In this document: positions 1-64,000 of the stretch, one piece after another
Position numbering within the stretch: the first letter of the stretch is position 1
Layout: the number at the start of each line of letters is the position of its first letter
Assembly: GCA_964057225.1 (NCBI GenBank)
Contig: OZ059899.1
Span: 7,750,001 to 7,814,000, forward strand
From: Auanema rhodensis
Taxonomy: Eukaryota; Animalia; Nematoda
Reading direction: 5' to 3'
Length of the DNA: 64,000 bases
Position numbers and translations under genes: made by a program
The notes under the pieces: generated by a model
Told to the model about the DNA's origin: nothing
The model's input: the letters and a program-made list of their open reading frames with translations, nothing else
The model's database searches: none

Positions 1-174
1 TATATTTTTGTTCTAATTTTTGGGTAATTCTGGGGGCACTTATACATACATTATTCACATGATCCAACACTATGTCCTGTTTTACATACAAACGGAATTC
101 AAGATTATCAAACAATATTTCGAAAATTCATAATTAACATATCATCAAAATTCTAAGAAAATTGCAAAAGACTA

Positions 175-1724
175 CTAGGAGCTAGCTTCGTCCAAAGACC
201 AAATAAAACATAGCGTAGATTTTTTTTTAAAGCCCATGCTTTCTAATTCAATTTTATCTCTCTCATTTGCAACATAATCGAAGTCATCTGTAAATAAAAA
301 GAAGAAATGATATCACTTTTAACAAAATGATCTTTACCTCTTCCATTTTCGTGCCTCCACATAGCTACTAATTCTTGATTAGCTCCACACATTCCTGTTT
401 GATTAACACAGTATCCAACACTAGCATAGCTTTTCCAATTAGCTTTTTCTGTTACCTCTCGTTCTTCTTCTGAGCTTATTGTGAGATACTGCGTTGCTAA
501 AATACTTTACTATAATCATAAAATTTTGAGCTTGGAAATGTTTCACTGAAAGCATACCTTGATTTGAAATTAAGTTTTTCACTTCAACTAAATAAGGGCA
601 TTGTTTATCTAATTGATCTTGCTTACGATCATATCGACTTTTCGAAATTATTTTTCCAGTAGATCCTGAATATGATTGTTTTTTAGTCACCTATTAATGC
701 ATACTTTGAAAAATATAGCCATGCTTTCGTTGAAACTCAACAAGTTTTCGATAGCTATGCACAAAATGCTTTTTGATTATAGGATGGTAACTTCTGTATA
801 ATTCGGCAGCATGCTTTGATAAATCCTAAATTGACATAGTAAAGTTATTTTCCATGTAAAGGAGAAAACTTTTATATGCATTGGAACAGACTTCTGAGTC
901 CTATTTTCTGTCTTTTTTATTATCATAGATTTTTGATCACCAGTTCCGTTACTGAACAATCCTCCGAAGAAGTTCCAAAGTTTTTCGATAGTAGATTCGT
1001 CAGCAGGGTGCGAAACAGAAGGAATTTCATGAACCGTGCCTTTTCCTACACTGATGAATTTAGGAGAACTTGGTGCAGGAGTTGATAGAGTTTTGAAAAC
1101 TGGGTGGTGAACAAATGTAGAATTTTTTGTGATAGTTTCAGTTTTTTCAAAAAATGGATCTTCATCTTCAAAATCGAGATAATCGTCCGCAATTTGTACT
1201 TCCACTTGACTGAATTTAGGAACTTCATGTACTTTTAATTTAAATTTATGAATAATTTTTTTGTGCACGCTCTTTGTTATTCCTAAAGTGGTGTTATTAA
1301 CCAAATCAGTGTTATTCTTCGACGAAGTAGTCTAAATATTCAATTAACAAGAAAATAAACATGAATTAACCTTTAATATATTCTTTTCGTCCAGATTTGG
1401 TTCACCTCGCTGCCCGATTTTCCAGGTATTATCATAATCTAATATTCATAAAATAATGAAAAAATAATAATTCAAGTTTATTTCTAAACTGAAGCAAAAG
1501 AAATATTGAAAAAATTTAAGTTTTAATTAATATATTATATTTGTAAAATTAGAGAATAAAATTAATGTTCATATTCTACCTGAATCGGACAGTTGTAACA
1601 CATCATAGCCTGATCTAAGGATCTCCTGTTGCACCAATAAACTAACTAATGCTCAAATTAGATAAAACACTTTGAAAAAATATTTATTACCAGAACTAGG
1701 AAGCATCAAAACGATTAACAACAT
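175..1724 (-). CDS. Secreted protein with low-complexity middle and C-terminal DUF5648-like repeat (multi-exon)
   Basis: Spliced N-terminus MLLIVLMLPSS|ALVVYWC.. is signal-peptide-like. The last exons give TQYLTISSEEERE..VGYCVNQTGMCGANQELVAMWRH..DDFDYVANERDKIELESMGFKKKSTLCFIW, resembling the nematode DUF5648 repeat. Stop TAG at 177-175. Confidence 0.6.
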
Positions 1725-1973
1725 GTTCACATGAACTACTAAAGGTTAGGATAATAAATGCTTCTAGGCTTTTAATGCTTACTTCACTTTCAGTTTACAA
1801 AGGTTTACAAAAACATATGTTATATGAAGAAACAACCTGTTTAGGAATAAATTGAGAATATTTAAAATTGTGTAAAAATAACTTAAACTGCCACCCAATT
1901 AACTGTATCCCGAACATAGCACAACATATACCCAATATGAATGTTGACAACTGGCATATATAATATAACTAAA

Positions 1974-4200
<2,227 letters not shown>

Positions 4201-4641
4201 GGCTTAATCTTTTTAATCAAAACCATGTTAAGCATAACTTAAATTAAATAATTGATGAAGCGTACAACTAATTGAAAAACCATACGAATTTGAAATACCC
4301 ATGTTTATCGTTCATAACAATGAAATTTAATGTCTTACAAGCATTAGGCAACGAGATATGCAGAAAGATATAAGGAGAGATCTCACTAAAGTAAGGAAAC
4401 AACAAATCATTTGTTTGTGTAATCCTACACGCAGTCAACATTAATGAAAACTAAAAGTAAGAAAACCGGAACAAAGACTGAGGCTATCTGATACATGTAA
4501 TACCTTGAATTATTAATAATGACAAAATTGTTGATATAAAATCACATAAAGTTGAATATATATGTGTAAAGTGGAAGCGAATTCCAATAATGCACGTTTC
4601 TTCATGACCAAGGCGAGCAAGAAACAAATAAGAAAGCATTT

Positions 4642-6540
4642 TTACAAATCATCTTCGTCATCCGGAAGTGGAGCATTAATTGCTTCCGAGAGTAGCTTAT
4701 TATTTTTTTCAGAAGATAATGATGATTCTCCTAGTTCAACGTCCTGCATCTCAGAATTTGATTCTGTGACATCATCAGTTGACTTTTCTTCACTTCCAGT
4801 GGAAGATTTGGTATCCATAGACTCTTCTTGATCACATTGCTAAAGTATATATAAAATATTTTTTTCTTTTTAATTTCTTACTTGTATACTAGAAGGTTCA
4901 CTAATTTCGTCAGGGTCTCTAATGCTTTTTTGGTCATCAGAGTCCAAACTAGTACGGCGCATATAGTCAGCATCAAATATGAAAGGCTTTTTTGAAGGAT
5001 TCAAGGGGCTAGGACTTATCGAAATCCTATAAGAGCAAAATCTGATTGAATTATGTTAAATCATGATAGTATATCACTTACAGATGAGGCTGAACAAACT
5101 CCTGAGGTTGTTGTGAGGTAGAAGGATAAGGAAATGTACTGTCTGTGACTAAAGGTGAGGTGCTATTACGAACAAAAGTTCGTTTTGGGTCGGATTCTTC
5201 ACTTGTACCATTAGTATACCTTCTCTTTATGGTACGTGTTGTGATGGGAGATAAACTTCTACAACTATTGATTATAAACTTTTTTTTTTAATTTTCAACC
5301 TTAACAGCCGATGTCTTGTAGGACTTTGTGTGGGACTAGGATTCGGTGAATAAGGTATATTCGGCCTCACCATTTGTTGGGTTGAGGGAGAATAACATTG
5401 CTATAAACAAAATGTGTAAGAATAAATCGTTGAATAAATGAAATTTTAGAAACCTTGTGAGCGTCTGGTAGCCTGGTAGGACTGGGAGAGCAACTATGAG
5501 GAAGAAAGGAATTAGTAACTATGGTTATAGGTTCTCCAACTGAAGTAGTAGATGGAGTACGTTTCCGCAAATCCTGAAGTAACTATGTAAAAAATTTTAA
5601 GCTTAATAAAATCAACTTTCTGATTTTGATCTATCACAAACTCATCAAATCCTGTTGAAACTTGCTGAGATACTTTCATTAAGCGCTCATGAGCCACCTA
5701 AACTAATTGATAAACTGAAATTTCGATATATGGGGGCACCTCCGATTCGATGGCGCTCTCTCTGCGAATATGTGCTATGCGACCTCTAGGAGCATCTGCT
5801 CCTCTTCCAGGGACAATTACAGGCTCATCAAATCCCTAAGAAATTTAGCAATTTTTCAATACTTCAATAAATGCAATACCTTTGTCCTACTATTCTTTCG
5901 TGAACTGGAATCTTCACCGTCTATAGATTCACCACCAGCAGTTATACCACTACCTTCAGAACTATCTGAGTCGGAAGAATTTTTCCTTTTTCTTGACCTA
6001 CAAAACAAAAACAATAGAAATTTGATCAATGCATTAAAATCACCTAAACATGCTCTTTGAAAAACTGATACCATCCATGGACGATCGAGATGAAGTTTCG
6101 GAATCGGGCATTGATGCTTTAAAGAAACGATAAGAGCCATATATCATACACTAGTGCTTACTATTCAAACCTTCTGGTCTAGGAAATAATGAATAAGAAT
6201 TAGAAGGGGAAGCTTGGCTAGCAGAAAGAAACCTAAGAATGAATTAAGATAGGTTTTTTTGAAATAATGTTCAAAAAAAAAACGCACGGTGATTGTCGGC
6301 TGTTTGATCCGATATCTACAGGTTCTTGCTCGCTCAGAATGGAGCAGTTCGATGGAGCAGGACTACATCCTACCGAAGCTCCTTCTTTATCTAATAAAGC
6401 TGAAAATATAATCTAGTCTAATAACAAAGTTTTTATAAACCTGAATGTTCGGAAATTGAAGGTGATGGAGCAGGGGGTAATATAATAGTCGTTGTTGAAC
6501 CACCGGCACAAATACTACTATCTTTGGACATCTCAGTCAT
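4642..6540 (-). CDS. FAM122A/PABIR-like disordered Ser/Pro-rich PP2A-B55 inhibitor
   Basis: Spliced peptide GRIAHIRRESAIESE|VAHERLMKVSQQVS..SPSPTR..KQCYSPSTQ..SPTQSPTR..LRSLSPI parallels the FAM122A blocks RLHQIKQEE..HERE..SPSPTR..KQCFSPS..RSQSPI (recognised from memory). Confidence 0.75.
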
Positions 6541-7008
6541 CTTATTGTACAAACGTCAAATCATGATTTATACCTATAAAATACATAATACTTTAATTCT
6601 AATATATGAAAAAAAAACAGACAAAGAAAAACACGTGACTAATTAAGGTTCAAACATAATTCACAGATGATAGTTTCTAATTTTAGAATTTCTCACCCGT
6701 TATAATAATGATAAGGGTTTTTAGAGTAAGTAATTGACTGAAAATAAAAGGCAATATAGAACGATGATTGAAAAGGATCACCTTTCCACCAAGGCTCGGA
6801 GTGCGTGTGTTGGATTGAGCTGCGCTCCAATCACACTACTCATCAAGTGTAGTTTACTCTAAATAGTAAGCCTAACAAAAATTATAAAGATAAATTTTTT
6901 TGATACTACAAGCAATTATAAATTTTAATAAGAGAAAATTAAATCAATAGAGCAAATCGCTAAAAAATTTTATGAAAATATTGCCGTAACTAAGGAATTT
7001 GAGTGTAA

Positions 7009-7343
7009 GTAGGAGGGGCTCCGTAGTGGAGGTACAAGATTACTGGACAAATTCTGTTGAAATGAGATTAAATAGAAAAGTAAGGATGAAAGATGATTCC
7101 TGAAGTTTACCGAATATATACATGCCATAAACGGAAACATAAGCAGCTTTAGTTGATAGTCATGGGACATTGGATTTTACGAAGACCTCAGTAAAGATTA
7201 GTTGAGGCATGAAGCTGATAATCTATTAGCATGCTAACCTCGAAACATGATGCATGTCGGGCTATTGATGTAATGTTCGTTGTTTTTATTATCATATTCT
7301 GTGTTTGTTGAAATTTTTTTCTATCTGCTCATGCCCCTCCTAC
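7009..7343 (-). ncRNA. Candidate structured non-coding RNA (~335 nt), family unassigned
   Basis: Perfect 11-bp terminal complementarity GTAGGAGGGGC (7009-7019) / GCCCCTCCTAC (7333-7343), a second long-range helix ATAGAAAA/TTTTCTAT and several internal hairpins. PSE/TATA-like promoter immediately upstream on the minus strand. No credible ORF. Confidence 0.45.
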
Positions 7344-7363
7344 GTTATTGACATAGCAATACC

Positions 7364-7392
7364 TTTATACAAGCGCGGGCAAACCTCGAATC
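7364..7392 (-). promoter_or_regulatory. snRNA-type (Pol III type-3) promoter-like element: PSE + TATA
   Basis: Minus strand reads GATTCG-AGGTT-TGCCCGCGC-TT-GTATAAA, then 20 nt, then G at the start of the terminal helix. This matches the recalled CG-n5-TG..GC..GTATAWA layout of nematode U6/RNase P/sbRNA promoters. Confidence 0.45.
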
Positions 7393-9957
7393 TTTTTAGG
7401 CAAAAGAAAAGGCGGAGGATAGAGCAATGCAAATAGCTGTCAGGTACTTATAGAGCTCTTGCCATTTAAAGGATATAATCGGCTTCGAAAAAGCTATATG
7501 AGCACTTACTTCTCTATAACCCAAAGCGTGCGATCCAGGGGTGAACTTGCAAAATTTGGTTAGTTTTTTTACTCTTCTATTCAGTTTTTTTTGCTTTGAA
7601 AAAGAAAACCCGATAAAGAATGATAGAGAATAATAAATTTTAATCAATGTCATTTGTACTGTAGAGATAATGAATGTATATCATTTTCCTTATAAAGTAT
7701 ATTCATATTGCTAGCGATTATAACAACAATAGTTTGTAGAAAATTCGGAAGTGTTAATGCCAACTCAGTCAGCTGATATTATTTCTGAGAATGTATCAAT
7801 ATAATTTTCTTATGCCACCTTGCTATTAATATAGAGCATATCACAGAACGCTCAGCAATTGATTTCATATATACATCAAAGAATCCGTGTTATAAATATC
7901 GAAAGAAAACTTAAGCACGTATGGAGAAACAATGAAACATCATACGTAGCCATGTTTGACAAATGGCAACTTTCTTTCATGTTTTTCTTTCTCTCCCGGG
8001 GACTATCACGACCCTTCTGTCTTTCAATTTTTCTCTCTCGCGTTGTTAGGCTATCTCATCGTTCTGAATTCAATAAGTCTTCCCAAGGCTGGCTCCTAAG
8101 TAGAATCTGAAAATGCTTTAGGCCATGATTTATGCACCAGAAAGCATCCATTTTGTTTAATCTTTTAGAGACTAACTAACCCTCTGCTAACTAAGCCATT
8201 TTTACATTATCGAAAAGTATGCAAGTTCCACATATTAAATAATTTCTTGCATTCGGAACTAACTTTATTTTATTTCAGTATGTTTGATGAAATATTGACT
8301 TATAGCTTTGACAATTCTTCCTTGCTCTCTTTCGCCCCATCTTGCTTTCACTATATTATTCTTAAAATAAAAAAAGTTTCTAAGCAAACACAAAAAATTG
8401 AAATGAATAAAAGACGTAGCACTATTCCTTATAAATTTTTGATTTTGATGCTATTCCTAGACCAAATGTTGGGAGAATATAAAGCTTCAATTCATAATAG
8501 ATGGCTATAAAACTGCAGAAATATCCACAACGATTTGACTTTTTAGCGTTTTTTTTATAAAGTGCCTTTTTTAAGCTTATTTTCAGTCTTCAAAAATGTT
8601 ATAAATCACAAAAATAACAGAAAATGTTCAACATTTCAAACTTTCAAACTTTTCTTGTTTTTTGTTCGACTAAATAATGAATTAAAACTTTGTTCTAAAT
8701 CTAGACACAAAATAAGAAATGTCACAATCCCAGTTAGTCTTATGAATTGTTTTTCCATTTATTATGAAACAGAAGTGCTAGCTAGAAAACCGAAAAACAC
8801 ATTTCTAAAATGGCAAAGGAATATAGGACAGACAAGGATAAACAAACGGAGCATAGGAAAAGTTTGATAAACAATGTTTCAACACGCTTCTGTATTAGGC
8901 AGCTTTCGTTCAAAATTCCTATCCGAGTGTGCTTGAAAAAATGTTTAAAACATGTAATTTATATCTAATATACATTCTTTTTCCTTTCTATTTTATTTCA
9001 ATGACTCAATTTCGTCAATTTCCTTTGAAATCCTATGCCTAGCTTTTTCCAATATGTATGTGGCATATCATCACTCACAAGCCTTACAACTTTCTATATT
9101 CTCTCTCTGCTTTCATAATCTTGAACTTTACACCCAATAGTTCATTTAAATTTAATTTCATCGGTCATGCTCTATCATAGCTTGGCCCGCCTCTAAGTAT
9201 TTTTTTGATTAAAATGTTATAGGTTGTTCATCTAAAAAATATCAATTGTCTCTTTTTTTCCTCATTTTTTACAACGATTCATTTCCATTCATGCCATTTT
9301 CTCGTTGAAGCTAGTCAAAATATGTAAATTCATTGATTCAACAAAATGAAAAATATCCAATTGATAGCATTTGAAATAATTTAGTTTGTATATTTTTAAC
9401 TAGCAATATTAATACGCTTTCTAGATGATATTAAGCACAAAATAAGAATTCGGATTTCGTTAAACTTAAGTCACTTTCACCAATGCTACTTATATATTAT
9501 GCTAACATAAAAAATAAATGAAGAAAGCACTTGGACTCCACAGAACAAACAAACTTGTTATTAAGAAGTGATATCAAACATGTCTAATAAATTCCAATAA
9601 AAATATTACTATTGCTTTTGTTTTTGATATTGATGTTATGATATATACTAATGTTTATCGAAAACATCTTATCTGGATAGCATTATCCTCGAAATCAATC
9701 TCGATTTAAGTTTTGCAAAAATCTAAGAAAAGTTAAAAATTTTAGTTTTTTGAATACCTCGTTGGATGAAAACTTGAGCATAACGAGCAAATCTTAAACC
9801 ACTGTATTGTTAGAATTTCATTCTCCATTGTTAACTAACGGCAACTAATCATATAAAGTCGGAAAACAGAATGCGAAAATCGTATGAAATGTTGAACTAG
9901 TTTTTTTGTGTTCTATGTCCATCTTCTCATGCTATTAACAGGTGTTATAGATAGCGG

Positions 9958-12900
9958 ATGCGCTTTCCATTATTGATATTTTCGATGGCAATGGAATCAG
10001 CGGTAACTGGGACGGTGGAGTCATCATTTGAACAATTGAAGACGGTTTTCCGGTTAGTTATTTGAAATAATGATCCGTTAAAAACGGATTTAAAAAGGAA
10101 AATTTTGATTATTTACTCTAATCATTGCAAAAAGCATAACAATTAGAAAAGATCAAAAGTATTGTGATTTAATAAACGGTACATTTCATTCCGAAGCAAA
10201 CTGAGTAATCACAGGTGTTTCAATTTAAACTTGTACATACGTTTATTATAGAGAGAATTTCGAAAAAGGGCTGGAGAAAGCTGGAGCATCATTTGCCGTT
10301 TATCATCATGGAAAACTAGTTGTGGATCTATGTGGCGGCTATGCTAATGAGAACATTGGGCAATTTTGGACACAACACTCTCTGTCAATTCTTTTCTCCA
10401 CGACCAAGGTTAGACTTTTTCTTCATATTTATGAATTTTGTGAAGAAAGAAAAAAGAGAACACTTAAGAAGATATCAAGAAAAGTATATGAAAGGCTCCA
10501 AATTTACAACGAAATAATTATCAGTAACGAAAGAATTTTTAAATTCAACATAAAATTTAGTTAATAATTTGACTTATATATTTTGAACAAGAAAGTAAAA
10601 ATGAGATGAACAATAGCTCTTGTTCAATAAAAATGTCAATTAAAGCTCATGGAAACAAAGTATCATACTTATTCGAGCAACGAACGATTATATATATTTA
10701 TATAGACGAATATATGAGCAACGGTAGGAAGTAGTTAGTGCAGGAGGATAAGCATGCGTGGGAATGGAGTGCACAAAGTATGGGGGGAAATTTGGTGAAC
10801 GAGTGAAAGATGCAACAAGTTAAATACGTGTAGAAGAGCAAAGAACTACTGAAAACGACTGATTAGACAAATAGCGTGTACCGGCGAAATATCTTCATAG
10901 GAATGTTCCACATTTTCAGTCTTTTCTACATGTCAGTTTTTGGGCGTAAAACAATATATAGTATTTACGTATCTTTTTCTAAACAAAAATTATCAGCGGA
11001 AGATTAAGCATATATCTTTATCCTTAATATAAATATTAAAGCTTTAATACCATGACATAGAAAAAAAAGTGGGTGAATAGTGTTTTCCAACTATTCGAAT
11101 GTTAAAAAATGAACTTTAACACAAACTAAATTTTATTGTTAAGCATGGTTTGTTAATGATAGAAAGAATGCTAGAAAGATAAGATTAAGTTTTCTTAAAG
11201 ATTTTGGATTTTATATTTCATTTTAAAAGAAACGTGCGCTATAAAGAAACTGTTAGAAAACACATCGATAGTGGATTGGTTAGCCAATTGTTATTGTTTT
11301 TCTCATTGTTTTCTATACGGAAAACAGAATTGTAAGTGAAAGACAGTGACTGTGGACATGGTCGACAAGCCCATGAAAGAGCTTTTGAACGCAATATAAT
11401 CTTTTTGAATGACATAGACTAGTATCACATTAGAAACTTGATGTGCTTCCAAGAAATAAGGAGAAATTACGACAGAACAGAGGGTATCAATCGACAAAGT
11501 GAGGAGGAAATGGGGGTAGACAAGATACAAAATAAAACAGTCGATGTAGCAGCAAGATACTAACGATTGAAAATTGTATCGATCCAATACAGCCACGAGT
11601 TTGATATGGACCAATAAGGACAACAACACATAACATAATTACCAATTGTTTCCCTTTTTACTCTTAAAATTTCTTCACGCGTTCATACCTTTTTTAAAAC
11701 ATTCAAAGTATTCATTGATTTTTTAGGAATTAATTGATACTGGTTACCGATATTGCTGTTTTGCATTATACAAGAATAGATAGCATTATAACATATATAG
11801 AAAATGCGAATGATTACTAGAATTCGAGGTGAAAATGCATTAGTTTAACAGGCATCTTGATATCTTCAAAACTTTGTGTTGTCAATCAATATTTATGAAA
11901 TATTCATAATCGCCGAGAGAGAAAGAAAAAAATGAATACAGAACATTATTATTCAAAGAAGAGAAAATAATTAATTTTAGTTGAAGCATTTCGGGTACGG
12001 TTTGATGTTTGCTAGAGTGTCTTTAAACTATACGTTTAGGTTATGTATTTTTTGAAAATTGATAATATGATATGATTATTTAGAAAGAGGAGAAATTATT
12101 GAAACCATGGGGCAAAGTTTTTATGATCTATTTGATCTAAAATCGTGAAGCTCATAAAATCCTCATCTTATTTTGCTAAATATAGAAACCAACGAAACTT
12201 GTTTTGTTAAAGATGCAAATTTAAAAAGTACAAATAGTTATAAGCTTAAGCATATTTTGAAAAAATCAGTGTTGTAATTTAGAGCATTTCGGCTACTATA
12301 CTGGCCTATGTAATGGAGAAAGAAAGAGTTCAGTTTGAAGAGAAGGTTTCCAATTATTGGCCTGAATTTGCAAAGAATGGTAAAGAAAATATTACTATCT
12401 CCCAAATCGTACTACACCAGGTAAGATGAATGAGTCAATTTGTACAATTAAAAGGAAATAATTTCATTAAGGCCGGTTTACCTTATACTGATCAAATGAT
12501 TAGTCGATCTGATATAACAGATTGGAAAAAAATGAGTGCATACTTTGAAAACGCGCATCCCGTGTGGAAACCAGGGGAAATGACTGGATATCATGCTTTA
12601 ACCATAGGGTAATTAATATAATTTACTAATTTTTAAACGATTATTCTATATTATACTATAGATTTTTGATCGATCAACTTGTTCGACGGATAGATTCATT
12701 ACATCGGGGAATTGTAGAAATTTTCCAGACTGATTTTCAACATAAATTTAGTGAGTTTCAAAAGATTAGAACTTGTTAAACTTAGTGTTCGCAGATATAA
12801 CTGATTTAACAATTGGGCTAGAACGGAAATGTCAAAATAATCGTGTAGCAATTATTAGGCAACCCACAGAAGAAGATATTATAGAAGAAGGTGGGCGGAA

Positions 12901-13524
12901 CCCTATAGCACTGAAGTAATTAAAATTATTTAACATATTTTTTTACAAGACTCATTTCAGAAGGTATTTAGCGTACAATAAAACTCATCATAAGAAATTG
13001 TATGATACTTGGTCATGGATAACAATTGAAGATGTAAATAAACGTTTTGTAAGTATAATATAAACCATTTTAGTATAACGAGCTGGAAAATCGACTTTTG
13101 CCGATGCCTTCTAATATGGGTATCGGCAATGCTCGAGGATTAGCACAATTTCATGCGCTGTTAGCAGAAAAGATGATCTTATCCGAAGAATTTTATAAAC
13201 GACATCTTGAACTACCAGTTTTAATAGAAGAAATGGATGTTGTAAATGGATATCCAGAAAGTAAAGGTTGTGGTTTCCAGTTTACAAAGAATCCTTTCGT
13301 AAGTGAATACCATTTATTGAATTCATCTGAACTTTTAGGGTGAATGGATTTTTGGCCATTCTGGATTTGGAGGTCAAAACGTTCGCGTAGATGTGATCAA
13401 TGGTCTATCCTATGCTTATGTAACAAATGGCTTGAAAATAGCTGATGCTGATCAAGTAGAGACATGGAATCGTTTAGTTCATGAACTATATCAAATAATA
13501 GGAAAAAGATTGAAAAAAAATTGA
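9958..13524 (+). CDS. Beta-lactamase-related serine hydrolase (nematode lact family)
   Basis: GASFAVYHHGKLVVDLCGG; catalytic SxxK (FSTTK|S); YWPEFAKNGKENIT..HQAGL; WKPGEMTGYHALT; FGHSGFGGQ. Contains a ~1.9-kb intron (10409-12282). Confidence 0.9.
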
Positions 13525-15397
13525 AATATGTTCAAAAGATTTTTAATTGCATCAATGGATAATCTCACACTATAATATTAGTTTCAAAGAAAATCGATGT
13601 ACTTTATGACGAGATCCATGAGGGGATTAAATTACATTAAAAACTTTTTAGAAAAAAATTATAGAAAGAAGTCTTAATTATTCGAAGATTTAGTTTTAAA
13701 CTTATAGAATTTGTGCTTTATTCACTGTTTTATGTATTATAAGAGATTTATTATTAGAAAAGCGCTGTTTTTCTTGTGGTAATAAATATTTATATCTAAA
13801 TTATTTTTTGTTTAAACATAAGCATCCATTTTCCGTTTGAGACATTAATTTGAAACTGAAAACCAAACGTTCGCTAGCGATTTTCATTTAAGAAGAACAT
13901 CAGCAGACTTGAATACATCATCATTAATTTCTCAATTTAATCTCATAATACACTTTAAGACTGTGTTAAAAATCCAAAAGTCAGTTTTAACAATTCTTTA
14001 TATGTAGAGAAGCGCAAGGATTGGATTGAGACCTATGATTAGAGGATATATCTCTCGGAAAATTGAGTCATATGATGATGTACGTTATCGTTACGTGATT
14101 ACCAAACATGAGACCGGTTCCAGTCTTCTACAGATGAATCAGAAGACGGCACACTATTTCTGTCTTCAACTCATAATTGATTTTGTAGATTTCTCTGTAA
14201 TTACATAAAATATTGACCCGCTGATGGCCTTATTTCCCCAAATATTTAACAGCGAATAACATGATCATCATTATTGGTAAAACACTATGATATTGTGACA
14301 ATACTCTCATAGTTTCACATTACTAGTATATGTACCCCAACTTTTAATGCTGCAAACTGTCTGATATCATAGTTTGACTTCACTTACTGCTGGTTTTATA
14401 TAGCTTTTCTCGTCCACAGGGAATTCATCTCTCTTTTCAAACCCGTCATCGACGGGCTATGTTGATAATCATGCCTCCTAATCCATTTGCAATCTCCACC
14501 TTCTTCCTCTCATTTTTATAAGAAGACAGTCTTATTGCCTGATTCGTTCAATATTCTTTTAGTGAAACTGCACTTTCACCCCCTGTGTCTCATCTTCTTC
14601 TTAATTATTTTTCGCTTTAATCAAGTCAAGTTCATCAAGTTTTTTGAGATCTAGTATGACTGACCTATCACATCTATTACATACAAGATTTCTAGCAGTA
14701 TCAACATTATTGAGAGATTCTAAACCTCGATAAGATCAGGTGTGGAGAATGAATCTTTTCATCCTATACTAAGAAAATATATGATCCGATATGCTTTCTT
14801 AAATTGACTTTATTGATTTTTTGACAATTCTGTAAAGGAATAGTACAGGTTATGCCTAGCAAATCTACGGCAGCGTAAAAAGCGAGAAGCTGAATCATGC
14901 GAAACTCTTTATAGGATTCGTCTAAATAAAACGATGACTTTTTTTGAAAAATTATTTTTTTATATGAGTGTTCAACAAGAATTTTAATCATTTTCAAGGT
15001 TTTCTAGGTTATACGATCTATTTACTATTATAGAAATGTTAAATTGTCAAACTCATCTTATTAAAGTGTGTCTTCTCGTTGAACAGCTCAGCAGGGGAGT
15101 GAAATATTCCATCTTTCTACCTTACTGACTTGCCTATTTGTTCAGTCACTACACCTGTTATTTGTTAAAATTCTGTATTCTTCTCATCTTATATCTTTTT
15201 TCTCAACCATTTTGAACTAAGTATACAAATGCATAAGTCATCCGGTTGGTTTACAGATCTGTTTTTAAAAAAGTAAATCATAATATATTGTAAAATGAAT
15301 ATAATAGCTTGAATTTAATATTATCTCTCAAAATTCATAATATTTTTAATGAATAGCATTATGATTATTTGATTGTGCAAATATTTCAGTTTTTAAA

Positions 15398-16575
15398 ATG
15401 ACATTAACAGTTTCAATGGAAGATACGGAGTTATTTCCGAAAGATATGTATTTGAATACTATTCCCGGAAAAATATCATTACAAGTCGAAACTATTCAAC
15501 AGGTGAATATATATTTCCAAAATATTATTATAAAAAAATTAAAGATGAGAAATACATTGTCACGCTTATGGTGGTCTCGTCTTGTGATTGCTGTTCGTGG
15601 ATATGTCATTAACTATGTACAAACGGATGATGCTACTCTTTTCCATTGCGACGATGCTTTTACGGGAATACACAGAACATTAGCAGAAGAAAAATGCGAT
15701 TTAGAAAGAGCTGACCAAGTAAGAAAATAGTAAAATTATTAATCAGAAAAGAATGAAGCTTATTGAGCAATAAATATAAAACGAAAGAAACCGATTTAAG
15801 TAATGAGCAAAGCCTAACTAATTGTTAATTTCAGTTTCTATCAGATTTGAATACAATTCTACATGTTCCTCTCATATCCGAAATATTATTAGCTCTTTCA
15901 TCTGGTAGACCTGTTGAAAATCCATTCTTAACTTCAACGACTCAAAATGCTTTCCAAAGAATATTTGGTCAACCGAATGCTATGACGTACAAGGTTGCGG
16001 AAGGTTAGAATAACAAAGATTGCTGCTGATTTTAGTTTTTGTTCGAGTACTAACAAAAATATTTAAGGCCAAAAATGTGCGTATATTGTGTTCATGCGTG
16101 TTCTCTGTATTCTACAAGAAAGATGGACAGCTGAAAAGGCAAAGAAAAAGGGAATTAGGTTCGAAACTGATCCGGAATGGCAACCTGATGACCGCGTTGT
16201 ACTTTTTCAGCATTTTTTCAAAGGTTCAACAATTATTTAATATGATAAATTAACTCACCCTTGGTTTCCAGGAAATAGAACTTGGGTTTTACTGGATTTT
16301 GATAGATATATTTTATCTCAATGGAAACCAAATGGGGCATCCATCATATTTGGAGACAGTTTCGTAGCCAAAAAGCAGCGTCTTGGTATGAAGTTATGTA
16401 GTTATTGTGGAATGATCGAGCAGCAGGTACGTAATGCCTAAGGCTACGTAATGTTATTTTCAAATATAACATTAAGATGAATCAGTTTCCTAAGCATGAG
16501 AACAAGCAGTTTTGTTCCCCAGAATGTTTAGATGCGTGTATGGGAGCAATTGGACCTACAACTATAAAGATCTGA
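15398..16575 (+). CDS. Uncharacterised protein with C-terminal MYND-like (treble-clef) zinc finger
   Basis: Continuous spliced frame from ATG 15398 (after a TTTCAG acceptor) to KLCSYCGMIEQQ|MNQFPKHENKQFCSPECLDAC..-TGA (CxxC..FCSxxC). Confidence 0.65.
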
Positions 16576-18110
16576 AACATGTCATGATAATCTTTTATTA
16601 ATAAAACAGAAATATGTACATTTATATGCAACAAAAAGGATGATACTCAATGTGACAAAGACGTTAAAAGTTGAACCGTTTAGTCATGCCGAGGGTAGAA
16701 AAGCAGCAATTCAATAAACCTAGGTGTACGTAGGTGATACATCTAGCATATGCTCTTAAATGAGAACGATAACGAAAAAACCATCTAAAACGAACATTGA
16801 ACTCTAGAATGGAACAGTATTCGTTTCACTTTTCGCACCTATTATATCTCACGATTTATGTTATTATATATGAAATGTTCTACAAAGACTTGACATGATT
16901 ACCCTTTGATGGTGAGCGGATGTTCAAGACTGTGGACTCCACAGCACAGAAAACCAGTTGTTTTCTAACAACCAACTTTCTTGTTGATTTATGACCTTTA
17001 TGAGAATCAGCATTATTCAGGATTTAATGACCTATCCTCTTTGTCATTAACAGCACCATTCCAATAGAGAAACTCTATCTTCTCAATTTTAGTGGATTTT
17101 TCATTTTTACTGTAGAAATGATTATTTTCCTGTTAATGGTCTCACCACGATTTTTTAACTTTTAAATTATTGTTCTTACATTCGCTCAAAGGCTCTAACG
17201 GAAATATATTATTATACAGCCATCAAATTTTGTTTAAATTTGTCAAGCTGTTCATTATTAAATGTCATTACTTGGTAGAACTGGCTGTATTTATGGCAAT
17301 TCGAAATGATTTAAATACAAAAAAAACCAATTTTTCAATAAGTTTTAACTGGTGCTAAATTTGACTGAGATTTCTCACGAATGATGGCTTCATTGCATCT
17401 CAGTTATCAGTTTAGTTTCATGTCGGAATAGACAGTTTTGAAATGATGATGTATATATATATATATGCGATTGAAAGTTTAGTGTCTACATGGCGAACAA
17501 ATCGAATATGTGATTATTTCCATTTCTAGTTCTTTAGTAATCTCATTGCATATATTGAAGTATTTTCATGTTTCTTCATTATTTTTCTCTACATTAACTG
17601 GTTTCAACTGATATGAGTTAGTTTTAACTTAAAAAAAGGGTAAAAAGTTAGTACTTTCGTTTCACCTATTGTGAACTACTTTCTTTTTTCATATCAAAGC
17701 GTGATAGGTAAATGGGCTTCTTCCTTATCAGTGAATTGGATTATTTGGAACTTTTGTTTTCTTAACCTGCTTTGAGAATAGAGGGAACATATATTTCGCA
17801 ACTCTCCTTTGATTCGGTCGATAGTCATCGTCTTTCAATTTTGTTCGTTTGGGATATAGTCGATATCGACCAACCGCTCTCTTATACTTTTTAAATCTAA
17901 AATGATCATTTTTTCATTTTATTTTATGTTTGGTTGGTAGTAGACTGAAACTTTTATTAAACGATTGAAGACTGTTCTTCTACTTATCTACTATTAATTG
18001 CTAACTTAATTCTAATAACTATCAGGTATTTAAAAATTTGTTTTTATGCAATTCTAATTATACCGTCTGGCTACTATTGAACTCATCTAAAGTTAGTCAT
18101 TTCAGTTCCA

Positions 18111-21100
18111 ATGGGGAGGCGAAAAGCAAAAAGAAATGCACAAACCCGAAGAAAAAATAATGAAAATGTAATTATACTACAAATAACAAATAGTTTTTGT
18201 CTTGATATAGAGAGAAAAGTCGCCTACAGAGATACGTGTGTCGAATGTAGATGGTACAGCTTTAATTTCTTCTCCCCCCTCGCCTTATGCCCCGTCTGGT
18301 TCAAAGTGTAAGTTAAAGTCGATGTTGGATAGCTAAAATACTTTTGTAGTGGTTCAAACCATCAAGAGGGGTGTGGATGTAGTCATGGGACATTTTATTC
18401 AAAAAAAAGGAGTCTCGGATAATTTCTTTGAAACAGATCATGAGGTAATCTTCAAAGTGAGAATTCGTGAACTATTTCCTTGTAGAGTCCAACTAGTTTA
18501 TATCGTACAGCATCTGCTCTTTCTCCAACAACCAGAGAAATGTCTGAAAGTTTCTTAAGTAGTAAAAGCAAATCGGCTCGGAAACGCCAACGTCGTAAAA
18601 TTAGGAGGCTTTTGGATAATGACAGTTCAGATGGAGTATGTTTTTTCCAGTTTGTTTGAAATATTCATATTTTTAGGTTTATATCACGTGTAGGAAGGCA
18701 CCTTTTAGGAACTTAGATTTATACTCTTGTAGTCCTTATATTACGCCTGATATAAACGGAGAGCTGGACTCTTCTATGGCAGTATGTTTTAGTTTAGTTT
18801 AATGGTTAATTGTTTATCTATAGAAGCCTGTTTTCTCTGGCTTACCTCACATTATTCATGAGCTAGCTAATGACAATCTGACAGATGAGCATCGGTCAGA
18901 ATGCATGCGGCTCTTGAACGATATGATAGAATCTCAAGTGAAATACATGGATCGTACTGGTTTTAGGCGAGATATAGTTGGTATGCTTTTAGTTTCAATT
19001 ATCAACATTGTGGTTTTGCATTGATCAGATGCCGGAATTATTGATGCACTACAGAAATTTGATCGTTCTGATTATCATATCTGGCCTCTTCTAAAAAAGC
19101 AAGTTGATCGGTTTATCGAGACAGCTACTAATGATAACATCCAAGGTATTTATAAATTATTGTTTTGGAATTCTATAATTTAATAAGGTCCCGCTGACTG
19201 TACTCGTGGTGTCGTTGATTTGCTATGGGTTCTTCTATGTGAGCATAAAGATCAGTATGAAGAAATTGTATATATTAAAGATGAAGTTCGCTTAATTTTT
19301 TTTAACAGTTTGGATTTCTACAAACTCTCGTACAAATCGATGGAAAGACGAAGATGTTCTGGAAAGCTGCTTCTAACTTGATAGGCACTGTTAATACCGA
19401 CGTCGGAATTAATGGTATTTGTTGTTGTTGTTTTTCTTCAAAGTCTTATTTTTTAGAGTTATCAAAAGCTAGACTATCAAGAAAAGATAGCTTTTCACAA
19501 ATTGAAGTTCAATTAAATGAATTACCTGCCATGAACAATCAATTAAATGCAACTAATATATGTGTTCTACCTGATCCTGATGAACATGTGCAGGCATTAT
19601 CTATTCATTTACTTTCATCAACATATTTCTCAGATATTAACTGGTATTGACAGTAGTGACCTTGGTCAAACTATTGCGAAATCTGAACCCAGGTTGCAAA
19701 CAGAAAATTCTCCATTGCCTCAATCCAAATATCGTGTAAGGTGAGGCACATTTATTTTATGAATAAGTAAATTTCCTTCGATGCTCAGGACAGTATCTCC
19801 TGAACGAGATCATAAGATTGTTATGACTTCATGTGAGCCCGATGTTTTGAAGGACGATGATAACAAAGGTGGGATAAACTCTTTTCATTTTTAAAATGAG
19901 AAAAGCTAAAAATGCTTTGGGTCAGGTCATTTAAAAAAATCTGTAATTTGCTATTACGCTATACATAAAAGTTGTATTTTGAGTCAACTTCCTCTATTTA
20001 CCTATGGTTGAGTACAGCAATTCTTTTCTTTCTAAAAACGCGATTACATTAGCGTAAATAAAAGTAATGCCGAAAAAAGGAATTCCACACTGTGAAGAAT
20101 TGTTCTTAATCATTCATCACATGACTTCATATTCAAATCTGTCACGCCAATATCTATAAAATGAGATATATTTCAGAGAATATTCCTGATACGGTTTGCT
20201 CTATGCTGGATAGTCTTCTGGTTAAGAAGGAGAGTTTACCAATGAAAAGTGACAATGGATCCGTGAAGAAAAGAAAAACTAGTAGAGGTAACTTTCCTGA
20301 AAATTGTTTTCCAGATCTAATTAATGTTTTAGCGATGCAGCGTCGTGAGCAAATGTCTTCCAATCTTGCGGATGATCCAAATCAAAAGTTAGAACGTGAA
20401 CATATTCCTAGAATTCCTGATCAACCAACAATTGCTTCTCTTGCGCGATCTGTTGGCGGTAGCTCAAAAACCGATAGTTATTCATCCCGAAGACAATCAA
20501 CCAAAACAACCAATTCTGCTTCTTTAAAAAGTGGAAAATCTTCGCAGAATATTTCTAATTCAGCTGAATCACCCATAATTGCGTGTGCTCCTTCTATAAG
20601 TTCGTGTGCGCCATCACCTCCACCAATAATAGAAACATTACTTCGAAAACCGTCAGAAATTAGTGAGCAGATTACCGTATTTATATTTCTAAATTTCATA
20701 ATTTTCAGTCGCTTCTGTTACTGAACACAATGAAGCGTTCATTGATTTAGATAGTTCTGTGGTTGATATGAATCAATCTATATTAAAAATGGAGGAGTGT
20801 GTACCTTCGGTTTTATCTGCTTCGAATTTTGACACAGATGATGTTAAAACTTCAATTCCTCCTCCACCCCCTTTACCTCATAATCTGCTATTGTTATCAA
20901 ATACTTTGTCAACCCAAGCAATTACTCCAAACTCTAGTGGACTGTTGTCACCTGTTGGATTATTAGGTTCTGAAGCAGTTTCACCAGCTACTGTCGAGCT
21001 AACAACATCTGTACCGGGCCCTACTCCGTCATCCAATTTAATTAAGAATATATCTCCAGCCCCTCCACTCCCAGCTGACGATGGTGTTAATCCTACGATG

Positions 21101-23447
21101 AATATTTCCGTTGGACCTAGTGCCCCTCCGCCTCCTCCTCCTCCTCCTCCTCCTCCTACTCACCTTTTCAGTCGAGGTGGCGGGTCTTGTCCACCCCCTG
21201 CTCCTCCACCTCCACCAGCACATCTTTTCGGTGGACCGGGAGGACCCCCTGCTCCTCCACCCCCACCAGCGCATCTTTTCGGTGGACCGGTAGGACCTCC
21301 TGCTCCTCCACCCCCACCTTCAAATCTTTTCGGTGGATCAGGAGGACCTCCTGCTCCTCCACCCCCACCTGCACATCTTTTCGGTGGATCGGGAGGACCT
21401 CCTGCTCCTCCACCCCCACCTTCACATCTTTTCGGTGGATCGGGAGGACCTCCTATTCCTCCACCACCACCTGCACATCTTTTCGGTGGACCGGGAGGAC
21501 CTCCTGCTCCTCCACCACCTACAAATCTCTACAGTGGACCCGGTGGTCCTCCTCCTCCCCCACCCCCTATGAACCTCTTCAGTGGACCTGGAGGACTTCC
21601 ACCTCCACCACCCCATCTCTTAAAGGGATCTCATTCGTTGTATTCCAGCAGAAGTTAGATTTATATTCATTACCTTACAAAAATTTTTTTTGTAGTAGCG
21701 CCACCAATATGTCAAGAATCCTATCCAAAAAGCAGAAAAACTGCGGTCCTTCGTTGGGATTCTGTTAACCAGCATGCTGTTAGCGGTTTGGATGCAACAT
21801 TTATTTTCCTGATTCCATTATTAATTTACAGCCGGCCCAACTGTTTGGAGCTTGTATTCCAAACCTGAGTCAAATAAGGAAGAACGTGAAGAGGTTTAAA
21901 CCGAACTTATTGTTTTTACTGTATTCCTTCTCAGATTGAAAAAGCATTGGAACAAGTCGTTGCCACCCCTAGGATATTACGGGCTCCTAAAGCAGAAAAG
22001 AAAAAAGAGCCAACTGGCCCTCGACTTGGACAAAGCAGAGCGATGGCGCTAGAAATTTGTTTAGCAAAGTATTTTCACTGACATAAATTTTGCTGATATT
22101 ATGCTCTTAGGGCACGGCCTCGAACTGTTCTCGATTTAATCCACCTCATTGAATCAAATGAAACAGATAAAATTTCCAATGATCTAATGACTGGTCTTTC
22201 AAACGCTTACCCTGTTCAGGAAGAGGTACAATTACCATTGGAACCAAATGAGCCAAAACTATTTTTTTCATTCACAGACTTCAATGTTTAAAAATGTTGA
22301 GAGATCTGTAGTTACCCGCCAGTGCGAAGAACTGTGCTGGGAAGTGGCAAGAAGACCAACTCTGAAATCTCGTTTGGAGTTAGCAATAGCAAAAGGAAAT
22401 ATAATTGGAGAGGTTGGTTGGTTACAGAATTATGAATATTCTTATTCATGTCAAGATTGATGCTCACAAAACAAGTGTGGAGTCCCTTCTAAAGGCTTGT
22501 GTCAGCATGCGGCATGAAGTAATAAATAAGATGCTATATAAAAGTTTGCAATATGGCAACTTTATTAATCAGGTTTTTTTTATGATTACTATTGTTTAAA
22601 CTACTATTTTTCAGGGTAGTAATATTCCGTATGCTGCTGGCTTCAAAATTAAGTCTCTTCAGGATATATTAACATTAAAGGGAAAGGTTGGTCAAACTTT
22701 AGATCCTTTTCTGTTAACAACCCGCTTAATTGTATATTCATTGATTAATTTGTTGGAAATTATAGGGCGAAAATAGTAGCTGGACTTTAGTTGATCATTT
22801 GGCAAGATATTTGGATATATCTGCTGATGATGTGGAAGAAACGAAATCAAATTTACAGCTGTTTAGGTTTATTAAATATTGTTAATTTTTCAAATAATCA
22901 TATTTGTAGGAGTTATAAAATCAGTGAAGTATCATCTGCAGTTGACGAATTGAACAGAACTGTTAGTAAACTGAAGAGAATGATGTTGGGATGTGAAGAT
23001 GAAGAGTTGGAAAAATATTATGAACCGTTCTTTAATGTGAATTTTTTCTTTTATTTTTTTGTTATAACTATTTTCTAGACCGTTGAAGAAAATGTACAAA
23101 AACTATTGAATGATATTGAAAAACTGTTATCTCTGGAAGATGAATTGAGAACGTACTTTTGTGCCAACAAAGCTGATAGCGTAGAAGAACTTGGGCTAGT
23201 ACTTTTCAATGCTCTTAATCTATTTGTCAATTCGAAGAGAAAGGTAAGGGTTTAGTGAGATTTTTTCATTTTTTGAACAAAATCGTATTGTTAGGTCTTA
23301 GCTACAAAGCAACAATCTGCAATAAATAAAGATTCTAAAACTCCGACGCTCCTACGAGGAACACCAAAACGACGTGGAGACTCTGATGATAATCGTCGGT
23401 TATCCTCTGTGGAATTATGTAATTTATTTATGAAAGCTCAGGAATAA
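18111..23447 (+). CDS. Divergent formin (partial FH3/DID, repetitive FH1, FH2)
   Basis: FH3-like CMRLLNDMI..FRRDIVDAGII..LKKQVDRF; poly-Pro FH1 exon; FH2 lasso LRWDSV..TVWS; RAMALEICLAK; LQYGNFINQG..AAGFKIKSLQDILTLKG. Confidence 0.85.
21191..21620 (+). repeat. 51-bp coding tandem repeat (PPAPPPPPAHLFGGPGG), ~6 near-perfect plus ~3 degenerate units
   Basis: Repeating unit cctcctgctcctccacccccacc..catcttttcggtggaycgggagga inside the FH1 exon. Confidence 0.9.
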
Positions 23448-23990
23448 TATAGATAATAAATAAACCAATATTGGGATTCAAAATATTCATCATAGATCTC
23501 TCTGCTTGATGTGCCTTTCTGATTCTTTTCCGTTTATTTGAAGGTGGTTGTAATATCATGTTTTAACTAACGATGCCTTAGAGTACTTTGCATTTTGAAT
23601 ACAGCCAGTCCAAGCCAATTTTTGGAGTATCTTTCATAATAAGATGTATTTGCATGATATGTTCTTTTTTTGTAATCTTAATAAGAATTTTGGCTTCTAA
23701 TTCTTTGCTGTATGTTTCGATTTCATCTAAGTTCGTTGGGAAGCACATAGTTGGGTTGAGCATTTCCGGTGTCTTTGGACAGACACGCAATCGAGCAAGC
23801 TGAACAACAGACTCATTAGTCTGGAAAGTCAGCAAATCAAGTCAGCTTCAACTTCTGTATTGCTAATTTTGAGAGAGTTTTTCGTTTTAGCCATGATACT
23901 TTAGCTGTCTTTTTCTGGGATATATTACTTTATCCCTACTCAGGTGTCACTTTTGTTATATTACTTTTTCACAATATAATTTAAAGAATT

Positions 23991-26421
23991 ATGAAGGACT
24001 CTTTAACTTCTCCAACAATAAGATCAGGAAATGTGCTTGCTTTGCTCAACACTCTTTATACATCTGGGTTTGGTATGGCTACTCCTAGTGTGCCTATATT
24101 GCCTGGTAACAAATATTTGGTATTGGTGGAAGTAAACCTCATTTTCAGGAAGAACAATGCACACTTTATATGCTGTTTCGTTTCTTATATGTTTCGGAAA
24201 TTCATGCTCTGATTGGATGCATGTTTGGGCCACATTACAAGTGTTTTTTTCTAGTATTATTTTTATTCTCATTCCTATTTAGGGGCATGTAACTTCTTTT
24301 CCCGTAGAACCATGGCTCGCAATAATTTTAGTTGTAATAGCAGTGTGTGGATCCATGCTTACTTGGCTTCTTATAGTATCGCTTCCAATAGTTAATTAAA
24401 CTTAAAAATTCACATTACCAGGTTTTATGTGTTGAAAACGCATTTGCTCATCGACTTGATATTACACCTTATCGTAGTGGCTTGTCATTAATTATAGAAA
24501 ACTTGATTGAATGGATTCAAGTAGATCGCTTTTTTTTTTAAATTTATCCTTCAGCTTTTATAGGCGTTTAATAATTTTCGGGTTGTGTTTTTGGTCATGA
24601 TGCTTCATGATGCACCTATGAGTATTGTAAATTATTTTTTCATTGCTCCCTGTCGATGTGCCGGCCCCACTGTAAGGTTTAGAAGCTCAGATGATTTTCC
24701 AACCATATATATAGATTGCTCCTTGGACACTTTTTCTTTCGTCGTCTATGACTATTACATCTTTGATTTGGAGATTAACTATGCTACATTTTGCATATAG
24801 GCATACTATAATCCATACTTTTAAAAAGTCATATCTTGCTTTAAGGAGAATGTTGTGCCCTTTGAGAAAAACATCAGTGGTAGCTCTGCAGCGCATGCCT
24901 ACTCCAGCTGAGCATTTATCAATGGCTATTGATACAAGGTATGAATATATTCTTCTTCTATTAAATTAACGTCTTTAAAGCAATGGAGCTCGAATTGGAG
25001 AATTTGATGAGTGTTGGCCAATTCGGTGGGCAAGGCTACATGTGTACGGTGCAGATGCCTCTGAGGAAGATAGTTTATACACTAGAGTTTGTTAACCATT
25101 TTTGTTCATTGTGAAAATATAATATAGTGTTGTGGAACTTCCAAATTTTTCATTAGGACTGATCACCTACCATCCATTTTAACGCTGCCTGTCATTTCTC
25201 ACTGTGCCACTTTCGCATTGATGGTTATATTGCTCTTTATAAAGTTATAGTTTCCAACTTTATTTTCAGATAGCTTATACCATATACCGTATCATACAGT
25301 TTGTCATATGCTTGTTCCTAACTATATTAGGATATTTATTTCTTTTAATTACTTGCTGTATACCATATTGCTATCACTACAGTTGTCGACGAAACAGTTT
25401 TTTTCATCGTCATAAATGTGCCAGATCATTCATACGGTTAGAAATATCATTTTGAATATATTTTTATTCATCTTTTAGATATATATCGTATACTTTTCAT
25501 TATTGTGTTTTTATCGCTTCACTTCTCATTTCATTTGCACTTATTATGCTTAATGTTGCTCTAATATCGTCCGTTCATGTTTTGGGATCAAATGCATTAA
25601 CGCCTGAAATCGACAGGGTAACGTTGAAAAATTAAAATAGAATAGTATCTTATAAATTATAGGTTTGTGTTACTATCGTTCCGTCCACTAACACCATTCA
25701 TGTCACCGTGCGCCCAGAGCCATTATGGAAATCGGAACCCTTGCAAAACATTATTAATAAGTTAAACAAGCAAATTTTCTATTTTATATAATTTCATCTT
25801 ACAGTGACTTCAAATCAGATGATGATAATACCACTACATATTGCAAACCCTTGTATGAAGATGGAGGATTGGGAATAGGACTGAAGCGCAAAGCAGCAGG
25901 ACCTTGGCAAGCTCGACGAACTGTTCATCAAGAACTTCTGGTTTTTCTTTATTTCACTATTCTGTTCAGAATATATATGCAGGCTGTAACAACTCAAGTT
26001 TTGCTTGTTAATCCAGGCCCGGAGGAAGGATATTTAGAATTATTATATGATTATGCTGTCCTCCAAAAAAAAATCGGATATGAAACGCCTTTATGTCTTC
26101 GAAATAATATGACTCAATGGTACTCGATTTGCTCAATTTAGTAAAAAATAAAATTTTATTTAGGAACCTGAAAGTGAATGAACAACCCTTACCGTTCCCA
26201 TATTTCTTCGGATGTCGAAAAAAATGGATGTATGATTAACGTAATAGCTTGAGATTTTAAATTAAGTCTTCAGATTTAACAAATCAAATTTAATTGAATG
26301 CCTCGGTACGGATGAAACCACAGTTAGTCCACCTCGCCCACCTGATGGATGGAAACGACCATCCTGGCTACGAACTCGAAAGCCAAAAACAACAACAACT
26401 GCACAACATGACTATTTCTAA
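23991..26421 (+). CDS. Uncharacterised multipass membrane protein with Cys-containing C-terminal domain
   Basis: Spliced frame has several hydrophobic segments (YAVSFLICFG; WLAIILVVIAVCGSMLTWLLIV; VVFLVMMLHDAPMSIVNYFFI; CVFIASLLISFALIMLNVALI). Ends ..TTTTAQHDYF-TAA. Start uncertain; exon-like pieces at 23750-23943 appear to be 5' UTR. Confidence 0.65.
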
Positions 26422-26610
26422 TTCAAAATATTTAAACGCTTGTCATAAAATGGCATTATATAAAATAATGTCGATGTTTATGTTTATATTTCTTGCACAA
26501 TACAGATAGATCAAAAATATTAATAATATAGTTTGAACAAAACACTTATTATAATTTATAATGAGCGAGAAAAAAATAAACAGTTTTGAAAAGACGGATG
26601 TAAAAATCAC

Positions 26611-29135
26611 TCATTTACGAGTAGAAGTGTTGCTTTGCTTAAAAAGGACGTTATGTAGAACTGTAAGGTTTGCTCTTTTTTTTCTTTTCAAAACACCAAA
26701 GTTTGAAGCGGATGCGGATGAAGATCCTTTTGAATTAGATGTTGCTCTTTGATAATTAGACAGAGTTTGTTCACCTATAATTATAGAGATATTCAATATG
26801 ATGTTTGAAATTTTTAGCTTACCTCCATAATCCGTAACAACAGATATCGAATGGACACTTGTTTTATCACCTGATGCTGAAACGGCTCCATTTACTGTGG
26901 CATCTGAAAGAAAAAGAAATAATGTGATAGTATATGAATTTTTTAATACTTCGCTTCTGATCTCCTTCACCCAATTCCAAAGCTGTATTAGTTTTTGCAC
27001 TACTATCACCTTTTCCTCCTCCCCAGGCTTCCATCATAGCATTTCCTAAATGATTTAGTTTATAATTAGTAAACGTTTCTCTGAAACCATTAGCTCCAAC
27101 ATTATCTACATTCAAGAAAGCAACTCCAGTTAAATTGTTATATTCTCCTGACACTTCTCCTCCAGCATTTGCAAATCCAGCTAAAAAGAAGTTATGAGTC
27201 AACGAGTAAGTAAAACAGGCATCATATACTATTATTTACTCCGTTTGTGTTTGAGATATCAGCGTTAGCATTAATGTTTAAAGTAGAATTTTGATCTTTT
27301 GATACTGCTTCTCCCTCTCCTTTAGTAATTACTCTGAAATACACCTCAAATAGTAGTTCGATTTTTTTAGCTGTTACCTAGGATCTCCATTTTGATTATA
27401 AGACGTATCTACAACTATAGAAGCATTGGAGTTTTCGGTTCCTGATCCATGAATAGCACCGTTTCCCATTGCCACTCAAAATGTTTTTTTTATTGTTTTA
27501 AAATAAAAAACAATAAATTATTTAATTGTACCTGTTTCTCCATTACCATCTTTTACTTTTAAACCGTTTTGAACTGTCATATCATGGTCAGCACTTTGAG
27601 CTGTCCCATTAGTAACAACATGACCGTTGGCACCTTTCTGAAAATCATTGTGATTAACTATTAGTTTAAAAAAATTATGGTTTATATATTATTGGATGTT
27701 CAGATTTTCGAACAAAAAAATAACGAGTTGGTTGGTCTGCCTACGCTCTGCGCTCTAGTTTTCATTTCAACATAGTATATACCTGATTATCCAACCCTGT
27801 TTCCGACATCAGATCAATCGTATTTTTTCCACTAGATGAAATTTGAGCATCAGAGAACGAACTCACACCTTAAGATTTTTTGAGAATATTGTAGTTAATT
27901 AAGTTGAAGCATTCCTACTAGAGTTAGTTGTTGTATTACTATTCAGGTGTGTAGCCCCAACAAGAGAACTGTTACCCTTATCACCACTAACTTGACCATA
28001 CATATTTCCAGTAAGATCGTGATGGCTTCCATTCATATTTGCATTACCATTTACCTATAAACTTTATTTGTTTGAATTATCAAAAAAGTAAATCGTACTT
28101 GAGCATTTACATTCCCACTATTAGTCTGAACTCCTGATATTATTCCATTGACTTCAACACCTTAACAAAAAAATAGTAACCTTTTACTTCCAATTATAAT
28201 ACCGTTGTTGGCATTTCCTGCTCCCAAATCAATATTTGCTTGGGCGTTTCCTATTCCTTCAGCTACAGCAGATCCAACAAGTTGGGCTAGTAGGGAATCC
28301 CATGTTAAAACCTAAACCAACCTGGCTACAGTGAAACAGAACTTTGGGTTGTATTGAGATATACTTGATTAGATAGAACTTCCGATTGTGACCCTTGTGA
28401 TCCTGTTGCACCTGCTGTTGCGATTGTCTTATCGCTACCTAAATATCACCAGTATATTTTAACGAGAAATAACAGACAAAGTCAAAACTTCTCACTAAGT
28501 GGACTTTCTTTTCCATTTTGATTAAATGTTGCTTGCCCAGTAGCTTGAGCTGAAGTATCACCAACACCACTACCTTTACCCTATCAAATTACGCCAAATA
28601 ATACATAATAATGTTTTTAAAAAGTTGATACTTGTTGAAAGCTAGCAATGGTTTTATTTTGACCAGCAATAACTGCAAAAATGTCTGAATAAGACATGGA
28701 ATCTTGGCCTTTAGAATCGACGTTGCCAATTGCAGTCATATCTATGTTAAACTTGAGTTTCAAGCGAGTTGCTTTATCAAACCTGTATCTCCCACTTGTC
28801 CTTTCGCCACGTTATCAATCGAAGCAGAATTAGATCCTGTGGCATTACCTGATGAGGACACGTTCATGCCAACTACGCCATCTGCATTCTGAACAATCGG
28901 AATTTAACGTAGTGCACGAAATGTTAAGCACCTTGTAATGATGTGACATTGCACCTGCTTCAACTTCATCAGCTACACCTACTGCATTGGCATCCGAAGA
29001 CACAACTAAGGCAAAACATTGTTGTCAACGATTATTATAATAACCTGTCTGCCGTTTGATTCTGTTTCTATCAAGTATAGAAGCATCAATTGAAATACAT
29101 AGTGCAAGAATGAAGCAGATCAGCCAAGAGGCCAT
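26611..29135 (-). CDS. Secreted Gly/Ser/Ala/Asn-rich protein with furin-type sites at both ends
   Basis: Signal peptide MASWLICFILALCISIDA, then RIKR; many short exons rich in small residues (e.g. NADGVVGMNVSSSGNATGSNSASIDNVAKG); C-terminal KRKKR. Confidence 0.75.
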
Positions 29136-30200
29136 GTCTAATAAAAATTCTTTTCACAGTTGATTTCTTGTCAGAATCTGTTCAAAAACGAAAACGTGAT
29201 CCTAGTCTATAGAAAGCATTATGCAAACCAAAAAAAGTTTAATTATCAGGACGAAAATCTAACAAGAAATATAAGTAAAAATGTTGTCAAATCTGACAGA
29301 GACAGCTAAGTATTGTTATAATTCTTGAAAAAGATATTCATATTTTATACGAACAGAAGTTTTGTGTTATAAAATTAATGAACATTTTTGTTATATAATA
29401 AAAAACAATACTATGTAGGAAAGACAGGTGTCGCATTCACGGTTTTTTTAGTGATAATAAAGTAACTATTCGATTTATTTCAGTTTTGTTCAGATAGATT
29501 TTGTTCGTCCAATTAGCTACGCATTACTGTAAATATGAGTAGGATATGGCATTTGTCTCGATAGGTAGATTAAAATATTTCGAGAGATGTGTAGCACATA
29601 CATGTCGACGTTGTTGTAAACGATAAATTCAGAATAGACCGGCCGAAGAACACTTAATCGAATAAACCACATTTTGAGATTTGATCGCATTTGTATTAAG
29701 CCGTTAATAATTAACGTTGAATGGTCTACGATAAAGTAACACTTCTCAAATGTTTCCTCATGGTATTGAAAGCAATTAGAAAGATTTTTTTTTCTTTGTT
29801 TTGAATGATATGTAATCTTTACAAGAACAATTTGAATATGTCTTTCTTGGCAACTGTTGTATAACTAAAACCGTCATAAGCCATTTATAAAACAGATTAA
29901 TGTAAGATTTTTTAAACTACGATATAGGGGTGGGCTACAAAAGTACTAGCAAGATTTTTACCGAATTGAGCACATTCATTTTTTCCCAACTATTCCAAAT
30001 GACGGTATACGAAGAGTCTAGTTTATAGCCTCTTTTGATCTATAGGGACATTTTGATCTCCACATTTTAATCCATTTTTAGGAAGTGGACGGGGTGCTGT
30101 CCTTATTTACCACTTTTGTGTCTTTATGTCAAGCATCGAAACCCTTTATATACACTATTTAACAGACATATTAAAATTATTTTTCGATTTCCAGATTAGA

Positions 30201-33200
30201 ATGATCGATTCTAACTTAAACTCGCAGCCTGTTGTTGGGAGTGAAGTTGAAATTCCTCCTCAAGTTGAGAAAAGAAAACGTCAGCGGCGGATGAAAAAAT
30301 CCAAAGTTCAAACAGCTGAACTTGGTTCTGAGAAAGTATGACAGATATGAGCATGCATAGTTACAAAATTTCTAGGAAGTCATCTGTGATGCTGAAGTTG
30401 TCGAACCAAAGAAAGTGGAAGGTGATGATAAAGAAATAGTCCCAAAGAAGCGAAAGGTTGTTCTTTCAAAATCAACATCTTCAATTTCATAAATATTTAG
30501 AGTAAGAAGAAGAAAAAGACTATTGAAGCTGGAGATAGTATTGCCATAGATGGAGATAGAATTGAAAATGAAACTGTTGATCCCAGGTATCTTGTAGATA
30601 ATAAAAATATTTATTTTCTTTTTGAAAGTGGGGCTAAGTCAAAGAGGAAGAATAGAGTCAGAAGGAGTAAAAACAAGAGCAAAGTTAATGTTGTTCCTGG
30701 AAAACATATACCTGTAGGAATTTGTCTTCATTTCCAATATGTCTAATTTAAAATTTTAAGGTTAGCTCACTCTTCACGAAAATTCCAAAACCTACCGATA
30801 TGGGGAACGCCTCTCTTAGTGCCGAAGGGTTAGCTCTTCTAGAGGATATTCAAAATCACAGAAGTGGAAAACCCAAGGTTTTACTACCACGTTTATGAAG
30901 AACTATTTTGTCTTTAGCTTCGTATTGGCAAGATAGATATGAGTGAACTGATGGGAACGAATCGGCAATCTCCTCGCACTGCTCGTTCTATTTTGGAACA
31001 ACTGAGTGGCAGCAAGGTCGACCCAGAGGTTCTTTTGGGTACATCCCGCCAAGTTCCACTTTTGGCTGGTTTTCCCTCTCTTGGTTAGACCTATATTGCG
31101 AGTCGTTATTTTCGAACGTACTTTGTAGCTCACCGTTCTGATGGGTTTTCTTCCGCCCTACCATCTGATCTGTTCAAATCAACGATTGATGCGTATGCTT
31201 CGTTGCACGGAGATATTCATTCATTAGGTACAAATTAGAAAAAAAAATTTTATAAAATTTTTTTTAGGAACTAGGCCTCTTTCGCGATCTTCTGTTCGCT
31301 CTAACCCTAGAAGTTATGGTAATGGAGCTGTTTCTCCAAACCAAATTATGCCGTGGATTAATTTTGCCCCTATGTATCCTTTGGATAGATCTAATAAGAG
31401 TGATCATAGAAGTCCTGGTCAGTTGTAGTTAGGTTGTGCATATTTACGGCGCGTGAGATTTACTATGCGTACATTTCGAATGAATATTATGCAAACACTA
31501 ATTAATAGTCTACCTTCAGGATATCAGAGACCACACGGGATTATTGGACATACCATGACTGCTGGAGGATCTGGATCTCAAAGGGGGTCCAATTCTGGTA
31601 TGCCTAATCATAATAATCACAGGGGATCTTATCAAAACTCATATTCAAATAGAATGAATGCGAATAACAAGTAAGTAACGACTGAGCCACTGACCACGCT
31701 TATGAAAATATTTTAGCACTAGTCCCTATCATAATCGTTCTTCTCCTGGACGCTATCAGCAGCCACAGCACAATAAGGGAATTAATCAAAATCAAAGAAT
31801 TAGAAAAAGTCATTTCTCCTCTTATTTGAGCGGAGAACTTGTATCCAGAGGTCTTGTTAAAAAAGAACTTGTTAAGGTATACATTGTTAAGGTTATAAAA
31901 ATATTGTATTGTTTTCTAGGGAGCTTTAAGAGTAAACCAAAGAAATTATGAAGAATCCTACATTGATAACCCGGAAGGAGATGATCAGATGGATCTTCTT
32001 ATTCTTGGACTTCAAGACAGAAATAGAGCACTTCATGGCGATATTGTCGTTGTTAAGATAAAACCAAGGCAATGTTGGGTGGTTAGTCAATCTCGTATAG
32101 CTTGTTTGAGATTAATTATTGAAGGTCCGTGAGAACCTTTATCAAGCATGGAGATCTGGCCAGCTTAATGTTTCCAGGGACGACAATGGTCTTCCGTTAA
32201 CCATTCCTCCAGTTCAGGAAGCTTGCTCCGAAGATTCTGTGGAAGTAAGATATTCATAAGTAATTATTCATAACATAATTTTTAAGGTTGCTCTTGGTGG
32301 AATTTCTGATCTCAAGATTTCCCGAACAGAGCTTGAAGCCTCTGTTCCCGTGTCACCTGAAAATAAGTATGGAAGAAATGAAATGGTTCTTATTGGAGCG
32401 CAGCTGGAGGTTGCTCGGAAGCAATCAAATGAGGGTCAAAGCGAAAACGAACATTGCAAACCTGAACCTACTGTTCAGGTATTTGTATGTTGTATTATCT
32501 CAACAATCGTTTAATTACAGGCTATGATCACTGATCTTTCAATCGGCCGTGTTGAAGATTCTCCTGTTAGCAGCTCTCCTCGTAAACCAACGATTGGCCG
32601 AAAGATACCCAATCCCATTACTAAACGCGTACAATATAGATCTCTTCAAGATATGCCTCCAGAGGATTGGGGAATGCCTGACTTTTGTCTTCAAAAAACA
32701 GCTGAGGTATCTTAAATATTCGTCATATTTTTATGGTTCCATTAATAGGTTGTGTTCATCGCTGAAGCTAAGAACTCTAGAAATGCTATGGGACAGCTCA
32801 AAGTTATGGCTGATAACAACCGAAACTGTGCATTGTTTTCTCCTACTGATCCCAGAATTCCTCGTATGATGATCCCAGCTGCTCAACTTCCACAAGACTT
32901 TTTTGACCGGCCACATGTAACCTATAATTCCAACTATTAAACTCAAATTTCTTTTTAAGGACTATTCGAAGTACATTTTTGCCGTTAAGCTAGACAAATG
33001 GGAAGAAACTGACTTGTTTGCAACTGGTCACTTACTCCGCACCTTAGGGGTTGCTGGAGATATTGAAGCTGAAACAGAAGGACTTTTATATCACAAAAAT
33101 ATTGATGCGAGGGAATTCTCTAATGCTGCACTCAGTAGCTTGCCTATCACTGAAGCAAAACAGTGGACTATCCCTGAGGTTTATTTCTTTTTGGTCAACG

Positions 33201-35493
33201 ATTCTAAAAACTTTCATTCCAGAAGGAATTCACTTACAGAAAGGATCTCCGTGAAGAGATTATTTTCACCATTGATCCTCTTACTGCTCGTGATCTTGAT
33301 GATGCTTTGCATATCAAGCCTAAAGAAAACATCGCTGGAACCGGAAAGTCGGGTTGGGAGGTGAATATTTCCATAGTTAGCAATAAAACCATTACTTGTT
33401 TTAGATTGGAGTTCATATTGCTGATGTTACTCATTTCCTTATTGAAAACTCTGAATTAGACAACTGGGCCTCTATGAGAGCTACGAGCACTTATCTTGTA
33501 CATAAAGTAATTCCTATGCTACCCCGTATCTTGTGCGAAGAGTTGTGCTCTTTGAATTCTGGAGTGGATAGACTTGCTTTTTCAGTCATTTGGGAAGTAG
33601 ATGATGATGGAAAAATTCACTCGGAATGGTTCGGTAAGTGGCTGGAAAAATTAAATTTTACGTATTTCTTGGCAAAATGATGTCCTAGTAAAAGGTCTGA
33701 GAATATATGCTCGAATCATATTATACGGTTAGTTAATCATCCAGTGATGATTTTACTACTGAAAAACGATAAGCATTTTAGCCTTAGTTTACTGCTTTTC
33801 GAGTTTAGTGTTTTTCGAATAGTTATGGAGATGGCTTATATAATTATTTTAATAGTTTTTTACCTGTATAATATTTTCCGAACTATATTTGATATGATCA
33901 CACGTTAAAAAAACCTGATTGCCAAAAAAAAAATTAGAATTTAATTGATTTCATTTAATTAGTATTCTCCAAATTGTTTTCAGGAAGATCTATTATCCGT
34001 TCGAAGGTTAAATTGGCATATGAACATGCCCAAGATTTCATTGATAATCCAGAAGGAGAATTAGATTCATCTAAATTCCCCAATGTTTGCGACCATGTAG
34101 AGCTTAATGTTATCAAAACTAAGGTACTTATTTATTCAGAACGTTTAATATGTCGTTATAAAATTAGGTTCTTCAACTGAATTCTATTGCTAAGAAACTC
34201 AGCGCTGCTAGAATAGAAGGTGGTGCTCTTAGACTTGATCAGCCCAAGTTAAAGTTTGCATTGGACGCTGAAGGCAAAAATCCTATCGGTGTTACTGTAT
34301 ACGAGGTGTGCTTTTGTGCCATTAACATTTTTTTAAGCAATGTACTTTAGATCAAGGATTCTAACAGACTTGTTGAGGAGTTCATGTTATTGGCTAACAT
34401 GGCTGTTGCCAAAAAAATAGAATCTGCATATCCACAAGTAGCTTTACTCAGAAGGCATGCATCTCCTAACAAAAAGGTGATGAAAGAAGTGGTGAGAATC
34501 TTATATATTTCTCTCAAAAATTATTTTTGTCAAGCTCGAATTGTGTGAAAAGATTGGCTTCCCTCTGGATGGATCATCGTCTGGAATTTTGTCATCTTCT
34601 CTTAGGAAGTTCCAAGGTGATGATGAAGTTATGACTTCCATCAACCAGGTTTTATCATTGTTAATGATGAAGCCAATGAGATTAGCACAATACTTTTGTA
34701 CGGGCACCAAAGATAGTAGAGAATCTTATCATCATTATGCCTTAAACACTCCATTGTAAGGGAATACTTTCTGAGTATTACTTATACATTATTTTAGTTA
34801 TACACACTTCACCTCTCCCATCAGAAGATATGCTGACGTTATGGTTCACAGATTACTTGCTGCTGCTTTGGAATACTGCCCTCAGCCTGAAAAAAGCATT
34901 CAGGAAGTTGAGAAGATTGCCCAAATTTGCAACGACAAGAAAACTGATGCTAAGGACTGTAGTGATGCCAGTGACGAGATGTTCTTCGGTCTCTTTGTCA
35001 AAGTAGAGTTCTGTTATGGTTCACTTATAAATTTTTCTTCTTCAGGAATGTGGCCCTATTGAAGAGCGTGGAGTAGTAGTTAATGTACTTGATCATGCTT
35101 TTGATGTTCTTGTATTCAAGTATGGCGTGGTAAAGAGAGTTTATGTTAATGTCAGTTACGCATTAAGATTATAAGTGTTTAAATTTTGGCTTTCAGAAGC
35201 TAGATATTGCACGTGACCCAACTCATCGTGAAGGCCCACCACCCACATTAACGTTGTATTGGAATTCTCCATCAGGTTCAGGAAATGCAGCAGTTGAACA
35301 AACTATTCAATTGTGCTCGATCGTTGATGTTGTTCTGTCCGCCTTGCCGGAACCAACGAAATATCAGGTATGAATTATTTACATAATATAACTATATGAT
35401 ATATTAAAGGCTGTAATAAAAATGAAATCAACAAAGGAAACTCCAACTCTTCTTGAGCAATATAATAATCGATCTGGAAATTCACAAAATTAA
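30201..35493 (+). CDS. disl-2: DIS3-like exoribonuclease 2 (RNase II/R family, uridylated-RNA decay)
   Basis: [37 protein letters not shown]; intact catalytic motif [14 protein letters not shown]; VHIADV; [14 protein letters not shown]; [13 protein letters not shown]; HYALN|[13 protein letters not shown]. Long low-complexity N-terminus and no PIN domain. Confidence 0.93.
33669..33925 (+). ncRNA. Intronic box C/D scaRNA-like RNA (U87/U88, SCARNA5/6-like); predicted guide for U5 snRNA Um41
   Basis: Terminal stem TTGGCAA/TTGCCAA; C box ATGATGT at 33677; guide CTAGTAAAAGGT complementary to U5 loop 1 GCCUUUUACUA; D' CTGA at 33697; C'-like ATGATCA near 33894; D CTGA at 33915. Lies in an unusually long 350-nt intron (33634-33983). 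Confidence 0.8.
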
Positions 35494-35837
35494 TTGCTAT
35501 GCTTTTAACAGTTTGTTCAATTTCATTAATAATGTCGGGTACCTAATAACTGTCGGGTCTTCGTTATTATCCTGGCTTTCTACGTATCCGGGTCTTTTGG
35601 TAAAATCATAGTATATACTTTGTATGTTAGTTGTTTTAGAACTGTTTTTAAGAATTCCACAAATGTTAAATATCTTATGTATTCTTACACCTTTTAAGGT
35701 CTGTTTTGTTTGTTACTTGTTTCCCTTATAAACGTTTTTTAAAATTTACACTTTCTTATATGCAGTTGTATATAGCTGAATTATATATTTGGTCATCTTA
35801 CACAAAGGCTCATCCCAATATACATAAAAACTTAGGA

Positions 35838-38800
35838 ATGAACAACATAAGACTATTGAAGCTTGTTCGTAGACCAAATGTTTTCTCGAATCCGATCCTT
35901 TGTTGTCTTTATAGATTAAACTCTACCATAACTCCAAAAGAATCTGCAAAAGGTTTCTATAGAGAAATAATTAAATAATTTTTGTTTTTTGAAGGAAAGT
36001 ACAAATTTGTTCCGTACGTTCCGAAGAAAAGCCCATCAAAAAATAATACGAAGAAAGATGAAAAGAAATGGAAAACTATGATCATGAATACTCTGCAGGT
36101 TTTCATTGTAACTTATACTTAAAAGTTAATTTCGTATTGAAGAGTGAACTGAAAAAAGGTACCAATGCCTATTCTTTAATGACAGATCTGTATGCTGCTC
36201 AAACACAAGCTGTTAGGTATGAAAAAATGTTCGAAACTTCAGAAACAAAAATATGATGTTTTGTTGAGCATTTCTAAACATTTCTAAAAACCATATTGAA
36301 GTGATTGGTTATATCTTGCAATTAAGGTTTGCTGTTATTGATGACTGGTCATCTTTGATATCCTATCTTCATACTCGCGTACGACATCCTTCTCATAATA
36401 TAGCAAAAGATTATCAATTTAATGAGGTACTTTCTTTTGAATTACTTATTTTTTTTGAAAAATATCATTTCAGTTGTTTGCTGTTTCCTTGCTAGTTATC
36501 AAGCGAAATTTTGAGAAAATTTTAGTTAACCAGAATGAAAATTGTTCGGATGCATCATCCCTTTGTTTTTCACTAGGTTTGATTCTGATTTTTTTGCACT
36601 ATAAATCTTTTTCAGGAAATTTATTTCCGAAACTGTACCTTGATCATGATATGAGAGCTGTTTCATTTTTACTTTTCGATTCATTAGACAAGTTATTAAT
36701 ATTCATTGTTCGAAAAAATACTTACTTTGATACTTAGATGGGCCGAAAGAAGAAATATAGATGGAGACAGCGAAGAAATTACTGCAGTTTTGGAATCAAT
36801 GAAAAGAAAGCTTGGCAAAGATGTACTTTCTTTATTTTGAGTGTATATATATATTTATTCTTTTTATTAACAGATTCAAAAATTTTCCATGTCTGAATGC
36901 AAGATGTATTTTTCACCTCCTGACCGAGAAATCATAAATGACCGATTTTTTGAAATGAGTGAAGGGTTTCATATGAAAAGCGGAAATAACGATAATGGCT
37001 ATATTAATGTAAGAATTTTTCAGTTTATCGATATATTCGGTTTTTTAAGGATTTGAGTATAGTTGATTCCATGCGTGAACCAACTTCTGTGACGGATTAT
37101 CGTGGAAATCCCTTTCATACTAATGAACTAACTGAAGTTTTTCATAAATAGAGTATTTTACAAATAATTTGTTTTTTAAGAATATGCTGCACACAAATTT
37201 TGCTTTGAATATGAAGTACGAGTTCTCAAATTGGTTACCCGTAAAAAATTTTGATCCAACTATCAAGAAGGTATAATATAAAAATATTGGTTGTTGTAAG
37301 CAATTTTGTAGCATCCATTAGGACCTGCTGAAGATCTTTTCATAAAATGGGAATGGAAAAACAAGATCAATACTTCATTAAAGTCATTAGAGAAAGAACG
37401 AATTCAATATCCACGTATCTTCAACATGTGGTTCCGAAAACTACATTGTTTTTATTTCAGTTCGTAATTATTTGGCAGTACTACCTCATGAACAGATTGT
37501 AAGTGAAGTTCTGTTATCAGTCATTGCTGCTTGCTCACAGGGACAAAATTTAATACCCCTTTCTCAATTTCAAGTATTTCCTCAATAGAAATAGCCCTTT
37601 TTATGGATTCGAATTACTTCAGTATTCTTTATCCCGACCTGTTATGCGTCTAATTCATAGAAAGTTTATGGCATCACTGGGAATCGATGAACAAGAAATT
37701 TGGGAAGCTGTATTTCAAGATTATTCGAGATACTTCCTGGATGAAGAAGTTAGCAGACTGCATACTCATAGAGTATGGTGGGAAAAATGTTGTCGGAGAC
37801 ACGGAATCCCTCCTGATTATATCGTAACTTTATTTGTTTCTTCCTGTTTATTTCATTCTTTAAGCCACCAATTAGCTCTTTTCAAACAGAGATACGGACA
37901 CAATTCTCCACGTTTATTTTTGAAGTAGTTTTGAAAGCTTGTGTTTTTCCAAGCTATAGTAAAACCGGGAAAGGTTTAAATTATTTTTTTTTTCAAATAA
38001 TGTTTGTTTGTGTTAAGTTAACTGGATACCTGCTTTCAATATTCAAAACGTAGCACTGGAAGAAGATTCTAAAGTGTCATATGTGGGCAAAGCTAATTTA
38101 ACACAAATGGTGAAAATTAATAAGGATTTGCTAAAAATCTTCGAAGAAAGGAAGTTTGATTCAATTCTTTTCCCCACAGATGAGTTACCAATGTTGGTAA
38201 GACAATAAATTCAGATGATTCAACCAAATATTCGATTGCAGACTCCGCCCAGGCCTTGGTACGATAATGCGGTTGGTGGGCCACAATATTCTCGAACAAG
38301 CCCTATTATTAGGCCTATTTTCGAGTTTAAAAAAGTAAATATCATGAATGAAGTAAAAGCGCGTTTAGAAAGGTACCTTTCTCACATTAAATTTTGTTTT
38401 ATCATCAGATTAAGAGCTCAAGCTCGTCCTGTATTTGATGCTTTAAATATTCTTGGGTCAACGCCATGGCGAATAAATAAGGATATGCTTGCTGTCTTGA
38501 CCGAGGTTTTATAAAACCATATTTCTTATTCCCAGCCGTTATTGCAGGTTTTCAATATGTCGAATAGTGTTGACAAAAAAGAATTGTTGGAAACTCTCAG
38601 TATTCCTCTTCATTCTACAACGGTTGTTATCCCCAAACTTGAGGTAATATAACAGTTCTTTCTAAGATTAGACTTAGCTTTTAGGATTACGTTGATCCGA
38701 ACGCTGAGGTTGAGAATATAAACATGAAAGAAAAATTCAGAAACTTCTATATCGATAAAGCATTAGCAGAGAAAACAAAGTATGCCTCTATTGGTTATCT

Positions 38801-40641
38801 TTGAAAACGATCAAAATTTCATAGAAATGAATATAGTTCCTTATGGTATTGGATGAAGTATAGAGTTGTTCTTGCTGATTATTTTAAAGACAAGATATTA
38901 TTCTTTCCCCATAATATGGACTTCAGAGGGCGTGTATATCCTATTTCTCCTTATCTCAATCATATGGGTGATGATATTAATAGATGCATTTTAAAATTTG
39001 CTAAAGGTAACTTTGCGATCTTGTGATTTTTATTAAAGGAATTTTATAGGGAGACCTCTTGGAGAAAATGGTTTAAGTTGGCTTAAACTTCATTGTATAA
39101 ATTTAACAGGAAAACTAAAAAGAAAAAGTATTTCTGAACGACTCGTTGTAGCTGATGAAATTATTGATGATATACTTGACTCTGCTAACAACCCTCTCGA
39201 TGGTTATCATTTATGTATATGAATAGGTATTTATCTGTATATTACAGGAAAAGGGTGGTGGCTTGAATCAGAAGAACCTTGGCAAACTCTCGCTGCCTGT
39301 TTCGAAATTCGAGATGCCTTGCTATGTGATAATCCTGAAAATTTTATTAGGTATCTTCAGTTCAACAGTTCTTTCACTCAATCTTTATTCCAGTCACTTG
39401 GCGGTTCATCAAGATGGAAGTTGCAATGGGCTACAGCATTATGCCGCATTAGGTCGCGATAAACAGGGCGGAGGGGAGGTTAATCTTCTTCCAAGTGAAC
39501 TACCAGCTGATGTTTATTCCTCTGTAGCAGTTCGGTAACTGACCATTATAAAAAAGCCAAATTTTTATAAAAAATTCCAGTGTCGAACAAAAAAGACTTG
39601 AAGATGAGAATGGGGGTGGGGAATATGCAGAAATTGCTCAGAAACTACGTGAATTTCTTCCTCAAGCTGTCCCTCGAAAAGTTTATTTCATATCAAATAT
39701 ATTTCTTATTATTTATACAGGTTATCAAACAAACTGTTATGACAACTGTATACGGTGTTACAATGTATGGTGCTGTTCTTCAAATTAAGCGTCAGTTAAA
39801 AGCTTTGGGTATTGACAATGATGATGTGAGTTCTATCTCAAAATATAATAATTTCCACACTTTTGCATTTCCAGACTGCAAAATTCGCATCCTATTTAGC
39901 CATAAGAACTTTTGCTAGTTTGAATGATGCTTTTACGAGTTCTATGTGAGTACTGTTTTTTTTTCCAAATATTTATAAAAATATTTGACAGGCAGTTGAA
40001 AAATTGGTTCCGAGAATGTGCAAAGGGCACCAGTGAACTTCTTCGAACTGTCGAATGGATTACTCCACTTGGCTTACCCGTAGTTCAACCCTATTTGAAA
40101 GCAAAAGAAAGCAAAGGCAGAATATTTTTAGCACCAATACCAACTAAACAGGTTATAGTTAATTAAATTATTAGTGAAATTGTAATTACTTCAGATTGAT
40201 GCTTTTCCTCCTAATTTCGTACATTCTCTGGATTCAACTCACATGATGTTGACAGCTTTAGATTGCTCCAGAAGGTACCAATTTTAGTAAAATACAAAAA
40301 ATATCTTTTAACTTCAGAGGATTAACCTTTGCTGCTGTTCATGATTGTTTTTGGACCCATGCATCAACAGTTTCAGAAATGAATGTTATTTGTCGTTCAC
40401 AATTTGTTTCTTTACATAAACAGCCTCTAGTCAAACAGTTAACTTGACTTTCAGAAGATAATAAATTAAATTTTATTTTAGATTTTCGGATTGGATACTC
40501 ACTCGTTATTTAACTTCTGATGTAGTAAAACTCATGGAGAAGAAGGACTTGGAGAACTTTCAGAAGTTATTTTCACCTCAAATTGAACAGGGTAATCTCG
40601 ATATTAATGATGTTATGAATTCGCAATATTTTTTTAGTTAA
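35838..40641 (+). CDS. rpom-1: Mitochondrial DNA-directed RNA polymerase (POLRMT, T7-like)
   Basis: Arg-rich N-terminus [12 protein letters not shown]; [13 protein letters not shown]; motif [19 protein letters not shown]; motif B RK|[14 protein letters not shown]; [14 protein letters not shown]; motif [10 protein letters not shown]; C-terminal YFFS-stop. Confidence 0.96.
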
Positions 40642-40820
40642 GCATATCTAATTGAATATATTGTATATAGTGATAAAACGAGTTTAAAATAGTTGTTATT
40701 TGTTGTTGTTATTTTGTTGGCTTGATTAAAGATATTTATATGTATAATATGCATGTATAAGTGATCCCGTTTGCATTTTTTTTAGAATATAAGCATAGTT
40801 GATCATGTTGAAGTTAAAGT

Positions 40821-40851
<31 letters not shown>

Positions 40852-41083
40852 GCTGATTTTTGTTTTGCCGCAATTTTCGGGGTACTGTGCATACAAACAG
40901 CACAGAATACCTAAAATATTAACATAACACCCATTAAAGCAGGGGACAGTACGTATACATGACCTGGTTAAATTGAATGCAAAGTATTTAATTGGTTTGG
41001 AATTATTAAATTCAGATTTATTTAACCTGATTTATTTTTAATTCTTAATATTTAGTTGAGCACTTTTCAAGTTTTTCAAAAAT

Positions 41084-44069
41084 ATGGAAGATAAGCGAGG
41101 AAAGAAACATTGAATACAAAGTATTCTTTACAATTTGTTTTAGGGACCTCTGGCAAGACTGTATGCTGTTTAGCTAATTTTGTTCCCATTCATAGCAATG
41201 GAGATATATCTGAACTAATATATCAATATCACATTAGTTTTAATCCTGAAGTCGATAGCAGAAAATATCGGATGGATATTTTACGACAGGAAGTATTTCG
41301 GGAACATATAAAAGATGATTTCATATTCGACGGAATGATTCTTTACATGCCTAGAAAGAATAATAGAGAAGTGTGTTAGTTTTTTTTGTGAAAGTCAGGA
41401 ATAGCTTTCTAGGTTATTATCGAGGCTACTCATCCTGAAACGGGTTGCAACTTAGCCGTGAAAATTAAACCTAACGTTGTTTTCGCCAGGGATAGTCCTC
41501 AAGCTGTAACAAGCTATAATATTATTATGAGAAGGTTTATCATTCTTATCTCTTGGCTTATTTCAAGATGTGTGTCTTCAGATGTCTTGAGTTGGTTGGT
41601 TTCAAGCAACTATGCCGACATTATTATAATCCTGCTCAAGCTACAAAAGTTGTAAATTATGATTTGGAGGTGTGGTCAGGGTATGAAACAGCAATTCGGC
41701 AGTATGAAAACAATATGATGTTATGCATAGAAAATAGGTTTAAAGTTTTGCGAACTAAAACTTTTCTCGAAATTGTGAGTTATACAAGTAGTATTCTTTT
41801 AAATCGACTATCGCTTTCAGCTAGAGGAAGAGAGATTAACTTGTGATAATCGTGAACAATACGAAATGAAAATTGAAGAAAAATATTGCGGTCAAACCGT
41901 TGTGACTTAGTATGCTGAGCCTATTTTTCCGTTTGAAAACTAAAATTTAGCTATAATAATCGAATGAGGAAAATCAGTTCAATCGATTGGGATTTAACTC
42001 CTTTAACAGAGTTCCGACAGAACGAAGGGACGAAGATAACATTGAAAGATTATTATGAACAGCAATATGGTAGACGAATTAGTAACCTCAATCAGCCTAT
42101 TATTGTAATTTGTGAAAAATAATCAAGATTTACTTTGATGTCATTTTAGATTTGTGAAGGAAAACCTGCTCAGCCCAATCAGGAACCGCAGAAAACTTAC
42201 TTGATTCCAGAGCTGTGTCAACCAACAGGAATTACTGATGAAATGCTTAAGGATCGACGAATTATGCGAGCTTTGGCAGTTCACATGCGGCTTGATCCAA
42301 CTGCTCGTGTTAAAAACGCACTCCATCTTATAAAGTTAATCAAAAACGATTCACGGTGCATGAATCTTCTCACCAGCTGGAAAATGGAGTTAAGCGACTC
42401 TTTAGTGGAAATTCCTGCTCGAATTCTTCCGGCAGAGAAGGTTTATCGAATAATGCTTATCAATCACATTTTAATTTTCAGATTATTACTGCTACTAATG
42501 CAGGTTATACAGATTTGAATGTTGAATGGTCCAGAAGAATGAAAAGGGAAGGATGTCTTAGAGCTGTTGATTTGGACAGATGGGTCGTTGTTTGCCCTGA
42601 GTCAAATGAGAAAGTAGTTTTGGCACAAAAATTCATAGGTAAAAAGAGCTTTAAAAATTTCATTTGTCTTTTCTTTAAAGAAAATATCAAGAGGCTTTCT
42701 AAAGAAATGGGGATTGAAGTTAGAAAACCTTGGTGTGTCCCGGTAGCTGGTGTCTCCACCAATCACTATCTCTCCGCTATTGATAGAGTTGTTTCAACGG
42801 TATTTTCATTAAAGTATGTAATGGGATTGTGTTAAAGACTTACAGTGTGAGCAAGATGATACAGAAATTCAAATAATTGTTGTACTTCTTGCTTCTGAAG
42901 CTAAAACAACTTATGATGCCGTTAAGAAGTATTTGAGTGTGGAAAATGCAGGTGGGAATTTATCACATACTCTTGTACTGTTTTTTGTTTAAAGTTCCAT
43001 CTCAAATTGTTTTACTAAACACATTGTCTGGAAAATCGAATTCCCCCGGTGACAATAAAAACTTTTCATCGATAGTTTTGAAAATTTTCCAACAAATGAT
43101 TTGTAAAGTTGGAGGCGCATTATGGAAAGTTAACATACCTGTAAGTATTGGATTTCGTTTGCTAATGCATTATCACATTTCAGCTGAAAAATTCAATTTT
43201 ACTTGGTTATGATCTCTATCACGACTCTTCTTTGAAAGGCAAGACCATTGGAGCCTGTGTTTCTACTGTTGACGAACATTTCACTGAATTTTATTCTCAA
43301 ACAGCTCCACATGAAAATTTCACCCAACTGGGATATAATCTGGTCAATTTTGTTAGAAGTAAGCTAGAAATGTTTTTTTAATAATTATGGTTTCTGTAAA
43401 TGCCAGAAGCTGTACACGCTTACTACTTGAAGAATGATAAACAGCTGCCGAGCAGATTATTTTTATACCGCGACGGTGTAGGCGATGGCCAAGTTCCTTT
43501 GGTTAAAAAAGAAGAGGTTTTAGTGGCTTTCAATTTATTCTAATTTATTAATTTATCTAGATTGACGCTGTTGTACATGAATTGCAACGAATTTGTATGG
43601 CTGTTGATCACCCTGAAGATTTCATCAAACTGGCATTCTATATTGTCACTAAAAAAGTAAATATGCGCTTTTACAAACTAGGAAGTGAATCGTATAAATT
43701 TGTTAATCCTGAACCTGGAACTGTTGTCGATTCTGAAGTTACAAGACCTGACAGACGTGATTTTTATCTAGTACCTCAATTTGTTAATCAAGGCACAGTA
43801 ACTCCTGTATACTATAATCTGCTGCATGATACCACTGGGCTCTCCACTGACAAGCATGAATTGGTATGTATTTCAGTAAATCAACGTAATATAATTTAAT
43901 ACCATTTTTGTAGCTTTCTTACAAATTGTGCCATTTGTATTATAACTGGCAAGGAACTGTTAGAGTTCCTGCTCCTTGTCAATACGCTCACAAGTTGGCA
44001 TTCTTCGTTGCTCAATCTCTTCACAGGGGAGCTCATAATCATCTAAACAATCGTCTTTATTTCCTGTAA
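41084..44069 (+). CDS. prg-1: PIWI-clade Argonaute, PRG-1-like (start exon uncertain)
   Basis: [21 protein letters not shown]; [23 protein letters not shown]; [74 protein letters not shown]-stop. All internal exons are in frame. Confidence 0.92.
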
Positions 44070-44623
44070 TATTTTCAAAAGTTTGTATGTATAATTTTTG
44101 TTTTTTTGTCGTTTTTAAGAGTTCATATTCCAGATAGATTTCTATCTTTATTTTATATCGTTTGTGAATACAATGGTTTATCTGTTTGAAAAAGAAAAAA
44201 TATCTGTAAGAAAAAAGTTCTTTTATTTTTGGTCCTTACTACAAAAATTACTGCAAAGCTATGTTAGAATGTTGCGAATTGTTCCAAAGATTGATTCAAT
44301 ACCCATTTTTTACAAAAATCATTTCCAGAATAAAAACACGCATTAACAAGAAAAGTATTAAATATATTAAAAGTAGTTTTTATATAAGATAGTAATTTAA
44401 AACATATGTTTGACATCCTAGTGTACGTTCACAGCACCTTTATAGTAACAATTGGTTTTATGAGAAACTATAGCTATGGAGTACGCAGGGTAGATAGTAC
44501 TATACGCATCTTCCATTTTTCTTAAAACGACAATGGCTGAAGTTTGTGTTTTTTTCTTAATTGTAGCTTAACTAAGCTTTTGCTTGAATTTTTATTTGTT
44601 TTTTTGAAAACTCTCACTTACAG

Positions 44624-45688
<1,065 letters not shown>

Positions 45689-45824
45689 AAATTTGATTTT
45701 ATTGTTAGAGTAGTGGAGTTTTTAAAAGTAAAGATTAAATATGATTTCCAATATTTCAATTTTTTGTCAATTCAACTTGATATTTTTAAAAATGTAGTAG
45801 CATACTGATCTGTGCCTCTAGACA

Positions 45825-47598
45825 ATGAAAGTAGTATTACTGTTCTCGCAAGTGTTTCTGGATTTCCGTTTAGCTGAACTAAGGGGAATCATTAAAGCAT
45901 TGAATCTGTCTTTCCCAATTGATAAAATCAGTACACAGGTACTATAACGAGCTAAATTCTTTTCCCCTTCGCCTATTCAGGAACATATATTCGTCATAGA
46001 TCTGGATGATATTTCTGCTGTTGAATCTATATTATCTCGAGCTATGTTACTCAAATCAGCGTATGAATTATTTTATACATCAGATTCCTATGAAAATCTG
46101 AATGAGCTATTACTCTCAAATCAGAATGACTTTAAGGTATTTATATTAAATTTTGATACGTGTACGCAGTAATGCTTTGCTCTTAAAGAAATATGACAAA
46201 GAAGAACAGTCATTTTCTGTTAAAGTTAGACCTGTTGGTCGTAAACGGGGGTTAGAATGCGGTTCTGCTATTGAGGTATCCTGGAACATTTTGAATAAAG
46301 AATCACTAATAAGTTTTGCAGAAAATATGTGAAGCTATAAATCTTGAAAAGGCACCAGTATCTTTGCATGACCCTCTTAATGCTTTCGTTCTGTTGGAGG
46401 AATATGAGAGTGAGAAAAGCACTGCTCCTTCTCGAATTTTTTTCTCTAAATTGGTAGTTTAGTTCAATTCAAATTTTAAGATGATAATGGCATAGATAGG
46501 TCATGGACAGTTTCGTTTGAAAAATGAATATAATCTCAGAGATCGATGTTACATAGGAAATACAACAATGGATCCGGAGTTGGCATTCATTCAGGTTTAT
46601 CTTACCCCACTTTTACTTAATGTTATTTTTTATTTGTTTTCATCATATTCATTTAGGCCAATATTACCGCTATTCGGAATCGAAGCATAATTTTGGATCC
46701 ATTTGTGGGCACCGGAGGACTCATTCTATCTGCCGCAAAGTTTGGAGCTTTTGTTATGGGGACTGAGATAAACTATCAAGTAGCTAAAGGATTAGGTATG
46801 TGAGTATTTGAAACAATTTTTATTTCCGTATTCAGGAAAGTCATCTCGGCAAGGTGTCAAATATCTTACCGATAAAGAAAGTATAGCAGCCAATTTTGAT
46901 CAGTATGGTACCACATCCAATCTTTTGAGTATTATTATTGCTGATGCAAGTCAACATGGTGTATGGAGAGATTTTCCAATCCTGGATGGAATTATTTCAG
47001 ATCGTAAGTGAATATTCAGTTTGGGTTTATTTTTGTTTTTTTTTTAGCTCCATATGGGATTCGTGAAAAGGGGAGAAAAATTGGAAAAAAAGAAAGAAAG
47101 GAACACTGGACCTTACCAAGCGCAGAACAGTTAGTTTTTTATATCATTTGTATCTTCTGTATATTTAATTCTTGTAGTCTTGTGAGTTTCCCAGAAAAAC
47201 AGAAATATTCCATTGAGGCAACTTTCACTGATTTGTGCGATATCAGTGCTTCAACTTTACGGATTGGATCTCGAGTTTCATTTTGGTTTCCTGTTATTCT
47301 CGAAAGGTAGTACTTTCTACTCCCTTCATTATACTTTTCTGGTTATTTTTAGTTATTCTGAAAAATGCCTACCTTTTCACCCTGCTTTGAAATTAGTTGA
47401 GAATTGTGAACAAACTCTTACACGTAAAACTAGCAGGTAATGTTTTCTGTTTTTTTGGTACTGTTAAACTTTTTTTTCAGGAGATTGTTGACATATGAGA
47501 AAATCAGAGAACCTCAGGCTGGGGAAAAAACTACCACTGTTGAAAATATATTTGAAAAAGGAACTTTTAGAGATGCTATATTTGTTGGCAATAATTAA
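45825..47598 (+). CDS. TRMT11: tRNA (guanine-10-N2)-methyltransferase TRMT11
   Basis: FSQVFLDFRLAEL; YNLRDRCYIGNTTMDPELAFIQAN; ILDPFVGTGG; ISD|PPYGIRE; CEQTL..SRRLLTYEK. Confidence 0.92.
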
Positions 47599-47773
47599 AG
47601 ATTGTTCAATGTTTTTGTTTAATTGTTGTTATATTATTATTACTTGTTGCATATTTTATCACGTTCATGGTTAATAAAAAATAAATAGTATTGTTGTTCA
47701 TTTATATTTGAGTTGTACTTCTCTCATATATGATTTAAGTTTTTGAGGTTTTGAGACATAATATTTTTTTAGG

Positions 47774-48433
47774 ATGGGCATTGATCGATTAGATAATGCT
47801 GCCCCTACGGTATTTGAACGAGCTGTCAATGATCGGAAGGATAAAGATATGGAAATGTGTGTATGTGATCTTATTACAATTTTTGACATTATTATTGCAG
47901 GAATGAGTCCCATGAAGATTTAATAGATGCTTTAGAAGTGTTCGAACTTATTCGTGATATTAATGATCCTGAACATCCTTATACTCTCGAGCAGTTAAAT
48001 GTTGTACAAAAAGAATTAATAACAGTTTTTAATGAACCCAAATATACATTAGTTGATGTGAGTGGTGTATGTAATGAAGTTTTAAAATTCCGAATTTCAG
48101 GTTAAATTTACACCAACAATCCCACATTGTTCCATGGCTACCTTAATTGGTTTGGCCATTCGTGTACTGTTATCTAGGACACTTCACTCATCTGTTAAAG
48201 TAAGATTGTTTTTATTAGGTAAAGTTAAACTTACTTATTAGATTTTGGTTTCAATTACACCTGGCGCTCATAATACTGAGGATGCTATAAACAGACAACT
48301 CCGAGATAAGGTATTGTAAACTGAAGAGCCTAAGGTAACGAAACTTGTATTGTAGGAGAGAGTTGCTGCAGCTATGGAAAACCCTGAGTTAATGAGAGCT
48401 GTGAATAAATGTTTGGAACCACCAAGAGGATAA
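47774..48433 (+). CDS. CIAO2B: Cytosolic Fe-S assembly component CIAO2B/MIP18/FAM96B
   Basis: LDNAAP; [24 protein letters not shown]; [16 protein letters not shown]; [26 protein letters not shown]. Confidence 0.93.
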
Positions 48434-48574
48434 TAGATCGTATTTAATTTAGTTTCTGCGTCATAGTTTCACATATCAATACAGATTTTAATGCTTTCAT
48501 TCTTATGTCTTTATTCGTTTTTTCGAAATTCTTTCTGTTTTAACGATGCTTGTGTAGTTTTAAGTATTTTTCAG

Positions 48575-49431
48575 ATGACAACTTCATATATATCTCAGAA
48601 ACTTTTTTCTAGTAACCGTAGGAATGTTGAAAAGTAAGTTTGTAATTTATTAATTCATGAATAAATCTCAGATATTTGCAGAGACAAATGAATGATCCTT
48701 TTGCTTCAAGAGCTCGTGAACATTCATATAGAGCAAGAAGTGCGTTCAAACTTATGGAAATTGATGATAAATTTCGTTTCCTCAAACCAGGTTGATTTGT
48801 CAGTTTATTTTTTTACGTATCTCTGTGATTTAGGAATTTGTGTTGTAGACGTGGGATGTGCTCCTGGAAGTTGGTCTCAAGTGGTAGCAGAAAGATGCCA
48901 TTTAAATGTTCCAACTTCCTCTAAAGAGTCATATCTGCTAGGCTTAGACTTGCAGGTGTGCAAATCATTTGAGAAATTTTATTTCGTGCTTCTTAGATGG
49001 TGTTACCGATACCTGGAGCCGATATCATGTCGTTGAGTGATGTTACAAATACTGACGTTCAAGAGGAAATGAAAAAACGCTTGAATGGTCGAACAGTTAA
49101 AGTTGTTCTTAGCGATATGGCTCCGAATCCAACAGGTGATTTGTTTCTATGTATCTATTATATAAATGTTTTTAATTTAGGAGATTCAGTAACAGATCAT
49201 ATGCGCCTGATAAATCTATGTAGGATGGCTTTTTCCTTGTTCTACAATCCAACTAACTCAAATCCGACTGTAAAATTGGCCAGAGATGGTATATATCTTT
49301 GTAAAATATGGGATGGACCGTTTAGAAAAGAATTTATTGAAGAACTTTCTCAAAGATTTAAAACTGTGAAAACTATAAAACCGATAGCTTGTCGAGATAG
49401 TAGTGCAGAGTTATATTTATATTGCAAATAA
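48575..49431 (+). CDS. MRM2: Mitochondrial rRNA 2'-O-methyltransferase MRM2 (FtsJ/RrmJ family)
   Basis: RQMNDPF..YRARSAFKLMEIDDK; VDVGCAPGSWSQ; VVLSDMAPNPTG; LCKIWDG; KPIACRDSSAELY (K-D-K-E tetrad present). Confidence 0.92.
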
Positions 49432-49563
49432 AGTTAGATAATCTTCATTACTTGTCTACGAAATATGGTTTATGGCCAACAGTAGTTTAATATCTTTAGC
49501 AACAATTATTGTTATTCATCAATTAGAAATTCAATTTTCAGGCTTAGAATAATTTATTCAAAT

Positions 49564-50143
49564 ATGCCGTTAAAACATGCTATTAAGGTAAAATACTTTA
49601 CTTATTTCGATTGTAAATGTCTCATTTTAGGTTGTTCTCGCTGTTGGTGAAGCCTTTGGCAAAGCTCTTGGTAGAGCAGTAAAAGAAGAGATCAAACGTT
49701 GACTTTATTTCAAATATATTTGTGATTTTTTTTATTTTAGAGAGCCAGCAAGCTGCTCAGCGAGTTGCAAGTAGCACCGGACAATCTGGTAGCGAAACGC
49801 GTGAAAATGCTACAAGCAATGCTAAGTTGGGAATTACTTTAGAGGTTTTTTTCTGTACTATTTTATTGTGTACTATTATTTTTAATTTGAGGAATCTTTA
49901 CAAATTTTGAACATTAAAACACCTTTGAATGTTGAAGAGGTGGAGAAGAATTATGAACATCTTTTCAAAATTAACGAAAAGGCCAATGGAGGAACTTTAT
50001 ATATTCAATCCAAGGTTTATTGTAAACCTACTGCAATCAAAGAATTTATTTTTCAGGTTTACCGAGCAAAAGAAAGAATAGATGAAGAAATAAAACGATT
50101 GGATGGTGCCAAGAGTATAAATGCAGAGTCTAAATCAGAATAG
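49564..50143 (+). CDS. tim-16: Mitochondrial import motor subunit PAM16/TIM16
   Basis: [15 protein letters not shown]; GITLE|ESLQILNI; [21 protein letters not shown]|VYRAKERID. Confidence 0.93.
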
Positions 50144-50303
50144 ATACGAGGAGACTTTAAACATTTAGCTATAGATTTTTGTTCAAAAGTTGTTATATTT
50201 TTGGTTTGTTCGTATCGTATAAACCAGAAAATTTTTTTCAAATTTTTTTTTAATAATAGGCTATACAAACAAAAATATTTCCATTTTGAGGTAAAGACGT
50301 CAA

Positions 50304-50950
50304 TTACCCAATCGGTGTAAAAGTACAACTAAACGTTTTAACCTCGTCACTTAAGGGTAGAAAACGATCTGGCACCCATTGCTTATTCGTATTGCAGTAA
50401 ATTTCTTTTTTTGCTATGCCTGTTACTGATGGAAACATCGCTAAGCCCCCATTAATCTATAAATTGATTTCATTATATCATATAACATAGTGCCAACCTG
50501 TAAAATCATAAGTCCTAATTGATTGTTCTTTGGTAAACATGTTAACATCATGGCACTACAACCGTCACTAGTATACACTATAGGACTGAAATAATAGAAA
50601 TAAACGTGATTAAGTATAAGAAGAATAACCCTTTACTTCCAACTCCTTGTGTGCTTCCAATTGACATTGATTTATCAACTACCACAGAAGATGGTTTACA
50701 TTGATTACAAACTGCATGAAATAGATATTAAAAAACAAAAATATAAAATTACGTGGTAGTTTCTTTGCAGGTGCATCTGTAAAAAATCCAAATATAATAA
50801 ATACTCAAAAGGATTCAATTTCAGACAAATTGTATATTTACCTGATTTTGATCCTGTTAAAAAGTGATCGTTAGGTGTTTTTGTAGGAACGCATGAATAT
50901 ACTGGATAGATAAAGATTAAAACTAATAATGAACAAATCGCGTTGATCAT
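50304..50950 (-). CDS. Small secreted nematode C6-domain-like protein
   Basis: Signal MINAICSLLVLIFIYPVYS-CVPT, followed by six Cys: CNQC..DGCSAMMLTC..IYCNTNKQW..FSC. Confidence 0.7.
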
Positions 50951-53382
50951 ATCTTGTGTAACACTAAGAATATACCAAACTCTTGTTTAACGATAGTTCA
51001 TTAGATGCCTAAAAAATTGAACTTTTTTTCTTTAGAAAAAATATGTTTGCGTAATTTTTCTAATTCAATAAAAATGGCGGAAAAAAGAAGTAATTATGAA
51101 ATACTATATATATCTAGAAGCATTACCTAATAATTTCGAAGAGGAAATTGTATTATTCCTTATTTTATTTTGTAGTAGGTCAGTTCTATTAGGAAACTGA
51201 ACTAGAGTAGGTCATGGTAATGAATATTATGCTACAACTATCACGCAATACTGATTTTGTTTGTGTTACCAATAACTGTTAAGATAAAGCGTATTTATCA
51301 ATTTTAATTAATATTAGATATCAGTTTAATTTGGGAAACCTTTCCCTAACTAAATTTCGGGTATCTATACACATTATAGAAAGTAGTACATCTTTGCAAA
51401 AATCTTCAATTGCATATTTATAAATTATAAATTAACGAATGAAAATGAAGAAAGGAATAAAGAGATGCTTGACTTTGATAATAAATTGGGATAAAATTGA
51501 ACATTTTATCAGAACATATCTTCTATAGATGATAAAAGTTAAACTACGTAATGTCGATTTAAAACTCCATTACACATATCGTATACACCATAACATCATA
51601 ACTATTTGATAAAAATTTATTTAAATAATTTTCAATCTTTGTAATTGATTGCTATACCTGAGATGAGAAAATTGTTAACTAAACTGACGAGAAATAGTGA
51701 AGCCAAATTAAGCAGCTGAGAATTTTCACAAAATGTATATGATAAACACTGGACTTCCGTTGTCCTCACAATTTTAAGCATAAATTCCATACATATATAC
51801 ATGTTATTTAATCGAATATTTGAAGTATCCAAGTGAGGTTGTGCATATGCTGTAAACGATGTCTGTTTCGGATGATAGTACTGAAATTTAGATGCTATAG
51901 ATTTTCGAAAGGCAAACATAAAAAGAAGCCAGAAGAGCTATCGAGAAAACTGAACAAGGTTTTTTTTCAAAATAACAGAAAAGTGAGAATATATGTTTCT
52001 GTCTCCTACTGCTTACAGTTATCTACACACATATATATATATATATATATTTATTTTAAATTGATATCTATTTTTTTGTTTTACATATATTTATTCAAAT
52101 AAATCGAAGAAATGAGAGATAACCTTTGTTCTATTGGATTACATATCAAATACGAAAATTGTAGTTAAATATTTTTTAATGCTACCCTCCATCCAATTCT
52201 TCTTGCAGAATGTGAGGTCTCAAGCTTTTCTAATGAAAATATCATGTTCTACTTTTAAAAATTTCAAAATATTTTATTTTTCTCAAAATTTCTACAGTCT
52301 TTAATTTAAAAAAAAAATGACAAGTATTCATTTCAGCAAGATTTTTTGAGGAAAGATGCTAATTCAATTTAATGGCTTTGTTGACGATTAATTCTCTTTA
52401 TATGGCTATCGTTCAACCAACTTTCTGGCCTTATTCTGCTGAATCGAATGTTTAAATTGAAACATTTCTTAAAGATTCTTTTCGCATTTCTTCATTGTCT
52501 CGCTAAATTCTTTTTAACAAATGAAATGCGCTACGCTTTAACCATAATCTTAGTCACAACCATTTTGTAGCTCAACCGAGGTGTGGCCTTTTAACAAACA
52601 AGTTCTCATAAATTATTAAAAGATAGATAAGTTTTGAGGACAAAGGAATTGATCGTTGATGTTGATGAAATCTAAGAAGCTATGCCGGCTTTTGTCTGTC
52701 CAGTAAGATATTACTTATTTTACATACTATATCTATATGAGTTCTAAGAACTTTATCTCAATTACAATTTCATTGAAAATACTTTGGTGTGGAATTTGTA
52801 AGCCGATAACAAACAAAAGTTTTCACTTGCTCACTGTTCAGCAAACTGATTTGAAAGACATAAGATTCAAATTCCGTCAGAATGCAGTATTCCATCTAGC
52901 ATGCTGTGGAATCCGAATTATTTCTTTAATTCTTCGCTCTCGAAATTTGGTAATTTTACTTTGCTTAATTATTCTACTTTTCTTAAACTTCGTTCCACCT
53001 CTTTCTTTTTTCTCACTCTTGTCAAACGTCATTTCATTCATATCACAAGATCAACAGGCAAGTTGGATATTTTACATTTTTATATTAAAATATAAGTATA
53101 TCTATCTATTTCTATATATATATATATTGTATCAATAAATTATCTTACAATGACACATAAATGTTTAAAATGTTACATAATTATATTTACATTTTTCTTT
53201 TTATCAGGAGTATTGTGTTTATGACTCATTTTTTACTCTTAGTTCTTCTTTAAATTATAATTCTATTGTTTGAACTTTAAAGTGTGTTTGTCCGTATGAA
53301 ACCTCAATTAAAATTTCTCAATTTCTAGACACATAACCAGAGATATCAAATAAGATAAGTATTGCACAAATTGAACCTAAAA

Positions 53383-53774
53383 ATGGAAAACAATCAGTCT
53401 GAGCTTCATTGTTCGGAAAAGTAAGTTATATTTTAAAGTTTTAATCACGTGTAATTATGGTGTACACCATTTAAAAAATTCACACGATATCTTAATAACG
53501 AACTTCGCCATATGTTTTGTTCGCTTCCCAATTAAAATTTTCATATCGATGTTGTTATGTCAACATATTCTTTATATAACAATCTTTTTTCCTTCTCTTT
53601 TCTCTTCTTCTTGTAGAGAGAAAAAGCCATTAACTAACATTGATTTAGCTATTGCTTTTGTTTAAATTAAAAAAAAAACTGCAGGATGACTATTCAACCA
53701 TTGCGAAAATTAGTAGCACCAATAATCGACGGTCTGATTGAGCAAGTGGACATATTTCGACGTCTTTCTATCGG
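53383..53774 (+). CDS. Putative 5' coding exons (53383-53420, 53685-53774) of a gene continuing beyond the window
   Basis: AAAAATG start, GTAAGT donor and CAG acceptor give MENNQSELHCSEK|MTIQPLRKLVAPIIDGLIEQVDIFRRLSIG, ending at a phase-2 donor GTGCGT. Confidence 0.45.
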
Positions 53775-56700
53775 GTGCGTTTCTACTGGTTCATATAAGG
53801 AATAAAACAAAGTCAACAAAATATCAAAATATGAATATAAGGTTAATTTGGATACAAAAAAAAACGACAAACATTATAAAAAAAATGGAAAAAACACGAA
53901 AAGGTTCTGCAACAAATGCTGACAACAAATAAAGAATTTAGATAGTCTTATTCAAATATTCATGCCTAGTACCTTGATTATTAAATATAAGATATTAGAA
54001 TTCAGTCTTATAAGCTAGATATTTCTAATTCTCATCTAATTAACTGGAATAATTTACATATATGAGGTGACTGCAATTGAGTCTTTTCCTATTTTCTACC
54101 AACAAAATCATCAGCCCATCTTATCCTCCGTTTTGTTCTTTTTCTTCAACCTCATCTTCAAATACATAAATGTATATCTCCCCCAATTTTTCTATTCATT
54201 CTTTTTCTTTATAAATACATCCTTGTCTCAATAGTGGGCTAGATGAACATTAAAAAAAAGCATTTTTCTAATATTTCAGATCCAAATCTTTATAATTCGT
54301 TATCCACTTTTTTGTAAAATAAAATTTGAAAGAAACAGAATAAGTATTAGTAGTAATGTCCTTCATTTTTAGATAAATTGTATTTCTGTTTTGAAGTAAA
54401 ATAGAAGTAGTCTATAAAGACATCTATTATATCTATTAACATGTCAGATTGTCAAGCTAGATAAATGAACAGTAACTTAAGATTTAGAAAAAAAGGAAAA
54501 AAAAAGAGAAATATTATTTCATATGAATTTGTTTCCTCATTTCAAATTATTTGAAACAAAAGCTATAACTTTGTTATTAATTTTAATATATTTATATATT
54601 ACATATATATAGTATATATATGACAACAATTACAAATCAAATTCAATTAAATTGGAAGAAAAAGAAATTGTATTCTTTCTCTCAAAATCTCTTTTTAACA
54701 ACTTTCATATTATCTAGTTTTTCATTGAATCTATATTTAGTAAAAAGCTATGTTAAACTTGAACTTTTTAATCACAATATACATACATACATATGTATGT
54801 TTGTGACTTGTTTTTATAAAAATTTAAAATATTCTTTCTATTTATCTTATTTGTTTTCATTTGTTATATCCACATATATGCATAAATTTTAATTTGAAAA
54901 AAAAAAGTTTTGAAAGAAAAGTTGAAAAAAAAAGTTTCTTCATAATGATTTAGCAAATACTAATGACGAGATGAAATAAATTGCAATTCTATTTTCTATC
55001 TTCCTGTAAACTTATTTTTATATTTTCATTTCGTAAGTCTCATTACTAACAGATTTCATGTGACTTATAAAGACTTCGTCTTTATATCCTCCCGTCGTTT
55101 TCATTATTCATCTCGCTCTCTTAATGAATGAGGTCTCCTTTTGACATTCAACTGCAGTATTCATCATATATATATATGTGAGCGTAGAGTAAGCCCATCA
55201 TATATCCGTATGAGATCCATTTTTTTCTTTTTTTTTTCTGTAAATATATCGTTTAGGTAATTAAAACATATATTTTTTCTAAATCTATACATAACAATCA
55301 ATTACGAGAGAAGAATATTTTTTTTTGTTTTATATATATGCAGATTTGAAGTTTTATTCAAAAATTTGCTAGCTTTTGCTATTTGGCTACCTCTATTGGG
55401 AGTTGAATTTACGTCTTATTGGTTATAACAAAATTATTTTCTAACGTCTTGGGTATTCGCGTATCGTTTCGTTGTATTCACTACATCATTCTTTTCTTTT
55501 TCTTCGAATTCTCTTTCTAATGAATTTGAAGCTTTTTTTCCCGAATAACAATATCAGATGATTTCTCAATTCCATTTGATAATACTGTTCTGATCGAGAA
55601 CAACGCAACGGCAGCCAATTTTCTTGTCACACATAGTGGCTCTCTATTTTGTTTTTTACATAGTAAAGGCTCCTTTTTTTTCGATGTTCGTCAAAAAATA
55701 TTTGAGATTATTCAATAAAACTATCAATATAGTATTAAATATTTAAATATTTCTTTATAAGCATTATTTGAATATCTATGTCATCTAATAAGATACATCT
55801 ATCGCTAGCTCATGTGTCATGAGTCTAGTCTTCTAATTTTTCTTTTCAAATGACTGAAACATTTATCTCATCTACTAATGTTAAAATACATTTATATTCC
55901 ATTTATTTATATAATCAGTCATCATCATATGTACATGTTTTTCCTCAAACTTTTGTTCACAAATTCAAATAAATAATTAATATATTTCACGTCATATATG
56001 TGTATATGTACGTTGCGATAGACTTTTTCAACATAGTATAATGGCTTGTTCAACTCTGGTTGCTCAGGAAGAGTAAAAAAGAAGAAAAACGACAAAATGC
56101 AACAGTTGACCATCCATCATTATTCCTTTTGGGACGACGACCACCCCAATCTTATAGATGGAGCTCTAAATATCAGCATGAATGGAGCTAAACGCGAACG
56201 TAAATCAGAATATTTTATTGTTCGTATGACCTTATTGTGCTTCATGGCAGCATTTTTCCTTTTTTTTTCAAAAATATTTTAAAACGTCTTTTGAGTATAA
56301 ACGAGCCTTAACTTGGCCACTTTCTGAAAATAATGAACTATACTTTCAATAGCATAACTCTCATCAGTTTTAATCGGTAATACTGATAATTAGTAATTTA
56401 AAAAATATTTTTGTGCTTTTGAAAATAAAGAAGCCGAGATATCTGCTCATTGACAGAATATGTCCTTAGACAACGCATATAAGCTTATTGAAATTGCAAG
56501 AATCGCTAATGATTTGCTCTTTTTGGCTGAACAATCGTTGATGATGTTTTGGCTTTAATTTCAGTTCATTTTTTTTTTCAAAAAATAGTTTTGCAATCTT
56601 TGTAATTTGAATGTTAATTATATTTATTTAAACATACATCATACTTTATATATCTTGTTATGTTCATTTTCTAATTAAAAACATGAAAATAATACTAATT

Positions 56701-58164
56701 TGAAAAAGAAATGTTCATAATCTGATAAATACAATTCTTTGTTTTTTAAGGAAAGAAAGATTTTAGGACCCTTGTGATAAAGATTGAATGCAAAATATAA
56801 AACATGAGCAAAAAGATAAAGCTGCAAAGCAAGATAAAACCTTCTAGAAATAGGTCTTCTTTTGCCATACTTGGGATTAATACACAAAATGTTCTCAATC
56901 TTTCTTTATCTTCTGATATATGTAGATTTCTCTTATATTTTACACAATCTTTCTCAATCTCTTTTTCTCTTCTTCTATTCATCTATTCTATCTATCTATA
57001 ATATCTATATATTTTGCTGTCTTTATACCTTTTGTGAAGAAGCATCCTATATCGATTGTTGTCTCACCTTGAATACTGAATATCACTTACGACTATTGGT
57101 TAAGTCAATATTCATTTCCACAAACGACATCTAGAGGAATCTGAGGATTGCTTTCATATACCCATTTTCTTAGCCTCCACACAACTTCCGTTTGACATCA
57201 AATATAGATATTCGAAATAACTGTTGTAGTCAACGTAAAATGCTTCTGGAGCTAGGTTCTCAGCTTTATGACTCTGTTGTAATATGATTGAAATTCAAAA
57301 ATCAATCTAGCGAAGACATCATTATTAGTCGTATCTAATTTATTCTTACATTCTATTCATCCAATCTGATTAAATATGATCAATTTGGAAAACGTTCTAG
57401 CCACTCGAACCGATTATCCAACTATTATTCTAGAAGAGCCAAGCTGTAGGTAAGATCATAGACTTCTTACCATCTTTCGTTTCACATGTGATACCCTTTT
57501 AGAACAAGCTTGCTTTGTGCATGGTATGATCTAGAAAAGTGAGTTGTAGTTTTCCAAGAAAATAAATATTATAAAACCAAAATTAAAATAAATAGTTAAT
57601 TTAATATTTATAAACATTAACACAAGATTTTGTTATATTTCTTTAATATAATTTATCGAGAGAAAGTACGTAAAACCTGAAAACTATCTTAGTTAACGGA
57701 ACTTAAAAAACAAAATTTAGAGTATTGTTAGTCTTTTTAAAATAATGAATCATGAAATATTAATATTTAGAAAAGTCATTTTAAAACAAGTTTAACTGAA
57801 TTCATTCATAATGTTCTAAATGGGGTAGGAATAGGAAACTTTCTGCCACTTACTCTTTTGAACATCCTCTCAGCAAATACAAGACTTTTGGAAATTTAAT
57901 TTGAAAATTAAAACATTCAGTTGAAAAATGCTTCAAAAACTGAGAAGACTATTATATTCTTGCCATATATTCAATATGTATACCGAACCCACAATTAATT
58001 CATCACATGCTCAATTAGATGTTTGAATTAAAAGTTTTCATGAGTATTTCATTTAAATACAACATTTTTTTTCCTATCAAAGCAATTTATAACATTTTCT
58101 ATATATTCAATATACTGTTAATTATTATTTGGACCGCATATACATATAGGAAGTTCAAACATAT

Positions 58165-58165
<1 letters not shown>

Positions 58166-58239
<74 letters not shown>

Positions 58240-58270
58240 TTCTCTTTCTCTTTCTCTTTCTCTCTCTCTC
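58166..58270. repeat. (CT)n / (CTTTCT)n microsatellite
   Basis: ~105 bp of ct dinucleotides grading into ctttct units. Confidence 0.95.
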
Positions 58271-58600
58271 TTTCTTTTTTTTCTTCTCTTCACTCTTGTA
58301 CATCTTGCAACATTTCTGCAAGAAGTCTTATTTGGAAAAAAGTATTCTGTTCACATTTACAAGCACCAGAGCATAATTTTCTCATCAAACTTGTTATATT
58401 CACTCAACTTATTCGTCGTGTATTTGTATTTGTACCTAATGATTTGTATTTATCTTAATTATATAATTTGAAGGTTTTTTGTCTGTCGCACAATCACTTT
58501 AATCTGCAAGAACTTTTCATTTTTCTATTCAACTCACCGAAACAATATACGTTTTTTGAAGTAAACAACAATAATTATAAATCAACCCGGAGGAAACAGC

Positions 58601-58641
58601 ATGTCACTATTGAACCGCATGTTTCAGCGTAGCTTTCGCAG
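58601..58641 (+). CDS. Putative alternative first coding exon (MSLLNRMFQRSFR..)
   Basis: GC-richer island with ATG at 58601 and strong donor AG|GTACGT, phase 2. Confidence 0.45.
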
Positions 58642-61600
58642 GTACGTATTAGCCTTATCACTGAATGAATCAATTGAAGCGGAGTAATATACATATATTT
58701 AATATAAATTTAATTATAACAATTAAGTAAAAATGAAGACAAAACAATGTTTTATATTAATTAATATAAAATTAATATAATTTAAATATATAAGTCAGGT
58801 AAAGGTGTTTTATTCAAATATCATATATGTTCATTCATTCAACTATTTAATCTTCCACATGGATTGATAAATATTTTTCAAAATCACCTTACACGTATGT
58901 TAGACGCTCACACATACACACATTCTAATAATCTTAATTTATAATTTTTAAATGTAGCGTGAATAGTTGTAATTTATTTGAAAATAAAATTAGATTTTTA
59001 TACGTCTCATCAAATCAAATTTTTTATTTAATTTATAGTCACAAATTAAATTAAAAAATTTATTTTTATTAATTTTATATAAATATTAAAAGTATTTTAT
59101 TAAGTTACTATGTAATAGAGTTCTTTTAGCTCAAGAAACATAGTAGTAGTCTCTCTATACATATGAAAAACTTTTGTTTTATTGAAGCTCAAACCCATAT
59201 ACTATATATATGCTATATATGCTTTAATTTTAATAAAAAAATTGTATTACTTTGCAAAGCTGAGTTCAAATAAAATTATAAATAAACCACATCACTTCTT
59301 TTCATAAATATGCAATTTTCGTTTTCCTTTTTCAATATACTATATGTATAATATTGTTTTTCAATATATTGTTGTTTAGATATGTACCCATTTTAAACTT
59401 TAAAAAAAAAAAAAATTGTTGTTTCAATTAATATTTTTATTATTATAATTTTTGATAATTCAAAATGTATTTATAATTTTTAAAATATTTTTTATACTAT
59501 TTTTACTTTTTTAGTTTTATATTATTCAAACAAAATTGATGATTAACTTTTTCTTCAGTTGAAAAATGAATTAATGAAGTAAAGTCAGAAAATTATTTGA
59601 AAGATTTATAATATTAGGTTTTTCCTCATTTTAAATGCAAAATACGACAAAAGTATAAAGTGAATCCATTTGTACTTCATCAAAAACTTATTTTTCTTCC
59701 TAACTTCAACCTACCTCTTACATTTTTTTCTTTGATGTAACAAGAAATAACATAGATGCATGTATGTAGATTTAGTTAATCTATGCGATCTCTTCAATCT
59801 ATTTCTAGCTATTTATTTTGTTTTAATTTTAAAATCTCAGCTTTCTTAATACTTATCGTAACTTTAACTTCAAAGGTCATTAAACTTTCTGATTCTTTGT
59901 TTTATTCAAAGAAACAATTAAAACAACGATTATACGTTTAAGCAACCATTTTAAAGTTGACGTCGGAGTCAACAAAACTCCAGCAATGGTTGCAAAGATG
60001 CAAAGAAAAATCCAAACATTCGAAGGCCGGCTTGGTGAAAATTGATGAAAAAAAAGCACTGCTCACACAATTAGATGCATCTAATAAGTGTGAAGAAATA
60101 GCATGCATTGTCTTACTAGAACGTCTTTCTCAGTCTTTTTAATCCGGATCTACACACGAGGCCTCGGAATCCCTTGTTCTTCCTGATATTACCCTTCAAT
60201 CGACAACATATTGATACGCAACGAGCTCAGAGGCATTAGGGCGTGGCAATGGTGTGCTGCCAGCCACAGATTGAGCATCACGTTGCTTGTCTTCTCTTTC
60301 CTTATTTCTCTTTTGGCTTTTGTTCTAAGTCTATGTTTCTGTGCATAGTATCTGTTTCCTTTTTAAATTTTATCGTTCACTCGTCAGTCAGAACTTTCAT
60401 TTCCTCAGTCTTGAAGATGTTAAAAGTTCTTAAGGTTGTTGAATCTTGTCTTTCGAATCGTTGTTTCCTTTTCACCTCATACAATCAGTCTTTTCAATAT
60501 TTATTTAAAGTTGTACCCTTTTCCTTTTTAATCATTGGCTATGCATCCGTTTCTTCATCAACTGACGTCATCAAACAACAAAACGATAGAAACATTCTTT
60601 CACTCTTTCTGTTCCTCATAGCTTGATAAAGCTATATTCCATATGCATAAGCTGCTTGACTGCTACTATTATCATTATCATCTGATTAACCAGTTTACAT
60701 GGAATCATTCATCTCTTGGATTCTATTGGTTGATATGTTCATATATCAGTTCGAACTTATATCTATTCAAGATGTTCATGCATGTATGTATATGAAGATG
60801 TGTACATTGGCATCTCTATCTTTACTATTATTATATTATATCATCTTATATAGCAAATTCAATTCAATATAAAGCTATCCATTCATTATATGTGTCGACT
60901 TATGAACATATGCAAACTATAAGGCACTAGTCTATCTACTAAATTTCTACTTCAAATAACTTTTTTTCATCAACCATTACACCACCTTACACCGTCTGTA
61001 TCCTGAAAAGGCTTCATTGACACAGGTTACACGTGAATTATTGCACATACTTTATTTTCATTTTATTACTTATACACAAGCGGCTGTTCTCAATTTTTTT
61101 CTATTACTTCATGTTAGCGCCCTTTTATTTTTCTTTTCCTTTCTCTTTTCTTCCTATTTCTTCCTCTCTTTTCCTTTCTGTTTCTCTCGATACACCTCCC
61201 TAAATATATATTTTTGATTCTTTCTTTAGAAAAAAGTCTGTTTTCTACGCAGATCAACTTTATTTTTGGGCAATCAGATAATCGTTTATGAAATAGGTGT
61301 CAATTTATATAAGCTCTATTGCTTTCAATCTCCGAACTCTCTTCCTATATATATCTCTCTCTTTCCTTTTCTGTTGTTATTCATAAATATCTTTTTCGTG
61401 TATTCTTATTTGATATCTTCTTTTCTCATTTTTCTTTTATCACCTCCTTTTTGAAACCTTGAGCTTTTTCTCAGAATTTTATCCACACACACACGAATAT
61501 CTTTTCTCTCTCTTCTATCTTTCGTTATCTTATTTATATGGTTTCATACCCTTGTTCATCTTTCTTTGTCATATCAAACATAAGCAAAACCATTGCCATT

Positions 61601-61825
61601 ACCAATATCAATATTTCTGTTTACGTTTCGGTATATTTCAGACTTATTTCAAAGCAATCATCTAGATTATTTTTTCTAATATATACATATCTGTCAACGA
61701 GTATCTCTCAACTTCTATTGCTTATCGAAGCTAGTCATCCATAGAAGTTATACTGTTGCTGGCATTGGTGTACTCTGAACAGAGTATCTTGCTAATAATT
61801 TCAAACTTGATTATCTGACTACACA

Positions 61826-61953
61826 ATGCGAGAGCCTGTTGTACCGAAGATGCAGAGGTTTCTGCATCAGCGTGTAACCCAGCTTCGCATAGTTCCTCCT
61901 GAGTTGAAACCTCAGTCTCGTGATGATGATGCTCCAAGACCTCGAGTAAACAG
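61826..61953 (+). CDS. Putative alternative first coding exon (MREPVVPKMQRFLHQRVTQLRIVPPELKPQSRDDDAPRPRVN..)
   Basis: Open GC-richer frame from ATG 61826 to donor AG|GTAAAG, phase 2. Confidence 0.5.
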
Positions 61954-64000
61954 GTAAAGCTTTAAATTTAAACTTTACCACTTCTATCAGTTTGTATTAT
62001 CAAATAATACATTATATATTTATCAAAAAATGAATCTTTATGTTATACATTCTGATCTAAGTATTAACTTGTGGGCAGCCATATGCCGAGTGAGCATGAA
62101 TGGCAAGCCGATCATTCCCACAAATCTAACTTGATGATTCCATTATTTTGTTTTTTTTTGCATCCTCGTTTCGTTTGATTCCAAAGATCAGATGTTTCTA
62201 AAATTTAGAAGTTGACAACCTGACCCGAAGTGGAACACATTATAGAAAAGAATGTGTTGTTCTCTAACATTTCCTGAAAAGGTTCTCATGTTTCGAACCG
62301 ATTCAAAATCTAAAAGGGAAACAAGCTAGAGAAACTAAAACCAAGCAAAATAATAGAAGAAACACAGAAAAAGATAGCAAAGAACATATATCTCAAGATA
62401 CATCTACTTTGTGTGGACCGACATTCGGATCCTTTTCCCGCTCCCTATTTTTCTCTTTCTCTCTATAATACACATATACTCTTCGTATCTCCTTCTTTGT
62501 CCTCCGTCCACATTTGCCTTTTAACTATGTAGATATCCATATCTTACAAGGCCTTATGGATAATAATAGCCTTATTCGATGGCATATTGTGGACAATGTC
62601 TTCGTTGATGTCGAGACAGCTGTACGTTGAACAGCAGCAGGAAACTGACGACGACAACTACCGCGACAGCGACATCTCCGAACAACTATTATATTCTTCA
62701 TCATCTCTATTCTCATATCAATCGAGCCTCTAATACTACAAACATAAAGAAAAAGATTTTAGAGAGCAAGGAAAATATGAATTTTAAGGTTATATATTAG
62801 AAGTATAAACAGACATAAAATGAGAAATGTCATGCATAACTTCATCAATGAATTCCGTGAATATCTCATTTGTGCTATTTCAATAGTTTTGAAGCACTTT
62901 GCGGCATGTACAACTCTTTTTTTTGTGATATTTTGAAGAAATGATGATGAAGCAATAAAAAAAACACAAATTTGAACAAAACGTAACAAACTGATTTTTG
63001 TATAGCTGAAAGCAAATTGATTTATCGTAAAAGCAGCCACATCAAAGATTGAAAATAATTTAATCAAAAACGTTTTTTTACGTTGTCAATGAAATTATTT
63101 GTGATTTTCAAAGTTTAAAACCTTTACTTTGCGAATATTATTTTTGTTAGTAAATCTTTTTTCAGATCATCTTCGTAATTTTATGGGAACCTTGTTTCCA
63201 ATAAGAAAAATTCTTTTAATTTAGAAAATCAGATAAATCTTTCCGATAGGCTGTTGAATATATCAATCTTTTTAGACAGATTTAAGGTTTGACAGCGGAA
63301 TAATAATGACGATTTTCTAGATGAAACTTCCTTTTTTTTTTTTTTTTTGAAAAAAAAAATGCTGCTTTTGCCTGGCTTCTATTTGTAAAATTTGAATTGA
63401 AATGTTCCATAATAATATCAGCAAATATAAGTAGAACAACAGGGTAAATGGGGTCAAATACTTGATCATTGATACTTGTCAAGCAAGCTTCTTCCTCTTT
63501 ATGTTTCAACTTGAGGTTAAATACTTCCTAATTTTTGAAAAAAAAGGGTCATACGGTATAGAAGTATTTTCAATAAGAGCGACTCAATTTCTTCAGATAA
63601 TCTCTGATAATTTAGAAAAAAAGTACTTTCATAGCAATTTCTATTTCCCAATAGAGCACACTTGTTTTAATTAACTTAATTTTTTTTTTGTAATTTTTTT
63701 CTGCAAAACTGGCCAATGAATTCATATTTGAAAGCTACAATATCAGTCATGTACACGTGAGAAAATGATATAATATAAATTTCTTCTATTTATTACATAT
63801 TTAGTTTTTATCATAAAAAAAAAGGAAATTACTTTTGTTCATAAGCTGCATTGATCAGCCATATGAAGTAGATTCTATTATTTTCCTTTTATAAAGTATC
63901 AAAAGGAATCATTCTATGATATTTAAAATTGATTATAATCAAATATATTGATGAAATAGTTCAATATAGAAAGAAAATCTTTTAAACCCTTGAGGTTTTG

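Follow-up and report, generated by a model that had tools for sequence, protein, structure and literature searches.

A candidate nematode relative of the U87/U88 guide RNAs within a DIS3L2 intron of Auanema rhodensis

The long intron of a DIS3L2-like gene of the nematode Auanema rhodensis probably encodes a box C/D guide RNA of about 257 nt, which its parts and its homologues point to as the nematode orthologue of SCARNA5 and SCARNA6 (U87 and U88), with one guide left. We give this explanation as a whole, including the descent of its internal domain from the H/ACA domain of a composite ancestor, a probability of roughly 0.78. The SCARNA5/6 family is already known; its nematode member is new. 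The element lies in the 64-kb stretch of genomic DNA that was analysed (the window), and its parts and host are listed below in window coordinates.

33405..33633, plus strand: upstream host exon, RNB domain of DIS3L2, with ends set by RNA contigs
33634..33983, plus strand: intron of the DIS3L2-like host gene, 350 nt, GT..AG, skipped exactly by spliced RNA contigs
33669-33925, plus strand: whole putative element, 257 nt, inside the 350-nt DIS3L2 intron
33669..33675, plus strand: 5' strand of the terminal stem, UUGGCAA, perfect 7-bp complement of 33919-33925
33677..33683, plus strand: box C, AUGAUGU, aligned with its counterpart in every homologue and in the Rfam SCARNA6 consensus
33684..33696, plus strand: predicted D' guide CCUAGUAAAAGGU (as DNA CCTAGTAAAAGGT), 13 nt, antisense to U5 snRNA loop 1
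33697..33700, plus strand: box D', CUGA, an invariant column of alignment A1
33701..33893, plus strand: internal domain, 193 nt, at the position of the H/ACA domain of U87/U88
33701-33707 and 33884-33890, plus strand: closing-stem motifs GAATATA and TATATTT, read from the sequence
33701-33728 with 33864-33890, plus strand: irregular long closing helix of the internal domain, kept in both the MFE and the centroid fold
33735-33752, plus strand: 5' hairpin of the internal domain, AATCATC-cagt-GATGATT, with flanks ATGCT (33707-33711) and AGCAT (33772-33776)
33798-33819 (core), plus strand: 3' hairpin of the internal domain in the predicted fold
33894..33900, plus strand: box C', AUGAUCA, differing from UGAUGA by a C as its fifth letter; TGATCA is invariant in A1
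33901..33914, plus strand: spacer CACGUUAAAAAAAC, 14 nt, upstream of box D, apparent decayed remnant of a U4-A65 guide
33915..33918, plus strand: box D, CUGA, from the sequence and alignment A1
33919..33925, plus strand: 3' strand of the terminal stem, UUGCCAA, pairing with 33669-33675
33984..34121, plus strand: downstream host exon of the DIS3L2-like gene, from RNA contigs

The exons on either side of the 350-nt intron (33634-33983) encode the RNB domain, and translation of the upstream one is 79% identical to P0151 and 75% identical to Pristionchus pacificus DIS3-like exonuclease 2. The splice at 33634-33983 is spanned by RNA contigs of three runs; the four RNA-like runs consist of assembled mRNA contigs, which prove the splice and are blind to a small intronic RNA. 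The intron is the sole long one of the gene and is about eight times longer than the three adjacent DIS3L2 introns, which measure 44, 44 and 45 nt. A preliminary description of this DNA had singled out the same 350-nt intron among short ones in a DIS3L2 gene, in agreement with the RNA contigs and the neighbouring introns. An otherwise unexplained long DIS3L2 intron thereby gains an annotation.

Boxes C (AUGAUGU) and D (CUGA) are brought together by the perfect 7-bp terminal stem, and the closing helix of the internal domain juxtaposes box D' at 33697 with box C' at 33894. The last letter of box C is U instead of A, and box C' is non-consensus. From the 3' end of the element to the 3' splice site there are 58 nt. 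All the motifs that had been described earlier (terminal stem, C, D', insert stem, hairpin, C' and D) were found at their places.

The D' guide CCUAGUAAAAGGU forms 11 base pairs, one of them G.U, with U5 loop 1 (GCCUUUUACUA). The equivalent of U41 falls opposite the fifth guide nucleotide upstream of D', because the human loop, on whose sequence the pairing was judged, reads GmCCUUmU-Psi-ACm-Psi (PMC7960923). The guide together with its CUGA, which places U5 U41 at the fifth position as SCARNA5 and SCARNA6 do, is identical to the Rfam consensus UaGUAAAAGGUCUGA. The predicted guide should direct 2'-O-methylation of U5 loop 1 at the equivalent of human U41, the nucleotide which the preliminary description had reached by the same D+5 rule and which checks out against the human loop.

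We scanned both strands of the window (128 kb of strand) for box C/D geometry, defined as RTGATGN...CTGA at 55-320 nt from each other and flanked by a stem of 5 bp or more. The sole candidate was 33669-33925, and 100 dinucleotide shuffles gave an expectation of 0.08 candidates having 7 bp or more in the stem. The sequence AGTAAAAGGNCTGA, with up to one mismatch, occurs once against 0.06 expected, and it is the sole U5-loop guide adjoining CUGA in the 64-kb window. The 193-nt insert folds significantly better than its shuffles (z = -2.8; none of 200 as good), and the whole element shows a modest gain (z = -1.7). Two other signals within the insert were set aside: weak SNORD31 and sR14 matches at 33737-33788, which arise from the GUGAUGA...CUGA letters of its 5' hairpin and were taken as chance, and a guide-complementary UUUUACUA, considered as an internal decoy, with a shuffle P of 0.05 and nothing comparable in the other nine copies.

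Nine homologues were found in DIS3L2 introns of P. fissidentatus, P. entomophagus, Necator americanus, Ancylostoma caninum and Diploscapter pachys, so that the element is present in DIS3L2 of six species from five nematode genera, the window's species included; the five relatives belong to clade V. Protein searches found no close relative of the window's species. All nine homologues have the same order of parts, with an insert of 191-221 nt in each. The sequence AGUAAAAGGU-CUGA is invariant in the seven copies keeping the U5 guide, the window's included, plus Diploscapter, and the C' UGAUCA is invariant across U5-guide copies in A1. The terminal stems of the ten copies are in register; their sequence varies, yet at positions 1-5 pairing survives in 47 of 50 cells, and positions 2-5 show compensatory changes, with AT/GC and CG/TA exchanges. 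Between the inserts of species pairs the fold is kept through 7-12 compensatory pairs, with 0-1 broken. The distance from the end of the element to the 3' splice site is 57-65 nt in the window, both Pristionchus A copies and Diploscapter. Hookworms and Pristionchus carry two paralogues within one host gene. The alignment of orthologous disl-2 introns, which had been proposed earlier as a check, thus yields five relatives with an invariant guide and covarying terminal stems. No element was found in the DIS3L2 genes of C. elegans, Mesorhabditis, Toxocara, Bursaphelenchus and one further relative, and it must therefore be dispensable at this locus in some lineages.

These observations bear on the simplest alternative, that the motifs are a chance assembly in an AT-rich intron or belong to an intronic structure serving only the splicing of the host. 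The boxes are short, AT-rich sequence yields many weak stems, and the fold of the whole element is only modestly above shuffles (z = -1.7). However, the joint expectation of the C/D geometry and the U5 guide is far below 0.01, and other genera show the parts in the same order, with the guide unchanged and the stems covarying, so that chance is effectively refuted and hardly credible.

An Rfam search of the whole window at gathering thresholds gave no match. Below threshold, the match of lowest E-value was SCARNA6 (RF00478) in each of four cases: the window (12.6 bits and E 0.11, with gathering set at 68 bits), the two A. caninum copies (22.6 and 22.4 bits, E ~0.001) and Diploscapter (22.8 bits, E 1e-4); the relatives, at 22.4-22.8 bits, stay under 68 bits as the window does. 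These scores come largely from the letters of guides and boxes, and the targets constrain those letters. The A copy of A. caninum aligns over the full length of the model, and the SCARNA6 consensus has UGAUCU at the place of the window's C'. The 5' end of U87/U88 that the preliminary description had given agrees with the SCARNA6 consensus UGAUGAaUaGUAAAAGGUCUGA. In the Rfam comparison suggested there, SCARNA6 is the best match for the window and three relatives, and all the scores are sub-threshold. The proposal of a nematode U87/U88-like guide holds and is strengthened by the homologues in DIS3L2 introns, the U4-A65 guide in relatives and the SCARNA6 best match.

Human SCARNA5/U87 targets U5 Um41 and U4 Am65 (PMC7960923, PMC5733568), and Am65 is assigned to scaRNA5 only (table, PMC7960923). 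In the hookworm B copies and the Diploscapter copy, (C/A)AAGUUUUCAAU-CUGA places human U4 A65 at the fifth position, with the U4 sequence for this pairing taken from PMC13253345. The copies with the U4-A65 guide are Necator B, Ancylostoma B, Diploscapter and the two Pristionchus B copies. The hookworm B and Diploscapter copies thus carry both guides, Pristionchus has them split over two copies, and the window has the U5 guide only: its CACGUUAAAAAAAC, upstream of box D, has no U4 complementarity. This spacer aligns with Diploscapter CAAGUUUUCAAU and the SCARNA6 consensus gAcgUUUUCAAG, with only ACGUU-type letters surviving, and the box-D spacer is not conserved among U5-only copies. Judged by this alignment, the window's box-D spacer is a decayed U4-A65 guide. 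The earlier statement that the second guide had no target holds in that no U4 complementarity is left, and is amended as to its origin.

The loss of one ancestral guide, the missing ACA box and the U at the last position of box C would also fit a decaying paralogue, a relic that neither assembles nor guides while another guide RNA elsewhere does its work. We consider this quite unlikely. The four boxes, the perfect 7-bp terminal stem and the 11-bp guide are intact, the insert fold is still significant, and some 300 nt of useless sequence would hardly persist where the other introns have 44-45 nt. Furthermore, Pristionchus and hookworms retain U5-only copies in this state.

The internal domain occupies the place of the H/ACA domain in human U87 (nt 27-183; PMC3884663). 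The 193-nt domain of the window has no ACA triplet, which is weak evidence either way since about two would be expected by chance at this composition, and neither an H box nor an ANANNA hinge could be placed in it. In the hookworm copies, ACA directly follows the 3' hairpin and is aligned to the ACA of the Rfam model. Cajal-body targeting depends on the CAB box, a UGAG in a hairpin loop, or on a G.U/U.G wobble stem. The 3' hairpin loop of both A. caninum copies contains UGAG; the loops of the window insert, CAGU and UUUAGUGUUU, contain no clean UGAG. The window insert could not be aligned with the Pristionchus inserts, and only its alignment with Diploscapter was partly convincing. The preliminary description had spoken of a degenerate H/ACA module in which no clean H/ACA boxes could be seen. 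ACA and a clear H box were absent in our analysis as well. We favour descent of the domain from the H/ACA domain of a composite ancestor, and in the window copy it probably serves just as a scaffold or protein-binding module.

It would be otherwise if the RNA were a true composite, with a working H/ACA module that has a variant box (for instance AUA for ACA), binds dyskerin and guides pseudouridylation. Within the closing helix, some 130 nt of the domain have the outline hairpin-hinge-hairpin, the window's UUAUAUAA stands opposite Diploscapter CUAACACUU in the alignment, and ACA is kept right behind the 3' hairpin in the hookworm copies. Without an ACA or a placeable ANANNA hinge in the window copy, and with small internal loops for which target complementarity was not found, this possibility is doubtful.

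We also judge it unlikely that the likeness to U87/U88 arose by convergence, with a nematode C/D RNA independently acquiring a U5-loop guide and a long insert under the constraint of its target. Such an origin would account for the sub-threshold SCARNA6 scores (12.6-22.8 against 68 bits), for aligned identities mainly in boxes and guides, and for a window insert that lacks H and ACA boxes and is unalignable to those of Pristionchus. It would not readily account for the coincidence of five independent traits with U87/U88: a D' guide for U5 U41, a box-D guide for U4 A65 in relatives, a domain of ~190-220 nt exactly in the D'-C' interval, as with the human H/ACA domain (PMC3884663), the same unusual C' box UGAUC-N, and, in the hookworm copies, a 3' hairpin with ACA immediately behind it and loops of the UGAG type.

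With the element read as a U87/U88 orthologue, its biogenesis and action might be as follows. The DIS3L2 pre-mRNA would be spliced and the intron debranched and trimmed by exonucleases, until trimming halts at the core particle of Snu13, Nop56, Nop58 and fibrillarin, assembled on a C/D kink-turn that the 7-bp terminal stem would hold together. The closing helix of the 193-nt domain would set D' beside C' and so create a second protein-binding site. The D' guide would pair over 11 bp with U5 loop 1, and fibrillarin would methylate the 2'-OH of the nucleotide facing guide position five, which corresponds to human U41. In the window copy the guide next to box D, which is directed at U4 A65 in relatives and human U87, would have been lost by decay.

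The DIS3L2 exonuclease clears faulty small nuclear RNAs. The tie between guide and host may be functional, coupling guide supply to the expression of an snRNA surveillance enzyme, and we regard this as improbable. If it held, a U87-type guide for U5, and ancestrally U4, would have been kept in DIS3L2 throughout rhabditine evolution, and would have moved or been duplicated among at least four DIS3L2 introns with the guides split between copies.

The U87/U88 (SCARNA5/6) family would thus be extended to nematodes, and the dual U5-U41 and U4-A65 arrangement with a large internal domain would therefore be older than vertebrates; it probably dates to the bilaterian ancestor. Within one host gene, duplication, subfunctionalisation of the guides and decay of the H/ACA domain would form a clean natural series, and the element would offer a handle on the role of methylation in the invariant loop 1 of U5 in a small-genome animal.

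Like the element in the window, vertebrate SCARNA5/6 are intronic, have box C followed by (U)AGUAAAAGGU-CUGA for U5 Um41, and carry a long structured D'-C' domain and a C' of the form UGAUC-N. Human U87 and the relatives of the window copy share the D-box guide for U4 A65. SCARNA5 and SCARNA6 are both found in introns of ATG16L1. All three genes are placed at one locus by PMC3778004. The window copy differs in its lost U4 guide, the lack of recognisable H/ACA boxes, its score (12.6 against 68 bits) and its host, DIS3L2. In C. elegans, CeN128 is a box C/D RNA predicted to guide U5 snRNA methylation (PMC1474057, Fig. 2a), which was first annotated as H/ACA and whose level drops on depletion of C/D core proteins, as given by Z-scores (PMC2442092). 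This annotation history would fit a long RNA of the composite type, and CeN128 is likened to the window element by description only; C. elegans disl-2 itself, unlike the DIS3L2-like gene of the window, has no element. U85/SCARNA10, a composite C/D-H/ACA guide, acts on the U5 loop at Cm45 and Psi46 (PMC5733568, PMC7960923). It has the same overall topology and addresses the same loop, but in another register and with an active H/ACA pocket, whereas the window guide places U41 and not C45. With ordinary intronic C/D snoRNAs the element shares its terminal stem, both pairs of boxes (C/D and C'/D'), the fifth-nucleotide rule and a predicted release from a spliced intron, at a place ~60 nt upstream of the 3' splice site. 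Those RNAs, however, measure 70-120 nt, have a few nucleotides between D' and C' and mostly address rRNA, whereas the window element has 193 nt in that interval and a predicted snRNA target.

The preliminary description had set out a box, stem and guide layout at 33669-33925, and this is confirmed. Scanning both strands of the window for RTGATGN...CTGA spaced 55-320 nt with an obligatory flanking stem returned this candidate box C/D guide RNA alone; for stems of 7 bp or more, dinucleotide shuffles give a chance expectation of 0.08. With up to one mismatch, AGTAAAAGGNCTGA occurs once (0.06 expected), and this occurrence exactly occupies the D'-guide slot of the one candidate.

Host intron and candidate element, read from the sequence
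33634-33983, + strand: host intron; in contigs of three RNA-like runs, 33633 is followed directly by 33984
33669-33925, + strand: whole element
Parts 1-3, 5' to 3', + strand: stem UUGGCAA, then A, then box C AUGAUGU
Parts 4-6, 5' to 3', + strand: guide CCUAGUAAAAGGU, box D' CUGA, insert of 193 nt
Parts 7-10, 5' to 3', + strand: box C' AUGAUCA, spacer CACGUUAAAAAAAC, box D CUGA, stem UUGCCAA

The RNA joins across 33633-33984 indicate that the intron is real and that the host gene is expressed on the + strand. The long intron described earlier among short ones was also found in these contigs, which bridge three adjacent introns too (44, 44 and 45 nt); the element-bearing intron is thus about eight times as long as is normal here. 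A tblastn search with the closest full-length relative revealed no further long gap in the host gene. Judged by protein similarity, the host gene is a DIS3L2 orthologue: its upstream exon shares 75-80% identity with DIS3-like exonuclease 2 proteins of nematodes, which carry the domains OB_Dis3, RNB and Dis3l2_C_term.

A comparison with introns of DIS3L2 orthologues, proposed in the preliminary description, bore the element out. When the host protein was used to retrieve DIS3L2 loci of other nematodes, nine homologous elements were recovered, all intronic and all on the coding strand. In the loci of C. elegans, Mesorhabditis spiculigera, Toxocara canis, Bursaphelenchus xylophilus and one further relative no element was found. 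Hookworms and Pristionchus have two paralogous copies each (A and B), in different introns of one DIS3L2 gene.

Homologous elements, coding strand of each locus
Pristionchus fissidentatus (L004): A 6055-6314; B 4163-4425
Pristionchus entomophagus (L005): A 8128-8374; B 3110-3389
Necator americanus (L006): A 5111-5372; B 2082-2362
Ancylostoma caninum (L007): A 4313-4576; B 1413-1687
Diploscapter pachys (L009): single copy 6901-7178

These homologues are 247-281 nt long, with inserts of 191-221 nt and an identical order of parts. All copies retaining the predicted U5 guide share an unchanged AGUAAAAGGU-CUGA, and their C' reads (A/G)UGAUCA; both Pristionchus B copies have AUGAUCU. With the terminal-stem register fixed by a 2-nt spacer before UGAUG and none after box D, 47 of the 50 cells at positions 1-5 are paired, and the stems covary, with pair exchanges AT/GC; CG/TA/TG; AT/GC; AT/GC/TA. 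Predicted insert structures, compared in species pairs at 56-66% identity, keep 7-12 compensatory pairs and break 0-1, a count that leans towards the predicted fold. Box C is AUGAAGA in all dual-guide copies (L006:2089-2095, L007:1421-1427, L009 about 6911-6917) and AUGACGA in the Pristionchus B copies, a non-consensus box conserved across genera. A different A. caninum DIS3L2 intron gives a weak box C/D match (L007:3864-3921; snoR28, 25 bits, E 0.17), which may be due to chance or mark an extra snoRNA hosted by this gene.

In the relatives a second guide is found. 5' of box D, both hookworm B copies carry CGAAGUUUUCAAU-CUGA, and Diploscapter and both Pristionchus B copies CAAGUUUUCAAU-CUGA; AAGUUUUCAAU pairs with human U4 nucleotides 61-71 (sequence printed in PMC13253345), with A65 at the fifth position. 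The guide of U4 Am65 is scaRNA5 (U87), and that of U5 Um41 is scaRNA5/6 (PMC7960923); U87 is given as the guide for U5 position 41 (PMC5733568). Since the nematode U5-U41 and U4-A65 guides match these targets, we infer that the ancestral nematode RNA had both human U87 targets. Both guides are present in the hookworm B copies and Diploscapter, and the U5 guide only in the hookworm A copies; in Pristionchus the A copies have only the U5 guide and the B copies only the U4 guide, the D' guides of the B copies differing between the two species. The window host gene has one copy, with the U5 guide only. Its spacer, described previously as a second guide without a target, indeed shows no pairing with U4; it can be aligned both to the guide of Diploscapter (CACACGUU-AAAAAAAC vs CACAAGUUUUCAAU) and to the SCARNA6 consensus gAcgUUUUCAAG, and we take it to be a U4-A65 guide that lost its complementarity. 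The U4-A65 guide core also occurs once at 21942 on the - strand (TTTTCAAT-CTGA), in GC-richer, probably coding surroundings; no C' box precedes it, and it was taken as chance.

Across species, the copies are spread over at least four DIS3L2 introns.

Intron positions, in the residue numbering of P0151, a relative of the host protein
After about residue 840: window copy
After residue 856: Pristionchus A
Near residue 980: hookworm A and Diploscapter; at this site the window has just a short intron
Region 425-560, poorly conserved: hookworm B and Pristionchus B

The window and Pristionchus A introns lie 16 codons apart, the intron at 856 being missing from the window and that at 840 from Pristionchus (sites compared: window 33634-33983 with L004 6022-6371, and window about 34495-34540). 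These non-homologous positions point to intron sliding or intragenic relocation. The distance from element end to 3' splice site is 57 nt in P. fissidentatus, 58 in the window copy, 63 in P. entomophagus and 65 in Diploscapter, values usual for C/D RNAs hosted in introns; with an exon start at 5552, Necator A would have about 179 nt. Human SCARNA5 and SCARNA6 lie together in host gene ATG16L1 on chromosome 2q37, within about 1 Mb of human DIS3L2; this proximity may be coincidence or the trace of an old linkage between guide RNA and DIS3L2. SCARNA5, SCARNA6 and ATG16L1 are reported at one locus (PMC3778004).

The insert of the window copy folds at -41.4 kcal/mol (shuffles -30.7 ± 3.8; z = -2.8, 0/200 as good), and its centroid structure retains a long closing helix adjoining D' and C'. 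In the predicted fold this helix, about 27 nt per strand, encloses two hairpins with a hinge between them, the first short (33735-52) and the second longer, with its core at 33798-33819. The insert has no ACA triplet anywhere and no convincing ANANNA hinge. We read it as a probable degenerate H/ACA relic, now mainly juxtaposing D' and C'; a less likely alternative is a still-active H/ACA module with a variant box, and since about 2 ACA triplets are expected from composition, the missing ACA that bears on this choice is only mildly informative. The insert also holds a perfect GUGAUGA, 8 nt and CUGA at 33744-33762, which contributes one strand of a 7-bp hairpin and gives rise to weak SNORD31 and sR14 Rfam matches; the intervening UUUUACUA resembles the U5 loop but is conserved in none of the relatives.

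The Rfam search suggested earlier gave no match at gathering thresholds; at permissive settings SCARNA6 (RF00478; gathering score 68 bits) was the match of lowest E-value in every case run. The window (12.6 bits, E 0.11) matched with its 5' module alone and Diploscapter (22.8 bits, E 1e-4) with both guide modules; the two A. caninum copies scored 22.6 bits (A, E 0.0012) and 22.4 bits (B). A large share of these scores comes from target-constrained letters, and all being below 68 bits, none is a SCARNA6 member by Rfam's rule. The A. caninum A alignment covers model positions 1-265, taking in the 3' hairpin with its UGAG-bearing loop and the ACA box. Our literature search, incomplete in coverage, found no description of a nematode U87/U88 orthologue. 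CeN128, a C. elegans C/D RNA predicted by He et al. to guide U5 methylation (PMC1474057), was initially classed as H/ACA, and depletion of C/D core proteins lowers its level (PMC2442092); the window element may have its C. elegans counterpart in this RNA.

The homologues, the U4-A65 guide in relatives and the SCARNA6 best match support the U87/U88-like U5 guide proposed in the preliminary description, and on sequence grounds show the element to be a real and conserved descendant of the U87/U88 family with a single guide. Convergence would require the likenesses to U87/U88 to have arisen separately, and we rank it below common descent, to which we give a probability of about 0.8 because five independent traits coincide: a D' guide for U5; a box-D guide for U4, carried by relatives of the window copy; a large internal domain between D' and C' (in human U87 the H/ACA domain is nt 27-183; PMC3884663); the unusual C' box UGAUC-N; and, in hookworms, an ACA directly after the 3' hairpin.
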